From assembly GCA_964600235.1 (NCBI GenBank), contig CAZRIV010000010.1, positions 72,909-136,908 of the forward strand: a DNA stretch of 64,000 bases, written 5' to 3'. The notes beneath the pieces are model-generated. The model saw nothing but the letters and a program-made list of their open reading frames with translations. It did not search any database and was not told the origin of the DNA. Shown in pieces: positions 1 to 64,000 of this stretch. The DNA is from an uncultured Bacteriovoracaceae bacterium. Lineage in GTDB: Bacteria > Desulfobacterota > Desulfomonilia > UBA1062. The translations under genes and the position numbers were made by a program. How positions within the stretch are numbered: the first letter of the stretch is position 1; each line of letters begins with the position of its first letter.

Positions 1-132
1 TCGGAGGTAGATCCTCTACAGGTGCTTGTTCCGTCAAACATGCACGGCCCCCATATATCATGTGCCGTGCAGAGCACCTTTGATAACGGCCGCGAAAAAC
101 CACGTGTACGAGTACGGTGCCGTGTATGCGTT

Positions 133-726
133 CTACATCCTCCAGTAGAGGTTTTTATTGGCAGTGGACGTATAGGCAGTGTTGGCCCGCAGGGTGCCGG
201 TATTGTAGACGCCGTCGTCATATTTCCTGTCCATTTCCTGAGCCACTTCATAGGGAATCTGGGTAAAGAGGATGCAGTTGGCATTCAGGGGCGTCGTTGA
301 CCCGCCAGGTGTTCCGATATACTGGATGTATGCCGTGCCTCCAAAGGGGTTTGTCGGGACACTGTTTGCCGCCCCGGTATACCCGCCGTTGATGATCTGC
401 GCGAGGACGAGGTCCTGGAAGAGCACCCAGCGCTCGTTGTTCGCATCGATCTGTCCGTCCCCGTCGCCGTTGTCGGTGTGACCCTGGGTCGGGATATTGG
501 TCACTGTTGCGGGCGCATCTCCGGGATACCAGTTATACCGGTCATAGTAGGTATAGAAGGCTGCAGTGAGAGAGTCCTTCTGGTTGACCGCCTTTTTCAC
601 CTTTGCGTTCTGGATGAGCGCCTCACCCTTGAGCACCCCTGTGATAAGCAGGCCGATGATCACCAGCACCAGGGCAAGTTCGACAAGGGTAAAGCCGCCT
701 TTCTGCTGATTCCGAAACCGTTCCAT
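133..726 (-). CDS. Type IV pilin-like protein with prepilin-type N-terminal cleavage/methylation domain; probable PilE/FimT-like minor pilin
   Basis: N-terminus MERFRNQQKG/FTLVELALVLVIIGLL matches the class III leader (G-F-T-L-V-E plus hydrophobic helix). GGAGG lies 6 nt upstream of ATG at 726. Last gene of a minus-strand run PilW-like > PilY1-like > pilin. Confidence 0.7.
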   Translation of the reverse strand: MERFRNQQKGGFTLVELALVLVIIGLLITGVLKGEALIQNAKVKKAVNQKDSLTAAFYTYYDRYNWYPGDAPATVTNIPTQGHTDNGDGDGQIDANNERWVLFQDLVLAQIINGGYTGAANSVPTNPFGGTAYIQYIGTPGGSTTPLNANCILFTQIPYEVAQEMDRKYDDGVYNTGTLRANTAYTSTANKNLYWRM

Positions 727-914
727 TCATACACCTCCTGGCAGTTTAGCGCGTGGAAATATGCACTTGTATGCACATGATCGGTATTCCGCGAGGTCTT
801 CTTTAGCGAGGGCATTCGTGAAGCATGCTCAGGTGTGCATCATTGCGAGGGAAAGAGGACCTTTCTTATGGAAGGCTAGAGGAGAAATGTCCCTGGCAGG
901 GTGCTTCTGCCCGC

Positions 915-3065
915 TCACTCCATGTGAGTGACAAGGCGTCTCCCGAGCGGCATGGGCGTGATGCCCGGCACCGTGGAGATATCCCTGTCATGGAAGGTCC
1001 CTGTTGGTGATACGTATCTCAGGATGCCCTTGTGCAGATCAACGGACGGACCGAAGGCCCTGCCCGTGAACATGGCTTCAGTACCGGTTTGATCGCCGGT
1101 CAAGGCGTCGTATTCCTCAAGCCTGGACAATCCGGTATCGATCCCGCTGCAGGGGGCCTCTTCGCTCCAGGTGCTCAGGATGACCTTGCCGTTGATAACC
1201 GTTATCCCGGCAGGCGGTCCGTAATCGAGAGAGGCGGCCCAGACAGGACGTTCTGGTGTGTGGTTCTCAAGCATCGTGGTGCTTGCGGCAATGAAAAAAA
1301 GCTCCTTGTTCAGTCTGTAGGGGCGTATCTCGATGATGGCATCTTTGGCGAGTGTGGTTATCATGCCGGCGGGATCAAGGCTCGAGGAGAAGAGGAATAT
1401 CCTGCCGTCGGATGTGCCCGCAAAGACACGGGCGGTGCATGGGTCATAGCGGATCACGGTGATGGTATGGCCTGTGTCGAACTGGGCCAGCATGCCGCCG
1501 CCCTCAATGGAATAGGCATGGACGGATGACCCGCTGCCGGCATACACCACGGACTCGGAGGCGTCATAGCAATCGCCTTTCTGCTGCCAGAGGACCTTGG
1601 GCGATCTGTCCATGCAGGTTATGAATCCTGATGTATTCGGGCCTGCCATGATTCTGCCACCCCTCAGGTTCACCTCTCCCCCAACGCCGATCATGAGCCA
1701 GGTCAGAGCCCCTGTGGACAAGGTGATTTCCAGCAGCCGGTCGCGTGACGTGGTGCAATACAACCTGGTTTCATCTGCTGCGGAGCTCCGGGCGAGGCCC
1801 ACGACGGCAAGTACCGGTAAGGATACCAGGCCTGCAGGATCCGTGACACTCTGCCTGTAAACAGTACATTTGTCGGTCTTGAGCCAGGGCGGATCCAGGC
1901 GCGCCCTGAGGTTTTTCAATACCAGCGCAGAATCGTCGAAGAAGACCGGAGGGCCGGTAACGAGGGCTTGTTCAGGGGCGAAGACCTCCCGGTCAGGCAG
2001 GATCTTTCCCCCTCCCTTTGCGGCCACGGCCTTCAGGAAGTCCGTGGCCGGGCCCATTACATGCACACTGATGCCCAATGACCTGGCATAGGAAGATACG
2101 TCATCGAGGCAGTGTGAACCTTCTTTTTCAAAGAAGGTGTCTTTCGTGTTCCCGTCATGGTCGAAGTCCCTGAGCCACGAGGGGAGGTGCCCGTCATTGA
2201 CCGGGATTCCGGCCGTGACGAGGATGATGTGTTTACTTGAGACGCAGTGGGGGGGGAAAAGTGATGTGGCCTGATAAAGGACCTCCGACAAGGGGCATGT
2301 GCTCGACCTCGGATATAAGCCGTCAAGGCACTGAACGATCTCCCGCCGGTCCATGGTGAAAGGGAGGATAGTTCCCGATGAGGTGCTCATCAGGCTCACC
2401 TCGCACAGGTCGAGTGACTCGACGAGTTCCTGCATGGACGAGAAGTGTTTGGCCCACATGGACATGGACCCGGTAAGGAGCTCGAGGTCCGGGGCACTCT
2501 GATGCGCGTTGCCCCAGCTTCCCCTGAAATAGGTGCATCCGGAAAGAGTACAGGCATCATTGATTTCACAGGCATCCGACAGGCGGGTAATGCTGCCGGA
2601 GGACCACCTTGCATAGAGGGCGTCCTTGTCGAAGTCGCAGCCCGATGATGCCTCCATGGTCATGGAATCATCTATGATGACGACGAGATGCGGCCTTTGT
2701 GCCGTACGGGCAAGGTGTGAGATGGTATCGGGGCACTGCTCCCTCATGGCCACACGCCAGGAATACGACTGCATCGCGCCGGTGGACTCCATGGTGATGC
2801 GAGTGGAAAAACTGATATGGTCCCATCCTTCGGGTGCACCGAACATGGTGCTGCCTGATGGGGGCATGGGCCCATCTGAAGGGCTGAACAGCTGATTCTT
2901 GATGATACGGTAGAATGCATTGCTTGATTTCATATGGTACAGGGTTATGGATGCGGAAGCCATGGTAAGCCCCAGTACGACCGCAAGGATCATCAGCATG
3001 AAGACGAGGATGAACCCCTGTTCACTGGATTTGGTAGGATAATGAAAGCTCTTTTTGGGTTCCAT
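915..3065 (-). CDS. PilY1-like type IV pilus tip adhesin/assembly protein (N-terminal vWA domain, C-terminal propeller-like region)
   Basis: 716 aa. vWA MIDAS-like motif HLVVIIDDSMTMEAS (DxSxS). Hydrophobic N-terminal segment. Sits between two prepilin-type genes as pilY1 does in pilVWXY1E-type clusters. GAGGT lies ~10 nt upstream of ATG at 3065. C-terminal fold assignment is inference. Confidence 0.5.
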   Translation of the reverse strand: MEPKKSFHYPTKSSEQGFILVFMLMILAVVLGLTMASASITLYHMKSSNAFYRIIKNQLFSPSDGPMPPSGSTMFGAPEGWDHISFSTRITMESTGAMQSYSWRVAMREQCPDTISHLARTAQRPHLVVIIDDSMTMEASSGCDFDKDALYARWSSGSITRLSDACEINDACTLSGCTYFRGSWGNAHQSAPDLELLTGSMSMWAKHFSSMQELVESLDLCEVSLMSTSSGTILPFTMDRREIVQCLDGLYPRSSTCPLSEVLYQATSLFPPHCVSSKHIILVTAGIPVNDGHLPSWLRDFDHDGNTKDTFFEKEGSHCLDDVSSYARSLGISVHVMGPATDFLKAVAAKGGGKILPDREVFAPEQALVTGPPVFFDDSALVLKNLRARLDPPWLKTDKCTVYRQSVTDPAGLVSLPVLAVVGLARSSAADETRLYCTTSRDRLLEITLSTGALTWLMIGVGGEVNLRGGRIMAGPNTSGFITCMDRSPKVLWQQKGDCYDASESVVYAGSGSSVHAYSIEGGGMLAQFDTGHTITVIRYDPCTARVFAGTSDGRIFLFSSSLDPAGMITTLAKDAIIEIRPYRLNKELFFIAASTTMLENHTPERPVWAASLDYGPPAGITVINGKVILSTWSEEAPCSGIDTGLSRLEEYDALTGDQTGTEAMFTGRAFGPSVDLHKGILRYVSPTGTFHDRDISTVPGITPMPLGRRLVTHME

Positions 3066-3708
3066 GGTAGCTGGACCTCATGTCAATGATCAGGTCTGGG
3101 CCTGAAATCCGGGGGTTGAAATAAACCACTGCCTCGGCCAGCAGCTCGTTGTTGCGATAGAGGCCGTCTTTCTTCAGTTCGTAACAGACGGCCGGGACCG
3201 CCCGGGCACCTTGGGGCGGCATTTTCCAACATGTCATGGGCACCCTTGTGTATCCCCGCGAATAGGAATGACTTATCCGGCAGGGCCCGCAATCGGTCAG
3301 TATGCCGAGACCTGCCCAGAAGTCTGCATGGCCGTCATTGTCTATGTCGATGGTATCGAGTACCGCATCAGATGAAGATGATGAATCGACGAGCGCGTAA
3401 TAAGGTGCCGGATCGGTGGAAGACAGCCTTATGCCGGGATTTTCCGAGGTGACGGGCACGCCTGCGATAAAGAGCCGACCTTCTTCTGTGGCGACCTTCA
3501 GGTCCTGGGGCAGCAGGAATGCGCATTGGGACATATCGGTGTTCAACCGGATGGATGCCTGCCTGAGTGACTGCATGCAGTACCAATCCTGCCTTATCTC
3601 CGCGTGGGTAACCGCTGCCACCCGGTGGAACTGATAGAGCGTAAGGAAAAGGATCGATGAACACGCAAGGGCTATGAGCAACTCCACCAGGCTCACCCCC
3701 TTTTCCAT
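3022..3708 (-). CDS. PilW/PilX-like minor pilin (prepilin-type N-terminal methylation domain)
   Basis: MEKG/VSLVELLIALACSSILF is a class III signal (G-V-S-L-V-E). GGAGGG lies 6 nt upstream of ATG at 3708; the longer ORF from TTG 3726 has no SD. 3' end overlaps the PilY1-like start by 44 nt. Confidence 0.55.
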   Translation of the reverse strand: MEKGVSLVELLIALACSSILFLTLYQFHRVAAVTHAEIRQDWYCMQSLRQASIRLNTDMSQCAFLLPQDLKVATEEGRLFIAGVPVTSENPGIRLSSTDPAPYYALVDSSSSSDAVLDTIDIDNDGHADFWAGLGILTDCGPCRISHSYSRGYTRVPMTCWKMPPQGARAVPAVCYELKKDGLYRNNELLAEAVVYFNPRISGPDLIIDMRSSYHGTQKELSLSYQIQ

Positions 3709-4139
3709 GCTGCTCCCTCCTTTCAAGACAAAAACCCCCTGGGAAAGGAAGGAAAAGTAGGTAGAAAACGTTAATTAAACAGGAGGATATACCATAGCAA
3801 CAATGAATATCGTGAGCTCATGGGCCTGGAAGGGGGTTGCCGCAGCAGAAAAAGCACTTATTCAGAAGGATGCTGCGCTTCAGACCTCCTCAATACCATT
3901 GCAACACAGTGTTAGAGTCATATTAAATACCATGAAGCGGGTGCTTGTCAAGCAGCATTCACCGGCAGGCCGACCGGCAAGGCACAGCAGAGAAGGCATA
4001 TCAGTTTTTTCATCATAAACCTCCTTTGATCAAAAGTATTTATCTAGTATAGAAATTATCTTGAATTCGAGCAGGAACTCCATGGAAAATGGCGATGGAC
4101 AACGCTGAGAGATATTGATAATAATCGCACCAAAACAAG

Positions 4140-5792
4140 ATGGAGCGCATGCAGAGCAGGGGTAATATCCTTATTACGGTCATCGTGGTGGTCGCCATAG
4201 CCATGACCCTGTTCCTGATCGTACCCCTCGGGGGCAGGGTCGGGCAGCTCAGGGAAGCCACCATCTCATTCATCTTCAGGAAAACTCCCCAGTTCATTTC
4301 TCTTGAAGTCGAGGTGGATGGTGTGCGCAAGCTGATAAGGGCCGGCGATTCGGTGAAGATCAAGGGCGGAGAATCCTTCATTATCACCAGGGTCATGGCG
4401 AATACATTTTTCAATTCATATCTGGGTGTCGATGTCGTGGGCTTCGGCAAGCCCAATGACCTGAACGAGCCCATTGACACGGGTGAGATCCGCAACCAGC
4501 TCATAGCAGCCGGCATCAAATCGGTGCCTATAGATGTCTTCTACCTCGACCGCAAGATAGCCAAGGTCCCGCTGGAACTGGATCTGTCCCAGCAGGACTT
4601 CATGGATCAGATCAAGTCGGCCAAGAGCGACGAGGAAAGGATATCATTGCTGCGCTCCGGCCATGCAACCTTTCCGGGCAACAGCTTTTTCCTGGAGGAA
4701 CTCGAAAAACTCCTGGGTGCCAAGGAAGACTACCAGTCCCTGGTGGGGATCTACAAGAAGATCGTGGAGGCCGACCCTGCGAATGTGAAGGCATACTCCA
4801 GCCTGTCCCAGTTTTATATCAAACTGAAGAACTACGACGAGGCGCTCGCCATGTGCGCCAAGATCGTGGATGCAGGGAAGGCGGATGCGGTAATCTACCG
4901 GCGCATGGCTTATATCTCGGGTGAAAAGGGTGATTTCGAGAACAGGGTTGTATACCTGAGAAAGGCATTGGAGTTTGATAAAAGAAACGAGGCGGTGGTC
5001 GTCGACCTTGCCAAGACCTACGAACAGGCAGGAATGGACAAGCAGGCCCTGGATGTATACCAGTCCGCGTCCGATACCGCCAGGGACCGCGATATACTCA
5101 TCCCGCTGATCCAGAATGCCGTGAAGAAGGAAGATTACAAAAAGGCCGGCGACCTTCTGAAGCGCTATATCCAGCGCTACCCCCAGGATAAAAACGCACT
5201 GGCACAGCTTGGAATGGTCATGGGTAAACAGGGGGATACCAGGGCCCAGGAGGCATACTACCAGAGGGCAGCCGAGCTTTCGGGTAATGACAGCGTGCTC
5301 TGGTATAATCTGGGAGTCGCCCGCGAGAAACTGGGCGACGCCAAGGGCGCGTCTGATGCCTATGCAAAGGGCCTCCAGGCAAAGCCGGGCGATGTGGATC
5401 TGCTGCAGGGCGCTGCAGCCCTGTCATTGAAGCAGGGACGGTATAACGATGCATACACATATTACGCATCACTGTCGAAAAAGAGCCCCAGGAAGGAACA
5501 TCTCAAGGGGCTTGTCAGCGCATCCGTCGGGTTGAAGGATCAGGATAAGGTCATTGATGCATGCACACAGTTTCTGAAGAGCCACAAGGACCACGACGTA
5601 GCCATTGCACTCGGTTATGCCTACGAGGCTCGATCTGCGGGGCGCGACAGCCGGACCAGGCTGGATGACCTGAATAAGGCCCTGGAGGCATATCAGACCG
5701 CCAGGAAGATTAATCCAGCTTCCAAGGTTGCGGCCGGCAAGATCCCGGAACTCAAGATTGAAATCCTGAAGCTCAGGAAGGCCCGGCAGTAA
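4140..5792 (+). CDS. TPR-repeat protein with N-terminal transmembrane anchor
   Basis: 550 aa. N-terminal hydrophobic helix ILITVIVVVAIAMTLFLIV, followed by multiple 34-aa TPR-like repeats (motifs such as AxxYxxLGxxYxxxGxxxxA). Divergent from the pilin cluster. Confidence 0.6.
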   Translation: MERMQSRGNILITVIVVVAIAMTLFLIVPLGGRVGQLREATISFIFRKTPQFISLEVEVDGVRKLIRAGDSVKIKGGESFIITRVMANTFFNSYLGVDVVGFGKPNDLNEPIDTGEIRNQLIAAGIKSVPIDVFYLDRKIAKVPLELDLSQQDFMDQIKSAKSDEERISLLRSGHATFPGNSFFLEELEKLLGAKEDYQSLVGIYKKIVEADPANVKAYSSLSQFYIKLKNYDEALAMCAKIVDAGKADAVIYRRMAYISGEKGDFENRVVYLRKALEFDKRNEAVVVDLAKTYEQAGMDKQALDVYQSASDTARDRDILIPLIQNAVKKEDYKKAGDLLKRYIQRYPQDKNALAQLGMVMGKQGDTRAQEAYYQRAAELSGNDSVLWYNLGVAREKLGDAKGASDAYAKGLQAKPGDVDLLQGAAALSLKQGRYNDAYTYYASLSKKSPRKEHLKGLVSASVGLKDQDKVIDACTQFLKSHKDHDVAIALGYAYEARSAGRDSRTRLDDLNKALEAYQTARKINPASKVAAGKIPELKIEILKLRKARQ

Positions 5793-5833
5793 ACGCGCGA
5801 GAGAACAGGACCCTTGGGAGACAACCCGACGCC

Positions 5834-6484
5834 ATGAACAGGACCTTTGCCATCGGCGACATCCATGGATGCCTTGATAAACTCCAGGACCTCATCGCCC
5901 GGATCGACCCGGGGCCCGGAGACAAACTCGTCTTTCTCGGCGATTATGTCGACCGGGGAGATAACACCCGTGAGGTGATCGATTTCCTCATAGACCTTTC
6001 ACGCCGGACACCCTGTGTCTTTCTGCGGGGCAACCATGAGGACATGTTCATCACCTTCCTGGAGTTTGACTCGAACAGGACGATCTTTTTCGCAAATGGC
6101 GGACTCAAGACGATAGAGTCCTATGTAAGGCCCGAGCGATTTACCTCCAATGACCAGGTGGCACGGCTGCTGCCGGATACGCACAGGGATTTCTTATCCG
6201 ACCTGGGCCTGTACCATGAGGATGAAGGGTATGTTTACGTGCATGCCGGCATACAACCCGGCCGGGCAATGAGAGATCAGGACAGGTATGACCTCCTGTG
6301 GATCAGGGACGAGTTCATCTTCACACCCACGGGAATGGACAAGAAGGTGATCTTCGGCCACACCCCCTTTGCAAGGCCCATGGTAAAGACGGACAAGATC
6401 GGGATAGACACCGGAGCGGTCTATGGCGGGGTTCTCACTGCCATGGAGATCCCCGGGGAGACATTCATCCAGTCTTTCCGGTAG
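5834..6484 (+). CDS. Metallophosphoesterase of the PPP family (Ser/Thr phosphatase / ApaH-like)
   Basis: Signature motifs GDIHG, GDYVDRG and GNHE occur in canonical order and spacing. Confidence 0.7.
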   Translation: MNRTFAIGDIHGCLDKLQDLIARIDPGPGDKLVFLGDYVDRGDNTREVIDFLIDLSRRTPCVFLRGNHEDMFITFLEFDSNRTIFFANGGLKTIESYVRPERFTSNDQVARLLPDTHRDFLSDLGLYHEDEGYVYVHAGIQPGRAMRDQDRYDLLWIRDEFIFTPTGMDKKVIFGHTPFARPMVKTDKIGIDTGAVYGGVLTAMEIPGETFIQSFR

Positions 6485-6499
6485 GGGCCTTATGAGAAC

Positions 6500-7165
6500 A
6501 TGAACGTTAGGGCCAAGGATTACTACAGCATATTGGGTGTGCCGAAGGATGCGGCATCATCCGAAATCAAGAAAAGCTATCGCAGGCTCGCACTCCAATA
6601 CCACCCTGACCGCAACCAGGATGCCTCGGCCATTGAGCATTTCAAGGAGATCACCGAGGCCTATGGGGTCCTGATCGACCAGGACAAGCGGCGCACCTAT
6701 GATCGGAAGCGTGAATTCTCCTTCAACCGGGAGAGGGTATTCGAAGATATCCTTTCCCGGGCCGAGTACCGGGATGTCTTCGATGATCTGCCCATACGCA
6801 GGGAATGGATCGAGCGCATCCTGAACGTGAGCAAGGTCCTTGCCTACGAGGCCTTTGTGGTGGGAGGTACGCCCAGGGATATCATCAGGAGGTCCATGGT
6901 GCGCCTGGCCTCTCAGAGCCTGAACAGGATGTTCCATAAAGTGATGGACATGCACGAGAGGATAGTCATCCCTGGAAGTATAGCCATTCTCGGTGGATAC
7001 ATCACCTTGGAGTACAGGCCCGGGTTCACCAAGCGGATGATCAGGGTGAAGATACCCAGGAATACGCAGCAGGGAACCATACTCAGGGTCCAGGGTATGG
7101 GCAGGTCGAACCCATCAAAAAGGGCGGGAGATCTCTATCTGCAGGTGGACATTGAATCGTCGTAG
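6500..7165 (+). CDS. J-domain (DnaJ-like) protein without G/F or zinc-finger regions
   Basis: N-terminal J domain DYYSILGV...[13 protein letters not shown] with HPD tripeptide. The C-terminal ~150 aa is unrelated to DnaJ. Confidence 0.7.
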
Positions 7166-8052
7166 ATGACGATCTGGTTCTTGCCGTGTGTCTTGCCCCA
7201 GTACATGGCTGCATCGGCCATCTTGATTACATCGTGAGGTTCGCTGGAATCCTTTGGAAGGCTCGAGATGCCCATGGTGATGCTCACCTCAAGGGTCGAC
7301 TCCACCGTGCTGCAGATACGCTGGGAAACCACCAGGGCCTCTTCAATGGATGTCTCGGGGAAGATGATGATGAACTCCTCGCCGCCGTAGCGTGCAAGGA
7401 TGTCGCAGTTCCTCGTATTGTGCTTGAATACGTGGGACAGGCGCACGAGAAGCTCGTTGCCGTTCTCATGTCCCCTGGCGTCGTTGTACTTCTTGAAGTC
7501 ATCGATATCTATCATGGCCAGTGACATGGTGCGGTTATATCTGAGATGTCTCGAAACCTCGTTCTTAAGGACACTCATGAGGTGGCGGAAGTTATAGAGC
7601 CCCGTGAGTTCGTCGGTGCGGGAGAGATTCCGGTAATAGTCCGCCAGTTCGGCCTCTTCCTTGAGCCTCACCTCTTCGAGGATCCTCCTGATGGTGAGGT
7701 GGAGGTGGTCGAGCAGGATGGGTTTGGTGATGAAATCCGAAGCCCCGAGCTTCATGCATTCCACGGCATCACGTATGGTCCCATATCCCGTAATCATGAC
7801 TGCCTGTATATCGGGCCGAATCTTTTTCAAGGATTTCAAGAGTTCCGAACCGGTCATCCCCGGCAGGTGGAGGTCTATGATGGCTATGTGGAACAGGTCC
7901 TTCGCTATGAGTTCGATCGCCTGTTCCCCGCTCATGGTGGTGGTGACATCGAAATCGTGTCCCAGGAGGTATTCCGCAATGAGATCGAGGGTTTCCTGTT
8001 CGTCATCCACAATCAAGACCCGCGTTTTCTTCGATACAAGCGATGCGCCCAT
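7135..8052 (-). CDS. Response regulator with GGDEF output domain (diguanylate cyclase)
   Basis: Receiver domain RVLIVDDE...[11 protein letters not shown] plus GGDEF domain with RYGGEEF active-site motif. ATG at 8052 is preceded by AGGAG; the longer ORF from 8118 lacks an SD. Confidence 0.8.
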
Positions 8053-8394
8053 TCTCTTTGACGGTCTCCTTATCCTCACAATAATAATGAAACGGAAGGA
8101 ACATACAACTCTCTTCATAATAACGGATTTTCAGGTGCATTTCATGAGGGTTATTTTTTCATGCCGGATGAAGAGGCCAAATATTCTTGGCCGAATCTGA
8201 AGAAGATAATGCGAATTTGTGTCGTAACCCGAACCACCTGCAGGCCGTCCACGGGCAGTCTGCGTTGTCCATAACATCTTGTGTTCCGGGCGCCGGGCAT
8301 GACTGTTGTGCCGGGTTTTTTTCTGTGGAGAACCGTCTCTTTTCATGCAACATTTCTCTAAAGAAATTCCTGCGAACATCCGTTAAAAAGGGTG

Positions 8395-9201
8395 ATGCAA
8401 AAGCCTTGTCTTATGGAAAAGATCGAGCGGCAGATTGAGTGCATTCCGACGCTTGAGTCGAGCAGGATGAGACTCTTTAACGTTCTCCAGGGGGAGGGAT
8501 CCTCCATGGAGAATATCGAGCAGGTCATATCCAGCGATCCTGCCATGGCAGCCAAGGTCATCAAGCTGGCGAACTCGTCGTTCTACCGCCATGCCGACAG
8601 GCATGTGGGCATCCAGCAGGCATTACGCACCATTGGTCTTGACATGGTGAAAATCATAGCGTTGTCCATGGCTGTCATGGAGACCTTCGGCAATCAGACA
8701 CCCTCCATGAAGAAGCTCTGGGCGCACTCCTATGCGGTGGCATTCATCTCGGGAATACTCGGAGACTCGAAGGTCGAGAAGGAATGCCTCTTCACCGGGG
8801 GTCTTCTCCATGACCTGGGAAGGATGGTCCTGATATGCAAGACACCCGAACACTACCTGCCCCTGTGTGAATTCAGCGGGTGCTGGCCCGATGAGGCATT
8901 GGAGAGGGATGTTTTTGCCATGGACCACACCCAGATCGGCGAGATGATAGCCCGGCGGTGGCATTTTCCCCCTGAGGTCATAGGATTGATAAGGCATCAC
9001 CATAAACCTGCAAGCCATGCCTCTGCCCTTGTACATCTGACCGACCAGGTAGTCATGCAGTATGAAAAGGGTCTGATCTCGGAAGATTTTGAGCAGGATG
9101 CCCTCATCAGGGGCTACCTGGGCGATGAGTATAAAGATCTTGTAAATACTATTAGACAAAGGTATAGAACGAACACGTCTGTTTTTGAAAATTTGGGGTA
9201 A
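8395..9201 (+). CDS. HDOD domain signalling protein
   Basis: HD-related output domain pattern (AKVIKLANSSFY, HSYAVAF, GLLHDLGRMVL). Start ATG 8395 or in-frame GTG 8392. Confidence 0.65.
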   Translation: MQKPCLMEKIERQIECIPTLESSRMRLFNVLQGEGSSMENIEQVISSDPAMAAKVIKLANSSFYRHADRHVGIQQALRTIGLDMVKIIALSMAVMETFGNQTPSMKKLWAHSYAVAFISGILGDSKVEKECLFTGGLLHDLGRMVLICKTPEHYLPLCEFSGCWPDEALERDVFAMDHTQIGEMIARRWHFPPEVIGLIRHHHKPASHASALVHLTDQVVMQYEKGLISEDFEQDALIRGYLGDEYKDLVNTIRQRYRTNTSVFENLG

Positions 9202-9209
9202 GGGGCATT

Positions 9210-11336
9210 GTGTTTGCCGTGAAGGATCTGCACATTCTACGGGGCGAATCCGAAGAGTCTGATTCAACACGTGAAGAAATCCTGCTTGACCTGCTCAGCA
9301 AGGCCTCAGACTTCTATGAATACACGGTAGGCGTCTTTTCTTCCATCTTCGAGATCACCGAGTTTGTCTCAAAGGGTTCTCCCGAACGGGACTTTTTTTC
9401 CTATGTGACAGGCGTGCTCATCAAGGAGTCGAGGTGCGAAAACGCCTCCATTTTCATGGTGGAGGGTGAATCCGTCGTGCTCAAGGCGGCTTCAGGAATC
9501 GCCATCGGTAATGCAAATCCTCATGTGAGCATGGCCCTGGGAGATGGTGTGGCAGGGACCTGTGCCCGTGATGGAAAGACCATCCTTGTTCATGATGTGG
9601 AATCCTGCGACTTTTTCAAAAAGATGGATTCGGCGAAGGTCCTCATCGGGTCCATGCTGTGCGTGCCCATAAAAGAAGGAGGCCGGACACTGGGTATCAT
9701 GAACCTGTCCCATTCCGGCAAGGGTTTCTTCAATGTTCATTACGTGAGGGTTTTCGAACTCCTGGGCCTTCTCATCGGACAGATGCTGACCCTCGTACAG
9801 CTCTACGAGGTATTCCGGCGCAAGAATTCCGATCTGAGCAATCTTTTAAAGCAGAAAGACGATTCCTTGAGGAGTCTTACCGAGAGGTACAAGGCGGTCG
9901 TCGACGCATCAGAGGAGTTGATCTTCATCATAGACAGGTCAGGACGTGTCCTGTTCCTCAATGGCGCCCTGCAGGGGCTTCTCGTGAAGCCGCCGTTGAC
10001 GATCGCCGACATCTTCGATTCTGGGAGCAGTTCCTTTATTCTCGAAAGGATCTCACGGCAGGATACCGGGCATTCCACGGAGTTTGATCTCAATGTGAAG
10101 GTGGGAGACAAGGCCGATATGATCGGCCAGTTTTTTATGAAGCAGATCGATCCTGATCAGGTCCTCATAATCATTCGCGATGTCACGGCAAAGAAACGCA
10201 TTGAACAGAAGACCATGCAGACCGAGAAGCTTACCTCGCTGGGGCTCCTCACATCCGGGATAGCCCACGAGCTCAACAACAAGCTCACGCCCATCCTTGG
10301 ATTCGCCGACCTCATGGACCCCGAGTATCTGACTCCCCAGGATCAGAAGAGGCTTTCCGTTATCATCAATTCCGCGGCTGCCGCCAAGGGCATCGTGGAA
10401 TCGCTGCTCAAGTTTTCCCGGAACAAACCCCCGGAGAAGAATATATTCGACATGCGGGAAGTCATTAAGAGGACCATCAACCTCTACAGCCCGATCATCA
10501 AGAAACGGGGTATCACGGTCATCAGTGATGACCCGGAAGAGCCCCTGTTCATCAAGGCCGATATGAACTGCATGGAGCAGGTACTCGTGAATTTCATCAA
10601 TAACTCGATAGATGCCATTGACGAGCAGGAGGGTACCATCTGGATCAGGTCCTTCATCAGGGATGACTTCGTGCACGTCACCATCGAGGATACCGGTCCG
10701 GGCATTTCCCCGGGTGTCATGACAAAGATATTCGATCCCTTCTTCACCACCAAGCCCAAGGAGAAGGGCACCGGACTCGGGCTCTCCATCTGCTACGGGA
10801 TCGTTGCAGACCACAAAGGAGAGGTGTTCCTGGAGAATACGAAAAACGGCGCCATGGCCACCATGAGGATCCCTGCCGTCATGGATATGGATACGACGGA
10901 CAGAGACACTGCTGCAGAGAATAATCCCCCCTCCCTGCCGCAGGAGGGCAAACAGAGGCAGAGCCTGATCATGGTAGTGGAGGATGAGGCGGATCTCCTG
11001 GATCTCATGGTGGATACCCTGAGTCCGTACTATACGGTCGTCACCTTCGAGAACGGCAGGCGGGCATGCGATCATATTGATGAGTACTCATGGGAGCTCA
11101 TCATATCCGACCTGAGGATGCCGGTTATGAACGGCATGGAGTTCTACCACGAAGCCATCAGGATGAATCCGAACCTGAAAAAGAGATTCATGTTCATCAC
11201 CGGGGATACGTATGATTTTCAGGTGAAGGAATTTCTCGAGACCACCGGCGTAACCTATTTAAAGAAGCCTTTCCGGATAAAGGAATTGAAGGAATCGGTG
11301 CATAAGCACCTGCAATACTGGGCGGTAGAGGAATGA
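9210..11336 (+). CDS. Hybrid sensor histidine kinase (GAF - PAS - HisKA - HATPase_c - receiver)
   Basis: N-terminal GAF-like domain. H-box HELNNKLTPILGFADLM. G-boxes GPGISPGVMTKIFDPFFTTK and GTGLGLSI. C-terminal receiver LIMVVEDE...ISDLRMP. GTG start with AAGGGG SD. Confidence 0.8.
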   Translation: MFAVKDLHILRGESEESDSTREEILLDLLSKASDFYEYTVGVFSSIFEITEFVSKGSPERDFFSYVTGVLIKESRCENASIFMVEGESVVLKAASGIAIGNANPHVSMALGDGVAGTCARDGKTILVHDVESCDFFKKMDSAKVLIGSMLCVPIKEGGRTLGIMNLSHSGKGFFNVHYVRVFELLGLLIGQMLTLVQLYEVFRRKNSDLSNLLKQKDDSLRSLTERYKAVVDASEELIFIIDRSGRVLFLNGALQGLLVKPPLTIADIFDSGSSSFILERISRQDTGHSTEFDLNVKVGDKADMIGQFFMKQIDPDQVLIIIRDVTAKKRIEQKTMQTEKLTSLGLLTSGIAHELNNKLTPILGFADLMDPEYLTPQDQKRLSVIINSAAAAKGIVESLLKFSRNKPPEKNIFDMREVIKRTINLYSPIIKKRGITVISDDPEEPLFIKADMNCMEQVLVNFINNSIDAIDEQEGTIWIRSFIRDDFVHVTIEDTGPGISPGVMTKIFDPFFTTKPKEKGTGLGLSICYGIVADHKGEVFLENTKNGAMATMRIPAVMDMDTTDRDTAAENNPPSLPQEGKQRQSLIMVVEDEADLLDLMVDTLSPYYTVVTFENGRRACDHIDEYSWELIISDLRMPVMNGMEFYHEAIRMNPNLKKRFMFITGDTYDFQVKEFLETTGVTYLKKPFRIKELKESVHKHLQYWAVEE

Positions 11337-12007
11337 ACGGCAAAAGGGTACTCGTTGTGGACGATGAAGAGATCGTCCGCTATTCATTGAAAAACATCCT
11401 TTCAACCAACGGGTTCGAGGTGGAAGACGTGGGGTCCGCAGAGGAGGCGCTTCGCCTTCTCTATGAAAAGAGCTTCCACCTGGTGCTTACCGACCTTGTG
11501 CTGGAAGGCATGGGGGGTCTCGAACTGCTCGAGAACATAAAGGTTATCTCTCCGCGCACCCTGGTCGTCGTCATCACGGGCTACGGTTCCCTGAAGACAG
11601 CCGTGGCCGCGCTCAGGCTGGGCGTGTACGATTATATCCTCAAGCCCTGCGACGAGAATGAGCTCATCCTGCGGGTGCGCAGGGCACTTGAGATGCAGTC
11701 GTACGGCTCCGAGCAGAAGAAGCTCAATGAACTCGCCGCAATTGCCAAGACCGCGGTGACACTCTCCGACCGGATCAATACCCCGCTCAATATCATTCTG
11801 GGCAACATCGAGATGCTCGAACTCAGCCCGGAACTCGAAAGAAACTCCAAGGTGCAGGCGACCCTTCATGTTATGGAAGACCAGATATTTGCCATCAAGA
11901 AGGTCATGGATAAGCTGGCAGGCCTCACGAATGCGGATACCAAGAGATATCCGGCTTTACGGGATTATGAGATTATTGATTTGACAAGCGAGGAAGCCAA
12001 TGATTAG
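11333..12007 (+). CDS. Response regulator receiver protein with C-terminal HisKA-like dimerisation domain lacking the phospho-acceptor His
   Basis: Receiver VLVVDDEE...LTDLVLEGMGG. The C-terminal segment DRINTPLNIILGNIEMLE resembles the H-box HELRTPL but has Asp at the His position. Start overlaps the upstream stop (ATGA). Confidence 0.7.
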   Translation: MNGKRVLVVDDEEIVRYSLKNILSTNGFEVEDVGSAEEALRLLYEKSFHLVLTDLVLEGMGGLELLENIKVISPRTLVVVITGYGSLKTAVAALRLGVYDYILKPCDENELILRVRRALEMQSYGSEQKKLNELAAIAKTAVTLSDRINTPLNIILGNIEMLELSPELERNSKVQATLHVMEDQIFAIKKVMDKLAGLTNADTKRYPALRDYEIIDLTSEEAND

Positions 12008-12398
12008 CTCGAAAAGAATCCTGATCGTTGACGATTCCAAGGATCTGACCCATGTGATATCGGATTTCCTGAGCATGTATGGGTATCAGGTGCTCACGGC
12101 CGTCGATGGGTATGATGCCCTGGAGTGTATGAATGCACAGCCGGTACAGGTGGTGGTGAGTGACATACACATGCCCCGTATGGATGGATTTACGCTGATG
12201 GGCGAGATCAAGTCGAGGTACCCCAAGATACCCATCGTCCTGATTACGGGCTTTTCCGTGAGCGAGGCGCAGAAGCTGGCCTATGAGCGGGGGGCTAATG
12301 CCTTTGTCGCAAAACCCTTCAAGCTCAAGGAGCTCAAGAATGTGATAGAATCGGTTTCGCAAGAGGCTGCAACAACAGCACCGAGGAGGGAGTTATGA
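12000..12398 (+). CDS. Single-domain CheY-like response regulator
   Basis: ILIVDDS...VVSDIHMPRMDG...AKPF receiver signature. Overlaps the upstream gene by 8 nt. Confidence 0.8.
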   Translation: MISSKRILIVDDSKDLTHVISDFLSMYGYQVLTAVDGYDALECMNAQPVQVVVSDIHMPRMDGFTLMGEIKSRYPKIPIVLITGFSVSEAQKLAYERGANAFVAKPFKLKELKNVIESVSQEAATTAPRREL

Positions 12399-12853
12399 AG
12401 AAGACCAAAGTGAGAAAGCCCCAGAAGATCCTGTGCTACATCGATTACTCCAAGAACAGCGCCTATGTCGTGGACTATGCATACCAGCTCTCGTGTCTCA
12501 TCGACGCCGAGCTCTTTGTCCTCCACACCGTCACCGACATCAAGAATGCCGCAGGCTTCTATGTGCCCCACATCAACACCGACAAGCTGGAAGAGGAAGT
12601 TATCTCTGCAGCGAAGGACAAGATGTATTCCTTCTGCAGCCAGGTGGGCGACGATGTGATCGATGCGAAACACCGGCTGGTCACGAGGGGGGTTCCCATC
12701 GATGCGATCAACAAGGTGATCAAGGACAAGTCCATAGAACTGCTCGTCATCGGCCATGAGGTCAACAAAGGTGCCCTGTCCGGGTTCAGAAGCGACTATG
12801 CAGAAAAGTTCATGAAGAACCCGACTATCCCGTTTTTGGTCCTGCCGGTGTAA
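12395..12853 (+). CDS. Universal stress protein (UspA family)
   Basis: 152 aa with Usp-like alpha/beta pattern (ILCYIDYS...LFVLHTV...ELLVIGHE...). GGAGGGAG SD. Start overlaps the upstream stop. Confidence 0.7.
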   Translation: MKKTKVRKPQKILCYIDYSKNSAYVVDYAYQLSCLIDAELFVLHTVTDIKNAAGFYVPHINTDKLEEEVISAAKDKMYSFCSQVGDDVIDAKHRLVTRGVPIDAINKVIKDKSIELLVIGHEVNKGALSGFRSDYAEKFMKNPTIPFLVLPV

Positions 12854-12950
12854 CTACGCGTAAAAGAGGACATGATCCCGGTGGACTCCTCCTCCGGGAT
12901 CTGTCCTTTAACAATCCTTGCCCCATTGCCCGGGCTGGCGGGTTTTCCTC

Positions 12951-13202
12951 TCAGAACCATCCGGGGTGGATGGGCTTGTTGGTTAATGATTCCTTGGTTG
13001 CGCGGTCGTAGCCGTGTCCTGCAGGGGGACCGCCACGGTATTCATGCAGGTTGTCTTCATGCATGGCCTCCCTCTCCTGTTCATGCGGACTTTCTGCATC
13101 CTTGCCGGCACTGGTGTGCTGGCCAAGGCGTTTCAGCAAAGCAGGAAGCCCTATAAAAAGGAGCAGAAGGATGAGTATGCTGACTATGGAGTTCTCACCC
13201 AT
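12951..13202 (-). CDS. Hypothetical small membrane protein
   Basis: 83 aa with one N-terminal TM helix IVSILILLLLFIGLPALL and a charged tail. No clear SD and no recognisable family; may be non-coding. Confidence 0.25.
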   Translation of the reverse strand: MGENSIVSILILLLLFIGLPALLKRLGQHTSAGKDAESPHEQEREAMHEDNLHEYRGGPPAGHGYDRATKESLTNKPIHPGWF

Positions 13203-13252
13203 GGCCTGATCATATCACAAAAAACTTTCCTGTGAACAGGGAAAACCCGTAT

Positions 13253-13837
13253 CTAGGCCTTCTGGACTGATCCGATGATATTCACCCATAGGTCGTCCAT
13301 GCCCTCACCCGTGGTTGCAGAGGTGATGACCGGGGTAAGGCCGCATTGCCCGGTAAGTTCCGAGACCCGCTTGCTCCTCTGATTGTTGCTCAGTTTGTCG
13401 GTCTTGGTGGCAACGAGCACGACCCTTGCGCTGCTCTTTTTCATGAGATCGATGAGCATGCGCTCTTCTTCCTGCAGGTCTCTCCTTATGTCCACCAGGA
13501 GCATGACGAGTTTCAGCTCAGTATTGTTTGAAAGGTATCGGGAAATCAGTTCGGACCATTCGTGGCTCATGGCCTTGGGCACCTTGGCGTAACCATAGCC
13601 CGGCAGGTCGACCAGGTACAGGGAAGGGAGGTCCACCAGGTCCACCCTGAAGTAATTCACGGCCCTGGTCTTGCCCGGCACCTTGCTGATCCTTACCAGT
13701 GCCTTGCGGTTCAGGAGCTTGTTGATGAGCGAGGACTTCCCCACGTTGGACCTGCCGGCAAAGGCGAATTCAGGCAGACCCGATGCGTGGTGAGGGAAGA
13801 CGCCGGCAAAGGACGCGTCGCGCACCTTTACCTTCAT
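13253..13837 (-). CDS. engB: Ribosome-biogenesis GTPase EngB/YsxC
   Basis: G1 motif GRSNVGKSS, DLPGYG switch region and TKTDK G4 motif. Start overlaps the stop of the upstream aminotransferase (ATGA). Confidence 0.85.
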   Translation of the reverse strand: MKVKVRDASFAGVFPHHASGLPEFAFAGRSNVGKSSLINKLLNRKALVRISKVPGKTRAVNYFRVDLVDLPSLYLVDLPGYGYAKVPKAMSHEWSELISRYLSNNTELKLVMLLVDIRRDLQEEERMLIDLMKKSSARVVLVATKTDKLSNNQRSKRVSELTGQCGLTPVITSATTGEGMDDLWVNIIGSVQKA

Positions 13838-14985
13838 AACGTTCTCAGATACGCGGCGACCCGCGAGATTCCTTCGACGATGTTCTTCTCCGAGTTGGCG
13901 TACGAAAACCGGATGTACCCCTCGGCGCCCGGCCCGAAATCAATGCCCGGGGTGACACCCACGCCTGTGTGCTCCAGGACCTCCATGGCAAAGGACCTCG
14001 AATCCCTGGTGTAACGCCCCATGTTGACCAGGACGTAAAACGCCCCGTTGGGCTCCACCTCCACGTTGAACCCGTGCTTGTTCATCTCGGCGAGCATGAC
14101 CTTCCTGCGGTCCGCGAAGATCCGGTGCATGTCCCGGACGTCTGCGCCGGCCTTGGTGAGCGCCGCCACACCCCCCCACTGGGCAATGGACGGGGCGCAG
14201 ATCATGAGGTTCTGCTGGAGCTTCTGGGCGGTGCGGATGAGCGACCTGGGAAAGACCGCCCAGCCGAGCCTCCATCCGGTCATGGCATAGGCCTTGGAGA
14301 AGCCGTTGATGATGATGGCGGTATCCGTGAATTCCAGCATGGAGTGCTGCTCGCCCGCATAGACCAGCCCGTGGTAGATCTCGTCGGAGATGATGGGTAT
14401 GGGCAGGTTGCCCAGGGCCTTCATGTGGCCGGCATCGAGGCAGACGCCGGTGGGGTTGGCCGGCGAGTTGATGATCAGGGCCTTTGTGGAGCCGGTAATG
14501 TTTTTCTTCACCTTGGCCGGGTCGAGTTGGAAACCGTCGGAGCTCCCGGTGCGGATCAGGCGGGGCTTGGCGCCCAGGACCTTCACGAAGTTGGGGTAGC
14601 AGGCGTAGTAGGGGTCGGTCATCATGACCTCGTCACCGGCATCCACCAGGCACGATATGGCCATGAGGAGCGCGGGCGACGAGCCTGCGGTGACCACGAT
14701 GCATTCCTCGTCGATGGTGACCCCGTAGGTCTTGAGGTAATGCTCTTTCAGGGCGCTTCTCAACTCGGGGATGCCCAGCGAGTCGGTGTAGTGGGTCCTG
14801 CCCTGGTGCATGGCGTTCGCCGCGGCGATGCGGATGCACTCCGGCGTGTCGAAGTCGGGCTCGCCCACCTCCAGGTGGATGACGTCGCGGCCGGAGGCGG
14901 CCAGCGAGTTGGCCTTTTCCATGACATCCATGACCAGGAACGGCTGGATGTTGTGGGCGGTCTTTGACGGATTCATGGGGTTCAT
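13834..14985 (-). CDS. Class I/II PLP-dependent aminotransferase (AspC-like)
   Basis: PLP-lysine region NGFSKAYAMTGWRLGW, with the conserved SKxxxMTGWR motif. Start ATG 14985 has AAGG ~9 nt upstream; the TTG at 15012 has none. Confidence 0.8.
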   Translation of the reverse strand: MNPMNPSKTAHNIQPFLVMDVMEKANSLAASGRDVIHLEVGEPDFDTPECIRIAAANAMHQGRTHYTDSLGIPELRSALKEHYLKTYGVTIDEECIVVTAGSSPALLMAISCLVDAGDEVMMTDPYYACYPNFVKVLGAKPRLIRTGSSDGFQLDPAKVKKNITGSTKALIINSPANPTGVCLDAGHMKALGNLPIPIISDEIYHGLVYAGEQHSMLEFTDTAIIINGFSKAYAMTGWRLGWAVFPRSLIRTAQKLQQNLMICAPSIAQWGGVAALTKAGADVRDMHRIFADRRKVMLAEMNKHGFNVEVEPNGAFYVLVNMGRYTRDSRSFAMEVLEHTGVGVTPGIDFGPGAEGYIRFSYANSEKNIVEGISRVAAYLRTL

Positions 14986-15351
14986 ATAGCAGACCTTTGC
15001 GTGAAGGGTCAATTGATGGAATGGGAACTCCTACTGCAAATATGACGAAAAATCACCTTGCACCGGGGTTGGCAGAGATCATTCCTGATACACATGAATA
15101 TCATCCTCTCTGGCCAGGTCATGCGCTCCTCACGGTGTGAGAGTCATCGATTCTGGGGATGTTCCTCATTGTTCATGTCATGAACTTCCGTGGGAGATCG
15201 AAGTCTGCATCGCTTTACAAAAAGCTAGACTTGACCCCCTCTTTCCCCCGATGCTTGTAATTTTACCCGGATCAAGATAAAAAATGAACTTCTGAACACA
15301 CGTACTGCCTTCACAGGGTAATTGACTTACAGGAGAAGGAAACGATTTCTC

Positions 15352-15963
15352 ATGAAAAAAAGGAAGCTCACGAGCCGGAATCTCCATGCCATGGAAACAA
15401 AAGAGCGTATATTCAAGGTGGCCTCCCAGTTGATTCTCAAGAAGGGCTTCGATAACGCAACCTTGGAAGAAATCAGCAAAAAAGCCGGAATATCCAAGGG
15501 GCTTTTTTACCACTACTTCAAATCCAAGACAGACCTGATCATTGAAAGCTACAGCCTGATCGACTCAGAGTTCGAGCAGGAGTTGGAGAATCTCGATGCA
15601 GGCTCGACGCCCCTGGACAGAATTCTCCTCACGGTCAATACCATGGCGCGGCATGCAAGACAGCGGGGGCTGGACGCTGTCAGGCAGATCTACAAGGGGC
15701 AGCTGGATGCCGCGACTGCATCGTTCATCAGTAAGAAAAGACCCTTCTACAGGACGATTCGTGAAGCCGTTGTCGACTTGCAGGATCAGGGTGTCATGAG
15801 CAGCGAGATACCGCCCGATGAGTACGCCGACTGCCTCATGGCCTGTGCGAGAGGCGTGCTGTATGACTGGTGTCTGCATAAAGGGAAATACGATATCGAG
15901 AGGAGCATGGACAGGTATTTCCGAAATGTACTCTTGCCGGGGAATACATCCAAGGCTACATGA
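15352..15963 (+). CDS. TetR/AcrR-family transcriptional regulator
   Basis: N-terminal HTH TLEEISKKAGISKGLFYHYFKSK. AGGAGAAGG SD before ATG 15352. Divergently/adjacent to an acyl-CoA synthetase, as for FadR-type TetR regulators. Confidence 0.8.
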   Translation: MKKRKLTSRNLHAMETKERIFKVASQLILKKGFDNATLEEISKKAGISKGLFYHYFKSKTDLIIESYSLIDSEFEQELENLDAGSTPLDRILLTVNTMARHARQRGLDAVRQIYKGQLDAATASFISKKRPFYRTIREAVVDLQDQGVMSSEIPPDEYADCLMACARGVLYDWCLHKGKYDIERSMDRYFRNVLLPGNTSKAT

Positions 15964-16186
15964 TCGCTCCGTAAGAAAGCCACCGTCTTTCATTCCCACA
16001 TTTTTCCCATCATGTGTCAGGGCCTTAATGCCCTATTCAGACCTTTTCTTTTAGTTGAACGCGGTCAATGAACGTGGTATAACGTACCGATATAAGGTCC
16101 CGACAGGGCAAGGACTGGATTTCTCAACCGGGAAGAACAGCCGCGACCGACAAATACAGGACCCAGGCGTCTGCAAAGGAGAGAAA

Positions 16187-17980
16187 ATGGATCCGAATAC
16201 CGTGTATGACTACCCGAACAATCTGGTTGATCTATTCGAGCAAAGCGTTATCGACTTCCCGGACATCAGGTTTTTCGGGGTGAAGAATCCCGAAACCGGG
16301 ACGTATGAATGGCTGACGCGCAGGCAGATTGCCGGGAGGGTCGACAACCTCCGCGGCGCCCTGAAGAAGCTCGGCTTGTCCAAAGGCGACAGAGCCGGCA
16401 TCATCATCAACAACTGCGTTGAGTGGTTCGTGTGCGAGCAGGCCGTCCATGGGCTGGGAGCGGTATTCGTTCCCATGTATCTTCAGGAGCTCCCCAAGAT
16501 GTGGAGATACGTCGTCAGTGACGCGGCATTGAAATTCCTTTTCGTGAGGGACAGCTCTGTTTTTGAAAAGGTCAAAGACTTCAAACAGGAGATCCCCACA
16601 CTCAAGGAAATCATCGTCGTCTACGGCGAGGGGGAAAACAGCATGACCGCCCTGGAGGAAATGGGCAGGAACAACCCCGCACCTTCCCTGAAGCCCCTCT
16701 GGTCTGATCTTGCGCACATCATCTTCACCTCCGGAACCACGGGCGACCCCAAGGGCGCCATGATCTCGCACGGGAACGCCACCTGGGCCGCCCGGTCCAG
16801 CATCGACACGTTCGATCTCGACGAAACCGCGCAGGTGATCTCGATACTGCCCTGGGCGCATGTCTACGGGCAGAACTGCGACCTGCACAATTACATGTAC
16901 TTCGGGGGAGGGATCGCCTTTGTCGAATCCCTGGAAAAATTCATGCAGAATGTCCAGGAGTCGAAACCCACTGCCATCAACGGCGTTCCGCGCATCGTTA
17001 CCAGGATTTACGACGCCGTCATGCAGGGCGTGAACGCCGACCCCGTGAAAAAGCAGTTTTTCGACGCGGCCCTGGCGGAAGCGGCCAAGAACAGGGGCCT
17101 TCCAGAGAAAACAAAAGAGTTCAAGGAGTTCGATGAGCTTGTCTTTTCAAGGGTCCGCGCCATCTTCGGCGGCAACCTGCAGTTCATCGTCACCTCCAGC
17201 TCGCTGCTGAAGCCGGAGATCGCCCAGTTCTTCCACGACATCGGACAGCCCACCTATGACTGCTACGGCATGACGGAATCCTCGGGCGGGATTACGCTGA
17301 ACTGCCCAAAATATGGAAACAAACTGGCCACCGTGGGCAAGCCACTCCCGCACACGCATGTCATAATCGACAAATCCCGTGTGGGGGAAGACAGCTTCGA
17401 CGGCGAGATCTGCGTGTACGGGCCCCAGATCATGATGGGCTACCACAACAAACCCCAGCTGAACGCAGAGGTCATGATGCCGGACAAGTGGAACGGCTTC
17501 ACGGGTATCCGCACGGGCGACCGCGGCTGGTTTGATGAAGACGGGTTCCTTCACATCACCGGCCGCTTCAAGGACGAATACAAGCTGGCCAACGGCAAGT
17601 ATGTCCATCCTGAAAGCATCGAAAACGAGATCAAGCTCCTTCACCAGGTCGCCAACGCGACGGTCTACGGGGAAGGGAAGGATTACAATGTCGCGGTGAT
17701 CGTCCCGGAATTTGCCGCCCTGAAAGCCGACCCGGAAACACAGGGATGGGTGAGGGACACGCTGGAGGAAACGCTTAAGAGTCAGGAACTGAAAGACCAC
17801 CTGTCGAAACTGATCATCGCGCATGTTCGCAAGTCGTTCGGCGGGTATGAAGTGCCGCAGAAGTTTCTGTTTACGGCCGAAGACTTCACCGTGGCCAACA
17901 GCATGCTGACCCAGACCATGAAACTCAAGAGAGCGAATGTGCTGAAGAAATATAAAGAGCAGCTTCTGGCCCTTTACTGA
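16187..17980 (+). CDS. Long-chain acyl-CoA synthetase (AMP-dependent synthetase/ligase)
   Basis: AMP-binding motif IIFTSGTTGDPKG plus TGD and GWFDEDG...DR regions. AAAGGAGAG SD before ATG 16187. Confidence 0.8.
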   Translation: MDPNTVYDYPNNLVDLFEQSVIDFPDIRFFGVKNPETGTYEWLTRRQIAGRVDNLRGALKKLGLSKGDRAGIIINNCVEWFVCEQAVHGLGAVFVPMYLQELPKMWRYVVSDAALKFLFVRDSSVFEKVKDFKQEIPTLKEIIVVYGEGENSMTALEEMGRNNPAPSLKPLWSDLAHIIFTSGTTGDPKGAMISHGNATWAARSSIDTFDLDETAQVISILPWAHVYGQNCDLHNYMYFGGGIAFVESLEKFMQNVQESKPTAINGVPRIVTRIYDAVMQGVNADPVKKQFFDAALAEAAKNRGLPEKTKEFKEFDELVFSRVRAIFGGNLQFIVTSSSLLKPEIAQFFHDIGQPTYDCYGMTESSGGITLNCPKYGNKLATVGKPLPHTHVIIDKSRVGEDSFDGEICVYGPQIMMGYHNKPQLNAEVMMPDKWNGFTGIRTGDRGWFDEDGFLHITGRFKDEYKLANGKYVHPESIENEIKLLHQVANATVYGEGKDYNVAVIVPEFAALKADPETQGWVRDTLEETLKSQELKDHLSKLIIAHVRKSFGGYEVPQKFLFTAEDFTVANSMLTQTMKLKRANVLKKYKEQLLALY

Positions 17981-18126
17981 GAGGGATATGGCCCTGATTT
18001 CATTGAGTTATCCAGGTCACGAGAGCGTCAAGCTACGTGTACGTTCCCTTTGAATGCTATTTCAGATTCTTTGATGGCTGGCTCTGAATTAAAATGGTAA
18101 TTCTCAAAAATATCCTCTCCGGAATT

Positions 18127-18159
18127 TGCATGGGCAAGTCCCTTACCTTGGCCCATGCA
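18127..18159. terminator. Hairpin in convergent intergenic region (possible bidirectional terminator, no U-tract)
   Basis: TGCATGGGCAAG-tcccttac-CTTGGCCCATGCA stem-loop between the 3' ends of the acyl-CoA synthetase (+) and PepD-like gene (-). Confidence 0.3.
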
Positions 18160-18239
18160 TGCCGGTCTGATGAATGGTATTGATTGATCTCTGCCTGATC
18201 TCAAAACATCACAGTCTGTTGGAGTGCTCCTCCTGATCC

Positions 18240-19823
18240 CTATTTGGTCGGGATGCGCTTCAAGGTCTCGGTCAACAGATGGTATACTTTGCCCATTGAG
18301 GCTATTTCAAGCTGCTCATCCGGGGAGTGGACATTCTTAAGGGTCGGGCCCACAGATACCATGTCCATGCCGGGATACTTGGCGCCGATGACACTGGTTT
18401 CCAGGCCTGCATGTACCGCAACGAGTCCGGCTTCATTTCCGAAGGTCTTCTGATATACCTCTTTCATCAGGACGAGCAGCGGAGACTTCACATCGGGACG
18501 CCAGCCCGAGTACGAGCCGTGCGTCTTCACATCTGCCCCGGCCAACCGCATGACTGCAGAGAGTTTGTCCACAGTATCATCACGGGCCGAATCAACGGCA
18601 CTCCGGACCAATATGCCAGTCTTCCATTGACCCTTGTCCGCAGTAAAGATACCCAGGTTGCATGAGGTCTCCACAAGCCCTGGAACACTGTCGCTCATGC
18701 GTTGAACACCATGGACACTGCCGTAGACCGCGCTGAGCATTTTGGCCTGAGTTGTGGCATTCATCACCTTTGCCGGCCTGTCAGCTGAAACGGCGTTTAT
18801 GCTCAGACCCGGTTCCGTAGCGGCTAGTTCGCTCTTGGCCGTCTTTTCGAAGGAAAGGATATAGTTCTCGAAATCAGCACTCTTTGTCTTGGGTACGGCA
18901 ACTATTGCAATGGCTTCACGTGCAATGGCATTATACCGGTCCCCACTATTGATGTAGGCTACGCGGATATTGAACCGGTCTGCCGACCATAACAACCGTG
19001 CAACCAGTTTGGCAGAGCTGCCACCACCATTGTTGATGTCCATTCCGGAATGGCCGCCCTGAAGACCTTTTATGCTGATCTGGTATCCAACCATATTTGA
19101 TGGCGTTGTCTCTTGTTTGAATTTCCCCACTGCATCCACGTATTCGCCACCGGCGCTGCCGATGGCAAATGTGCCTTCGGTTTCCCAGTCGATGTTTATC
19201 AGGTAATCACCCTTGAGTAAGTCGGCCTTCAATCCGTTGACGCCCGTGAACCCGTCTTCTTCATCGACCGTGAACAGCGCTTCAATGGGCCCGTGCTCAA
19301 TGTCTTTATCCTGAAGGATGGCCATGATGGTGGCTATACCGATGCCATCGTCAGCGCCAAGGGTCGTCCGGTCAGCAGTCAACCAGCCGTCCCTGACGTA
19401 GGCGGTTATGGGATCTTTCAGAAAGTCGTGGGTCTTGTCTTCGGTCTTCTGTGGAACCATGTCCATGTGCGCCTGCAACACCACGGTGTGCCTGTTTTCA
19501 TACCCCCTGGTGGCGGGCTTGCGGATAATGACATTCCCTACGCCATCGGTGATGGTTTCCAGATCGAGTGAATGCCCGAAAGAGGCAAGAAATGCCGTGG
19601 CCTTCTCCTCATGGTGAGATGGCCTAGGTATCTGGGCCAGATCATGAAAATTCTTGAACACGGCCGCAGGTTGCAGCTGATCCAGAACATCGGCCAGCGG
19701 CTTCATGGTCTTGTCTGGTGTTGAGGTGGCATTTGCCTGCGCGAGGTACCCTGTTGATATCGGGATAAACATGTTTATTACAAGAATGGCAAAGAACAGT
19801 TTTTTGGAAGCAGCTTGTTTCAT
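18240..19823 (-). CDS. pepD: Aminoacyl-histidine dipeptidase PepD-like (M20 family) with N-terminal signal/anchor
   Basis: M20 metal-binding regions HMDMV and ADDGIGIA, PepD-like length. Extra N-terminal hydrophobic segment KKLFFAILVINMFIPISTGYLAQA. Confidence 0.7.
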   Translation of the reverse strand: MKQAASKKLFFAILVINMFIPISTGYLAQANATSTPDKTMKPLADVLDQLQPAAVFKNFHDLAQIPRPSHHEEKATAFLASFGHSLDLETITDGVGNVIIRKPATRGYENRHTVVLQAHMDMVPQKTEDKTHDFLKDPITAYVRDGWLTADRTTLGADDGIGIATIMAILQDKDIEHGPIEALFTVDEEDGFTGVNGLKADLLKGDYLINIDWETEGTFAIGSAGGEYVDAVGKFKQETTPSNMVGYQISIKGLQGGHSGMDINNGGGSSAKLVARLLWSADRFNIRVAYINSGDRYNAIAREAIAIVAVPKTKSADFENYILSFEKTAKSELAATEPGLSINAVSADRPAKVMNATTQAKMLSAVYGSVHGVQRMSDSVPGLVETSCNLGIFTADKGQWKTGILVRSAVDSARDDTVDKLSAVMRLAGADVKTHGSYSGWRPDVKSPLLVLMKEVYQKTFGNEAGLVAVHAGLETSVIGAKYPGMDMVSVGPTLKNVHSPDEQLEIASMGKVYHLLTETLKRIPTK

Positions 19824-20069
19824 GTGTATCCTCCTTCACCTGCATGGGATAGTTGTAATGACCTGTGTCAGCAGAGAATGAAGCGTTTCATGATGCCATT
19901 GAATAATCTTTACCATATTTGCTGTAGATAATTAATTTAAATACTTAAAACAACAGGTTCCTTTTACCCTATTTCGATGTGGGAAAGGGCTTGTTTCAGC
20001 CCTTATCCCGGCCCTCACTTTCTTCTTGCAAGGCCATTTCAGCTGATAACGATCAGCTGACTGCTCCCC

Positions 20070-20294
20070 CTAGTCCTCTTTCCCGGGCTCCCCTTCGATC
20101 TCTTTGAGCACCTTCACGATCTCGGCCTCGGTGGACCTCAGCTTGTCCCTGAGATGGCGGATCTTTCCCGCAGCCGATTTGATGGCCTCCTCCAGTTCGT
20201 CGATGGGGATGTCTCCCCGGTTCATCCTGTCCAGCGTCTCTTCAATCTCCCGCAATATCTCCGAGTATCCCTTGGATTTTTTCATCTTGGTCAT
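20070..20294 (-). CDS. xseB: Exodeoxyribonuclease VII small subunit
   Basis: 74 aa, helical, LEEAIK...L motif typical of XseB. Overlaps the xseA stop by 4 nt. Confidence 0.8.
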   Translation of the reverse strand: MTKMKKSKGYSEILREIEETLDRMNRGDIPIDELEEAIKSAAGKIRHLRDKLRSTEAEIVKVLKEIEGEPGKED

Positions 20295-21763
20295 GGCTCC
20301 TTTTCATATACCACAGAGTGGATCTTCCCTTGTGCCAGTATGGTTGTTATCCGGTCTTCCACGGAAACGTCTTCGGCGCTGCGCAGCACATGTCCGTCTT
20401 TGTCCAGGGTGATGCTGTAGCCGCGCTGCAGTGCCGTGTCCGGGTGCGCCGCTGCGAGGGCCTTCTCGTACTGGTCCAGGGTGTTCAGGCTGCCTGTGAT
20501 GCGCAGCCGGAGCTCCTTGAGCATGAAGGTGCTGCGGCTTTCGAAGTCATGGTCCGTCTCTCTGAGCAGAGAAGATGAGTTCAGCTTCATGCCCAGCACC
20601 GCCCTTTGAAGGGCTGAGGATGTATCCTGAATAAGTGAGACTGCCCGGCGTGCCATGGAGGAAACCGTCATGAGGAGGCGCTTGTCATGTGAGGCCACCA
20701 GGGACAGGCCCCTTGTGAGCAGAGTGGATGCAACCGATTCCAGGCTTGAACGGGCTGTAGATGTAAACTTCTGAGACATGAGCGCAAGGCGGTTTGTCAG
20801 CATCTCCAGCTGCCGCGAGGACATGTCGAGCGCCTTTGTGGCCGTGCCGCCCAGGGACGAGCGGGCATCCTCCAGGAAGGACCAGACCCCTTCCAAGCGG
20901 GAAACCAGGAAGCGCGCCGTGTCGGTCGGGGTCACAAAGGAGCTGTGGGCCACCATGTCCGCCACCGACAGGTCGATCTCGTGGCCGATGCCTGTTATCA
21001 CGGGCTTGGAGCAGGCCGCTATTGCCCGGCATATGGTGATGTCGTCGAACACGAACAGGTCCGTCCTGGCGCCGCCACCCCTGGTGACGACAATGGCGTC
21101 CAGATCCGGCAGGGTCTGAAGGGACCTGATGCCCTGCGTAACCTCGCGTATGGTGCTCTCGCCCTGCATGTGCGCATCGAACAGCGTGATCCTGAATGAA
21201 AACCCGCTTTTCATGACGATGCTGGTGAAATCCTGGTATGCGGCAGACCCCTTTGATGTTATCAGCCCGATGTTCAAGGGGACAGGGCTCAACTCCAGGG
21301 CTCTGTTCCTCTCCAGGAGGCCTTCGGCCTTGAGTGCTTCTATGGTCTCGGCCCTGCGCCTGGCAATGGCGCCGTAGGTGTAGGTGGGATCGATCTCCGA
21401 GACGATGAGCTGGTAGCGGCCTTCCTTGACGAACAGGTCCACCCGTGCCCGGAGCTTGACCTCGATCCCTGATGCCAGCTCGAACCCCTGCAGGCCGAGG
21501 GCGGTCATGGACCGCTGCCAGGCCAGGAACGAGCCCCTGAAAAAGGCGCAGCTCACCTTGGCGATGTACTGGTCCGAGGAACGGGCAGGTTTCTCCACGA
21601 GGTCAAAGTAGATATGGCCCGATTTTGCGTGCACCTTGAGCCCGTGGATCTCCCCAACCACCCAGACATCGGGGCCTAACGCCTCGTCCAGGGCCTCACG
21701 GGCACGTTCGTTCAACTCGCTAACCTTCAGGCAGTCCACAGATAAGGCTTTAGCAGAATGCAT
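20291..21763 (-). CDS. xseA: Exodeoxyribonuclease VII large subunit
   Basis: N-terminal OB-fold region VWVVGEI and central catalytic region. 490 aa, followed by xseB. Confidence 0.85.
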   Translation of the reverse strand: MHSAKALSVDCLKVSELNERAREALDEALGPDVWVVGEIHGLKVHAKSGHIYFDLVEKPARSSDQYIAKVSCAFFRGSFLAWQRSMTALGLQGFELASGIEVKLRARVDLFVKEGRYQLIVSEIDPTYTYGAIARRRAETIEALKAEGLLERNRALELSPVPLNIGLITSKGSAAYQDFTSIVMKSGFSFRITLFDAHMQGESTIREVTQGIRSLQTLPDLDAIVVTRGGGARTDLFVFDDITICRAIAACSKPVITGIGHEIDLSVADMVAHSSFVTPTDTARFLVSRLEGVWSFLEDARSSLGGTATKALDMSSRQLEMLTNRLALMSQKFTSTARSSLESVASTLLTRGLSLVASHDKRLLMTVSSMARRAVSLIQDTSSALQRAVLGMKLNSSSLLRETDHDFESRSTFMLKELRLRITGSLNTLDQYEKALAAAHPDTALQRGYSITLDKDGHVLRSAEDVSVEDRITTILAQGKIHSVVYEKEP

Positions 21764-21848
21764 ACCCTCAGATCAAGCCGCCATCCTTTTATTGACATGC
21801 ATTTTTACCGAGGGTACATGACGTACAGTACGCATAAAGGAGATCCCC

Positions 21849-22631
21849 ATGGAATACCAGTTCATCAAGGCCGATATAAGAGACAAGATCGCCATTATCG
21901 AGATGGACCGCAAGCGGGAGCTCAATGCCCTTTCCCATGGGATGATGAAAGAGATCCATCAGATCTTCACCCAGGTCCTGAACGACTCTTCCGAGGTCAG
22001 GCTCATCGTCCTGACCGGCGGGGTGGAGTGCTTCTCCGCAGGCATCGACCTCAAGGAGGCGCCGCATTTCACCACGGAAGAGGCGGCGAAGTACTTCCGG
22101 CTCGCGGTGGACGTCTACTCCATGCTGCTGGATCAGGACAAGATCCTCATCACGGCAGTCAGCGGCATCACCTTCGGGGGAGGGTTCAACCTCGCCCTCA
22201 TGGGGGACATCATCATAGCGTCCGAGAGCGCCATCTTTGCGCACCCCGAGATAAAATACGGCATCAATCCTCTGCTCGCCCCGCTGGTATACCGGATCGG
22301 CATCGCCAGGGCCAAGGACCTTGCCCTGCGGGGAGAGCCCATCGGCGCACGGGAGGCCCACAGCATAGGCCTGGTGAACCGGGTCGTGGAGCCCGAGCGC
22401 TTCCGTGATGAGGTGGTAGGCTGTGCGGAACTGCTGGTGAACCGGTCTCCGGACGTGGTCCGGGCCATCAAGAGGAGCCTGGATGTGGTGAGCCGTCTCG
22501 ATGCAAAGGCGGCCCTTGAATATGAACTGGAGATGACCGCCATGCTCTTCAACATACGGGGAGACATCCGCGACAAGATGAAGGACGTCATCATGCACAA
22601 GGGACATGTCTCTGCCAAGTGTGAGTCCTGA
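21849..22631 (+). CDS. Enoyl-CoA hydratase/isomerase (crotonase superfamily)
   Basis: Crotonase oxyanion-hole motifs FSAGIDL and GGGFNLALMGD. Confidence 0.8.
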   Translation: MEYQFIKADIRDKIAIIEMDRKRELNALSHGMMKEIHQIFTQVLNDSSEVRLIVLTGGVECFSAGIDLKEAPHFTTEEAAKYFRLAVDVYSMLLDQDKILITAVSGITFGGGFNLALMGDIIIASESAIFAHPEIKYGINPLLAPLVYRIGIARAKDLALRGEPIGAREAHSIGLVNRVVEPERFRDEVVGCAELLVNRSPDVVRAIKRSLDVVSRLDAKAALEYELEMTAMLFNIRGDIRDKMKDVIMHKGHVSAKCES

Positions 22632-23280
22632 ATCCCCCTTTGATCCAGTACACCTGTACCGGATCCTGTACGAACACTACGGCCCTTCCCACTGGTGGCC
22701 CGGGGATACGCCATTCGAGGTGATGGTGGGCGCCGTGCTCACCCAGAACACGGCCTGGACGAATGTCGAAAAGGCCATTGCTAATCTCAAGGCTGCAGGC
22801 CTCCTCGATGCGGCTGCCGTTCATGATGCGGATCCGTCCTACCTGGCCGGCCTCTTAAGGCCCTCCGGGTATTACAATATCAAGACATCGCGCCTGAAAA
22901 ACCTCGTGCACATGATCATAACCTCTTACAGCGGGAACCTCGAAGAGCTCTTTTCCCAGGACCTTGACGTACTGCGTTCAGAGCTTCTCGAGGTGAACGG
23001 CATCGGCAAGGAGACTGCGGACAGCATCTGCTGCTATGCCGCAGGTAAATGCATCTTCGTGGTGGACGCGTACACGAAGCGTGTCCTCATGCGGCACGGC
23101 ATCATTGACGCTCATGCGACCTATGATGAGATCCAGGCCCTCTTCGAGGGCTCTCTGCCTCGAGAACTTGCGATATACAAGGACCTCCATGCCCATATCG
23201 TGTTCATCGGCAAGGACTACTGCAGGGCCGGGCAGCCCCGGTGCGATGCCTGCCCGATTAACGGGAAGATCGGGCTTTAA
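22606..23280 (+). CDS. Endonuclease III-like HhH-GPD DNA glycosylase with incomplete Fe-S cluster loop
   Basis: HhH-GPD region LLEVNGIGKETAD. C-terminal C-X6-C-X2-C, then the reading frame ends (PINGKIGL stop) without the fourth Cys. AAGGG SD. Overlaps the upstream gene by 26 nt. Confidence 0.65.
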   Translation: MSLPSVSPESPFDPVHLYRILYEHYGPSHWWPGDTPFEVMVGAVLTQNTAWTNVEKAIANLKAAGLLDAAAVHDADPSYLAGLLRPSGYYNIKTSRLKNLVHMIITSYSGNLEELFSQDLDVLRSELLEVNGIGKETADSICCYAAGKCIFVVDAYTKRVLMRHGIIDAHATYDEIQALFEGSLPRELAIYKDLHAHIVFIGKDYCRAGQPRCDACPINGKIGL

Positions 23281-23290
23281 CTCGGGTCTT

Positions 23291-23503
23291 GCGTTTGAAG
23301 GGGTATAAGAGCTTGATCCGTTAAAACAGGTGATCTTAAAGCCTTTGATGAGTGCATAATTTGCCGGTCATTTTAAGGCTTTAAGATCACCTGTTTTAAC
23401 GGACCGACAAAAACAAATCAGTTCACCACGAATCATCAGTTTAAGCACCTCTGGAGTACCCCTGGTGTGCATGGACACATTCAAATGCACAATCCGGTTT
23501 TAA
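23291..23503 (+). repeat. Structured intergenic repeat element, copy 1 (contains 29-nt inverted repeat)
   Basis: Aligns over its whole length with 26007-26224. Arms 23315-23343 and 23377-23405 are reverse complements. Confidence 0.8.
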
Positions 23504-23545
23504 TAATGTTGAAATACACGGCTGTTTGACCTAGAGGTTCTTGTG

Positions 23546-25393
23546 ATGGAATCCTTTGACATCATCGTTGTAGGCGGCGGCCATGCCGGTGTGGAAGCGG
23601 CCCTTGCGGCGCAACGGCTCGGGATGAATGTCGCACTCTTCACCCTGAATATGGACACTCTGGGGAGAATGCCGTGCAGCCCATCCATCGGCGGCCTTGC
23701 CAAGAGCCATCTGGTCAAGGAAATCGATGCCCTGGGCGGCATCATGGCCGAGGTTGCCGACGAGACCGCCATCGGCTACCGGACGCTCAACACCAAGAAG
23801 GGGCCGGCAGTGAGGGCCACCAGGACCCAGAACGACCGGAGATTGTACGAGAACGCCATAAAGGCCAGGGTTGAGGATGCCCTCATCCATGTCCGGCAGA
23901 CGCGTGTCGATGCCCTTATGGTTGAGGACAACCGCATAACAGGGATCGTTGACCGCACCGGCATGGGATACGGTGCCCGCTGCGTGATCATCACGGCAGG
24001 CACATTCCTCTCGGGCCTCGTCCATATCGGGGAACTCCGTATCCCTTCGGGCAGGGCGGGGGAAGAGGGTGCCTATGAACTCTCTGATTCGTTGAAGTCT
24101 CTTGGCTTTTCCCTGGGCAGGCATAAGACAGGGACACCGCCCAGGCTCCACCGGGACACCATAGACCTCTCGGCCCTTGTACGGCAGGACCCCGAAACGG
24201 GCTGCATGCCTCTGGGGTTCGCCTCTTCGGGGACTCACCTCCCGCAGGTTCCATGCTATCTCACCAGGACCACGGCCCTGACCCATGAGATCATCCGCAG
24301 AAACATTGGCTCAAGCCCATTGTATTCGGGTGTTATTACCGGGACCCCTGCCAGGTATTGCCCGTCTCTGGAAGACAAGATCATGCGTTTCGGCGGCAGG
24401 GAGGGGCATCAGGTCATCATCGAACCCGAAGGGATCAATACCAGGGAGGTCTATGCCTCGGGGCTTGGAAACAGCCTGCCCGTAGAACTCCAGTGGGAGA
24501 TCGTACATTCGGTGCCCGGGCTTGCCAGGGCCGAGATCATCAGGCCCGCCTATGCCATCGAGTACGAATACATTCAGCCCACCCAGCTCCTGAGGACCCT
24601 GGAGACGAAGGCCGTCCGCGGCCTTTACCTGGCAGGCCAGGTCAACGGCACCTCCGGATATGAGGAGGCCGCCGCCCAGGGCATCATGGCAGGCATCAAC
24701 GCCGCACTGGCCATCAGAGGTGAGGAGCCTTTCATCCTGGACCGGTCCCAGGCCTATATCGCCGTCATGATAGACGACCTGGTTACCAGGGGGACATCAG
24801 AGCCCTACCGCATGTTCACCTCCCGGGCGGAATACCGGCTCATGCTCAGGGAGACCAATGCCGTATTCAGGCTCGGTTCGGAGGCCTTCAGGCTCGGGCT
24901 TATCGGCAGAGACCGCCATGAGCGCATCCTCGACACAGCCGGCGAGATCGAGAGGATGCGTGAGCACCTGCAGAAGACAACGGTCATCCTCCCCGGGGAT
25001 ATGCCCGAGTTTGTGCCGATCCGGGGGAACGACCAGGAGCGGATCACCCTGGAGAGGCTTCTCAAAAGGCCTGAGGCATCCCTGCAGGATTTCAGGCGGC
25101 ACGGCGTGATTCCCCCGGCATCAGCTTTAGCCGAGACGGAGAGCGAGGTCAGGATTAAATATGAGGGGTATATAGAAAGGCAGCTCAGGGAGATCGCCTC
25201 CCACAGGGAACTTGAACGGATGAAAATCCCTCCCGGCCTCGACTACTTCTGCGTACAGAACCTGTCCAACGAGCTCAAGAGCAGGCTTTCCGAGGTCCGC
25301 CCAACCACCCTCGGGCAGGCCTCGCTCATCGATGGGATGACACCGGCAGGGCTTCAGGCCGTACAGCTGGCCATCAGGATACAGAAGACCTGA
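23546..25393 (+). CDS. mnmG: tRNA uridine 5-carboxymethylaminomethyl modification enzyme MnmG (GidA)
   Basis: FAD-binding N-terminus FDIIVVGGGHAGVEAA and GidA-specific C-terminal domain. 616 aa. Confidence 0.9.
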   Translation: MESFDIIVVGGGHAGVEAALAAQRLGMNVALFTLNMDTLGRMPCSPSIGGLAKSHLVKEIDALGGIMAEVADETAIGYRTLNTKKGPAVRATRTQNDRRLYENAIKARVEDALIHVRQTRVDALMVEDNRITGIVDRTGMGYGARCVIITAGTFLSGLVHIGELRIPSGRAGEEGAYELSDSLKSLGFSLGRHKTGTPPRLHRDTIDLSALVRQDPETGCMPLGFASSGTHLPQVPCYLTRTTALTHEIIRRNIGSSPLYSGVITGTPARYCPSLEDKIMRFGGREGHQVIIEPEGINTREVYASGLGNSLPVELQWEIVHSVPGLARAEIIRPAYAIEYEYIQPTQLLRTLETKAVRGLYLAGQVNGTSGYEEAAAQGIMAGINAALAIRGEEPFILDRSQAYIAVMIDDLVTRGTSEPYRMFTSRAEYRLMLRETNAVFRLGSEAFRLGLIGRDRHERILDTAGEIERMREHLQKTTVILPGDMPEFVPIRGNDQERITLERLLKRPEASLQDFRRHGVIPPASALAETESEVRIKYEGYIERQLREIASHRELERMKIPPGLDYFCVQNLSNELKSRLSEVRPTTLGQASLIDGMTPAGLQAVQLAIRIQKT

Positions 25394-25517
25394 CTCGGGC
25401 AGGGTTGTTGCCCTCGAAGAGTCAACGGATGCCACATGGATGAGAGGTGTCCAGGGTTTCTATCCGGGAAGGAAGTGCTCCACCAGAGGGATGCATGAGG
25501 CCTTCAAACTTGAAGAC

Positions 25518-25928
25518 CTAACGCAGACGCGGACTTGAAAGCATGGCTTTATAGCTCTGATAATCAAGTTCCAGACGGGTATAGCTCTCCTGGGAAGTCC
25601 GGATGGAACCGTTGCAGACATCGATGGTGATGGGCCACATGCCTGTGTAGGCACCGGTGCATGGACCGATATGCAGGTTGCTGATGGAGAGATCGGTTAC
25701 CCCGAAATAACCCCCGGTTGTTTTGAGCCCCCAGGTATAATCTATTCCGAGTCCATCGGGGTCTCCCCATGCAATGACATCAATGTGAAGGCTCATGGTG
25801 ATATTCGGCATGATGCTCACGCCCGACCGGCCGCTGATGTTCGCGAGTTCCTCGTCCGAAAGCGGGCTCAACGCGAACACGGAGACTGGAAGTAACATGA
25901 ATGCGAGAAACAAGACGGCTTTTTTCAT
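25518..25928 (-). CDS. Hypothetical secreted protein
   Basis: Sec signal MKKAVLFLAFMLLPVSVFA followed by LSPLSDEELANISGRSG. No family recognised. Confidence 0.45.
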   Translation of the reverse strand: MKKAVLFLAFMLLPVSVFALSPLSDEELANISGRSGVSIMPNITMSLHIDVIAWGDPDGLGIDYTWGLKTTGGYFGVTDLSISNLHIGPCTGAYTGMWPITIDVCNGSIRTSQESYTRLELDYQSYKAMLSSPRLR

Positions 25929-26006
25929 GGGTTCCATGCCTCTATATATAACGGTTCGATAGGACGATGCAATAACATGCATGTGCATTGTATTAACCCC
26001 TATTTT

Positions 26007-26224
26007 GCGTTTGAAGGGGTGTAAAGACTTGATCCGTTAAAGCAAGTGATCTTAAAGCCTTCCAGGAATGCTGAATGTACCGGTCATTGAAAGGCTTTAA
26101 GATCACTTGCTTTGACGGACCTATAAAAAACAATTCAGTTCACCTGAGGAATTATCCGGTCAATGCGCTCCTTAAAGCGGATCGGGTGTGTATGGACACA
26201 TTCAAATGAACAGTCCGGGTTTAA
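26007..26224 (+). repeat. Structured intergenic repeat element, copy 2
   Basis: Homologous to 23291-23503. Arms 26031-26059 and 26093-26121, with compensatory substitutions relative to copy 1. Confidence 0.8.
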
Positions 26225-26362
26225 GGGTGGCAGGTTGATATCCGGTCTTACAGGGTCTTTCATCAGAACAATCGCAGGCAGACAGCTCAAGTCGACTACA
26301 GATGCTGTCGATACATATCTAAACTATCAACCTGTCTGATATGATGTCACGGAGGTATTATA

Positions 26363-26806
26363 ATGGATCCAGTAAAAGTTGTCGTACGTCTCATCGACGG
26401 AAGAGTGATCAAGGGCTATTCCCAGAACTTCAATCCAAACCGGCCCTCGTTCCATATGAATGAGGAAGACGGAGGGAAGCCTCTCCATAATTCCATCCTC
26501 CTGGAGATGAAAGAAATCAAGGCGGTCTTCTTTGTGAAGACGTTTGAAGGTGACAGGGAATATGACGAAAGAAAAGATTTCATTCAGGGCGATCGCCTTC
26601 AGGGCCGGAAGGTCGAGGTGATTTTCGTTGATGATGAAGTCATCAGAGGTTCTACGGTCGGGTATGATCCTCAGCGACCCGGATTCTTTTTGATACCCGT
26701 AGATCCCCGGAGTAACAACATCAGGATCTTTGTAGTATCGAGAGCATTAAAGGACATTCGGTTCCTTGCGGAAGAGCAGAAGACCGCGCAGTACCGGTAC
26801 GGATGA
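26363..26806 (+). CDS. Hypothetical protein with internal tandem duplication
   Basis: 147 aa. Two related ~45-aa modules: VVVRLIDGRVIKGYSQNFNPNRPSFHM and VEVIFVDDEVIRGSTVGYDPQRPGFFLIPVD. GGAGG SD. Confidence 0.5.
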   Translation: MDPVKVVVRLIDGRVIKGYSQNFNPNRPSFHMNEEDGGKPLHNSILLEMKEIKAVFFVKTFEGDREYDERKDFIQGDRLQGRKVEVIFVDDEVIRGSTVGYDPQRPGFFLIPVDPRSNNIRIFVVSRALKDIRFLAEEQKTAQYRYG

Positions 26807-26861
26807 CAGCAGGGGGAGGTGCCAAAACACCCTGCGGGAGATTTTCCCTTCATCTCCCCCG

Positions 26862-27632
26862 CTACTTTAATTCCTTCAGTCTGCCCACCGCCTTTGTCCC
26901 GAAGACCCCGCCCGGATCGAGTTCTATCACCCTGGTGAGTTCTTCTTTCGCTTTTCCGGCAGCCCCCATCTGAAGGTAGAGCTGCGCCAGGTCCCAGCGG
27001 GCCTCTATATATCCGGGGTATTCCAGGACGGCATGCTTGAGCGAATCGATGGCTTCGTTCAGTTTGCCTTGTGCGACATATATCTTGGAATTCAGGTGCC
27101 ATGCCGGTGCATAATGGGAGTTGCGTTCAAGGATCATCTGGGTGGTCTCATAGGCCAACTGGAGGTTTTTCTTTTCCAGGTACATGGAAGCGAGGTTATA
27201 CCTGGCATATTCCGGTGTCTGATAGAGTTCGTCCGTCAGTGCCCTTTTGAAGTTTGTTATGGCATCGTCATATTTCCCCTGGCTTGCATAGATGGATCCT
27301 TTCAGATTGTAGGCCTCCGCCTTGAGGCCAGGATGATCCAGCTCCAGCTTATCTCCCAACTCAATGGCCCTGTCTGCATTTTCCAGGGCCTGGTCGTATT
27401 TTTCCTGCTTCCAGTAGGCAAAGGCAAATCCGTAATAGACCTCGGGGTCATTCGGGCTGACGTTTCTGGCCTTGCGAAGCTCTATGAGCGCACTCTGGAT
27501 TTCGTTTTCCTGGATCTTGCTCATGGCGAGCGCCACCAGGGGTTTTGAAAGAGTGCGCTGTTCCTTGAACTGGCCTGCACAGCCAACGGCAAGCAGGAGA
27601 ATCAGTATGCCGAAGATAAATTTTTTCATCAT
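26862..27632 (-). CDS. TPR-repeat lipoprotein, possibly PilF/Tgl-like
   Basis: Signal peptide with lipobox LLAVGC, then ~6 TPR repeats. Size (~255 aa) and rlmN neighbourhood are reminiscent of pilF. Confidence 0.65.
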   Translation of the reverse strand: MMKKFIFGILILLLAVGCAGQFKEQRTLSKPLVALAMSKIQENEIQSALIELRKARNVSPNDPEVYYGFAFAYWKQEKYDQALENADRAIELGDKLELDHPGLKAEAYNLKGSIYASQGKYDDAITNFKRALTDELYQTPEYARYNLASMYLEKKNLQLAYETTQMILERNSHYAPAWHLNSKIYVAQGKLNEAIDSLKHAVLEYPGYIEARWDLAQLYLQMGAAGKAKEELTRVIELDPGGVFGTKAVGRLKELK

Positions 27633-27704
27633 GGATTTCATCCCTTAACGAATCTGTATTTTTCTGCTTGTCGCATGCAACGGGTTATCATCGCTTTACC
27701 GCCT

Positions 27705-28334
27705 TCATCTCAGAGTCTTGCCGATGACATACCATCCATCCTCGGAATCTGATTCCGTATCCAGGAGAAGGTGTATGATGGTCAGACCCGGGAAAGCCCT
27801 TTTCAGGTCATCCAGGTCCACGGTCTCGAACTTCTTCTTGTTGCTCAAATAGGCCTCAGGTGTCAGGGCATTGGACTCATAAGCATCTTTTGCCCTGCGG
27901 GATATCTTGTCCAGCGAATACTTCTGCGAGCATGATGTCTGCTGGATGAGCAGGGGCCTTCCATGTTTGGCAGCGACCTCTGCAGCCCTCCTGCGCAGGG
28001 CCTGTGTGATGAACGTGGCGTCAAGGATCACGCCCTTACCTCTTGATGCCAGTTCATCCGCCCTGGCAAACATGGTATCATAGACGAGCTTGCGCTTGTC
28101 CATGTTCGATGCGATCTTCTCGTCGAAGATGTCTTCGTCCTTGAGGACCTCTTTACGGATAGTGTCGGTCCTGAGCATGGGATAGCCCTTGATGCGCGCG
28201 ATGAGCTCCGTTGTCTCGGTCTTGTTCGTGGCGGGCAGACCGCAGGCTATGATCACCATACCCTCGGTTATCTCCCGGTCAATGAATGCCTTTAAGGGCT
28301 CTCGCACCGTATATACCTCTTCATCCCATTGCAC
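27705..28334 (-). CDS. P-loop kinase-like protein (AAA_33 / zeta-toxin / polynucleotide-kinase-like fold) with atypical Walker A
   Basis: VIIACGLPATNKTETTE in the Walker A position (GxxxxNKT instead of GxxxxGKT). VILDATF Walker B-like segment. 209 aa. Confidence 0.5.
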   Translation of the reverse strand: MQWDEEVYTVREPLKAFIDREITEGMVIIACGLPATNKTETTELIARIKGYPMLRTDTIRKEVLKDEDIFDEKIASNMDKRKLVYDTMFARADELASRGKGVILDATFITQALRRRAAEVAAKHGRPLLIQQTSCSQKYSLDKISRRAKDAYESNALTPEAYLSNKKKFETVDLDDLKRAFPGLTIIHLLLDTESDSEDGWYVIGKTLR

Positions 28335-28377
28335 GCAAAGTCTTTAGCGCCACCTCATGAGGCCTCTCTGTGCACCC

Positions 28378-29250
28378 TTATATGCCAAACTGGCCGGCAA
28401 CACAATCAGGTACGTGCACATTGCCCATGATCACGGGCTGCTGGTGACAGTCGGACCCGCCCGTGGCGATGAGGCCTTCAGAGCGGACAATGCCCATATA
28501 GAATGCCGAGGCATGCTTGTCGTGCCTGGTGTGCCAGCACTCGATGCCGTCGATAAGACCGAGCATCACGGATCCGATCATCTCCTTCTGCTCCTCGAGG
28601 GACCTTGTCAGGACGGCCAGAGAGGTCCCGTTGGGATCGTTGGGATGGGCAAGCACCAGTCTGCCCCCGGCAGAGCGGATCAGGGTTGAGGCCTCTTCGA
28701 GGCCCAGCGGCATCTTGGGCACATTGCATCTCGTCAGATACCTGTCAAAGGCCTCCTGCCTGGTGCTGACGATCCCCTTGGCAATGAGGTGGTTCGCGAT
28801 GTGGGGCCTGCCGAAGGACCCGTCCACGCTTGCCTCTATGGCATCCATGTCTTCTCCGGTGAGTTCCGCGATGCCTTGCCTGTTGAATTCCTCATTGATG
28901 TTCTTCAGGATCATCCCGGCCCTGATCCTGCGGTAGGAACTGAGCTCCTGGAGCTTCTCCTTAAGTGCCCTGTTCGAGATGTCGTAGCCGTACCCTAAAA
29001 AGTCCAGCGACGCGTCCTTGCCCTTGGTATAGCGCGGGTGGCTGATGGTCACATTCAGCTCCACGCCGGTCAGGTACCGTATCCCATTTGTTTCGGCGAG
29101 TGCCATTGCCTCTTTCTGGGCCTTCACCGAGTCGTGGTCCGTGATGGACAACAGCGATATCCGGCGCCGTTTGGCCTCGGGAAAGATCTGCTCCAGGGTC
29201 CACTTCCCGTCAGATCCGTTCCTGGAATGGATGTGAAGGTCAATCTTCAT
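28378..29250 (-). CDS. PHP-domain metal-dependent phosphoesterase (TrpH/YciV, RNase AM-like)
   Basis: MKIDLHIHS...SDG...LSITDHDS N-terminal PHP motifs. C-terminal AHP...GGSDCH. 290 aa. Confidence 0.75.
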   Translation of the reverse strand: MKIDLHIHSRNGSDGKWTLEQIFPEAKRRRISLLSITDHDSVKAQKEAMALAETNGIRYLTGVELNVTISHPRYTKGKDASLDFLGYGYDISNRALKEKLQELSSYRRIRAGMILKNINEEFNRQGIAELTGEDMDAIEASVDGSFGRPHIANHLIAKGIVSTRQEAFDRYLTRCNVPKMPLGLEEASTLIRSAGGRLVLAHPNDPNGTSLAVLTRSLEEQKEMIGSVMLGLIDGIECWHTRHDKHASAFYMGIVRSEGLIATGGSDCHQQPVIMGNVHVPDCVAGQFGI

Positions 29251-30253
29251 GATTTACATAGCTTCTGGCAAGGTCATAGTACTTCTTTGCCGTTTCAAAG
29301 GCGGCTTCCTTGGACTTGCCGTTCAATCCCGCATCGTCGAGCATGAACGAGGTCACCTTGGCCCGCACATAGGCACGGTAGACCTTGTAAAAGGTAAGAA
29401 CCTGGAGCATCCCTTTATCGCCTGATTCCTGAATATAAGCCTGAACAAATGCATGCGCAAGCTCCGGGTGCCCATTATAGTCCAGGTCCATGGCCAGGAA
29501 GGCCACATCTGAGGCCACATCACCGTACCGGAACCGCTCGTTGAACTCGATGCAGTCGAAGACATAGATATCTCCCCCATGCATACAGATGTGCTCAAGA
29601 TGCAGGTCCCCATGGCACTCTCTGATGTGGCCCTGCGCGACCCTGCCTTCGAAGACCTTCGTGTTGTTCCTGAGGAAGTCCAGGCTCCAGGTCTTTATGG
29701 TTTGAAAGTCCTTTCCTGATACGGGTCCTCCCCGGTAGCGTTCGGTCTGCTCGAAGTTCTCGATGATATTGTGGAAGATGACTTCAACGCTGCCGAAGGC
29801 CTCTGATTTTTCAGTGCCGGGAATGCTTCCATAGACCTTTGCCAGGTGCCTGCCCACGCGTTGGAGTTCGTCGACACCCGCCCTGCCCCGGGCCAGGAGC
29901 CGGTAGAGCATGTGGTCTTCGCTGATGCGGCGCATCTTGAGTGCGTACTCCATGATGTTCGATACATCCCCGATGGCAAAGGTGTTGCCTGCCTGTGAGA
30001 TAGGTACGGCGGCGAGGTACACATCCGGGGAGAACCTTCTGTTCAGCCGCAGCTCTTCTTCGATGAAGAACTTCCGCCTTGGCAGGGTGGTGAAGTCGAG
30101 GAAATCGAAACGAAGGGGTTTTTTCACCTTGTACACAAAGGCATCGCCGATAAAGACCCAGGAGATGTGCGTCTGGATCAGGGATATGCCTGTGGGTTTT
30201 TCCGGGTATGATTCCGGGTCGAGCATGAATTCAATGAGGGTCATCTTTGTCAC
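29240..30253 (-). CDS. Protein-kinase-like / aminoglycoside-phosphotransferase (APH) family protein
   Basis: Brenner-type catalytic motif HGDLHLEHI and DFG-equivalent DCIEF. 337 aa. Start abuts the rlmN stop. Confidence 0.6.
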   Translation of the reverse strand: MTKMTLIEFMLDPESYPEKPTGISLIQTHISWVFIGDAFVYKVKKPLRFDFLDFTTLPRRKFFIEEELRLNRRFSPDVYLAAVPISQAGNTFAIGDVSNIMEYALKMRRISEDHMLYRLLARGRAGVDELQRVGRHLAKVYGSIPGTEKSEAFGSVEVIFHNIIENFEQTERYRGGPVSGKDFQTIKTWSLDFLRNNTKVFEGRVAQGHIRECHGDLHLEHICMHGGDIYVFDCIEFNERFRYGDVASDVAFLAMDLDYNGHPELAHAFVQAYIQESGDKGMLQVLTFYKVYRAYVRAKVTSFMLDDAGLNGKSKEAAFETAKKYYDLARSYVNHED

Positions 30254-31345
30254 TCACGCCTTACCGCCCGCGAGCTGCCCGCAGGCAGCCAGGATATCCT
30301 TGCCCTTTTCCTTGCGGAGCATGACGACATAGGGGCTGTCCTTGAGCCTCTCTTCAAAGGCCAGCACGCTCTTTGTCTCCGGGGCCTCCAGGCCGCAGCC
30401 CGGCCAGGGATTGAAGGGAATGAGGTTCACCTTGGCCCTGAGTCCGTGCAGCAGCCTGATGAGTTTTTTTGCATCCTCGACACTGTCGTTAACGCCCTTG
30501 ATGAGCACGTATTCTATGGTGATGCGCCTGCGATTCGGGAGCTCGTATTCCTTCAATGCCCGTATGAGCTTCTCGATGGGGTACTTCTTGTTGATGGGCA
30601 TGATGGAAGAGCGCGTCCTGTCGTCCACCGCGTTGAGCGATACGGCGAGTCCGGCGTCCGTGTCCCTCGCCAGATCCTTAAGGGCGGGCACGATGCCGCA
30701 GGTGGATATGGTCAGGCGCCGTTTCGATATCCGGGGCCCCTCAGGGTCGGTGATGACGGCGGCCGCCTTGATCACGTTGTCGTAGTTGAGCAGGGGCTCG
30801 CCCATGCCCATGAAGACCACGTTCCTGATCTGCCTGTCCGGGTAGGCCTGAATCGGGTAGAGGATCTGGGAGACGATCTCGCCCAGGCTCAGGTGCCGGG
30901 TAAAGCCCAGGGTGGCGGTGAAGCAGAAGCGGCAGCCCATGGCGCAGCCCACCTGGGAAGAGACGCAGACGCTCCAGTGGTCTTTTTCCGGGATGAGTAC
31001 GCTCTCGATGATCAGGCCGTCGCCGAGCCGATAGGCAAGCTTTTCCGTGCCGTCTTCGGACACCTGAGAGCCCGCGACCTCGGGATATGAGATGTAGGCA
31101 AACTCCGAGATCTCCCGGCGCAGGTCCTTGGGAAGGTTGGTCATCCTGGAGATGTCGCGCACGCCTTTGCCGAATACCCAGGTGAAGATCTGGGAGCCGC
31201 GGTAGGGCTTGTCCGGGAAGAGGCGCTCCAGGTCCTCCCGGGTGCAGTCAAGCAGGTTGAGCCTGGAAGGGGCGCCTGGCGCCCCGCCTGTTTCGATATC
31301 CTCTGGTGAGATGTCCTTGCGTGCAGGCATCCTTATGGTCCCCAT
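30254..31345 (-). CDS. rlmN: 23S rRNA / tRNA (adenine-C2)-methyltransferase RlmN (radical SAM)
   Basis: Radical SAM cluster motif CAMGCRFCFT, conserved MGMGEPL and C-terminal ACGQLAG. Start ATG 31345 has AGGGGG ~10 nt upstream. Confidence 0.85.
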   Translation of the reverse strand: MGTIRMPARKDISPEDIETGGAPGAPSRLNLLDCTREDLERLFPDKPYRGSQIFTWVFGKGVRDISRMTNLPKDLRREISEFAYISYPEVAGSQVSEDGTEKLAYRLGDGLIIESVLIPEKDHWSVCVSSQVGCAMGCRFCFTATLGFTRHLSLGEIVSQILYPIQAYPDRQIRNVVFMGMGEPLLNYDNVIKAAAVITDPEGPRISKRRLTISTCGIVPALKDLARDTDAGLAVSLNAVDDRTRSSIMPINKKYPIEKLIRALKEYELPNRRRITIEYVLIKGVNDSVEDAKKLIRLLHGLRAKVNLIPFNPWPGCGLEAPETKSVLAFEERLKDSPYVVMLRKEKGKDILAACGQLAGGKA

Positions 31346-31416
31346 GGGCTTCAGTCCCCCTGTCTCCAACGGATGTACCGTTCTTTCATGCATTGATAAA
31401 CGGGAGGGGTAAAGCC

Positions 31417-31493
31417 TGGCGCGCCCGACAGGGATCGAACCTGTGACCTTAGGCTCCGGAGGCCTACGCTCTATCCTACTGAGCTACGGGCGC
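31417..31493 (-). tRNA. tRNA-Arg (anticodon CCG)
   Basis: Minus-strand sequence GCGCCCG-TA-GCTC-AGTAGGATA-GAGC-G-TAGGC-CTCCGGA-GCCTA-AGGTC-ACAGG-TTCGATC-CCTGT-CGGGCGC-G-CCA folds as a cloverleaf with 7-bp acceptor stem, GTTCGATCC T-arm, anticodon loop CT-CCG-GA and encoded CCA. Confidence 0.9.
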
Positions 31494-31501
31494 GCATCGT
31501 T

Positions 31502-32692
31502 TCAGTTCTTGCTCATCAAACTTTCAATGGCCATCTCGAGACCCTTCAACGTGATCTCGAACATGGGGAATATCTCCTGGACCGCCTGGATGGTCTGTGT
31601 GTGCGACCAGGTATATTCATACTTGGGATTGAGCCATACACTATGTTTGAACGTCCTGGCAAGGAATTCAAGCTTTTTAATGCTGGGGTCCGATTTCGTG
31701 TTGTAATAAATGCTCCCGTTGCGGCTGAAGAGCTCGTAGGGCGCCATGGATGCGTCGCCCACGATGATCAGCCTGGTATCGGGGTCCATGCGCGTGAATT
31801 CTTCCACCACGTAGGGCTTGTCATAGCGCTGGGGGTCTTTCCACACCCGGGTGTATATGGTGTTGTGGAAAAAGAAGATCTGCAGGTCCTTGAACTGGCT
31901 CTTGGCGTGGTTGAAGAGCACCTGCACCACGTTGATGTAGGGGTCCATGGAGAAACCGCCGTTGTCGATCATGAGCATGACCTTGAGCTTGTCCTTCAAG
32001 GACCGGTCGAACACGATCTCGATCTCGCCGGCGTTTCGCATGGTCTCGTAGATGGTCTTCTCGATGTTCAGGTGGTCCTTGGGGCCTGCGGGCTTCATGT
32101 GGCGCAGCCGCTTCAATGCATCAGAGATCTGGGCCGTCCCGAGCCTTGTGTCTGCGGTGTAGTCCTTGTAGCGTCTTTCCAGTGCCACCTTTACGGCCGA
32201 TTTGTTGCGTGAGGCCCCGCCCACGCGCATGCCGCCCGGGTGATAGCCCGAATGGCCCACCGGGGACGTGCCGCCCGTTCCGATCCACCGGTTGCCCCCG
32301 TCGTGTCGCTCCGTCTGGTCTGCAAGCCGCTTCCTGAAATATTCCTCCAGCTCTTCAGGGGTGAGTTTGCTGAGCGTCTCCTCGTCCACGCCTAAAAACT
32401 CGGCCATGGTCTGGGGGTCCTTGAGCCACTCCTCCAGCAGGGCCTTGATGGCCAGGTCTATCTCTGCATAGGCATCCGCGCCCAGCTCGGCGCCCTGGAA
32501 GAAATGGGCGAACACCCGGTCATAGGTGTCGAAATGTCGCTCGGTCTTGATGAGCACGGCCCTGCTCACCGAGTAGAGGTCGTCCAGGGAGGTGATGCAC
32601 CCTTTTTGCAGGGCCTCCTGGAGCCGTAAAAAGCTCGACGGAGAGATGGGGACCCCCTTGTCCCTCAAGAGATAGAAGAACTCCGTAAACAC
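31502..32692 (-). CDS. VWA-domain protein of the CoxE/VWA-containing family (partner of MoxR ATPase)
   Basis: C-terminal VWA domain with MIDAS-like segment VMLMIDNGGFSMD. 396 aa. Immediately downstream of the MoxR-like ATPase. Confidence 0.7.
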   Translation of the reverse strand: MFTEFFYLLRDKGVPISPSSFLRLQEALQKGCITSLDDLYSVSRAVLIKTERHFDTYDRVFAHFFQGAELGADAYAEIDLAIKALLEEWLKDPQTMAEFLGVDEETLSKLTPEELEEYFRKRLADQTERHDGGNRWIGTGGTSPVGHSGYHPGGMRVGGASRNKSAVKVALERRYKDYTADTRLGTAQISDALKRLRHMKPAGPKDHLNIEKTIYETMRNAGEIEIVFDRSLKDKLKVMLMIDNGGFSMDPYINVVQVLFNHAKSQFKDLQIFFFHNTIYTRVWKDPQRYDKPYVVEEFTRMDPDTRLIIVGDASMAPYELFSRNGSIYYNTKSDPSIKKLEFLARTFKHSVWLNPKYEYTWSHTQTIQAVQEIFPMFEITLKGLEMAIESLMSKN

Positions 32693-32707
32693 GTCTGATA
32701 TCTACCC

Positions 32708-33544
32708 TCAATAGGACCCGGTTACCTGCCGCTGCACGATCTTGAAATCCTCGCTCTTCTTGAACAGCACGCCGAGGTACGGGATGTCGCCCCTGGAGAG
32801 GTGCCTGGGGTCGAACCCCTTGTCCATGATGAGTATCCTGATCCAGTTGATGAGCTCCCGCGTTGCCGGCTTCTTCTCGATGCCGCGCACATTGCGCAAC
32901 TTATAGAACGCCTCGATGCAGGCTTCCGAGAGCTTCTTGTCGAGGTCCGGGAAGTGCGCGCGGACGATCTGGTTCATCATCTCGGTGTCCGGGAAGGCGA
33001 TGTGGTGGAACACGCACCTGCCCAGGAACGGGTCGGAGAGGTCCTTCTTGGCATTACTGGTAATGATGATGATGGGCCTGTTCCGGGCCCGCACAGTCTT
33101 GTCTATCTCCATGATGTCAAAGGACATCTGGTCGAGCACGTCTAAAAGGTCGTCCTGGAAGTCGGTATCCGCCTTGTCGATCTCGTCGATGAGGAGCACG
33201 ACTTTTGTATCCGATGCAAATGCCTGCCCGATCTTGCCCATCTTTATGTAGTGCTCGATATTGCTCACGTCGCGCTTGGAGTCCGCAAAACGGCTGTCGT
33301 TCAGCCGGGTCAGGGTGTCATACTGGTACAGGGCCTCAATGGCCTTCATGCTGGACTTGACGTTCAGGATGATCAGCGGCATTTTCAGGTCTTCTGCAAT
33401 GGCATGGGCAAGCAGGGTCTTGCCCGTGCCGGGCTCGCCCTTGATGAGCAGGGGCATCTCCAGCTTGATGCTGGCGTTCACTATCTTAGACAGCTCAGGG
33501 TCGAGAACATAATTTTTTCCGCCGGAAAATTCGGTGTCCTGCAT
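32708..33544 (-). CDS. MoxR-like AAA+ ATPase (CoxD-like)
   Basis: Walker A GEPGTGKT, Walker B LLIDEIDKA, sensor region. 278 aa. Confidence 0.8.
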   Translation of the reverse strand: MQDTEFSGGKNYVLDPELSKIVNASIKLEMPLLIKGEPGTGKTLLAHAIAEDLKMPLIILNVKSSMKAIEALYQYDTLTRLNDSRFADSKRDVSNIEHYIKMGKIGQAFASDTKVVLLIDEIDKADTDFQDDLLDVLDQMSFDIMEIDKTVRARNRPIIIITSNAKKDLSDPFLGRCVFHHIAFPDTEMMNQIVRAHFPDLDKKLSEACIEAFYKLRNVRGIEKKPATRELINWIRILIMDKGFDPRHLSRGDIPYLGVLFKKSEDFKIVQRQVTGSY

Positions 33545-33842
33545 GCGTTTGCTCCTGAAGCGAATTTTTAGACCTCCTTTCTTAGCACACTCCGGTGGAT
33601 CAGTGAACAGGTTATCAGAAGATAATTAACAGAATGATATTATTGTATATATTAGTGATAAGGACTTGGGGATGCACCGCAGACATACACGGAATGTATC
33701 GTCACGCCGTACAGAGAGCCCGCCGGCAAAAGGGTCTTGGATAATCTAATATTGAAAGAGAATCGCATGAAGCGTTTAAAAACTTTACGGCATCAAATTC
33801 CGGGTTGTCAGTGCAAGAGCTTTGGATTAAGGATGTTCAAGT

Positions 33843-35264
33843 ATGCTATTCAATTATTGGTTTATCATTCTCATCCTGGCTGTTCTCCCTGTTTACTATT
33901 CATTGACGAGGTTATGGCAGAACCTGTTCCTCATACTTGCAAGCTACCTGTTCTACAGTTGCTGGGACTACCGTTTTCTCTCACTCATCATCATAACGAC
34001 CTTGTTGAACTTCTATTTCAGTTTGAGGATCCACGCAGCAAAGGATCGTGCGGCAGGCAAGACCTTTTTAGTCCTCGGGTTAGTGTATAATCTTGGTATC
34101 CTTGGATATTTCAAGTACTACAATTTTTTTGTCACATCGTTCATAGCTGCGTTTCAGTCTTTCGGTTTTGTGCCCCACGTGCAGGTACTGAACTTCATCC
34201 TGCCGCTTGGAATCAGTTTTTTCACCTTCAAGATCATCGGGTATCTCATGAATGTCCACAGGGGGGTACAGGTGCCTGCGGATATCGTGTCTTTCGCACT
34301 ATTCGTCTCCTATTTCCCCGAGATATCTGCGGGCCCCATAGGAAGGGCCGCCCCTTTTTACCGGCAGATCGGCAGGAAGAGGGTTATGACAAAAGAACAG
34401 ATCTTTGCCGGCCTGCAGCTGATTCTCCTTGGTTTTTTCAAGAAGAAGGTCATCGCGGATGCTGTTGCTCCTTATGTAACTCAATGTTTCTCTTCGCCTC
34501 AGGAGTTCATGTCCATGGATCTTCTCTGCGGGATGTATCTCTATACCCTTCAGATATATGCCGACTTCTCGGGCTATACGGACATTGTCCGGGGTTTGAG
34601 CAAGCTTCTGGGAATAGAGATCATGGAAAATTTCAAACAGCCATACCTGTCGAGAAACATCAGGGAATTCTGGAGGAGGTGGCACATATCCCTGTCCGTC
34701 TGGCTGAGGGATTATCTCTATATCCCTCTGGGAGGCAGCCGGAAGGGCACTGCCCGGACATACGCCAATCTGCTGGCCACCATGCTCCTGTGCGGCCTCT
34801 GGCATGGCGCCTCGTGGGTTTTCGTCGCCTGGGGCGGCATGCACGGGGTGTACATGGCTCTCAACCGGTTCTTCCGGGACACCGTGAAGAAGGCCGATTC
34901 AGCCGGGGCCCAACGTCGGGGCATGGCAGCATCGGCCGTCTCGGTTTTCATAACGTTCCATGCAGTCGCCCTTGCCTGGATATTCTTCCGGGCACCTGAC
35001 TTCGGCGCGGCATGGACTTACATTTCTTCCCTGGCGGATATATCTCGTTTCGGTTCCGTGTCGTCAACCATCTTGCCGGTCACGCTCTTCTCCCTGTTAC
35101 TGACCCTGGCCATGGATCTCCCCATGTACCTCTCGGACAGGGAACTGCTCGTGACGCATGAAACCCCCTGGCCCTGGCGGGCAGTCGTGTATGCGCTGCT
35201 CATCTGTTGCATCTCCTTCCTTGGTGAGACGTATGTCCAGCCGTTCATCTACTTCCAGTTCTGA
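33843..35264 (+). CDS. MBOAT-family membrane O-acyltransferase (AlgI/DltB/PatA-like)
   Basis: Multi-pass membrane protein. MBOAT hallmark FWRRWHISLSVWLRDYLYIPLGG with invariant His. Confidence 0.8.
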   Translation: MLFNYWFIILILAVLPVYYSLTRLWQNLFLILASYLFYSCWDYRFLSLIIITTLLNFYFSLRIHAAKDRAAGKTFLVLGLVYNLGILGYFKYYNFFVTSFIAAFQSFGFVPHVQVLNFILPLGISFFTFKIIGYLMNVHRGVQVPADIVSFALFVSYFPEISAGPIGRAAPFYRQIGRKRVMTKEQIFAGLQLILLGFFKKKVIADAVAPYVTQCFSSPQEFMSMDLLCGMYLYTLQIYADFSGYTDIVRGLSKLLGIEIMENFKQPYLSRNIREFWRRWHISLSVWLRDYLYIPLGGSRKGTARTYANLLATMLLCGLWHGASWVFVAWGGMHGVYMALNRFFRDTVKKADSAGAQRRGMAASAVSVFITFHAVALAWIFFRAPDFGAAWTYISSLADISRFGSVSSTILPVTLFSLLLTLAMDLPMYLSDRELLVTHETPWPWRAVVYALLICCISFLGETYVQPFIYFQF

Positions 35265-35268
35265 TCCC

Positions 35269-36324
35269 ATGAAGAAGGCGCCCCAGGGCATAAAGGTCGC
35301 TCTTGCCGCCTTTGTAATACTCTTTTGCGCAGGCACGGCCCTTTCCATGTTTCGTGATTCACTGGAGAGGACGACCGGGAGATCGAACCTCACCCCGATC
35401 TTTTCATATCTCGAGCGTCATGGTCCTGGTCATCCCAGGGTGATCTTTCTCGGCAGTTCCCGTTTCGTCTCCTGTATCAAGAGCGATCTTTTTGCCGAGT
35501 TATCAGGGGCAGGGAGTTCATCGGTTCTGAATCTGGCCGCAGATTCGGGCGGCACCTGGGAGGAACTGCTCGTTCTCAGAAAATACCCCGGTCTGCTCGA
35601 CTCTTCACCCGCTGTCGTAATCGAGGTCGAGCCGTGGATGTTCAATAAAAACATGAAACACATAATCCACAAGACACCGTATCCATTCGAGGCGCATTTC
35701 TATACCTGGGCCACGTTTCAGGAAAGACTCGAGTACCCCGACCTCAAGACGAAGTCCCTGCTGCTGGCAGATTATTTCTGGCCCTTTTCCGAACGCCGGC
35801 CGCTGGTGGAGTGGGGCTCCGCCATTCGCCTGCTCCTGCTGGGGAAAGAGGTGGAGCCTAAACTCAGCGAGGCTGTATACCATAAACATGAATGGGCCTA
35901 TAAGGCCCTCTTGAATACCCCGACCTTCCAGGCCCCCCTGATTGCACACGACCACCTGAACAATTTTGAGTTCGATGAATACAAGGCAAGACATCTGAGG
36001 CGCCTTGTCGGGTCGGCGCAAAAGAAGACGGGAAGGATAGTGCTTCTGCAGCCTCCGGTGCGCAAGGAATATATGGACGTGATTTATATGAATCCGGGTT
36101 ATCTTGCTACCTACAGGAAATGCCTGCAATTCATCCACGGACTGGAAAATGAAAAGGTCCGCTCCATAATCTGGGAGACACCAAAGGACTGCGGATTGAA
36201 CGATTCCATCTTTATAGATTACGGTCATTTCAGCAAGGAGGGGGCATATAAATTCAGCCGAAGATTATACAGTGAGTTGGAAAATATGGGAGTTATCAGA
36301 TCAGGGCCCTTGAAGGAGAACTGA
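35269..36324 (+). CDS. Membrane-anchored periplasmic partner of the MBOAT (DltD/AlgJ/PatB-like, SGNH-type fold predicted)
   Basis: 4 nt downstream of the MBOAT stop. N-terminal anchor VALAAFVILFCAGTAL. C-terminal DYGHF motif resembling the DxxH of SGNH acyltransferases. Assignment is by position and weak motifs. Confidence 0.5.
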   Translation: MKKAPQGIKVALAAFVILFCAGTALSMFRDSLERTTGRSNLTPIFSYLERHGPGHPRVIFLGSSRFVSCIKSDLFAELSGAGSSSVLNLAADSGGTWEELLVLRKYPGLLDSSPAVVIEVEPWMFNKNMKHIIHKTPYPFEAHFYTWATFQERLEYPDLKTKSLLLADYFWPFSERRPLVEWGSAIRLLLLGKEVEPKLSEAVYHKHEWAYKALLNTPTFQAPLIAHDHLNNFEFDEYKARHLRRLVGSAQKKTGRIVLLQPPVRKEYMDVIYMNPGYLATYRKCLQFIHGLENEKVRSIIWETPKDCGLNDSIFIDYGHFSKEGAYKFSRRLYSELENMGVIRSGPLKEN

Positions 36325-36473
36325 AGGCAGCCCACAAGACGAAAAGCTTCTCCCATGAGCTTTTCCTCTTGGGATTTAACGCTAACGTCATGCTGTTTCT
36401 CACCCTCCATTGACTGTTTGCCGTGTTTCCGATAAAAACAGAAGATCTTGAGTCAGTGCATAAGGGGAGTTTA

Positions 36474-37337
36474 CGCTTGGGAAGCAGAGATGAACATGAA
36501 CCGACGGACACCTTGCTGAAGCGCCTGTGGCTCTTCTTCACCAAGACCAGCGACCAGGACAGCGACGATACAAAGCGGCAGATCGAGAAGATCCTCGACG
36601 AGGTCGAAGAGCGGGGCATCATCGACGAGGACCAGGGCGACATGATCCAGAACATCCTGGTGCTCAAGGACACCTCGGCGGGCGAGATCATGGTGCCCAA
36701 GGGCGACATCGTGGCGCTTCCCAAGAGCGCAACGCTGGACGAACTGGCCCAGATCTTCACCAAGGAAGGCTATTCCCGTGTCCCGGTCTACGAGGACAGC
36801 CTGGATAATATCGTGGGCATCGTCTATGCGAAGGACATGCTCACCTACTGGAACTCCCGCGAAGAGATCAAGGACATCTCTCAGCTCATGCACCCTCCCT
36901 TCTTCATCCCTGAAGGCAAGAAACTCATCGACCTCCTGAACGAGTTCAGGGAGAAACGTACGAAGATCGCCATCATCATCGATGAATACGGCAGTGTGGA
37001 CGGTCTCATCACCATGGGAGACCTCATGGAGGAGATCGTGGGCGACATGATCGGCGAGGATGGCGACGAGGTGGAGGAATATGTCGTTCCCAAGGGTGAT
37101 GACACCTATTCCGTCGACCCCATGATGCCCATCGACGAGTTTGCCGAGGCCTTTGACGCCGGCATCCCCGAGGGAGATTATGACACGGTGGCAGGGTTTA
37201 TCACCTCACAGATGGAGCGCATACCCAAGCCGGGGGAAAAGCTCGAATATGAACGGCTGGTTTTCGAGATCGTCGGTGCCGACAAGAGGAGGATCCACAG
37301 GCTTCTGGTCCATGCGCCCTCGAAGGTGGAAGATTGA
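36474..37337 (+). CDS. corC: CorC/YbeX-family Mg/Co efflux-associated protein (CBS pair + CorC_HlyC domain)
   Basis: Two CBS domains and C-terminal transporter-associated domain. Colinear with E. coli CorC from LLKRLWLFF. TTG 36474 has AAGGGGAG 7 nt upstream; the ORF could start at GTG 36423. Confidence 0.7.
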   Translation, partial: RLGSRDEHEPTDTLLKRLWLFFTKTSDQDSDDTKRQIEKILDEVEERGIIDEDQGDMIQNILVLKDTSAGEIMVPKGDIVALPKSATLDELAQIFTKEGYSRVPVYEDSLDNIVGIVYAKDMLTYWNSREEIKDISQLMHPPFFIPEGKKLIDLLNEFREKRTKIAIIIDEYGSVDGLITMGDLMEEIVGDMIGEDGDEVEEYVVPKGDDTYSVDPMMPIDEFAEAFDAGIPEGDYDTVAGFITSQMERIPKPGEKLEYERLVFEIVGADKRRIHRLLVHAPSKVED

Positions 37338-38863
37338 AGACCAAACCGGTGAAGCATGCCCCGCCTGAAAGGGTCCGCCTCGAGTCTTTCCTGAAACCGG
37401 TTGTTCTCCCCATCCTTTCCGGCGTGCTCTACGCGCTCGCATTCCCGTTCTATGATCTCTGGGCCCTGGCATGGATTTTCAGCATACCGCTCCTGTTTTC
37501 GCTGGAGGGGGCCACACCGGGCCGGGCATTCCTTTCGGGCATGATAGCGGGCATGGTCGCATGGGCCGGGGTCGTATACTGGATCGCCCTGGTCATGAGC
37601 ACCTACGGAGGCATGGGCCTGTTCATGGCCATACTGCTGCTGGTGCTGCTCATGGCCTACCTGGCAGTGTACTTCGGCGTCTTTGCCTGGGCGGCATCCA
37701 GGCTTCTGGACACGAAGTCCGCCTTCATCGTCCTCCCGGGAATATGGGTGGCCCTGGAACTCATGCGCTCCTACGCGATCTTCTCGGGCTTTCCCTGGGC
37801 TCTCCTGGGTCATTCCCAACTCCCCTTTTCGTCGTTCGTCCAGGTCTCTGAGATAGGCGGGGTCTTTCTCGTCAGCGGGGTTGTCATGATGGGCAATGTG
37901 GCCTTATACCAGGTACACAGAAAGCAGTATGCCCCCGTGGCGGTCGCTGCCGTCCTGGTTGTCGCCTGTGTGGCCTTCGGTCACTGGCGCATGAGCCAGG
38001 GCGACTTCGACGGGATTCCTGTGCGTGCCGCAGCCGTCCAGGCCAATGTTCCCCAGGACCAGAAGTGGCTCGAGGGACAGGTGGACACCACGCTCGATAC
38101 GTACCTCTCCCTTTCGCAGAAGGCTGTGGATGAGAAGGCCGAGCTGATCGCATGGCCCGAGACGGCATGCACCTTCTACCTCTTCAGGCATCTTGAACAG
38201 ACGGTGCGCCTTCTTGACTTCAGCAGGAAAAACCCTGCCTATCTGCTGGTGGGAAGCCCTGCATCCATGGAAGGCAGGTTCTACAACCGGGCCTACCTTC
38301 TCCGGGGCGGGCAGGTCTTGGGTATGTATGACAAGGTGCACCTCGTGCCCTTCGGTGAATATCTGCCGTTCGCGGGTCTCCTGAGGAGGTATTTCGACGG
38401 CCTCACCTCCGAAGTGGGAAATTTCAGCGCGGGCGACAGGCTGGAGCCCATCGGGGACGTGGGGCCGCTCATATGCTTCGAAAGCATTTTCCCGGATATC
38501 TCCCGCACTCTCTGCAGAAAGGGAGCGGAAGTCCTGGTGAACATGTCCAACGATGCCTGGTTCAAGACATGGGCCACGCCCGAGCAGCATCTCCAGTTTG
38601 CCTGTTTCAGGGCCATCGAGACAAGGCGTTACGTGGTCAGGGCGGTAAACCACGGGATTTCGGCTATCATCGACCCCCACGGCAGGGTGGTGAGCAGCAT
38701 AGGGCTGCTCCAGGAAGGAATGATCGTAAGCGATATCAGGATGATCTCGTACATGAGTTTCTATGTCCGCTTCGGACCGGTCCTGGCCTTTGCGTGGGCC
38801 GCCGCCTCGGTCATCGCGGCATTGACAATGCTCTATGCCGGTGCTAAAGCCAAGATCTCATGA
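37334..38863 (+). CDS. lnt: Apolipoprotein N-acyltransferase
   Basis: N-terminal multi-TM region plus C-terminal nitrilase/CN-hydrolase domain with WPE...C motif (LICFESIF). Same corC-lnt order as E. coli ybeX-lnt. Confidence 0.85.
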   Translation: MKTKPVKHAPPERVRLESFLKPVVLPILSGVLYALAFPFYDLWALAWIFSIPLLFSLEGATPGRAFLSGMIAGMVAWAGVVYWIALVMSTYGGMGLFMAILLLVLLMAYLAVYFGVFAWAASRLLDTKSAFIVLPGIWVALELMRSYAIFSGFPWALLGHSQLPFSSFVQVSEIGGVFLVSGVVMMGNVALYQVHRKQYAPVAVAAVLVVACVAFGHWRMSQGDFDGIPVRAAAVQANVPQDQKWLEGQVDTTLDTYLSLSQKAVDEKAELIAWPETACTFYLFRHLEQTVRLLDFSRKNPAYLLVGSPASMEGRFYNRAYLLRGGQVLGMYDKVHLVPFGEYLPFAGLLRRYFDGLTSEVGNFSAGDRLEPIGDVGPLICFESIFPDISRTLCRKGAEVLVNMSNDAWFKTWATPEQHLQFACFRAIETRRYVVRAVNHGISAIIDPHGRVVSSIGLLQEGMIVSDIRMISYMSFYVRFGPVLAFAWAAASVIAALTMLYAGAKAKIS

Positions 38864-39976
38864 TAGCAGATTACCAGCAGCAGATAACCGAAATCGGCGA
38901 ACGCCTTATTGCCATGAGGGGGTATCTTTGAAATCCCTGTCCATGAAAAAAGGCTTTCCGAGATAGATGCACTCCTGACCCAGCCTGACATCTGGAAGGA
39001 CCAGGTAAAGTCGCGGGACCTCCAGTCGGAAAAATCAAGGATAACGGGGATCTTCTCCCAGTGGCAGGCGGTTTCGGCCATGTGGGAAGACCTCCAGGTC
39101 CTCCTGGAACTAGCCAGGGAAGACGAGCAGGGGGTGATAACCGATATCACCAGCACGGTTATTCAGCTCGAAAGGCAGATAAACTCCATTGAAAAGGCGC
39201 ATGTGCTTTCCGGCCGGGATGACGCCAAGAGCGCCTTCCTGGAGATCCACGCAGGCGCGGGCGGGCTTGAGGCGCAGGACTGGGCGGAGATGCTGCTGCG
39301 CATGTACCTCAGGTGGGCGGAGATGAACAGTTACACGGCCAGGATCATCGACATATCGTCCGATGAGGAGGCCGGCATCAAGCACGCGACCGTGGAGATT
39401 TCGGGACAGTGGGCCTTCGGTTACCTCAAGGGGGAGACAGGGGTGCACCGCCTGGTGCGCATATCGCCCTACGACGCCAACAAGAGGAGGCACACCTCGT
39501 TTGCCTCGGTTCTCACAACGCCGGAGGTGGACCAGAACATCGACATCAACATCGACGAAAAGGACCTGCGGATAGACACATACCGTGCTTCGGGCCACGG
39601 CGGCCAGCACGTGAACAAGACCGATTCGGCGGTGAGGATCACGCATATCCCCACCAATACGGTTGTCCAGTGCCAGAACGAACGCTCCCAGCACAAGAAC
39701 AAGGCCTTTGCCATGAAGCTGCTGGCAAGCAAGCTCTATGAGCTGGAGGAGTTCAAGCAGAAGGAGCGCATGAACGAGTTCAGCAAGGGCAAGAAGGACA
39801 TCGCCTGGGGTTCCCAGATACGCTCGTATGTCATGCAGCCTTACCAGCTCGTGAAGGACCACCGCACCAACCTGGAGATCGGCAATGTCGGTGCGGTCTT
39901 AGACGGCGACATCACGCCGTTCATCGATGCATACCTCATCAGCTCCGCAGCGAAGAAGGATGGCCCAGGTGCTTGA
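38860..39976 (+). CDS. prfB: Peptide chain release factor 2 (programmed +1 frameshift required)
   Basis: Frame 0 encodes MIADYQQQITEIGERLIAMRGYL then TGA at 38929. The +1 frame continues EIPVHEKRLSEIDALLTQPDIWKD... into the ORF starting at 39080, which carries the SPF-equivalent and GGQ motifs (SGHGGQHVNKTDSA). ATG overlaps the lnt stop (ATGA). Confidence 0.85.
38917..38931 (+). other. prfB +1 ribosomal frameshift site (SD-like AGGGGG, then TAT CTT TGA)
   Basis: AGGGGG-TAT-CTT-TGA-A matches the canonical RF2 autoregulatory shift site (CUU UGA N preceded by an internal SD). Confidence 0.85.
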
Positions 39977-40469
39977 TCTCATCAAAAGCCGCAGGAGCAT
40001 CAGGGCCTTTGTGGGCAAGGAGGTCCCCCCCGAGGTGATAGACCAGATACTTGAGGCCGGCAGGTGGGCGCCTTCGGGCATGAACAACCAGCCCTGGCGG
40101 TTTGCCGTCATCAGGGACAGAAGCCTCAAGGACATGGTGAGCGGGCTGACGCGCTACGGCAGGATCATCCAGGGCGCTGACGTGCTCATAGCCGTCTTCC
40201 TCGACAAGTCCGAAAGCTATAACCATACAAAGGATGTGCAGGCCTCAGGGGCCTGCATCCAGAACATGCTCCTGGCGATCCACTCGCTGGGGCTCGGCGG
40301 GGTGTGGCTGGGAGAGATCCTGAAGAGCGAAAAGGAGCTGAAGATCCTCCTTGAGGCGCCGGATGCCTATGAGCTCATGGCAGTGATCGCCCTGGGTTAC
40401 CCGTCCGAGCCGATCATTACAAATGCCAGGAGAAAGGACCTTTCGGAACTGGTCTTTTTCAGGAAGTAA
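39960..40469 (+). CDS. Nitroreductase-family protein
   Basis: RRSIRAF motif and FMN-binding pattern (PSGMNNQPWRF). ATG 39960 chosen (N-terminus LDLIKSRRSIRAF typical); the ORF could start at 39927. Confidence 0.7.
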   Translation: MAQVLDLIKSRRSIRAFVGKEVPPEVIDQILEAGRWAPSGMNNQPWRFAVIRDRSLKDMVSGLTRYGRIIQGADVLIAVFLDKSESYNHTKDVQASGACIQNMLLAIHSLGLGGVWLGEILKSEKELKILLEAPDAYELMAVIALGYPSEPIITNARRKDLSELVFFRK

Positions 40470-40512
40470 CCGATACGTGAGCGGGAAGAACCATCCATGA
40501 GAGAGGAACATC

Positions 40513-41670
40513 ATGCCGTCTGAAAGGATACAGCTGGGGGACAAAGAGGTCATCATGGTGGGCACGGCCCACGTTTCCAGGACCTCCATCGAAGAGGTAA
40601 GGACCACCATCCGGGAAGAAAATCCCGTGGCGGTCGCGGTGGAGCTCTGCCAGGCCAGGTATGATATCATGAAAAACCCCCTTGCCTGGCAGAACATGGA
40701 TATCTTCAAGGTCGTCAAAGAGAAGAAAACGGCCTTCCTCATGGCGAACCTCGTGATGGCTTCCTTCCAGAGGCGCATCGGCGAGAGGCTCGGGGTGAAG
40801 CCCGGTGACGAGATGAGGGCGGCCATCGAAGAGGCCGAGGCCAACGGCATGGAGGTGGTGCTCGTGGACAGGAACGTCCAGATAACCCTGGCAAGGGTCT
40901 GGAGGTCTCTGGGCTTCAAGGAGAAGATGAAGCTCCTCTACGGCGCTCTGCTCTCCATCTTCGAGGTGGAGGAACTGGGAGAGAAGGACATTGAAAAGCT
41001 CAAGGAAAAGGATGTCCTGACCGCTGCGGTGGAGGAGATGGCGAGGTACGCGCCCACCATCAAGGAGGTCCTCATCGACGAGCGCGACGCATACATGGCC
41101 AGAAAGATTGCGGACATCTCCTCACCGGGAAGGGTCGTGGGCGTCATAGGCGCCGGCCACATGAAGGGGATCCTCTCCCAGATCGAACACCCGGTGGAAG
41201 ACCTCTCAAGGCTCGAAGAGGTACCGGTGAAGAAAGACGGCGTCATGAAATGGGTCATCCCCCTGGTCATCCTGGCACTGGTCATGGCGGGATTCTTCTT
41301 CGGGGGGACAGAACAGGGCGTGGGCATGATCAAGCTCTGGGTCGTCACCACCATGGCCTGCACCGCCCTGGCCACGGTCCTTGCCCTGGCGCACCCCGTA
41401 ACCATCCTCGTATCCGCGCTTGTCGCGCCCATGACCACGCTCCACCCTGCCCTGGCCTCGGGCTGGTTCGCGGGTTTGAGCGAGGCCTACCTGAAAAAGC
41501 CCAAGGTCTCGGATTTCCAGACCATCCACGAAGACATCCTCAAGTTCAGCGGATGGTACAGAAACCCCATCACCAGGATCCTGCTGGTGGTGACGTTCGC
41601 AAACCTCGGGAGCACCGTGGGCGTGTTCATTGCCGCGCCCATCCTTACCAGGATGGTGCTGTCGGGGTAG
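40513..41670 (+). CDS. TraB/PrgY/GumN-family protein with C-terminal TM helices
   Basis: TraB-family signature (IMVGTAHVS, GAGH) followed by a hydrophobic C-terminal region. Confidence 0.65.
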   Translation: MPSERIQLGDKEVIMVGTAHVSRTSIEEVRTTIREENPVAVAVELCQARYDIMKNPLAWQNMDIFKVVKEKKTAFLMANLVMASFQRRIGERLGVKPGDEMRAAIEEAEANGMEVVLVDRNVQITLARVWRSLGFKEKMKLLYGALLSIFEVEELGEKDIEKLKEKDVLTAAVEEMARYAPTIKEVLIDERDAYMARKIADISSPGRVVGVIGAGHMKGILSQIEHPVEDLSRLEEVPVKKDGVMKWVIPLVILALVMAGFFFGGTEQGVGMIKLWVVTTMACTALATVLALAHPVTILVSALVAPMTTLHPALASGWFAGLSEAYLKKPKVSDFQTIHEDILKFSGWYRNPITRILLVVTFANLGSTVGVFIAAPILTRMVLSG

Positions 41671-41693
41671 ATGCAGATCTTTCCTTGTCGCTG

Positions 41694-42332
41694 CTAAAGA
41701 GGGCACAGGCGTGGGCCGGATTCCTCCCACTCAAGCCATGCACCGCTGTCGTAAAAGGCGGGAAGCACAATGAGGCCGGGTTCCGAGACATACCGGTGAA
41801 GATGCCCGCATATAACCGTATCCACGCCTTTTTCCCGTGCAATACCTGCCCTGATCCGTGACGACGAGGAACGGATCACGGAAGAGGATCTGACAAGGGA
41901 GCGTGCGCAGCGCTCCTTCAGGGACAGGGGGAGCAGACGGTCCAGACGGTCCAACAATGGCCATCCGTAGCGGTGCAGAAGCCTGAAGCCCCTGTCGGCC
42001 TCGGTGAGGGTATGGCCGTGGGCCACCAGGACCCTGGCGTTATACAGGGCGATAACCGTCTCCTCGGCACGGATGATGTCGATGCCGTTCAGTCCGGAGT
42101 TGTTCAGGAGAAAGTCCCTGTTGCCCGGAAGCAGGTGGACCTTGGGAGAACGCATTGCCTGGAGCACATGAGCGAACCTGTTCTCGACTCCGCTGTACCA
42201 GTAATCGAACAGGTCACCCAGGATGTAGATCTCCCGGGCATCCATGAGTCTTTCTGAAAGCCATGCAATGAACCGGTTCGCCTCTTCCCGGGCGTCCGGC
42301 CTCAGGTGGATGTCGGCTACGAATACATGCAT
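41694..42332 (-). CDS. lpxH: UDP-2,3-diacylglucosamine pyrophosphatase LpxH (calcineurin-like phosphoesterase)
   Basis: N-terminus VFVADIHL, GDLFD, GNRD and GH.H motifs in LpxH order. Start is uncertain: ATG 42332, or up to 42368. Confidence 0.7.
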   Translation of the reverse strand: MHVFVADIHLRPDAREEANRFIAWLSERLMDAREIYILGDLFDYWYSGVENRFAHVLQAMRSPKVHLLPGNRDFLLNNSGLNGIDIIRAEETVIALYNARVLVAHGHTLTEADRGFRLLHRYGWPLLDRLDRLLPLSLKERCARSLVRSSSVIRSSSSRIRAGIAREKGVDTVICGHLHRYVSEPGLIVLPAFYDSGAWLEWEESGPRLCPL

Positions 42333-42395
42333 TATTACCATAAAAGACAAAATGGCTTGATATGGCAAGCAAATCCTTTTATAAAGGCAACAGTT

Positions 42396-44048
42396 ATGGG
42401 TTTGGTATATAAGAGGGGTTTCCTACACCAGGGGAGCAGGAGGAGGAACCCGAGGAAAATAGTGTTGTCAGTCCTTGCCGTCGCAGTCGTCATCGGCGCG
42501 GTATTGGCATTCCTCGGCAAGGGTCCCTCCAAGGCTGCGCCTCCTGAGTCGCCCGAGACACAGGCCGCCGGCGTGCAGGTCGTCAAACCTGTACAGGCTC
42601 AGGCATCTCCGGATGATCCCTTCAAAGACGCAAGCAGGGTGACGCTCAATGTTGCACGGGGCGATACCTTTACCGGAATCCTCAAGGAAAACGGCATACC
42701 CCAGCGGCAGGCCCTCGACATCATTGAACGGGTAAGGGATGCATTCGACCTCGCCAGGATCTCTGCAGGCAACGAGCTCATTCTCTATTTCAGCAGGGAC
42801 AACCAGACGTTTTTAGGCTTTGAATACGAAATCGCCGATCTCAGCCGGCTCATGGTTTCTATTGACGGGGATACCATCGAGGCCAGAAGGCAGCAGGTGG
42901 ACCGCATTGTAGAACCTGATGCCCTCGACGCGCTCAGGCCGGTGGATCTGAAGGTGAGGCGCGGCGACAGCATATTCAGCCTCCTCCAGGCCTGCGGCAT
43001 AAAGGACGAGCAGATACATCGGCTCTTCACCTCGGTCAGGCGCGAGTACAATCTCGCCGATATCACGCCCGGACATCCTCTGAAGGTATGGGTCACGGGT
43101 GAATCTCCCAGGACACTGGAAAAGCTCACCTATGAAATCAACCCGGTAACCTACCTGGAGGTGGTCCCCAAGGACGGCATCTTCAAGGCAAGAAAATGCA
43201 CGAGGGATCTGGAGACGTCCGTGGAAAGGGCCGAGGGTACCATCACGAACTCCCTTTATGAGTCGGCGCTCAAGAGCGGTTTGAGCCCGGAGATCGTCAT
43301 GAGCCTCACGGACATATTCGGGTGGGACATAAACTTTTTTACCGATATCCAGAACGGCGACACCTTCACGGTCCTCTATGAGAGATATTCCGTCCAGGAC
43401 AGATTCAGAGGGTACGGGAGGATTCTTGCCGCCCGCTTCGTGGTAAAGGGCGAGGAGCACCTGGCCATCCACTACGAGGACAAAAAAGGCAAACAGGGAT
43501 ATTATGACGAGCACGGCAAGCCTATCCGCAAACTTTTCTTAAAGGCGCCTCTGAACTATCGCCGCATCTCCTCGGGTTTTTCACGCAGCCGTCTTCACCC
43601 GGTGTTCCATGTGAGGAGGCCCCATCTCGGCGTTGATTATGCAGCGCCTACAGGCACGCCCGTGGTGGCCCTGGGGCAGGGCAGGGTAAGGGCATGCGGA
43701 TGGGCGCGGGGCTTTGGAAAGACCATAACCGTCGGGCACCCGGGAGGGTATGTAACCCATTACGGTCATCTCTCGAGATTTGCAAAAGGGATCGCCAAAG
43801 GGAAGCGCGTCGAACAGGGAGACGTGATCGGATATGTGGGAAAGACGGGCATAGCTACAGGGCCGCATCTCGATTTCAGGGTCCAGTACCGGGGCAGGTA
43901 TACCAACCCGTTGAAGTTAGAGCCGGTAAACGGGCCTGCGCTCCATGGACCGGCACTCGCACGGTTCAGGCAGACAAGCCTCAAGCAGCTCACCCTGCTC
44001 GATGACCCCTCCCTGAACAGGTCGCTCAAATTGGGCAAGTCGGGTTAA
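42396..44048 (+). CDS. M23-family metallopeptidase with N-terminal anchor and OapA/LysM-like region
   Basis: M23 motifs HLGVDYAAPTGTPV and HLDF. N-terminal TM VLSVLAVAVVIGAVLAFL. Start is uncertain: ATG 42396, GTG 42462, or ORF start 42306. Confidence 0.7.
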   Translation: MGLVYKRGFLHQGSRRRNPRKIVLSVLAVAVVIGAVLAFLGKGPSKAAPPESPETQAAGVQVVKPVQAQASPDDPFKDASRVTLNVARGDTFTGILKENGIPQRQALDIIERVRDAFDLARISAGNELILYFSRDNQTFLGFEYEIADLSRLMVSIDGDTIEARRQQVDRIVEPDALDALRPVDLKVRRGDSIFSLLQACGIKDEQIHRLFTSVRREYNLADITPGHPLKVWVTGESPRTLEKLTYEINPVTYLEVVPKDGIFKARKCTRDLETSVERAEGTITNSLYESALKSGLSPEIVMSLTDIFGWDINFFTDIQNGDTFTVLYERYSVQDRFRGYGRILAARFVVKGEEHLAIHYEDKKGKQGYYDEHGKPIRKLFLKAPLNYRRISSGFSRSRLHPVFHVRRPHLGVDYAAPTGTPVVALGQGRVRACGWARGFGKTITVGHPGGYVTHYGHLSRFAKGIAKGKRVEQGDVIGYVGKTGIATGPHLDFRVQYRGRYTNPLKLEPVNGPALHGPALARFRQTSLKQLTLLDDPSLNRSLKLGKSG

Positions 44049-44078
44049 ATGTAACAGAACCCCTTTAGGAGGTGTTCC

Positions 44079-44837
44079 ATGATCGCCGGGTATGCCGTCA
44101 TCACCATCGTCGTGCTTGTTCTCCTCTTTGTTTTTTCCGCCATCAAGGTGCTCAATGAATACGAACGTGCAGTTGTGTTCAGGCTGGGCCGGGTTCTCGA
44201 GGATCCCAAGGGACCCGGGCTCATCATCATCATTCCCCTCATAGATAAGTACATACGCATCGGCCTGAGGACCATCGTTCAGGACGTGCCCCCCCAGGAC
44301 GTCATCACCCGGGACAATGTAACGGTGAAGGTGAATGCCGTGGTTTACTTCCGCGTGATCAACCCGTTAAAGGCGGTCATAGACGTGGAAAACTACCTCT
44401 ATGCCACGAGCCAGCTCAGCCAGACAACGCTGCGCTCAGTCTGCGGCCAGGCGGAGCTCGATGAGCTCCTCTCCAAGCGTGATGAGGTGAGCGCCCACAT
44501 CCAGACCATCCTGGACAGGCAGACGGATCCATGGGGGATCAAGGTTTCCGCCGTGGAGCTCAAACATATCGACCTGCCTGAAGAGATGCAGCGGGCCATG
44601 GCCAAACAGGCCGAGGCGGAGCGTGAGAGACGGGCCAAGATCATCAATTCCGAGGGAGAGTTCCAGGCGGCTCAGAAGCTCTTCGACGCAGCAGAGGTCA
44701 TCTCGAGAGAGCCCATAGCCCTGCAGCTCCGCTTTCTCCAGACCATACGTGAGATCTCGTCGGAGGGCGGCACGAATACCATCATACCCCTGCCCATTGA
44801 CCTCATATCGCCGTGGATAAAAAAACAGGGCAGCTGA
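44079..44837 (+). CDS. SPFH/band-7 (stomatin-like, QmcA-type) membrane protein
   Basis: N-terminal TM and band-7 domain (VVFRLGR...), with C-terminal coiled-coil [21 protein letters not shown]. Confidence 0.8.
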
Positions 44838-44846
44838 TGCGTATTC

Positions 44847-45581
44847 ATGCAGACCGTCTCGAGCAGGCATAATCCCGTCTACAAGACCCTGGCCGCCCTG
44901 AAGAAGGACAGGGGTCTCATGCTGCTGGAGGGCAGGAGGCTGGTGGCCGATGCCATTGCCAGGGGGATCACCCCCAGGATGATCGCAGTCACCGAGAGCT
45001 TTATTGATGCGCACAGGCTGACTCTCCCTCCGGACATAGTCCTTGCCGATACACTCTTCCTGCGCATCTCCGAGACAGATACGCCCCAGGGCATCCTTGC
45101 CTTTTTCGAGATTCCCTGGGCATTGATGACCGAGATTGAGGATATGGAGAAGGTCATTATTCTTGACGGTCTCCAGGACCCCGGTAATGTGGGCACCATT
45201 GTCAGGACGGCAGAGGCCTTCGGCTTTCCGGGCATGATCGTCCTGGAAGGAACGGCAAGCCCCTTCTCTCCCAAGGCGGTACGGGCGTCCATGGGATCAT
45301 GCCTGGGCATCAGGATAACCAGATGTGCCGTGGAGGACTTAAAACGGCTGCCCCACCGGATTCTCGTGCTGGGTACCCAGGGCAAGAAGACTCTATCCCA
45401 GGCGCTTTTCGAGAATCAGGTGGCGATCTGCTTCGGCCAGGAGGCGACGGGAATCAGAAAAGAAGTCCTTGATATGGCGGCCGACACGGTCTTTATACCC
45501 ATGAAAGGGAAAACGGAGTCCCTCAATGTGGCCGTTGCTGCAGGCATTGTCATGTCATGCGCCGCAGGCGTTATCGGGTGA
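44847..45581 (+). CDS. SpoU/TrmH-family RNA 2'-O-methyltransferase
   Basis: SPOUT motifs LDGLQDPGNVGTIVRTAEAFG and SLNVAVAAGIV. Confidence 0.75.
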   Translation: MQTVSSRHNPVYKTLAALKKDRGLMLLEGRRLVADAIARGITPRMIAVTESFIDAHRLTLPPDIVLADTLFLRISETDTPQGILAFFEIPWALMTEIEDMEKVIILDGLQDPGNVGTIVRTAEAFGFPGMIVLEGTASPFSPKAVRASMGSCLGIRITRCAVEDLKRLPHRILVLGTQGKKTLSQALFENQVAICFGQEATGIRKEVLDMAADTVFIPMKGKTESLNVAVAAGIVMSCAAGVIG

Positions 45582-45595
45582 GACGGAATCGTGTC

Positions 45596-46522
45596 TTACG
45601 GGACGCTTGTCAGCATGATCACCACGTTTGTGCTGGCCCGTGCGCGGATGCGGTTGTTCGATATGATCGACCCCGGTCTCAGGTACTTTTTATTCTTCAG
45701 GAGCAGGGCATCATAATCGATCTCCACGATCCCATGCTTCAGGATGGCCAGGCTGTCCTTGGGATTAGGCGGAATGTCCTGGCCCTTTGTAAAGTGAAGC
45801 AAGGCTATGACTTCAGGAGCGGATTGTACGGGGCCCTCATCCTTGAGGTCTTCAACGACCTTTTTCAGTATGCGTTCGCTGTATATGCTCTCGAGGATCT
45901 GCCTCAGACAGATATGACGTTCTTTGAGCTGCCGCAGGGGGTCTGAGGGCATCTTGGCAAGGATGGTTTTTTCCAGGGTTCTTACGGTTGCGCTCCTGGC
46001 TGTCCGGGCGAAAAATCCGATCTCTCCGAACACATCCCCGCTCAGCAGGATCCCGAGTCTGTTTTCATCGCGACAGACCTCGCATGAGCCTGTGATTATG
46101 ATGAAGACATCGGTGTCTGGATCGTCGCGCCTCAGGATGACCCTGCCTTTGGGACAGGTATCGATGTCCATGATGCCGAGCAGATCGATGAAAGCCTCTT
46201 TGTCCAGTGCCGTAAAAAATTTCAACGAGTCCTTTTTCAGCAGCGATGCGATTGATTCAAACTCCTGCTGTGCATCTCCGAATAGACCTGCTGTCCGATA
46301 CGAGCGGATGATGAGAGAACTCACCTTGGGTATGTGGCCGAGAACCGACCTTGCCTTTTTTGATACGGCAAGGGCTTTGAAATAATTCTGTTTTTTTGAA
46401 TACTCCCTCATGCACTCGTCAAAGAGGCCGATGGCCTTATCCACTTCGTTCATGGATGCGGCTCGTTGGGCATCCTGCAACAGAACCCGGGGGTCTTTTG
46501 AGCTTATCCTGGATTTGTCCAT
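45596..46522 (-). CDS. Cyclic-nucleotide-binding domain protein (no DNA-binding domain)
   Basis: cNMP-binding beta-barrel motif GDVFGEIGFF...RSATV. No C-terminal HTH. Confidence 0.6.
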   Translation of the reverse strand: MDKSRISSKDPRVLLQDAQRAASMNEVDKAIGLFDECMREYSKKQNYFKALAVSKKARSVLGHIPKVSSLIIRSYRTAGLFGDAQQEFESIASLLKKDSLKFFTALDKEAFIDLLGIMDIDTCPKGRVILRRDDPDTDVFIIITGSCEVCRDENRLGILLSGDVFGEIGFFARTARSATVRTLEKTILAKMPSDPLRQLKERHICLRQILESIYSERILKKVVEDLKDEGPVQSAPEVIALLHFTKGQDIPPNPKDSLAILKHGIVEIDYDALLLKNKKYLRPGSIISNNRIRARASTNVVIMLTSVP

Positions 46523-46604
46523 GGAATCCTCCTTTAACTCAAGTACAATCCATCAGGAGGATCTGTTCGTTCGGTGTATGGCCGTGGTGCTGTAGATCCG
46601 GACC

Positions 46605-47648
46605 CTACAGGTAATGGTCTTTTATGAAACCTGCAATTTTCAGGCTCGCCTTACCATCACCGAAGGGATTATGCACCTTTTCGAAGCTCATGTCCATCAT
46701 TTTAATTACAGCATTGACGATGGGTTCTCTTCGGGCCTCCACCAGGCAGTTGGCACCGGCCTGAACGGTCTCGGGCCATTCGGTGGTATCGCGGACGGTC
46801 ACGCATGGACAACCCAGCAGGAATGCCTCTTTCTGCACCCCTCCCGAGTCGGTGATCATGCACCTGGCGCCCTTCACCATGGCAAGCATGTCCAGGTAGC
46901 TCACCGGCTCCGTCACCTTGATGCCGGCCGGAGGATCCTGGAGAACGTGGGCGAACATGTTTCCGGTGCGGGGATGTACGGGGAAGATCACTGAAGTACT
47001 GCGGGATATGTCCTTCAGCGCCTCCCAGACGGCAAGGAACCTTTCCGGATTATCCGTGTTTTCGGCCCGGTGGATGGTAACGAGGGCATAATCGCCGGGA
47101 CATGGATTTTTCAGTTCTTCCGTGCACACCTGCAGGAGGGCATCGTACATGACGTCACCACTCAGCGTTCCCTCGATGCCTTCAGCCTTGAGGATATTGA
47201 CGGCATTTTGCGTAGGGCAGAAATGATGGTCGCTCACGTGGTCGGTCACGACCCTGTTGATCTCTTCAGGCATGCTCCTGTCATAGCTGCGGACCCCTGC
47301 CTCCACATGGCCTATTCCGATGGAGAGCTTGGCCGCGCTCAGCGCCCCGGCCATGGTGGAGTTCGTATCGCCGTACACCAGGACCATCTTCGGGCTTTCC
47401 CTGACCAGGACGTCTTCGATGCCCTGGAGCATCTTGGCTGTCTGGCGACCATGGGTGTCCGAGCCGATCCCGAGGTAAAAATCCGGGGGATGAAGTCCCA
47501 GGGAGGTGAAATGGAGGTCCGACATGGTGTAATCGTAATGCTGGCCCGTATGCAGCACCTTGAACGGTATATTCAATTGCGTAAATGCCCGGACTACCGG
47601 TGCAAGCTTGATGAACTGGGGGCGTGCCCCGACGATATGAAGGATTAT
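46605..47648 (-). CDS. wecB: UDP-N-acetylglucosamine 2-epimerase (WecB/MnaA family), start codon uncertain/non-canonical
   Basis: Body matches WecB (HVEAG, DSGG). The conserved N-terminal Rossmann segment ILHIVGARPQFIKLAPV is encoded in-frame upstream of the first canonical start (TTG 47576), with GGAGGT 7 nt before an ATA codon at 47648. Confidence 0.65.
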   Translation of the reverse strand: MILHIVGARPQFIKLAPVVRAFTQLNIPFKVLHTGQHYDYTMSDLHFTSLGLHPPDFYLGIGSDTHGRQTAKMLQGIEDVLVRESPKMVLVYGDTNSTMAGALSAAKLSIGIGHVEAGVRSYDRSMPEEINRVVTDHVSDHHFCPTQNAVNILKAEGIEGTLSGDVMYDALLQVCTEELKNPCPGDYALVTIHRAENTDNPERFLAVWEALKDISRSTSVIFPVHPRTGNMFAHVLQDPPAGIKVTEPVSYLDMLAMVKGARCMITDSGGVQKEAFLLGCPCVTVRDTTEWPETVQAGANCLVEARREPIVNAVIKMMDMSFEKVHNPFGDGKASLKIAGFIKDHYL

Positions 47649-47701
47649 GGCCCTTACCTCCGAATGCGATCTGCCGACCGGATGCAGTCTGCCCGGTCAG
47701 C

Positions 47702-48229
47702 CTACATCTTCACGACCTTGCATTGCCGATTGATCTTGGCGGAAAGCTTTTCGCAGTCCTTCACCGCCGATTCCATGGTCGTGAACGTGTTCCATCTCAC
47801 GCAGTACATCTTTCCCTCCTTGTCGACCCTGAAGGAAAGCCTGCTCTTATCTCTGAGTTCTTTGGCGACTTTCTCGGCTTTTTCCCTGGTTTTGAACGCG
47901 CTGACCTGGATGGTGTAGCTGGCAACATCCGGTGCCGCAATATCCTTCTGGCCCAGTATGTCATAGAACTTCAGATCAGCGGGATTCAACGAGCTCGCCT
48001 TGGGCTTGGGCTGCTCCATGCTTGCCTGGGGCGCTTCCCCTTTGGAAAAGGCGCTTTCCCATGTCTGCTGAATCGGATCAAGGGAGAGTTCAGAGCGGCT
48101 CCCGAAATAGGAGAAGATGAAGCTGACGCCTGCAAGCAGGCCCAACGAAAGGAAAAGCAATGCCATGTTCCTGGCAAGGGACGATTGTCCGGGCCGGAGC
48201 CCCTTTTTCCTGGTGGTCTTCCTCGTCAT
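47702..48229 (-). CDS. SPOR-domain (septal peptidoglycan-binding) protein, FtsN/DedD-like
   Basis: N-terminal TM, Pro/Gln-rich linker, C-terminal SPOR domain YTIQVSAFKTREKAEKVAKEL...YCVRWNTF. Confidence 0.7.
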   Translation of the reverse strand: MTRKTTRKKGLRPGQSSLARNMALLFLSLGLLAGVSFIFSYFGSRSELSLDPIQQTWESAFSKGEAPQASMEQPKPKASSLNPADLKFYDILGQKDIAAPDVASYTIQVSAFKTREKAEKVAKELRDKSRLSFRVDKEGKMYCVRWNTFTTMESAVKDCEKLSAKINRQCKVVKM

Positions 48230-48234
48230 CTCTA

Positions 48235-49896
48235 TTACATGCTCTCCGGGGCACCTATGCCCATGAGCGCCAGGGCATTAGCAATTACCTGCCTTACCGC
48301 ATCTACAAGGACAAGCCTGGCTGAGGTCAATGCTGCATTGTCCGTTATCACCCGGCTCCTATTATAGAACCTGTGAAATGCCGTTGCAAGATCCAAGAGA
48401 TAAAAAGCTATCCTGTGCGGCTCGAGGTCCGATGCCGCCGACACGACTATGTCCGGGTAGCCGGCCAGGACCTTGATGAGATCGATGTCATCCCCTTCTT
48501 TAAGCAGTTCCAGGTCAGCGCCGTCGCTTTTTAAGGCAGCCCCTCCTTCGGCCGCGTTCCTCAGAATGGAACAGATACGGGCGTGGGCATACTGGATATA
48601 GTAAACCGGATTTTCATCGCTTTTTTTCTTGGCGAGATCAAGATCGAACACAAGCTGTGCATCGCACCGTCGCATCATGAAAAAGTAGCGCGCAACATCC
48701 TTGCCCACCTCGTCTATGATCTCCTTGAGCGTTACGAATTCCCCCGAGCGGGTGGACATCTGAACGGGTTTGCCCCCCCTTACCAGGGAGACGAGCTGGA
48801 TAAGCAGGGCATGGAAACAGTCCTTATCGGCCCCCAGCGCACTTATGGCGGCATTCATGCGCGGGACATAGCCATGGTGGTCGGCCCCCCAGATATCGAT
48901 GATCTTTTCAAAGCCCCTGTCGAGCTTGTCCTTATGGTAGGCTATGTCGGGGGCGAAATAGGTCAGAGAGCCGTCCTGCTTCTTCAGCACCCGGTCCTTC
49001 TCATCCCCGAAGTGGGAAGTCCTGAACCACAGGGCACCATCCGCCTCATAGCTCAGGTCTTTTTCCTTGAGATAGTTCAAGGCATCCTCGACCTTGCGGT
49101 CATTATACAGGGTCGACTCGTTGAACCACCTGTCGAAGTGGACATTGAAGAGCTCCAGGTCCTCCCTGATGCCCTGCATGATGGACCGGGCCGCATATTC
49201 CCTGCAGATCCCGACCGCCTCGTCATGGTCCCGGTCGAGGAGCTCACTGCCGTGTATACGGATCATCTCATGGGCGATGTCCCTGATGTAGTCTCCCTTG
49301 TAGCCACTTTCCGGGAAGGGTTCATCCCTTCCATGGATCTCCTTGTAGCGGGCCAGCACGGAAAGGCCGAGGTTGTTCATCTGGTTGCCGATGTCGTTGA
49401 TGTAGTATTCGGCAGATACGTCGTACCCTGCCGCAGCCAGGATACGCACCAGCGTGTCACCCACTGCCGCGCCCCTGCCGTGGCCTATATGCAGTGGTCC
49501 GGTGGGGTTGGCGCTGACGAATTCCACCTGAACCTTCCTGCCGCCTCCGAAGCTGCTTTTCCCATAGTCCTTGCGCAGCGTGGTGATCTCCTGAAGGAGG
49601 CCCGCCCACCTAATGGGTTTTATGAACAGGTTGATAAAGCCCGGACCCGCGATTTCCACCTTCTCGATCATGTCGTCGCGTGTTTCGATGGCCTTTTTGA
49701 TGATTTCCGCCACCTCGCGGGGAGGTCTCTTGGCCTTTTTGGCGGCAACCATGGCCATGTTCGATGCGTAGTCTCCGAATTCCTTGTTACCCGGAACGCT
49801 GACGGATATGGTATCAAGAGCGAGCTCAGGGAGAGATCCTGAAGCGACGAGGCCCTCTACGGCATCTCTCAGGAGTTTTTCCACCTTGTCTTTCAT
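48235..49896 (-). CDS. argS: Arginine--tRNA ligase
   Basis: Class I HIGH motif (PTGPLHIGHGRGA), Add-1 N-domain and C-terminal DALR anticodon-binding domain. 553 aa. Confidence 0.9.
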   Translation of the reverse strand: MKDKVEKLLRDAVEGLVASGSLPELALDTISVSVPGNKEFGDYASNMAMVAAKKAKRPPREVAEIIKKAIETRDDMIEKVEIAGPGFINLFIKPIRWAGLLQEITTLRKDYGKSSFGGGRKVQVEFVSANPTGPLHIGHGRGAAVGDTLVRILAAAGYDVSAEYYINDIGNQMNNLGLSVLARYKEIHGRDEPFPESGYKGDYIRDIAHEMIRIHGSELLDRDHDEAVGICREYAARSIMQGIREDLELFNVHFDRWFNESTLYNDRKVEDALNYLKEKDLSYEADGALWFRTSHFGDEKDRVLKKQDGSLTYFAPDIAYHKDKLDRGFEKIIDIWGADHHGYVPRMNAAISALGADKDCFHALLIQLVSLVRGGKPVQMSTRSGEFVTLKEIIDEVGKDVARYFFMMRRCDAQLVFDLDLAKKKSDENPVYYIQYAHARICSILRNAAEGGAALKSDGADLELLKEGDDIDLIKVLAGYPDIVVSAASDLEPHRIAFYLLDLATAFHRFYNRSRVITDNAALTSARLVLVDAVRQVIANALALMGIGAPESM

Positions 49897-50000
49897 GGGC
49901 GCCTCTTCGTCTGGTATGGTTCTTAATAATCCTGTTGATTTATGAGCCTCTTAATATCAAACACCCGGTTTGTCCAGAAGGTAATGCCGCAGGTTGAATA

Positions 50001-50029
50001 TTGACATCGGCAATGAGAGATTCTATAAG
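50001..50029 (+). promoter_or_regulatory. Sigma-70-type promoter of hrcA operon
   Basis: TTGACA at 50001-50006, 17-nt spacer, TATAAG at 50024-50029, immediately upstream of the CIRCE element. Confidence 0.6.
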
Positions 50030-50036
50030 ATGCCTG

Positions 50037-50063
50037 TTAGCAGATAAGGGAGTCGAGTGCTAA
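50037..50063 (+). promoter_or_regulatory. CIRCE-like HrcA operator (TTAGCAGAT-N9-GAGTGCTAA)
   Basis: Right half is perfect consensus GAGTGCTAA, left half TTAGCAGAT (6/9), with the canonical 9-nt spacer. Overlaps the hrcA RBS region. Confidence 0.65.
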
Positions 50064-50074
50064 GGAATGATATT

Positions 50075-51106
50075 ATGCCCGAGCTAACTGACCGAGATAA
50101 AAGCATATTAAATGCCATCATCCGTGAATATGTGGGAACCGGTGAGCCGGTAGGCTCCAGGGTTATTGCGAAGAAATATCTCTATACCCTTTCGAGCGCC
50201 ACCATACGCAACGCCATGGCCGACCTTGAGGAGATGGGTCTCCTGTATCAGCCGCACGTTTCCGCAGGCAGGATACCCACGCCCGAGGGCTTCAGGTTTT
50301 ATCTGAACGACATCATCGAGGTCAAGGCCCTTCCCCGTCTGGAAAAATCCATGATTTCGCGCCAGATGTCTCTCGGTACGGGAGACATCATGGATACACT
50401 GAAGAAGGCCTCCGTGCTCCTTTCCAGGATATCGCAGAATGCATCCATCATCATCCTGCCCAGGTTCGACACCTTTTTTTTCAAGCGGATCGATTTTGTC
50501 AGGCTCGATGAGGCCAGGATCATGGTGGTGCTGGTGAGCAGGGCAGGCATGGTGTACAACCACATCGTCCACGGCGAGGACGTGTCTCAGGGGAAACTCG
50601 ATCAGTTCGCGAACTACCTCAACGAGGTCTACGCGGACCTTACCATCCATGAGATGCGCGACAGGCTCGTTAAAGAGATGTCCAGCGAGAAGGCAAGGGT
50701 GGATACGATGATCAAACAGGCCCTTGACCTGGGGATGACGGCGCTTGACGCGGTTGAAGAGGTGACCGACATCGTCATCCAGGGTAAGGATACCGTTTTC
50801 AACAAGCCCGACCTTGCAGACCTGGGCAAGCTCCGTGATGTGGTGAACGCCTTCGAGGACAAGGGCAGGATCGTCAGGATCCTCAACCGCGTGCTCGAGG
50901 TTCCGGGCGTGTCGGTCCTGCTCGGCGAAGAGATGGAGAACATGGGAGTAGACAATTTCAGCATGGTGGCCTCGGGCTACCATAGGAGGAATATACCGGT
51001 CGGTTCCCTGGGTGTAATGGGTCCCATACGGATGGACTACACACGGGTGATACCGCTGGTGGGATACATGGCAAGGTTCTTGAGCGAGATGTTGGAGGAT
51101 ATGTAG
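50075..51106 (+). CDS. hrcA: Heat-inducible transcription repressor HrcA
   Basis: N-terminal winged-helix LTDRDKSILNAIIREYVGTGEPVGSR. First gene of hrcA-grpE-dnaK. AAGGA lies 8 nt before ATG 50075. Confidence 0.85.
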   Translation: MPELTDRDKSILNAIIREYVGTGEPVGSRVIAKKYLYTLSSATIRNAMADLEEMGLLYQPHVSAGRIPTPEGFRFYLNDIIEVKALPRLEKSMISRQMSLGTGDIMDTLKKASVLLSRISQNASIIILPRFDTFFFKRIDFVRLDEARIMVVLVSRAGMVYNHIVHGEDVSQGKLDQFANYLNEVYADLTIHEMRDRLVKEMSSEKARVDTMIKQALDLGMTALDAVEEVTDIVIQGKDTVFNKPDLADLGKLRDVVNAFEDKGRIVRILNRVLEVPGVSVLLGEEMENMGVDNFSMVASGYHRRNIPVGSLGVMGPIRMDYTRVIPLVGYMARFLSEMLEDM

Positions 51107-51107
51107 G

Positions 51108-51671
51108 ATGCCCGAAGATAAGGATAGAGAGAACATCAATGATATGAACACCGGCAATGAAGAGATGAATGAACAACAGGCACAACAGGATGAATCCTTG
51201 GAGCCTGCAGGCGATGTTGAACCGACTGCGGATGAGCTCAAGGCCCAGGCCGTAGAGTTTAAGGATAAGTATTTGAGGGCCTGGGCTGAAATGGAGAATC
51301 TGAAGAAGCGCCAGCAGAAGCAGTATGCCGATGTGTTGAAATACGGGAAGGAATCCGTACTGAAGGATTTTCTCCTGGTGTACGATGCAATCGAGAAGGC
51401 CATCGCCCATGCACAGGAGTCCCTGCCCGATGACGAGCACTTCGTTACCGGCTTGAGGATGACCGAGAAACTCATGCTCGAGACCTTGAAAAAACATGGA
51501 GTTGAACCTATACAAACAACGAATACAGCCTTTGACCCGAATTATCACGAGGCCCTCATGCAGGTTATGAGGGACGATCTTGAGCCCGGCATGGTGGCCG
51601 ACGAAATCGAAAAAGGCTTCTTGTTGAATGATCGGGTATTAAGGCCTGCAAAGGTGACGGTAGTTTCTTAA
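51108..51671 (+). CDS. grpE: Nucleotide exchange factor GrpE
   Basis: Acidic N-terminus, long helix and C-terminal beta domain with GFxLNDRVLRPAKV. Confidence 0.85.
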   Translation: MPEDKDRENINDMNTGNEEMNEQQAQQDESLEPAGDVEPTADELKAQAVEFKDKYLRAWAEMENLKKRQQKQYADVLKYGKESVLKDFLLVYDAIEKAIAHAQESLPDDEHFVTGLRMTEKLMLETLKKHGVEPIQTTNTAFDPNYHEALMQVMRDDLEPGMVADEIEKGFLLNDRVLRPAKVTVVS

Positions 51672-51706
51672 ATACAGAGGAGAAAACGTAAGGGAGGATT
51701 ATTCAC

Positions 51707-53635
51707 ATGGGAAAGATATTAGGAATTGATCTGGGTACCACCAATTCCTGTATGGCTATTATGGAGGCCGGCGAACCGAAGGTCATCCCCAATGCCGAAG
51801 GCGCACGGACAACACCGTCGGTTGTGGCGTTTACCGCAAGCGGCGAGCGCCTTGTGGGGCAGGTTGCCAGACGCCAGGCCATCACCAATTCCGAGAAGAC
51901 CATGCATGCCATCAAGCGTCTCATCGGCAGGAAGTTCGAAGACAGAGAAGTCCAGAAAGACATCAGTGTAATGCCGTTCAAGATCGTGAAGGCGGACAAC
52001 GGAGATGCCGCGATCCAGATCGAAGAAAGAAAGTATGCCCCGCCCGAGATATCGGCCATGGTCCTGCAGAAGCTCAAGATGGACGCCGAGGCGTATCTGG
52101 GCGAGAAGATAGAGGAAGCGGTCATTACGGTGCCCGCATACTTCAACGACTCCCAGCGCCAGGCCACCAAGGATGCGGGCAAGATCGCAGGGTTCGACGT
52201 GAAGAGGATCATCAACGAGCCCACCGCAGCCGCCCTGGCCTACGGCCTTGACCGCAAGAAGGAAGAGAAGGTGGCGGTGTTCGACCTGGGTGGAGGCACC
52301 TTCGACATCTCCATCCTGGAGATAGGCGACGGCGTATTCGAGGTGAAATCAACCAACGGCGACACCCATCTGGGTGGTGAAGACATCGATTACCGCATCA
52401 TCGATTACCTCGTCTCCGAGTTCAAAAAGGAAACGGGAGTGGATCTCGGCAAGGACCGCATGGCGCTCCAGAGGCTGAAAGAGGGTGCCGAGCGGGCAAA
52501 GCACGAACTGTCGTCCATGATGGAGACCGAGGTGAACCTCCCCTTCATCACGGCCGACCAGTCAGGGCCCAAGCACCTCAACATGAAGCTCACCAGGGCC
52601 AAGCTGGAGAACCTGGTGGAAGACATCATCGCCAACCTCGAGGGCCCCTGCAGAAAGGCCCTGGCCGATGCCGGGCTCACGGCCAAGGAAATCGACGAGG
52701 TAATCCTCGTGGGCGGACAGACACGCATGCCGAGGGTTGTGCAGAAGGTCAAGGAGATCTTCGACAAGGAACCCCATAAGGGCGTGAATCCCGATGAGGT
52801 GGTTGCGGTGGGCGCGGCCATCCAGGGAGGCGTGCTGGGAGGAGACGTGAAGGATGTCCTCCTGCTCGACGTGACCCCGCTCTCCTTGGGCATCGAGACC
52901 TTAGGCGGCGTTTTCACCAAGATCATCGAGCGCAATACCACCATCCCCACCAAGAAGACCCAGGTGTTCTCCACGGCCGATGACAATCAGAATGCGGTCA
53001 CCATCAGGGTGTTCCAGGGCGAGCGGCCCATGGCCGGCGACAACAAGCTGCTTGGACAGTTCGACCTCATGGGCATACCTCCGGCTCCCCGGGGCATCCC
53101 CCAGATCGAGGTGAGTTTCGACATAGATGCCAACGGCATCCTCCATGTGTCCGCCAAAGACAAGGCGACCGGCAAGGAGCAGTCCATCCGGATCACCAGC
53201 TCTTCGGGCCTGAACGAGGACGACATCAACAAGATGATCCGCGAGGCGGAGGAGCATGAGTCCGAAGACCGCAAGCGCAAGGATCTTGTGGAGGCAAAGA
53301 ACACTGCGGACAGTCTCGCCTACACCACGGAAAAGACGCTGAAGGAGCACGGCGACAAGGTGGATTCCATGACCAGGTCAAGCATCGAAAACGCCCTGGC
53401 CGACCTGAAGGAAGCGCTCAAGAGCGACGACACCGAGCAGATCAAGAAAAAGATGGATGCGCTCACCACGGCGTCGCACAAGCTGGCCGAGGTGATCTAC
53501 TCCTCAGCCGCCCAGGGCGGGGCGGGTGCCGCCGGCACCCAGGCCGGACCTGACGCGGGCCCCGGAGGTCCTTCGAAACAGGCTGAAGACGTAGTGGACG
53601 CTGAGTTCGAAGAGGTCAAGGGAGACAAGAGATAG
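51707..53635 (+). CDS. dnaK: Molecular chaperone DnaK (Hsp70)
   Basis: [29 protein letters not shown] signatures. 642 aa with EEV-less C-terminus. AAGGGAGG SD. Confidence 0.95.
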
Positions 53636-53716
53636 TTTTCAGAGGCAGGATCCCCTTAAGGAAGGAACAGGATATGAGCCTGGCGGGGACCCTGCCTTAC
53701 ATATTCCGATAATAAC

Positions 53717-54061
53717 ATGCCGATCTATGAATACAAATGCCTCGCCTGCAGCTACGTAACAAGCCTGCTGGTGCAGGGGTATGCGGATCCCGAGGACCTT
53801 TCCTGCGAGAAGTGCGGGTCAGGCGACCTCAAGAGGATCATATCAAAGGTGAGCTATCACGCGTCAGGCTCGGACCGCCTGACATCATACGACCCCAGGG
53901 CGCGGCGGTCCGACGGCTTTTACAAAGACTCCCGGAACATCGGGCTCAATGCGGAAAAGATGCTTGAGCGCGCAGGGGTCAAGCCGACCGATGAGTTCAA
54001 GAGCAAACTGGAAAGGCTGCGGACCGATCCGGGAAGCGTCATAAAAGACAGTGACGATTGA
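53717..54061 (+). CDS. FmdB-family zinc-ribbon protein
   Basis: MPIYEYKCLACSY...CEKCGS CxxC...CxxC arrangement at the N-terminus. Confidence 0.65.
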   Translation: MPIYEYKCLACSYVTSLLVQGYADPEDLSCEKCGSGDLKRIISKVSYHASGSDRLTSYDPRARRSDGFYKDSRNIGLNAEKMLERAGVKPTDEFKSKLERLRTDPGSVIKDSDD

Positions 54062-54256
54062 TGCCGGTATAAGAATCCGTTAAGCCGGGTGTCCCTGCAG
54101 GTACCCGCGAATCATCAAAGGCATCTTGTTTCTTTGCCCGTACCCCCTATTGTATCTGAAAAGAGCGAAATCACGTCCCGTTTGGAAATTCATTTCCCAA
54201 AGGCGTTCGGACGATAAGACAAGGAACAAGGTAATACTGCGATTGGGGCGGCGGGC

Positions 54257-56677
54257 ATGCAACTCTTGAGTCCAAGATCCATCCTTGCACAGGTCAAGGG
54301 GATCTCTCTGAGATGGAAGATAAACCTCATGGGGATACTCATCATCCTCATTTTTTCCATCATCATCTATTTCCTCATTCTGCCTTACATGGAAAGAGAA
54401 AAGATCGAGGAGCGTCACGGCAAGCTCAGGGCCGTGGTCAACTCCGCGGTATCCATGATGGACAATTATGAACGGGCGCTGCGCAGAGAGGCCTGGAAGA
54501 AGGATCCCTCCATGCCCAGGACCATGGAGGAAGCCAAGGCAATGATCATAAAGAGCCTTCGCGAGATGCGCTATGACAAGACAGAGTACTTCTTCATCCT
54601 GGACGGCAACGGCAACATGGTCATGCACCCCATGAAGCCGGAGCTCGAGGGAAAGAATATGATCGGGGCGAAGGACCCGAAAGGCAAGGCCCTGTTTCAG
54701 GAAATGGTCTTCAACTCCCAGAGGGACACGGAGACCTTTGTAAGCTATATATGGCAATCCAAGTACAGCCCGGTGATTCTCGAACCCCAGATAACCTATG
54801 CCAGATATTTCTGGCCCTGGGACTGGGTTGTATGCTCCAGTCTGTATACGCAGGATATCGCCGATGCCATGCGTACCATGGCGATACGTTCCACTATCTA
54901 TGTCGTTGCCACGGCCGTCGTCACCATCCTGGCCCTGTTGACCTTGGTCTATCTCGGGCTGTCAAGACCCCTCAGGAAGCTGCTCGCCGGTATCCACGAG
55001 ATCCACAGCGGGAACCTGGACTATCGTATCGATACGGCTTCCCAGGACGAACTCGGGTACATATCACGGGAATTCAACTCCATGATCTCGGAACTGAAAG
55101 GGAGCAGGGACAACCTCATCAGGTCGGAAGGCAAATACCGGGAACTGGCCGATCTGTTGCCGGATATCATCTACGAGAGTGACATGGACCTGAATATCAC
55201 CTACCTCAACAATGCGGGATACTCCCTGACCGGATACACGGAACAGGACATCCAAAACGGTTTATCAATGAGTGATCTCTTAAGCGCTGAAGACCTCAAG
55301 ATATTCCTCGAGAGAGTACAGGATGACAAGTCCCGGAAATTCCTTTCCGTTCATAAGATTATCAGAAAAGACAAGAGCATCATCTTTGGTGAGAACAATG
55401 GCAGCGTGATGTATGAAGGAGAGGTCCCGGTGGGGTTAAGGGGCAGCATCCGAGATGTTACGGATAAGCTCAAGATGGAAGAACAGATCATCCAATCCCA
55501 GAAGATGGAGACCATCGGCACCCTGGCGGGGGGTCTGGCGCACGACTTTAACAATGTCCTGGCAGGCATCACCAGCACGCTGTCCATAATACGCTACGAG
55601 ATGGACAGGGAAAAGAATCTGGACATGAATAAGCTTTCAAAGCATCTCACTACCATGGAGAAAGCCGGCCAGCGAGCCGTGGACATGGTCCAGCAGCTCC
55701 TCACCCTGTCCCGCAGGCGCGAGGCCCAGGTAGCCCCTGTAAACCTGAACTCCACCGTCGAAGATGTCGTGAAGATCTGCACCAATACCTTTGATCGGTG
55801 CATAGACATCAAGATCGAAAAAACACACGAAAAGGCCATGGCCGAAGGAGACCCGACGCAGATCGAGCAGGTGCTCCTGAACCTCTGCGTGAATGCAAGC
55901 CACGCCATGACCATGATGAGGCCAAAGGGGGAGCCATCCGGAGGGAGACTTATCGTCTCCCTGGACAAGATATGCGCCGATGAGGGTTTCTGTTCAGTCC
56001 ACCCCGAATCCAGGAAAACGGATTACTGGAAACTCTCGGTAAGGGATACCGGGGTGGGTATGGACCACAATACTCTCTCGAAGATATTCATCCCCTTCTT
56101 CACCATGAAGGAAAGGGGCACGGGCACCGGGCTCGGTCTGTCCATGGTTTATACCATTGTCCAGCAGCACAATGGGTTCATAGATGTCTACTCGGAGCCG
56201 GGTGTGGGTTCCACCTTCAATGTCTATCTCCCGGTGGCCCACCTGGAAGAGATGGGAGAGGGGCGGAAAATGGAGCCGGAGGTACCCAGGGGCGAGGGGT
56301 TGATACTCGTGATCGATGATGAAGAGGTGCTCCGCAGGACTGCCTTGTACATGCTGGAAAAATGCGGATACGAAGTTATCACCGCAGAAAACGGCGAGGA
56401 GGGGGTAAGGATCTTCAAGGAGCGGCATCATGAAATCCGGGCCGTGCTGACCGACCTTGTCATGCCCAAGAAATCGGGCGAGCAGGTTTACCTGGAGATG
56501 AAGGCGATAAACCCTGAAATCAAGGTGTTGCTGACATCGGGTTTCAAACAGGATGACAGGGTCAACCTCGCCTTGGGCTACGGGATCAGGGGCTTCATCC
56601 AGAAGCCCTATACCCTGGAAAAGCTCTCACAGGCCATGGCGGATTTATTATCTGGTATCTCATGCAGTGCGGGGTGA
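54257..56677 (+). CDS. Hybrid sensor histidine kinase (TM - single Cache - TM - HAMP - PAS - HisKA - HATPase_c - receiver)
   Basis: Periplasmic Cache-like region YFFILDGNGNMVMHPM. H-box HDFNNVLAGI. G-boxes GTGLGLSMVY. C-terminal receiver LILVIDDEE...LTDLVMPKKSG. Confidence 0.8.
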   Translation: MQLLSPRSILAQVKGISLRWKINLMGILIILIFSIIIYFLILPYMEREKIEERHGKLRAVVNSAVSMMDNYERALRREAWKKDPSMPRTMEEAKAMIIKSLREMRYDKTEYFFILDGNGNMVMHPMKPELEGKNMIGAKDPKGKALFQEMVFNSQRDTETFVSYIWQSKYSPVILEPQITYARYFWPWDWVVCSSLYTQDIADAMRTMAIRSTIYVVATAVVTILALLTLVYLGLSRPLRKLLAGIHEIHSGNLDYRIDTASQDELGYISREFNSMISELKGSRDNLIRSEGKYRELADLLPDIIYESDMDLNITYLNNAGYSLTGYTEQDIQNGLSMSDLLSAEDLKIFLERVQDDKSRKFLSVHKIIRKDKSIIFGENNGSVMYEGEVPVGLRGSIRDVTDKLKMEEQIIQSQKMETIGTLAGGLAHDFNNVLAGITSTLSIIRYEMDREKNLDMNKLSKHLTTMEKAGQRAVDMVQQLLTLSRRREAQVAPVNLNSTVEDVVKICTNTFDRCIDIKIEKTHEKAMAEGDPTQIEQVLLNLCVNASHAMTMMRPKGEPSGGRLIVSLDKICADEGFCSVHPESRKTDYWKLSVRDTGVGMDHNTLSKIFIPFFTMKERGTGTGLGLSMVYTIVQQHNGFIDVYSEPGVGSTFNVYLPVAHLEEMGEGRKMEPEVPRGEGLILVIDDEEVLRRTALYMLEKCGYEVITAENGEEGVRIFKERHHEIRAVLTDLVMPKKSGEQVYLEMKAINPEIKVLLTSGFKQDDRVNLALGYGIRGFIQKPYTLEKLSQAMADLLSGISCSAG

Positions 56678-56682
56678 AGGGC

Positions 56683-58410
56683 ATGTTGAAGAAAACGATC
56701 ATCGTCTGCCTCGCTTCGGTGGGCCTCCTCATGGCGGCCCCATCGGGGGAAGGGCCTCAGGGTCAGTCCGAATACACCTTGGACGCCGGGATAGCGAAAT
56801 GGGTGGAGGTGTTTCAGCCTTCCGTGCTCACCTCTGAGCAGCGCCGCTCTGAGATGCAATGGTTCCACGAGGCGTCAAGAGATCTGCAGGGGATCACGGT
56901 ACATTCACTGGCCGAGAACATTGAAACACATTATTACGAAAGCCGTGTGCTTGCGCGGGCCTTCGAGGACATTACGGGCATAAAGGTCATCCATGATATC
57001 ACCCCGGAAGGCAATCTGGTGCCCCAGATCATGGAGCAGATAGAAAAGGGCACGCATCTGTACGATATTTACGTCAATGATGCGGATATGATCGGATGGC
57101 ATCTCAGGACCAGGAAGGTGGTCAATCTCACAGAGTACATGGACTCTGAAGGCAAGAGATACACCGATCCCTATCTCGACCTGGACGACTGGCTGAACCT
57201 CGAGTTCGGCAAGGATTTCGACGGCAATATCCTGCAGCTCCCGGACCAGCAGTTCGCCAACCTCTACTGGTTCAGGTATGACTGGTTCTCACGCGAGGAC
57301 ATACGGCAGCAGTTTAAAAAGAGGTACGGGTACGATCTCGGCGTTCCGGTAAACTGGGAGGCCTATGAAGACATAGCGGAATTTTTCACCACCACGAAGA
57401 TCGACGGCAAGAAGGTTTACGGGCACTTCGATTACGGCAAGCCCTCACCCTCCCTGGGCTGGCGTTTTACGGACGCATGGCTTTCCATCGCCGGGGTCGG
57501 TGACAGGGGACTGCCCAATGGGGTGCCTGTCGACGAGTGGGGCATACGTGTGGAGAACCGGGTCCCGGTCGGATCGAGCGTCACCCGCGGCGGGGAGGTG
57601 AACGGCCCGGCAGCGGTCTATGCATTGAGCAAGTATCTGGAATGGATGAAGAAGTATGCCCCGCCCGAGGCGGTTACCTGGGAATGGCATGAGGCCGGGC
57701 CTCAGTGCGCACGCGGGGACATTGCCCAGCATATCTTTCAGTATATCACCTGGCTTTCCGATCTGAGGTTCCATACACCGGGCAGCCCGGTCTGCGACAA
57801 GAATGGAAAACCCCTCTGGCGTGTCGCCCCGACACCCCATGGACGCTACTGGGATGAAGGCATGAAGGTGGGGTATCAGGACCCGGGCAGCTGGACCATT
57901 CCTGTTGACACGAGAGGGAAACAGCGGGCCGCTGCATGGCTCTGGGCACAGTTCTGTGTCTCGAAGACCGTGGATCTCAAGAGGTTCCTCGTGGGTGGCA
58001 CCATGATCAGGAAATCCACGATCTTTTCCGATTACCTCACGCAGCATATGGATGATTATGGCGGCATCATCGAGTTCTACCGGTCTCCCGAGGAGATCAA
58101 ATGGACCGGCAGCGGCAGGAATGTCCCCTATTACCCGCGCATGGCAGAGATGTGGTGGAAGAACATCGCCAGGGCCATTACGGGCGAGATGACCCCGCAA
58201 CAGGCCATGGACGCCATTGCCCGAGAACAGGACGAGTTCATGGCGTCTCTCAGGATGACGAGATACTCACCGGTGCTGAATTCTCAGATGAGCCCGCAGC
58301 ACCGGCTTTACAGCCATGCGCCCACGGTCTCCCCCAAACCCCCGAGGCCTCCCCGGAAGCCCGTGACCGTGACGTACGAAGAGCTCATAAGACAGTGGAA
58401 GAGTCACTAG
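56683..58410 (+). CDS. Secreted solute-binding-protein-like protein (ABC-type SBP fold, orphan)
   Basis: Signal peptide MLKKTIIVCLASVGLLMAAPS. Trp-rich ~560-aa periplasmic protein with SBP-like segments. GAAGGG SD. Sandwiched between two hybrid kinases; family assignment is tentative. Confidence 0.5.
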   Translation: MLKKTIIVCLASVGLLMAAPSGEGPQGQSEYTLDAGIAKWVEVFQPSVLTSEQRRSEMQWFHEASRDLQGITVHSLAENIETHYYESRVLARAFEDITGIKVIHDITPEGNLVPQIMEQIEKGTHLYDIYVNDADMIGWHLRTRKVVNLTEYMDSEGKRYTDPYLDLDDWLNLEFGKDFDGNILQLPDQQFANLYWFRYDWFSREDIRQQFKKRYGYDLGVPVNWEAYEDIAEFFTTTKIDGKKVYGHFDYGKPSPSLGWRFTDAWLSIAGVGDRGLPNGVPVDEWGIRVENRVPVGSSVTRGGEVNGPAAVYALSKYLEWMKKYAPPEAVTWEWHEAGPQCARGDIAQHIFQYITWLSDLRFHTPGSPVCDKNGKPLWRVAPTPHGRYWDEGMKVGYQDPGSWTIPVDTRGKQRAAAWLWAQFCVSKTVDLKRFLVGGTMIRKSTIFSDYLTQHMDDYGGIIEFYRSPEEIKWTGSGRNVPYYPRMAEMWWKNIARAITGEMTPQQAMDAIAREQDEFMASLRMTRYSPVLNSQMSPQHRLYSHAPTVSPKPPRPPRKPVTVTYEELIRQWKSH

Positions 58411-58652
58411 GGGGACCCTGCAGGACAGGGATGGGTGGGGGCCGGGCAAACGACCGGTCAATAGGCGCGTGCAGGTATGGCGGGCGGGATGTGGTTCATC
58501 CGGACGAACCTTTTTACGTTATGGTCCGTGAGTCCCGTGCCGAAGAGGGTAGAGACGGTGAATATCCCCTGTATACAAGGTGATGCCTCCTAATGGACAA
58601 CACAACAGTGTATGCGGAGCAGGGCTGTACATGCTTTTTGGAGAGTATGTGA

Positions 58653-61600
58653 ATGAAGAATGACTTCCACGACCACGAGAACCCTCGGGAGGTGGAGCGA
58701 CTCCACCAGGAACTGAGATGCCTTCACGAGGTGCAGGAGCAGACCTCCAGAAGCGAAGATCTTTACCGCACCATCTTCGAGACTGCCGGCACCGCCATCA
58801 TCACCATAGACAGCGATACGACCATCAGGCTCGCCAATTCCAATTTCGAGAAACTCTCTGGGTACAGCAAGCTCGAACTCGAAGGCATCATGAAATGGAC
58901 CGTGTTCATTGCAGAAGAAGACCTCGAGCGCATGAAGACATACCATGAGCAGCGCAGGATCGACCAGACACTGGCACCCAGTGAATATGAATTCCGTTTT
59001 GTCGACCGGTCCGGCCGGAAGAAGGATATCCTTTTGAACATCGCCATGATACCGGGGACCCAGCAGAGCGTTGCTTCCTGCATGGATATTACGGCCAGAA
59101 AGAACTTTGAAGAGGCGCTGCGTTTGAGCGAGGAGAATTACCGCAACATCCTTTCGACCATCCAGGAAGTCTATTACGAAGTGGATCTGAAAGGCAATTT
59201 CACCTTCTTCAACCCCATGGCATGGAAGGCCCTGGGCTATGCAGAGGAAGAGCTTACAAACATGAACTTCCGCAAATACATGGACACCGACAATATTCGA
59301 AAGGTGTTCGATGTATATCATAAGGTATACATGTCCGGCGAGTCCGTGACGGCCATGGAGTTCGACGCCATAAAGGCAAACGGTGAGAGGCTGCCGGCAG
59401 AGGCCTCCGTGTCATTACGTAAGGACGCACACGGCGAGGTTATCGGGTTCAAGGGCGTTGTCAGGGATATCAGCCGACGAAAGGAATCCGAGACGGCAAT
59501 GCGCCGGAGCGAGGAGCGCTATCGGCTCATGGCCGAGAACTCATCGGATGTAATCTGGACGCTCTCCCTGGATGGCATGCTTACCTATATAAGCCCCTCA
59601 ATCAAGGCCTTTTCAGGCTACGATCCCGACGAACTCATCGGGAAGGGGATCGATAAAATCCTCACGCCGGAGTCCTGTTCCTTTGTGAATAACACACTCA
59701 TGAGGGAATTGGTGGCCAAGTCCGAGAAGCATGGCCAGGCCGGACGGTTTGAACTGATAATGAAAACCAGGGACGGCACCATCAAGAACATCGAGGTTTC
59801 CACCACCTGGATACTGAATGACAAAAGAGAACCGGTGGGTCTCCAGGGTTCCACCCGCGATATAACCGAGCGCAAGCAGGCCGAAGAGGCCCTGCGCCGG
59901 AGCGAGGAAAAGTACCGCAATATACTTGCGAGCATCCAGGAGGGATATTTCGAGACGGAACTGCAAGGCCACTTCACCTTTTTCAATGACTCCTTCTGCG
60001 CCATGGTAGGATATCCGCCTGAAGAGGTGAAGGGCTGCAGTTACAAGAAATTCGTTGACGAGGAGACGGCCCGCAAGATCTATGATGTCTTTCACAATGT
60101 CTTTCTCACGGGCAAACCGGATAAGGGTTTTGACTGGTTTGTCGTAAGGAAGGAAGGCCTGAAGCTGGACATTGAAAGCTCCGTGACCCTCATGAGAGGA
60201 CCGGAGGGAGAACCCACAGGATTCAGAGGGGTCATGCGCGACGTCACCGAGCGCAAAAAGGTCCAGGAGGCGCTCCGGTTAAGCGAAGAGCGGTTCCGGG
60301 ATCTGGCCGAGCTCCTCCCCGAGACTGTTTATGAAGCAGACCTGGACGGACGGCTGACCTTTGTGAACAAGAGCGGCCTCGAGCGTTTCGGATACAGGGA
60401 AGCCGATATCGTTCAAGGCCTTCAGATGAGAGATGTCATTGCGAGGGACGATCTTCCCGGGATGGAAGTGAGCCTGGGGAAGATGTTCAAGGGCGAAAAG
60501 ACAGGGCTCATGGAATATACCATGGTACGCAAAGACGGGAGTACCTTTCCCGGGCTTGCGCACTCGGCACCCATCCTGCGTGGAGGGGTCGCTGCGGGCA
60601 TCCGCGGCTTCGTCGTGGACATTTCGGACAAAAAGAATCTCGAAGCCCGGCTGCTGAATGCCCAGCGCATGGAGTCCATCGGCACCCTGGCGGGAGGGAT
60701 AGCCCACGACTTCAACAACCTGCTCATGGGCATCCTGGGAAATGTCTCACTGGTGATGATGGGCATGGATGAGACGCATGCCGTCCATGCCCGCATGAAG
60801 AACATCGAGACGTACGTCAAGAGGGCGAGCGACCTTACTCAGCAGCTCCTGGGATTCGCCCGGGGCGGGAAATACGATGTCAGAACCATGGACCTTGGGG
60901 AGTTTATCAGGAAAAGCACGGACATGTTTGCCCGTACGCATAAGGAGATACGGGTGCAGACGCTCATGGGAGACGGGATCTGGCCTGTTGATGCGGACCG
61001 GAACCAGATGGAACAGGTCATGCTCAATCTTTACATGAATGCCCGGCAGGCCATGCCCTCGGGCGGAGACCTGTATGTTGCCGTAGAAAACACGGTACTT
61101 GAAGGCAGCCACGCGTTCTCATGTGAACTGACCCCCGGAAAATATGTGAAGATTACCCTGCGGGATACAGGTATCGGGATGGATCAGGCAACCAAGTCCC
61201 GTGTCTTCGACCCGTTCTTCACCACCAAGGAAATGGGCAGAGGGACAGGACTCGGTCTCGCGTCCGTATATGGGATCGTGAAGAATCATGGCGGGCATAT
61301 CGGAGTGGAGAGCGAGGTCGGGTTGGGAACCGAGTTTTTCATCTACCTGCCGGTCTCCATGAAGAAAGGGGAGAGCGAAGCGTCTTCCCGGAAGGATACA
61401 CTGGAAAGATCCGGCTTCATCCTCCTGGTGGATGACGAAGACATGATCCTGGAAGTGGGCTCGGCCATGCTTGAGAGCATCGGCTATAAGGTGATACAGG
61501 CCAGGGGAGGAAAGGCCGGTATTGAGGAGTTCAGGAAGCGCCACTTTGAGATAGACCTGGTAATCCTTGACATGATCATGCCTGATCTGTCGGGTAGAGA

Positions 61601-61772
61601 GGTCTTCGTCCGCATGAAGGATCTGGATCCAAAGGTGCGGGTTATCCTCGCGAGCGGGTACAACATGGATGAGCAGGCAAAGGAGATCCTTCAGAACGGG
61701 TGCAGGGGCTTTATTCAGAAGCCCTACAGCATCAATGGTCTCTCCGAGAAGGTCAAGGAAGTCATAGGGTAG
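58653..61772 (+). CDS. Multi-PAS hybrid sensor histidine kinase (>=4 PAS/PAC - HisKA - HATPase_c - receiver)
   Basis: Repeated PAS/PAC modules each followed by an RDIT/SERK linker. H-box HDFNNLLMGI. G-boxes GTGLGLASVYG. C-terminal receiver ILLVDDED...ILDMIMPDLSG. GGAGAG SD. Confidence 0.8.
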   Translation: MKNDFHDHENPREVERLHQELRCLHEVQEQTSRSEDLYRTIFETAGTAIITIDSDTTIRLANSNFEKLSGYSKLELEGIMKWTVFIAEEDLERMKTYHEQRRIDQTLAPSEYEFRFVDRSGRKKDILLNIAMIPGTQQSVASCMDITARKNFEEALRLSEENYRNILSTIQEVYYEVDLKGNFTFFNPMAWKALGYAEEELTNMNFRKYMDTDNIRKVFDVYHKVYMSGESVTAMEFDAIKANGERLPAEASVSLRKDAHGEVIGFKGVVRDISRRKESETAMRRSEERYRLMAENSSDVIWTLSLDGMLTYISPSIKAFSGYDPDELIGKGIDKILTPESCSFVNNTLMRELVAKSEKHGQAGRFELIMKTRDGTIKNIEVSTTWILNDKREPVGLQGSTRDITERKQAEEALRRSEEKYRNILASIQEGYFETELQGHFTFFNDSFCAMVGYPPEEVKGCSYKKFVDEETARKIYDVFHNVFLTGKPDKGFDWFVVRKEGLKLDIESSVTLMRGPEGEPTGFRGVMRDVTERKKVQEALRLSEERFRDLAELLPETVYEADLDGRLTFVNKSGLERFGYREADIVQGLQMRDVIARDDLPGMEVSLGKMFKGEKTGLMEYTMVRKDGSTFPGLAHSAPILRGGVAAGIRGFVVDISDKKNLEARLLNAQRMESIGTLAGGIAHDFNNLLMGILGNVSLVMMGMDETHAVHARMKNIETYVKRASDLTQQLLGFARGGKYDVRTMDLGEFIRKSTDMFARTHKEIRVQTLMGDGIWPVDADRNQMEQVMLNLYMNARQAMPSGGDLYVAVENTVLEGSHAFSCELTPGKYVKITLRDTGIGMDQATKSRVFDPFFTTKEMGRGTGLGLASVYGIVKNHGGHIGVESEVGLGTEFFIYLPVSMKKGESEASSRKDTLERSGFILLVDDEDMILEVGSAMLESIGYKVIQARGGKAGIEEFRKRHFEIDLVILDMIMPDLSGREVFVRMKDLDPKVRVILASGYNMDEQAKEILQNGCRGFIQKPYSINGLSEKVKEVIG

Positions 61773-61995
61773 TCAACGAGGCAGCTGGAAAACCCATGGA
61801 AATGACAACAGGGGAGGGCTTGGCGCCCCTTTTCCCTTTTCAGGCACAACAATATTTCTTCATCTGTTCTGGTAAGTTTTAACGTCCTGTAAACAAATAT
61901 ATCCGCCCGTACGTCTGGAAAACATATGAAGGGATGCAGAAATGGGATAGTATATACGTACACTCTTTAAATACTGGTTGCAGGATTCTCTCGAT

Positions 61996-63339
61996 ATGGT
62001 GAAAAATAAACGTCACATGGAGTATGTCCTTCCTATGGAACAGTGGATACAAAGACTTTGGGTTCTGGCAGCGTGTCTTTATCTCATGGTATTGTCCCCC
62101 CTGCCCGTCAGCGGGGCAGAACCGATAAAGCCCGGAGAGACGCTGGACATAGACCGCTGCATAGACATCGCACTGGACAATCACCCCACCATCATGGGCG
62201 CCCAAGGGAACCTCGATGCGAGCAGGAGCAGGGTAAACCAGGCACGGTCGGGTTATTACCCTCAACTCGGCGCGTCATCGAGTTACAGTCGCGTTCACCC
62301 TGGCGGGTCTTCAAGCTCGTGGTCAGGGAGCAGCCACTATGATCAGTACAATGACTCGCTCAACCTCAAAGGGACCATCCTTGATTTCGGCAAGACATCG
62401 GCGGGTGTGGATGTTAAGTCGCTGGACGCCGATGCATCCCGGGCCGACCTTCAGGACGCCACATCCCGGATCGTCCTTGGCGTGAAGCAGGCCTACTACG
62501 GTATTCTCCAGGCAAAGCAGAGCCTGGAAGCCAATGCGGAAGAGGTGGTGCTGTATCAGAAGCACCTGGATCAGGCCAGGAGGTTCTACGAGGTCGGCAT
62601 CAGGCCGAAGATCGATGTGACCAAGGCGGAAGTGGACCTGACCCAGGCGCGGCTCAATCTGCTTAAGGCCGAGAATGGCCTGCGCATCGCGAAGATAACA
62701 TTGAACAATGCCATGGGGTTGCCTCATGCCACCGAGTATGAGGTGGAGAATACGGCAGTCCTTCAGGACTACGCAATTGACCTGGAAACCGCCTTGAAAA
62801 GGGGATACGACGCCCGGCCCGACCTTGCCTCGGCGGCTGCCAAGAGGGAAGCGGCCCTCAGATCCGTCGATCTGGCACGCTCCGGGCACTACCCGGTCCT
62901 CTCCGGCAATGCCGGGTACGGGTGGAGCGGTCAGGACTATCCCTTGGACAAGGAGTGGACCCTCGGGGCCACGCTGGATGTTCCACTGTTCAGTGGTTTT
63001 CTGACCAAATCCCAGGTGGAAGAGGCCAGGGCCAACCTGGAGGTGGCCAAGGCGAACGAGGAGCATATCAGGCAGGGCATACGATTTGATGTGGAGCAGG
63101 CCTATTACAATCTCAAGGACGCACGGGAGGCCATCGTGCTGGCAGAGGTGTCGGTGAGGCAGGCCAGGGAAAACCGTGAACTGGCGCAGGGGCGCTATGC
63201 AGCCGGGGTGGGGAGCTCCATAGAGGTGACCGATGCCCTGGTGAGCGAGATCAGCGCCAAGACCTCCCATATCAATTCCCTGTATTTTTACCGGCTGGCT
63301 ATTGCCGAGATGGAGAAAGCCATGGGGGGCGGCAGATGA
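61996..63339 (+). CDS. TolC-family outer-membrane efflux channel
   Basis: Signal peptide region WVLAACLYLMVLSPLPVSGA and the two-repeat OEP architecture (LDxxRxxxxxA...YYPxL). Start is uncertain (TTG 61978 / ATG 61996 / ATG 62035). Confidence 0.7.
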   Translation: MVKNKRHMEYVLPMEQWIQRLWVLAACLYLMVLSPLPVSGAEPIKPGETLDIDRCIDIALDNHPTIMGAQGNLDASRSRVNQARSGYYPQLGASSSYSRVHPGGSSSSWSGSSHYDQYNDSLNLKGTILDFGKTSAGVDVKSLDADASRADLQDATSRIVLGVKQAYYGILQAKQSLEANAEEVVLYQKHLDQARRFYEVGIRPKIDVTKAEVDLTQARLNLLKAENGLRIAKITLNNAMGLPHATEYEVENTAVLQDYAIDLETALKRGYDARPDLASAAAKREAALRSVDLARSGHYPVLSGNAGYGWSGQDYPLDKEWTLGATLDVPLFSGFLTKSQVEEARANLEVAKANEEHIRQGIRFDVEQAYYNLKDAREAIVLAEVSVRQARENRELAQGRYAAGVGSSIEVTDALVSEISAKTSHINSLYFYRLAIAEMEKAMGGGR

Positions 63340-64000
63340 AAAAAGTTCTCATAGGCGCGGTGCTGATTCTCCTTGTGGCCATGGGGACATGGTATTTTGT
63401 GAAGAAAGAAAACGCAATCCCGCAGTACAAGACGGCAGAGGTCCTCAGGGAAGACCTGGACGCCATGGTCACGGCCACCGGGACCGTGAATGCGGTGAAA
63501 ACCGTGCTTGTGGGGACCCAGGTCTCCGGGACCATCAAGGAACTCTATGCGGACTACAATTCCGAGGTGAAGGTGGGCCAACTCCTGGCCCAGGTCGATC
63601 CTGCAACGATCCAGGCTCAGGTCGATCAGGCCAAGGCCAACCTCCTGAACGCCGAGGCCGGCCTGAGGAAAGCCCAGGCGGCACTGAAGGACGCCAGGCG
63701 TTCTTTCGAACGGAACACCCTGCTCAAGGCGAAGGATTTCATCGCCCAGAGCGACCTGGATGCGTCCGAGACCAGTGTGGAATCGGCTTCGGCACAGCTC
63801 GACTCGGCACAGGCCCAGGTGCTCCAGAACCGGGCCGCCCTGAACCAGGCCGAGACGAACCTGCGCTATACCAGGATACTCTCCCCGGTCGACGGGACGG
63901 TCATATCGCGCAGTGTCGATGTGGGGCAGACGGTTGCCGCGAGCTTCCAGACGCCGACGCTCTTCACCATTGCCGAAGACCTCACCAAGATGCAGATCGA
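63336..64000 (+). CDS. Efflux periplasmic adaptor (membrane-fusion protein, HlyD/MacA family), 3'-truncated by window end
   Basis: Starts ATG 63336 overlapping the TolC-like stop. N-terminal anchor VLIGAVLILLVAM, biotinyl-lipoyl-like motif and long coiled-coil. No stop codon before position 64000. Confidence 0.8.
   Translation, partial: MKKVLIGAVLILLVAMGTWYFVKKENAIPQYKTAEVLREDLDAMVTATGTVNAVKTVLVGTQVSGTIKELYADYNSEVKVGQLLAQVDPATIQAQVDQAKANLLNAEAGLRKAQAALKDARRSFERNTLLKAKDFIAQSDLDASETSVESASAQLDSAQAQVLQNRAALNQAETNLRYTRILSPVDGTVISRSVDVGQTVAASFQTPTLFTIAEDLTKMQI

Follow-up and report, generated by a model that had tools for sequence, protein, structure and literature searches.

The window, that is, the whole stretch of 64,000 nucleotides of DNA that was analysed, carries two copies of a repeated element, which lie among protein-coding genes in the order HhH-GPD gene (endonuclease III-like, +), copy 1, mnmG (+), DUF6160 gene (-), copy 2, DUF6982 gene (+). 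Look-ups of identical proteins and a search for MnmG homologues assign the window to an uncultured, Desulfomonilia-like and sulfate-reducer-like member of the Desulfobacterota. Copy 1 occupies positions 23277–23503 (+), from a left TTAA at 23277–23280 that contains the TAA stop codon of the preceding HhH-GPD/endonuclease III-like gene, to a right TTAA at 23500–23503. Copy 2 (25993–26224, +) lies between the divergently oriented DUF6160 and DUF6982 genes and likewise runs from a left TTAA (25993–25996) to a right TTAA (26221–26224). A preliminary description of this DNA had reported two + strand copies that align end to end with 75–80% identity. Alignment with MAFFT and BLAST gave 78–79% identity over ~221 nt (23289–23503 against 26005–26224), both copies being on the + strand and matching end to end, and the shared 3′ tail and the internal CAGTTCACC named there were present in both copies. 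The repeat itself was real, and the similarity ran slightly further than had been described, from the TTAA at 23277/25993 to the TTAA at 23503/26224. The distances to the following genes were correct: copy 1 ends 40–43 nt before mnmG, and copy 2 ends 138 nt before the ORF at 26363. The size of the element is 227–235 bp across copies, and its GC content is 41–43% versus 55% for the window, so that it is AT-rich. Its coding capacity is nil, with stops throughout the six frames and a longest ORF of 58 aa; its matches among database proteins were confined to spurious ORFs that had been annotated on further copies.

The corresponding loci of relatives revealed both filled and empty sites. In L007 (MnmG at 83%) the HhH-GPD gene overlaps the start of mnmG, and in L008 (MnmG at 79%) 51 nt separate the HhH-GPD gene from mnmG, which is followed directly by the DUF6982 gene. 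Nothing resembling the repeat was found in the L007 or L008 loci, from which copies 1 and 2 are both absent. L008 keeps the right flank of copy 1, ATGTTGAAAT...GTTTGACCTAGAGG...GATGGAA, straight after the HhH-GPD stop; therefore, the native region upstream of mnmG predates the repeat, and the repeat is an insertion. In the window, nth and mnmG are kept apart by copy 1; in the relatives the two genes adjoin or overlap. In L009 and L010 (MnmG at 95%) copy 1 was present and 95.6–96.3% identical (95.6% in L009), and an empty site was found between the DUF6160 and DUF6982 genes. Compared with L009 and L010, the window carries 228 extra bases that span copy 2 exactly, and the flanks of copy 2 rejoin in these relatives as ...TTCTAAGG... 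/ ...GTGCGTTTTTTCTAAGGCAGC..., the empty site reading CTAA. Upstream of the DUF6982 gene, the element was absent from L008, L009 and L010. Presence and absence with exact boundaries were thus observed for each copy: copy 2 is present in the window and missing from L009 and L010, and copy 1 is present in the window and L009 and missing from L007 and L008. On the evidence of these alignments, both window copies are insertions relative to close relatives. After the lineage of the relative at 95% in MnmG had branched off (~5% divergence of the element), copy 2 would either have been acquired in the window lineage or have been lost by excision from the sister lineage. Since copy 2 differs by 22% from copy 1, its donor was presumably another member of the family, and more copies would exist or have existed.

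A third copy was found by way of a spurious ORF of 46 aa that copy 2 contains on its minus strand. A search of this ORF against a library of 1.84-billion representative proteins returned one hypothetical protein of 67 aa, P0121 (E 9.6e-8), whose contig, L034, holds a full copy of the element at 4573–4807 (-). The neighbours of copy 3 are an OmpA-like gene with its terminator on one side and a UDP-glucose dehydrogenase gene on the other, and the copy again points in the direction of the downstream gene. L034 and L002, the contig with the window locus, both originate from JGI sample 3300045917; the two contigs may not belong to the same genome. The pairwise identities were 78% (copies 1 and 2), 82% (copies 2 and 3) and 72% (copies 1 and 3), and by these comparisons at least three diverged copies (72–82% identical) occupy unrelated loci. 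Two alternatives for the arrangement of the window copies were rejected. Segmental duplication of a promoter region was discarded because the surroundings of copy 3 are unrelated and the boundaries of the insertions exact, and a composite transposon of two direct copies around mnmG–DUF6160 was discarded because L007 has mnmG–DUF6160 without the copies and L009 has copy 1 only.

Other searches left the total at three loci, two in the window and one on L034. A profile search of a 5.8-billion protein set recovered P0121 and an ORF on the L002 copy 1, and no others. With nhmmer and a covariance model of the core, neither the window, scanned with filters off, nor 232 kb of loci yielded a further copy. 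The pattern formed by the two termini, CGTTTGAAGGGG N160-190 CATTCAAATG, had four matches, all due to chance, in a collection of 185,579 bacterial and archaeal species, each represented by a single genome; this pattern was too strict, as the 3′ block varies in L009 (CGTTCAAATG). The stem-top pattern GTGATNNNAAAGCC...GGCTTTNNNATCAC matched 23 unrelated terminator-like hairpins in JGI metagenome contigs and no member of the family. The window copies fit both patterns exactly and were not matched in either of these large collections; evidently, the source organism is not in them. Two scans of viral contigs and a distant blastn search of plasmids and phages produced no match, and a chimeric 699-aa six-frame query gave none at E<=10 in a word-indexed protein search, in which chance words likely swamped the candidates. 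The window also contains a possible solo hairpin arm at 8379–8407 (+), directly upstream of an HDOD-like ORF, which is identical to the copy 1 arm at 24/29 positions. It scored E 0.004 in a sequence similarity search and E ~0.15 with nhmmer and was not recovered by the covariance model of the element core, so that its membership in the family is uncertain.

From 5′ to 3′, the unit consists of the left terminal repeat, an 18-nt spacer, a stem-loop, an A-rich tail CCGACAAAAACAAATCAGTTCACC, a variable segment of ~50 nt, a small hairpin and the right terminal repeat. The stem-loop accounts for about 87–91 nt of the 228-bp inserted unit. Together with its conserved loop and the A-rich tail, which ends in TCAGTTCACC, the 29-bp hairpin makes up a core of 115 nt. 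The terminal inverted repeats are imperfect (~20/29 identity), with a 10-bp core TGCGTTTGAA/TTCAAATGCA and weak similarity outside it. In copy 1, the left core TGCGTTTGAA (23290–23299, +) forms a 10-pair helix with the right core TTCAAATGCA (23480–23489, +), and the imperfect repeat reaches out to the TTAA; in copy 2, the left core TGCGTTTGAA lies at 26006–26015 (+) and the right core TTCAAATGAA at 26201–26210 (+). The end motif of the element reads TTAAC..TGCGTTTGAAGGGG. Copies 1 and 2 are flanked by TTAA on both sides; for copy 3 the left flank is TGAA and the right flank TTAA, and the empty site is CTAA. A target duplication of TA, of TAA/TTA or of TTAA, or a target combined with a conserved element end, fits these sites alike. 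The TTAA and CTAA sites presumably correspond to TA- or YTAR-type IS targets; Correia elements insert at TA.

A simple promoter scan gave seven matches, two of which are placed symmetrically at the element ends and point outward. One of them, TTCAAA-16-AATAAT at 23480–23507 (+), is directed towards mnmG, and the other, TTCAAA-17-TACAAT at 26015–25987 (-), towards the DUF6160 gene; each is a match to the consensus alone. The TTCAAA that would serve as the -35 box belongs to the right terminal core of copy 1 and, on the - strand, to the left terminal core of copy 2. In copy 3 the outward promoter boxes are mutated to TTGAAA and TCCAAA. A sigma-54 promoter in the 3′ tail TGGACACATTCAAATGCA was rejected on inspection, as its GG and GC are spaced by 12 instead of 10 and copy 2 no longer has the GC, and an IHF site and a DnaA box in the 3′ half were dismissed as poor, non-conserved matches by eye.

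The internal hairpin of the element was located by inverted-repeat search and folding. In copy 1, a 29-nt 5′ arm (23317–23345, +) and a 29-nt 3′ arm (23375–23403, +) are 100% complementary and enclose a 29-nt loop (23346–23374, +) that includes GGTCATT, which is common to all copies; the loop is unchanged between the window and L009. The conserved A-rich tail CCGACAAAAACAAATCAGTTCACC, on the 3′ side of the copy 1 hairpin (23404–23427, +), is also invariant between the two. In copy 2, the arms lie at 26033–26061 (+) and 26091–26119 (+), and the stem contains a single U·G pair, that is, a T·G wobble on the + strand; the repeat search reported this inverted repeat as 26033–26064/26088–26119 with 94% complementarity. 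The 29-bp inverted repeats of the preliminary description were confirmed, with their coordinates shifted by 2 nt, hence the loop is 29 nt and not the ~33-nt spacer given there. The differences between copies 1 and 2 fall at position 10 (A>G) and position 13 (G>A) of the 5′ arm and at positions 20 (T>C), 17 (C>T) and 24 (A>G) of the 3′ arm. They amount to two fully compensated pairs (arm position 10, A-T>G-C, and arm position 13, G-C>A-T) and the T·G wobble at arm position 6 of copy 2, exactly the two paired changes and the third, wobble-forming difference of the preliminary description. A chance origin of the hairpin and of its matched arm changes is excluded because the folding z-scores against shuffles were -9.1 (copy 1) and -8.3 (copy 2), the arm 26-mer has 4 matches in the window versus 0 expected, and the probability that both altered 5′-arm sites have altered, complementary partners by chance is ~1e-3.

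Two independent lines of evidence, one from paralogous and one from orthologous copies, bear on the conservation of the hairpin. The stem of copy 3 is perfect and differs from that of copy 1 at arm positions 10, 12, 13 and 21, with each change matched on the other arm. In an alignment of four stem sequences, which represent three paralogous loci (window copies 1 and 2, and copy 3 on L034), the 29 pairs were 100% paired: 24 were invariant, four were changed on both sides, one was a wobble and none was broken. Pairing fell to 19–47% when the partner was slid by 1–3 columns, and the observed covariation score and percentage of paired positions were reached in 0/500 shuffles. In the same four sequences, the 10-bp terminal stem was 95% paired; two cells were broken, and none of the changes was compensated. 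For copy 1, the orthologues in the window and L009 were compared, and 0/91 hairpin positions (stem and loop) were substituted versus 10/138 outside (P ~0.0055 conditional on 10 changes; 2e-5 at the four-fold rate). The non-hairpin part had changed by ~7%, and the divergence of the four-fold degenerate sites of mnmG was 11.2%; the unchanged block extends over the A-rich tail. Comparison of the copies argues that the internal hairpin is under constraint, since the stem changes between paralogues are matched and the orthologous hairpin is unchanged, and the two lines agree. The earlier proposal of selection on a structure is strengthened by these data, with four compensated and no broken pairs and an orthologous hairpin free of substitutions. 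The constraint may act at the RNA or at the DNA level.

The element is best read as a new family of MITE-like, non-autonomous transposons whose internal hairpin is constrained. We assign a probability of roughly 0.7 to the reading of the repeats as a MITE-type element, that is, a small, AT-rich, non-coding mobile element with imperfect terminal inverted repeats and TTAA flanks, because of the insertion polymorphism, the inverted-repeat ends, the TTAA flanks, the AT-richness, the lack of coding capacity and the unrelated third locus. Its size, its lack of coding capacity, its terminal inverted repeats and its insertion polymorphism are those of a MITE, and of the three explanations offered by the preliminary description, a small structured RNA, a cis-regulatory leader and a hairpin-bearing MITE, the last is the one that these properties favour. 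Bacterial MITEs are AT-rich, 100–250 bp long, and give rise to stable stem-loop transcripts (PMC10969869; for the stem-loops also PMC3184786). The element would be moved in trans by a DDE transposase encoded elsewhere in the genome, and it would insert at TA-centred sites (TTAA or CTAA, fitting YTAR). Within the window, no transposase or IS with matching ends was seen, and related ends did not occur elsewhere. It is probably co-transcribed with its neighbours, because the copies are co-oriented with the downstream gene and copy 1 lies inside the tight nth–mnmG pair of the relatives. The + strand RNA may then form a long duplex with a role in processing or stability, either as an RNase III-type substrate or as an mRNA insulator, and the ends of the element may supply outward -35 boxes (TTCAAA). 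Alternatively, the constraint might reflect a need for the hairpin in transposition or propagation itself.

We compared the element with described families of small mobile repeats, to which it is likened through their descriptions; with Chunjie, Correia and bcr1 it appears to have no established sequence relationship. Chunjie of Geobacter uraniireducens (Chen et al. 2008) is 178–235 bp long and has 21-bp inverted repeats (PMC3184786, PMC10969869). As summarised there, Chunjie resembles the present element in its host, which also belongs to the former delta-proteobacteria, in its size class and A+T-richness, in its terminal inverted repeats (~21 bp in Chunjie), in the stable folds predicted for its RNA, and in having copies in intergenic regions and inside an operon. 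It differs in being flanked by 9-bp direct repeats, whereas a TTAA/TA-centred motif of 2–4 bp is found here, and in its dozens of copies versus the three found here; a perfect internal 29-bp hairpin apart from the terminal repeats is not among the described Chunjie features. The bcr1 repeats of the Bacillus cereus group (Klevan 2007, Kristoffersen 2011) are transcribed and carry compensatory changes at the RNA level (PMC3184786). As summarised there, bcr1 is ~155 bp long and has short direct repeats at its flanks, and, like our element, it is mobile, varies in position between strains and carries compensatory changes that keep the structure; it differs in host, sequence and architecture, and its transcription has been demonstrated, whereas that of the present element is putative.

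The Correia elements (CREE) of Neisseria carry promoters at their ends and bind RNase III (PMC2649163). They are small and non-coding and have inverted-repeat ends, and by analogy with them, outward promoters and an RNase III-sensitive duplex that affect neighbouring genes would serve as a working model for the element described here. In CREE, which are 100–155 bp long, the RNA duplex is formed by the terminal repeats, whereas the element described here has its main duplex in the interior, to which pairing of the ends contributes a further ~10 bp. CREE are defined by 26-bp inverted repeats of the Neisseria type, an IHF site and processing by RNase III. Moreover, CREE occur in another phylum, and the likeness concerns the mode of action alone. 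REPINs share with the element a long hairpin of two inverted arms and the maintenance of arm symmetry. In contrast to it, a REPIN consists of the hairpin alone, is linked to a RAYT and lacks terminal inverted repeats and a target motif, whereas the mobile unit here comprises 228 bp with additional conserved sequence on both sides of the hairpin, and no RAYT was seen; none was called in the annotated neighbourhoods. At the gathering score, no Rfam family matched either copy, and at E<=10 the hits were generic hairpin matches to miRNA models alone, far below threshold. It is neither a REPIN nor a member of an Rfam family.

Among the alternative explanations, the one that fares best is that the core, composed of the hairpin and the A-rich tail, is a functional sRNA or RNA regulatory module carried by the mobile element and kept by selection at the level of the host. 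The absence of any change in the 91 positions of the orthologous copy 1 stem and loop, against 7% elsewhere and 11% at four-fold sites, would agree with it, as would the four compensated pairs. All three G·U-type events, one in the stem and two in the terminal stem, are G·U on the + strand, and all three copies are co-oriented with the downstream gene, whose start follows at a distance of 40–140 nt. At three copies, the statistics for strand and for orientation carry little weight (P ~0.125 each), so that the wobble from which the preliminary description had argued for a + strand RNA stands, and the weight placed on it is small. No internal promoter or intrinsic terminator conserved across the copies was found by promoter and terminator scanning and inspection of the alignment; the terminator scan gave none at the element, and a U-tract is absent 3′ of the hairpin on both strands. 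There was no Rfam match beyond the generic hairpin hits, and a perfect 29-bp duplex is atypical of trans-acting bacterial sRNAs. We regard as a rather unlikely, tentative proposal that the 115-nt core is a structured RNA spread by the MITE and held under host purifying selection, its + strand transcript providing the adjacent genes with a signal for RNase III-type processing, insulation or stabilisation, or giving rise to a small RNA.

Somewhat less probable again is the explanation that the matched arm changes are a by-product of DNA metabolism, in which template switching within a strand, or gene conversion between the arms, would restore a long palindrome during replication, with no selection on a folded molecule. 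Correction of quasipalindromes by template switching makes their arms complementary, and it would account for arms that are perfect or nearly so in every copy and for a hairpin that folds equally well on either strand and as DNA. It leaves unexplained the unchanged 29-nt loop and 24-nt tail between orthologues and the G·T imperfections, which occur on the + strand only.

A further, clearly improbable alternative is that the element derives from an IS200/IS605- or REPIN-type system with single-strand (peel-and-paste) transposition, where the hairpin would be the structure recognised by the transposase, TTAA the target, and no true target duplication would arise. The subterminal hairpin under structural constraint, the TTAA left flank together with the conserved TTTAA as the last bases of the element, and the same orientation relative to neighbouring genes in 3/3 copies could be understood in this way. 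The element, however, has terminal inverted repeats with a 10-bp core, which are absent from the IS200/IS605 and REPIN families, and a single large hairpin instead of related left-end and right-end hairpins. Its 29-bp stem is far longer than the known recognition hairpins of TnpA or RAYT, the inserted unit is the whole 228 bp and not the hairpin alone, and no Y1 transposase gene was seen. Finally, a conserved cis-regulatory leader or riboswitch of mnmG and the DUF6982 gene, duplicated with its promoter, would fit the position of both window copies just upstream of + strand genes, and this reading is refuted because of the empty sites: the relatives at 83% and 79% keep mnmG and its upstream sequence without the element, the 95% relative, with its 228-bp empty site, and L008 lack it before the DUF6982 gene, the third copy lies upstream of an unrelated gene, and there is no Rfam hit.

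Under the preferred reading, that of a MITE-like mobile element, what appeared to be a conserved RNA upstream of mnmG is a young insertion, the recognition of which averts a false riboswitch or sRNA annotation. The general phenomenon has already been documented in Correia, ERIC, bcr1 and Chunjie elements. The present family, from an uncultured lineage, adds a clean and dated case of a bacterial MITE that has evolved with its structure preserved: one strain has the sites occupied, whereas they are empty in relatives at 95%, 83% and 79%, four pairs are compensated, and the hairpin is unchanged across ~11% neutral divergence. The element may be used as a strain marker in metagenomes. If the core is indeed a structured RNA kept by the host, it would constitute a transposable post-transcriptional regulator in an uncultured Desulfobacterota lineage, and should the hairpin be active as RNA, the element would amount to a portable module of post-transcriptional control through which operons such as nth–mnmG are rewired, which would be useful in studies of gene regulation in poorly studied Desulfomonilia-like bacteria.

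The interval between mnmG and the DUF6982 gene, in which copy 2 of the element (25993-26224, + strand) lies, also holds a DUF6160 gene (25518-25928, - strand) that is variable among relatives. The latter was found in the window and in the orthologous loci L007, L009 and L010; it is absent from the orthologous locus L008, where the DUF6982 gene directly follows mnmG. In L007, a different gene, of 205 aa, occupies the place of the DUF6982 gene. The DUF6982 gene of the window (26363-26806, + strand) encodes a 147-aa protein whose halves, VVRLIDGRVIKGYSQNFNPNRPSFHM and VIFVDDEVIRGSTVGYDPQRPGFFL, resemble each other; this is the product that the preliminary description had called a tandem-repeat hypothetical.

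The first nucleotide of contig L001 corresponds to window position 23412 and that of L010 to ~23384, so that both contigs start within or just past the hairpin of copy 1 (23277-23503, + strand). Breaks at this hairpin in two independent short-read assemblies are consistent with a palindrome or repeat disturbing assembly, and contigs may therefore be systematically poor in copies of the element. In L002, the contig of a JGI sample that carries the window's locus, two ORFs (6808-8600) stand in place of an intact mnmG, and copy 1 has six gaps relative to the window. Both the split mnmG and these gaps are indel-type assembly errors, and single-base indels in L002 and in L034, the contig of the same sample that carries copy 3, should accordingly be read with caution, including those at either end of copy 3.

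The left flank of copy 2 (window 25977-25996) reads ATGCATGTGCATTGTA-TTAA, and a site ~40 nt to the left of copy 3 (L034 ~4846-4866, - strand) reads GTATGCATGTTC-TTAACCGG. The ATGCATGT..TTAA that is common to the two sites may be coincidental, may reflect a preference for certain targets, or may be what remains of another end.

Families of direct repeats within coding sequence, at 59085-59908 (+ strand) and at 10731-10804, 56087-56160 and 61206-61279, have the appearance of recurring sensor and histidine-kinase domain modules, not of mobile repeats. Across the whole window, only a tRNA gene (31420-31493, - strand) reached the gathering score of an Rfam family.

A possible solo hairpin arm was detected at 8379-8407 (+ strand), 24/29 identical to the copy-1 arm (BLAST E 0.004; nhmmer E ~0.15), in which the family-invariant blocks TCCGTTAAA, GTGAT and AAAGCCTT are all kept. 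It has no partner arm and was not recovered by the covariance model of the element's core. A terminator-like hairpin (~8289-8322) lies just upstream, and the ATG (8414) of an HDOD-like ORF follows 7 nt downstream. This arm may be a decayed copy of the element, or a sequence motif with a role of its own.

Follow-up and report, generated by a model that had tools for sequence, protein, structure and literature searches.

The DNA analysed in this work (hereafter the window) is a stretch of 64,000 nucleotides from an uncultured Bacteriovoracaceae bacterium (GCA_964600235.1, CAZRIV010000010.1:72909-136908), and the source organism is a close relation of Desulfomonilia MAGs. On its minus strand, a run of five genes, viz. 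rlmN, an APH-fold kinase, a TrpH-type PHP phosphoesterase, a P-loop kinase (which we will refer to as PLKa) and a TPR lipoprotein, are arranged head-to-tail, their ends abutting or overlapping, and upstream of them lies a tRNA gene:

31417-31493, minus strand: tRNA-Arg(CCG), directly upstream of rlmN (Rfam tRNA, 69.6 bits; also called by ARAGORN)
30254-31393, minus strand: rlmN (TIGR00048, 376.5 bits; cutoff 290)
29240-30253, minus strand: APH-fold kinase, 337 aa (Pfam APH, 34.2 bits; cutoff 23.2; C-terminal half only)
28378-29250, minus strand: PHP (TrpH/COG0613-type) phosphoesterase, 290 aa (Pfam PHP, 39.5 bits)
27705-28307 (ORF opens at 28334), minus strand: PLKa P-loop kinase, 200 aa (Pfam AAA_33, 63.3 bits)
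26862-27641, minus strand: TPR lipoprotein, PilW/Tgl-like, the last gene of the run (many TPR Pfam matches)

The initial annotation of this region had described the same operon order, with the stop of rlmN (30254) adjoining the start of the APH-like gene (30253) and an 11-nt overlap between the latter and the PHP gene, and the ORF coordinates agree with it on all of these points, the overlap extending from 29240 to 29250. The gaps between the PHP and P-loop kinase genes, and between the latter and the TPR lipoprotein, are 43 and 63 nt, and no terminator-like site was found between the cassette genes on the minus strand. Profile searches likewise upheld the earlier domain calls for rlmN, the APH-like protein, the PHP protein and the P-loop kinase. 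For the last of these, the assignment to AAA_33 kinases stands, but its length had been given as 209 aa, and a start at the GTG codon at 28307, yielding a protein of 200 aa, is most likely, as nearly all of its homologues are 200 aa long and the sequence GAAGAGG is present 8 nt upstream. The TPR protein carries a signal peptide with a Cys lipobox, as read from its sequence, and its scores against the NCBIfam PilW (64.7 bits) and Tgl (59.4 bits) models are both under the cutoffs; a TPR gene is also located 3' of fused COG2187 genes (see below) at two other loci (L026 and L059). The tRNA-Arg gene occupies the same position at three further loci (L005, L081 and L086), and in a search for riboswitches and other RNA elements it was the only Rfam match. 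A role of the three cassette proteins in anti-phage defence was considered and rejected, as none of them had a PADLOC match at E<=0.001.

The APH-fold protein is a split form of the N-terminal domain of the COG2187 proteins, which are annotated as bifunctional aminoglycoside phosphotransferase/ATP-binding proteins and include Rv2004c of Mycobacterium tuberculosis. It shows 41-47% identity to the N-domains of these fused proteins, which are ~520-540 aa long. The window does not encode a single polypeptide of the COG2187 type: the protein stops at 337 aa and its P-loop partner is encoded by a separate, divergent gene. The invariant residues of the APH-fold protein comprise the loop H214-G215-D216-L-H-x-x-H221, D233 of the motif FDCIEFN, and K42, K44 and E67. 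Its loop, HGDLHLEH, differs from the HGDxxxxN of the family in that a His replaces the usual Asn, and the metal-binding Asp is D233. No relative of this protein was detected in the PDB by sequence and profile searches. The closest folds to its AF2 model (pLDDT 91.8) are those of choline/ethanolamine kinase and APH(3'), with TM values of ~0.5, and capreomycin phosphotransferases are also among the matches. Aminoglycoside resistance of the APH(3') type was rejected, as the score against the NCBIfam APH_3p model is 17.9 bits versus a cutoff of 205. A neighbour-joining tree based upon the APH-fold proteins is too star-like for a verdict on the monophyly of the split forms.

PLKa belongs to a narrow and very conserved split subfamily of AAA_33 (gathering threshold 27 bits), and the protein in the window also scores 21.9 bits against Pfam 6PF2K. 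Its homologues share 70-95% identity, most of them being 200 aa in length, and a search of 1.84 billion representatives yielded just 34 clusters at E<=1e-30, all of them unfused. Members of this subfamily aside, the longer proteins with the highest scores against the PLKa profile are COG2187 proteins of ~530 aa, matched in their C-terminal P-loop domains. The Walker A motif in the window, GLPATNKT, does not conform to the canonical GxxxxGK[ST]. In all 48 dereplicated sequences that were drawn from the 98 full-length members, this motif takes the form GLP[GA][ST][W/N/Y/K]K[ST], in which the Lys and Thr/Ser are retained and a Gly before the Lys is never found; hence, even the use of ATP by PLKa is not certain. 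PLKa keeps the Walker Lys/Thr and the Walker B Asp, and the residues D57-x-x-R60, D105 and R114/R116 are invariant. We take D57 and R60 to be the equivalents of the catalytic base Asp35 and the 3'-phosphate-binding Arg38 of T4 PNK. The only PDB matches in sequence and profile searches were insignificant ones to adenylate kinases. By structure, the AF2 model (pLDDT 88.4) is closest to the kinase domains of PFKFB, mammalian PNKP and Clostridium Pnkp, and to PSTK and PezT. The matches to PNKP and Clostridium Pnkp (Foldseek E 1e-6 to 1e-5, TM 0.5-0.57) are no better than that to the PFKFB 6PF2K domain (E 1e-7, TM 0.55-0.60, 15-19% identity), and with TM values of just 0.5-0.6 the acceptor of PLKa is not fixed by its fold.

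The PHP protein is most similar in NCBIfam to the models nside_bi_sphtase (NF041577; 114 bits, cutoff 400) and RNaseRnm (NF047791; 99.2 bits, cutoff 375), and falls far short of both of these equivalog cutoffs. Its relatives in the PDB are 3e0f, 9etk, 2yb1 (Cv1693) and 7ug9 (RNase AM). The residues H6, H8, D14, H39, E64, H202, D267 and H269 are aligned with the three-metal ligands His13, His15, Asp20, His45, Glu72, His198, Asp255 and His257 of RNase AM, the position of its ligand His83 being occupied by Asp83, and R107, R110, R148 and F168, which are conserved in the subfamily, are the counterparts of Arg107, Arg110, Arg141 and the stacking Phe161 in the 5'-phosphate pocket of its insertion domain (PMC9410882). 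In a large sister clade of PLKa, the PHP protein is replaced by a non-homologous 3'(2'),5'-bisphosphate nucleotidase of the HAL2 type (332 bits versus an equivalog cutoff of 267 in NCBIfam), a family for which we know of no exonuclease activity. The presence of HAL2 or PHP follows two deep PLKa clades, and thus the displacement represents one or a few ancient events rather than many independent ones. CysQ/HAL2 and Cv1693-type PHP proteins are two of the three known non-homologous classes of pAp phosphatases (PMC8268124). As both partners of PLKa belong to such classes, their common role is most likely the removal of the 3'-phosphate from a nucleoside 3',5'-bisphosphate (pNp), and not the trimming of rRNA 5' ends; the PHP protein is thus predicted to be, most likely, a nucleoside 3',5'-bisphosphate 3'-phosphatase. 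TrpH-type enzymes have 5'-P-dependent exonuclease activity as well, and the two activities are indistinguishable from the sequence alone.

The linkage of these genes was examined in a census of 81 loci from genomes and 80 from metagenomes. In nearly all cases, the APH-fold protein is accompanied by a P-loop kinase, mostly as a fusion of the Rv2004c type, which bears out the earlier remark that the two domains are fused elsewhere and split here. The trio itself, which had been put forward as a module, is real and widely conserved, its linkage being maintained across bacterial phyla and metagenomes. As the three families adjoin each other in many unrelated contigs and in several gene orders, this arrangement is far beyond chance. 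Five arrangements were observed, viz. APH>PHP>PLKa, APH>PLKa>PHP, PHP>APH>PLKa, PLKa>PHP><APH and HAL2>PLKa>APH. The triad was present around all five PHP homologues that are 60-63% identical to the window protein and also around both PLKa homologues examined, with differing outer contexts; a sixth PHP homologue (P0253) lies outside of it. In a close relative (L174), rlmN, PHP and the TPR gene are present and both kinases are absent; therefore, the PHP protein has no strict need of them.

An adjacent phosphatase, either of this PHP subfamily (in four gene orders) or of the unrelated HAL2 type, was confined to the PLKa-type loci. It was found at 15 of the 24 genomic loci of this type (9 PHP and 6 HAL2), with HAL2 located 4.5 kb away at one further locus, versus none of the 51 genomic loci with canonical P-loop kinases of the fused or intermediate types (Fisher p ~6e-10, for loci that are phylogenetically non-independent). 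Overall, of 102 PLKa loci, 53 contain HAL2, 23 contain PHP and 26 contain neither, and the flanks of 18 of these 26 are too short to tell; among the loci with informative flanks, the corresponding numbers are 26, 13 and 8. The outer context, based upon clustering of the neighbours, is largely housekeeping synteny (gap-pgk-tpi-secG, bamD, trx and rlmN). Near some loci, genes for MTAP-like, MtaD-like, AhcY, MetK and NAD kinase proteins and the radical-SAM genes rlmN, miaB and dph2 were also observed. A link to the salvage of SAM by-products is an unproven lead, as each of these associations is limited to a single lineage and often involves the opposite strand.

The pairing of a 5'-kinase with a 5'-P-dependent exonuclease beside rlmN had led to the initial suggestion of an RNA 5'-end processing or repair module, in which PLKa would phosphorylate 5'-OH RNA ends and the PHP protein would serve as an RNase AM-like 5'-P-dependent 5'-3' exonuclease, functionally coupled to RlmN and its rRNA/tRNA substrates. 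We now consider this proposal to be very improbable. It is consistent with the identity of TrpH/YciV as RNase AM, which matures rRNA 5' ends (PMC7261194), with the retention of the 5'-P pocket, and with the presence of the kinase domains of PNKP and Clostridium Pnkp, as well as PSTK, among the fold neighbours of PLKa. The cassette is also abutted by rlmN, with a tRNA gene before it, and in some Syntrophales (L050) rlmN adjoins a fused COG2187 gene as well. However, rlmN was found within 5 kb at only 7 of the 81 genomic loci, all from Desulfomonilia or Syntrophales; in one lineage (L091/L092) it is convergent, on the opposite strand, and the Chloroflexota, Thermoplasmatota, Geobacter-type and HAL2-type loci lack it. 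The adjacency of rlmN is thus peculiar to one bacterial lineage and is poor evidence for RNA end repair. In addition, HAL2 stands in the place of PHP across the large sister clade, the PHP protein reaches just 99 of the 375 bits required for the RNase RNM equivalog, and no RNA ligase, Hen1, RtcB or other RNA-repair gene was seen in any neighbourhood examined. A kinase and phosphatase accompanied by a ligase and/or Hen1, as in the Pnkp-Hen1 systems, was likewise not encountered in the neighbourhoods inspected. A local relationship between PHP and rlmN may nonetheless exist, because rlmN, PHP and the TPR gene are kept together without the kinases in L174, and a PNK-like 5'-kinase role of PLKa upon mononucleotides or very short fragments is plausible.

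Our preferred view, to which we assign slightly less than an even chance, is that the three enzymes of the cassette form a conserved module for nucleotide-phosphate metabolism and not an rRNA/tRNA processing unit. The APH-fold kinase and its dedicated PLKa, whose counterparts form a single polypeptide in most relatives, would act in one pathway, and the third enzyme would be a 3'(2'),5'-bisphosphate nucleotidase, in the window one of the PHP/TrpH type. The substrates, the order of the steps and the hydroxyl group targeted by each kinase, as we infer them, would be as follows. The kinase pair would make a pNp, and by the simplest route PLKa, like polynucleotide kinase, would phosphorylate the 5'-OH of a nucleoside 3'-phosphate or of a very short 3'-phosphorylated fragment. 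The acceptor would be supplied or pre-phosphorylated by the APH-fold enzyme, which is the weakest step of the proposal. The Arg pocket of the PHP protein would then hold the 5'-phosphate while the 3'-phosphate is hydrolysed, releasing an ordinary 5'-NMP, and the net outcome would be that 3'-phosphorylated nucleotides are salvaged or detoxified. The eight well-flanked PLKa loci without a nearby phosphatase argue against a three-enzyme pathway. In its most specific form, which appears rather unlikely, the trio would constitute a new salvage route converting nucleosides or 3'-phosphorylated nucleotides to 5'-NMPs via nucleoside 3',5'-bisphosphates, with PHP and HAL2 as interchangeable 3'-phosphatases, and the 3'-phosphorylated nucleotides would be products of metal-independent RNases and of the hydrolysis of 2',3'-cyclic phosphates.

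It is also conceivable, but improbable, that there is no common pathway and that PHP or HAL2 is a housekeeping pAp phosphatase or nanoRNase located beside a kinase pair with an unrelated small-molecule substrate (e.g., a sugar, an antibiotic or an osmolyte). The nearest folds of the APH-fold protein (choline/ethanolamine kinase and the aminoglycoside/capreomycin phosphotransferases), the housekeeping nature of the outer context and the retention of PHP without kinases in L174 agree with this, as does the weak streptomycin phosphotransferase activity of Rv2004c, the sole data for the fused family (PMC8701281). However, the occurrence of two non-homologous pAp phosphatases beside one narrow kinase subfamily, in five orders and in multiple phyla and metagenomes, is not due to chance, and phosphatases are absent from all 51 of the sister P-loop-type loci. 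A quite improbable alternative is that PLKa and the APH-fold kinase together produce pAp or pNp as a regulatory bisphosphate (e.g., by 3'-phosphorylation of AMP), an effector inhibiting nanoRNases/exoribonucleases which PHP or HAL2 destroys, in analogy with PFK-2/FBPase-2 and fructose-2,6-bisphosphate. PLKa is matched best in fold by the kinase domains of PFKFB (E 1e-7), which are naturally fused to an opposing bisphosphatase, and the start of the PLKa Walker A, GLPA, is one that we take to resemble 6PF2K. The kinase and phosphatase are tightly adjacent in every arrangement, and pAp is known to inhibit Orn, the XRN enzymes, PAPS reductase and sulfotransferases (PMC8268124). Nevertheless, none of the three proteins has a sensor or regulatory domain, there is no sign of a 3'-kinase activity, the need for two kinases is left unexplained and the phosphatase is missing at many loci.

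The pairing of a P-loop kinase with a pAp phosphatase also recalls that of cysC with cysQ, and the kinases could make a 3'-phosphorylated adenylyl donor of the PAPS/CoA kind, which is used by a transferase with subsequent clearance of pAp by the phosphatase. The major known sources of pAp all belong to this type (sulfate assimilation, CoA/ACP; PMC8268124). This explanation is, however, highly improbable: no sulfurylase, sulfotransferase, adenylyltransferase or phosphopantetheinyl transferase was present in the Pfam-labelled neighbourhoods, PLKa has no match to CysC or CoaE in NCBIfam, and neither APS kinase nor dephospho-CoA kinase is among its top 50 fold matches.

The COG2187 proteins, of which Rv2004c is part of the dormancy regulon of M. 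tuberculosis, are widespread kinases without a known physiological substrate. To our knowledge, the tie between PLKa and pAp-type phosphatases provides the first concrete clue to their chemistry, pointing to a ribose 3',5'-bisphosphate. If the view of the trio as a nucleotide-phosphate module is correct, anaerobic bacteria and archaea would have a further way to recycle 3'-phosphorylated nucleotides or to control pAp, and two new kinase families would emerge, together with a role for a distinct TrpH subfamily. The salvage route, if real, would involve two kinase families without a characterised member, one of them with an unprecedented Walker A variant. These results also caution that TrpH-like genes should not all be annotated as RNase AM.

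The initial annotation knew of no characterised system of this composition, and our searches of the literature and family libraries also revealed none; the publications on COG2187, Rv2004c, Cv1693, RNase AM, and AAA_33 with APH contain no account of the trio. Of the known systems, the COG2187 proteins (e.g., Rv2004c of the DosR regulon) share an N-terminal domain that is homologous to the full-length APH-fold protein. However, two separate genes are present in the window, PLKa shares only 25-30% identity with its fused counterpart, is far more conserved and departs from the canonical Walker A motif, and only the PLKa form is accompanied by a bisphosphate nucleotidase. With Cv1693 and TrpH (YciV, RNase AM), the window PHP protein shares the PHP fold, the trinuclear site, the three-Arg 5'-phosphate insertion domain and the stacking Phe, but it forms a subfamily of its own, scoring 54-74 bits against the members with solved structures, it has Asp in place of both the His83 ligand and Arg201 of RNase AM, and its gene sits between those of two kinases. 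The CysC-CysQ/HAL2 systems are similar in that a P-loop kinase is encoded with a 3'(2'),5'-bisphosphate nucleotidase, the partner in the second PLKa clade (clade B) being a genuine HAL2-type enzyme by NCBIfam, whereas no profile identifies PLKa as an APS kinase and no sulfate-activation genes were seen nearby. In PFKFB, the best structural match of PLKa, a kinase is similarly paired with a phosphatase for a furanose bisphosphate, but that phosphatase is a histidine-phosphatase domain, unrelated to the enzyme in the window, for which there is no sign of a sugar-phosphate substrate. Lastly, by analogy with Pnkp (of T4 and of the bacterial Pnkp-Hen1 systems), the cassette may combine a P-loop 5'-OH kinase of the PNK/AAA_33 clade with a 3'-phosphatase. 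The PNKP phosphatases are of the HAD or calcineurin type, whereas those found here have a PHP or IMPase fold, no ligase or Hen1 partner accompanies them, an additional APH-fold kinase is present, and the HAL2-type partners point to mononucleotide substrates rather than to polynucleotide ends.

The cassette in the window comprises the genes for an APH-fold kinase, a PHP phosphoesterase and a P-loop kinase, whose coordinates and domain identities, as proposed in the initial annotation, are in agreement with the open reading frames and domain matches. The genes of this region are as follows.

32708-33544, minus strand: MoxR-type AAA ATPase
31502-32692, minus strand: VWA protein
31417-31493, minus strand: tRNA-Arg(CCG), between the VWA gene and rlmN
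30254-31393, minus strand: rlmN
29240-30253, minus strand: APH-fold protein, 337 aa
28378-29250, minus strand: PHP phosphoesterase, 290 aa
27705-28334 (as open reading frame), minus strand: AAA_33 P-loop kinase
26862-27641, minus strand: TPR lipoprotein

The start of the APH-fold gene abuts the rlmN stop, the APH-fold and PHP genes overlap by 11 nt and the other gaps are of 43 and 63 nt; based upon this spacing, rlmN and the cassette are likely co-transcribed in the source organism. No terminator-like hairpin was found between the cassette genes on the minus strand. For the P-loop kinase, a GTG start at 28307, preceded 8 nt upstream by the Shine-Dalgarno-like sequence GAAGAGG, fits the MREP... 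N-terminus of nearly all homologues and gives a protein of 200 aa. The best matches of the window's proteins were from Desulfomonilia MAGs.

Some other features of this region were also observed. The tRNA-Arg(CCG) gene ends 24 nt upstream of the rlmN open reading frame, and the same tRNA is found in the same place in three of the related loci compared with the window (L005, L081, and L086). Due to this proximity, the annotated N-terminus of rlmN may be too long; the first ~40 aa of its product precede the RlmN_N domain. The MoxR-type AAA ATPase and VWA pair (31502-33544, minus strand), which shows weak MadB/MadC-like and CoxE-like matches, is conserved and precedes tRNA-Arg/rlmN in every Desulfomonilia locus seen, as well as in L020. 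Convergent to the TPR lipoprotein gene, and just beyond its end, lies a gene (26363-26806, plus strand) for a 147 aa DUF6982 protein (105 bits) with a faint LSM-like match.

The APH-fold protein is matched by the Pfam APH model (34 bits) in its C-terminal half only, and no sequence relatives of it were found in the PDB. Its AlphaFold model (pLDDT 91.8) shows only a distant likeness (TM about 0.5) to choline/ethanolamine kinases and aminoglycoside/capreomycin phosphotransferases. As there is no variation in the catalytic loop HGDLHLEH, in Asp233 of the motif FDCIEFN or in the N-lobe Lys/Glu, this protein looks like an active kinase of the small-molecule type. With a score of 17.9 bits, where the cutoff is 205, it is not an APH(3') resistance enzyme.

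The PHP protein is part of the TrpH/COG0613 group, and its PDB relatives include 3e0f, 9etk, Cv1693 (2yb1), and E. coli RNase AM (7ug9). In an alignment with the functional residues of RNase AM (PMC9410882), the metal ligands are conserved, the 5'-phosphate pocket retains its three arginines (R107, R110, and R148), and the stacking phenylalanine is present as F168. At the position of the metal-ligand His83 of RNase AM, residue 83 in this subfamily is an Asp ('LDFLG'). Residue 205, aligned with Arg201, is also an Asp, a feature shared with the Bifidobacterium structure 3e0f. The top NCBIfam models were those for 3',5'-nucleoside bisphosphate phosphatase (114 bits; cutoff 400) and RNase RNM (99 bits; cutoff 375). 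In view of these scores, far below both cutoffs, and of the mapped RNase AM residues, the sequence places this protein in a separate TrpH subfamily, whose predicted substrate carries a 5'-phosphate.

The P-loop protein (AAA_33, 63 bits; 6PF2K weak) gave a model of pLDDT 88.4, which is closest in fold to the PFKFB kinase domain (E 1e-7, TM 0.55-0.60), followed by the kinase domains of mammalian PNKP and Clostridium Pnkp, PSTK, and PezT. The subfamily to which it belongs, referred to here as PLKa, is narrow: among 1.84 billion representatives, a profile search retrieved only 34 clusters at E<=1e-30 (longest 254 aa), and the next-best longer proteins were C-terminal domains of the COG2187 family, in which an APH-fold and a P-loop domain are fused. 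Identity is 70-95% among the best 120 matches and 56-62% between bacteria and Thermoplasmatota, but only 25-30% between PLKa and the fused COG2187 P-loop domain. The 48 dereplicated sequences inspected, from a set of 98 full-length members, all have the Walker A motif GLP[GA][ST][W/N/Y/K]K[ST], where the Gly before the Lys is never present and is replaced by W, N, Y, or K; in the window it is GLPATNKT (residues 32-39; 28213-28236, minus strand). The COG2187 P-loop domain has the canonical form GxxGxGKS.

A scan of one genome per species, for which an APH-fold alignment served as query, yielded 80 loci (81 with the window) from the Desulfobacterota, Chloroflexota, Thermoplasmatota, Actinomycetota, Nitrospinota, and others. 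Of these, 48 encode COG2187 proteins of ~520-540 aa, in which a P-loop domain is joined to the C-terminal side of the APH-fold domain, and the split form, in which an APH-fold gene of ~335 aa adjoins a PLKa gene of ~200 aa, is found in 24 including the window. The two kinases are one protein in most relatives; the existence of fused forms had been pointed out earlier. For M. tuberculosis Rv2004c, a member of COG2187, mild streptomycin phosphotransferase activity is the only activity reported (PMC8701281). In eight Geobacter-type loci (L024, L037, L040, L041, L054, L063, L073, and L079) the genes after the fused one, as identified by eye, encode a small membrane protein, a ~1080-aa protein of transporter-like/GAF/PP2C phosphatase type, a STAS anti-sigma antagonist and an RsbW-like kinase, which together would constitute a partner-switching module.

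A phosphatase partner is restricted to the PLKa form, where PHP and HAL2, a non-homologous 3'(2'),5'-bisphosphate nucleotidase, are interchangeable. In the genomic census, a PHP of the window's subfamily adjoins PLKa in 9 of 24 PLKa loci; a HAL2-type gene is present in the same position in six and 4.5 kb away in one more. Neither was found within about 7 kb of the fused or intermediate P-loop type (0/51 loci; Fisher p about 6e-10, to be read with caution as the loci are not independent). The HAL2-type partner (Pfam Inositol_P) scores 332 bits against an NCBIfam equivalog cutoff of 267 for 3'(2'),5'-bisphosphate nucleotidase. A metagenome scan seeded with HAL2-type PLKa added 80 further loci. 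Where at least ~1.1 kb of upstream sequence was present, the order was HAL2>PLKa>APH throughout, except in L151, L153, and L155; PLKa>PHP was seen in 14 loci, with APH convergent beside PHP in the 10 whose contigs reach far enough. Overall, the 102 PLKa loci comprise 53 with HAL2, 23 with PHP and 26 with neither (18 of these with flanks too short to tell); for informative flanks the numbers are 26, 13, and 8, respectively.

The PLKa tree separates a HAL2-associated clade from a PHP-associated one, to which the window belongs, and the trio is kept together in five gene orders. A reciprocal look-up by exact sequence placed five PHP and two PLKa homologues all in the triad; a further PHP homologue, in L174, lies outside it. 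The outer contexts of these triads differ, being MoxR-VWA-tRNA-rlmN...TPR in Desulfomonilia, an upstream HD/HD_assoc gene in L084 and L175, and BamD upstream with a convergent rlmN downstream in L091. Three non-homologous classes of phosphatase are known for pAp, the adenosine form of nucleoside 3',5'-bisphosphate (PMC8268124); CysQ/HAL2 and Cv1693-type PHP represent two of them, and their alternation beside the same kinase subfamily is a classic non-orthologous displacement. Because both are pAp phosphatase classes and one replaces the other, this comparison of sequences identifies the predicted activity needed by the module as cleavage of the 3'(2')-phosphate of a nucleoside bisphosphate.

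Additional genes were noted near individual loci. In L084 (1796-2935) and L175 (1227-2366), only 3 nt separate the APH-fold gene of the trio from the end of an upstream HD plus HD_assoc gene (dGTPase-like triphosphohydrolase), a possible additional partner in nucleotide metabolism. In one lineage (L091, 4219-4818), a predicted lipoprotein of 199 aa without Pfam matches lies between PHP and PLKa. In the Dehalococcoidia loci L016 (9890-14439) and L018 (2467-7023), genes read by eye as adenosylhomocysteinase, SAM synthetase and a nucleotidyltransferase come after APH>PLKa>PHP in the same orientation. The pair is flanked in L062, L039, L035, and L091 by MTAP-like and MtaD-like genes, and NAD kinase follows PLKa in L039, L055, and L068. 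An adenosine/SAM by-product theme is possible near some loci, each association being confined to one lineage.

The adjacency of the cassette to rlmN is real in the window. However, rlmN was found within 5 kb upstream in only 7/81 genomic loci, all from the Desulfobacterota: three of the split type (the window, L001, and L005) and four of the fused type from Syntrophales (L050, L051, L065, and L072), three of which contain two inserted CoA-transferase genes. In L091 and L092 it is nearby on the opposite strand, and it was not seen near the Chloroflexota, Thermoplasmatota, Geobacter-type or HAL2-type loci. As the link is confined to one phylum, it is not taken as evidence of shared function. In L026 and L059, the TPR lipoprotein gene comes after a fused COG2187 gene as well, and rlmN, COG2187 or the trio, and TPR look like an old synteny block within this phylum.

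We tentatively favor, at somewhat below an even chance, the interpretation that the kinases generate a nucleoside 3',5'-bisphosphate, which PHP converts to 5'-NMP. Polynucleotide kinases require as a minimal acceptor a nucleoside 3'-phosphate, whose 3'-phosphate and 5'-OH are contacted by an Asp-x-x-Arg motif. In the most economical version, PLKa, which has a PNK/6PF2K-like fold and motifs, would act in this manner and the phosphatase would then take off exactly that 3'-phosphate, which the APH-fold enzyme might make, by analogy with APH(3') chemistry. It is unlikely, in comparison, that the kinases are merely juxtaposed with a housekeeping pAp phosphatase. This possibility draws support from L174 (ENA ERZ25039513 contig_7), the closest syntenic relative of the window (identity MoxR 90%, VWA 88%, RlmN 80%, PHP 75%, TPR 75%), in which rlmN>PHP>TPR (2419-5183; gaps of 8 and 30 nt) retains the middle gene of the trio, and no trace of the APH-fold gene or PLKa was detected by tblastn (E<=1). 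PHP can thus persist without the kinases, which fits a housekeeping pAp-phosphatase or nanoRNase role, and L174 also keeps a PHP-rlmN relationship conceivable.

Control of the level of a regulator, pAp, by a kinase/phosphatase pair, in the manner of PFK-2/FBPase-2, is distinctly unlikely. The RNA 5'-end processing or repair module of the initial annotation is disfavored and quite improbable, as no ligase or Hen1 genes were seen beside the trio, the rlmN link is limited to one phylum and PHP is displaced by HAL2. Least probable is a PAPS/CoA-like donor pathway releasing pAp, against which no sulfate-activation genes were seen to accompany the trio.

The components of the trio belong to known superfamilies, but none fits an equivalog definition: PHP scores under the cutoffs of both TrpH-type models, the Walker A of PLKa is non-canonical and the APH-fold protein falls outside the resistance enzymes. 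The trio proteins had no anti-phage defence match in PADLOC, and no description of the trio was found in the literature, in line with the earlier statement that no characterized system of this composition is known. The comparative result gives an orphan kinase family, including the relatives of Rv2004c, a specific and testable chemical hypothesis. In its logic of kinase plus 3'-phosphatase, the trio resembles Pnkp, CysC/CysQ, and PFKFB; it differs from Pnkp-Hen1 and CysC-CysQ in having no ligase, Hen1 or sulfate-activation genes alongside, and from all three in its different folds and in its one extra kinase.
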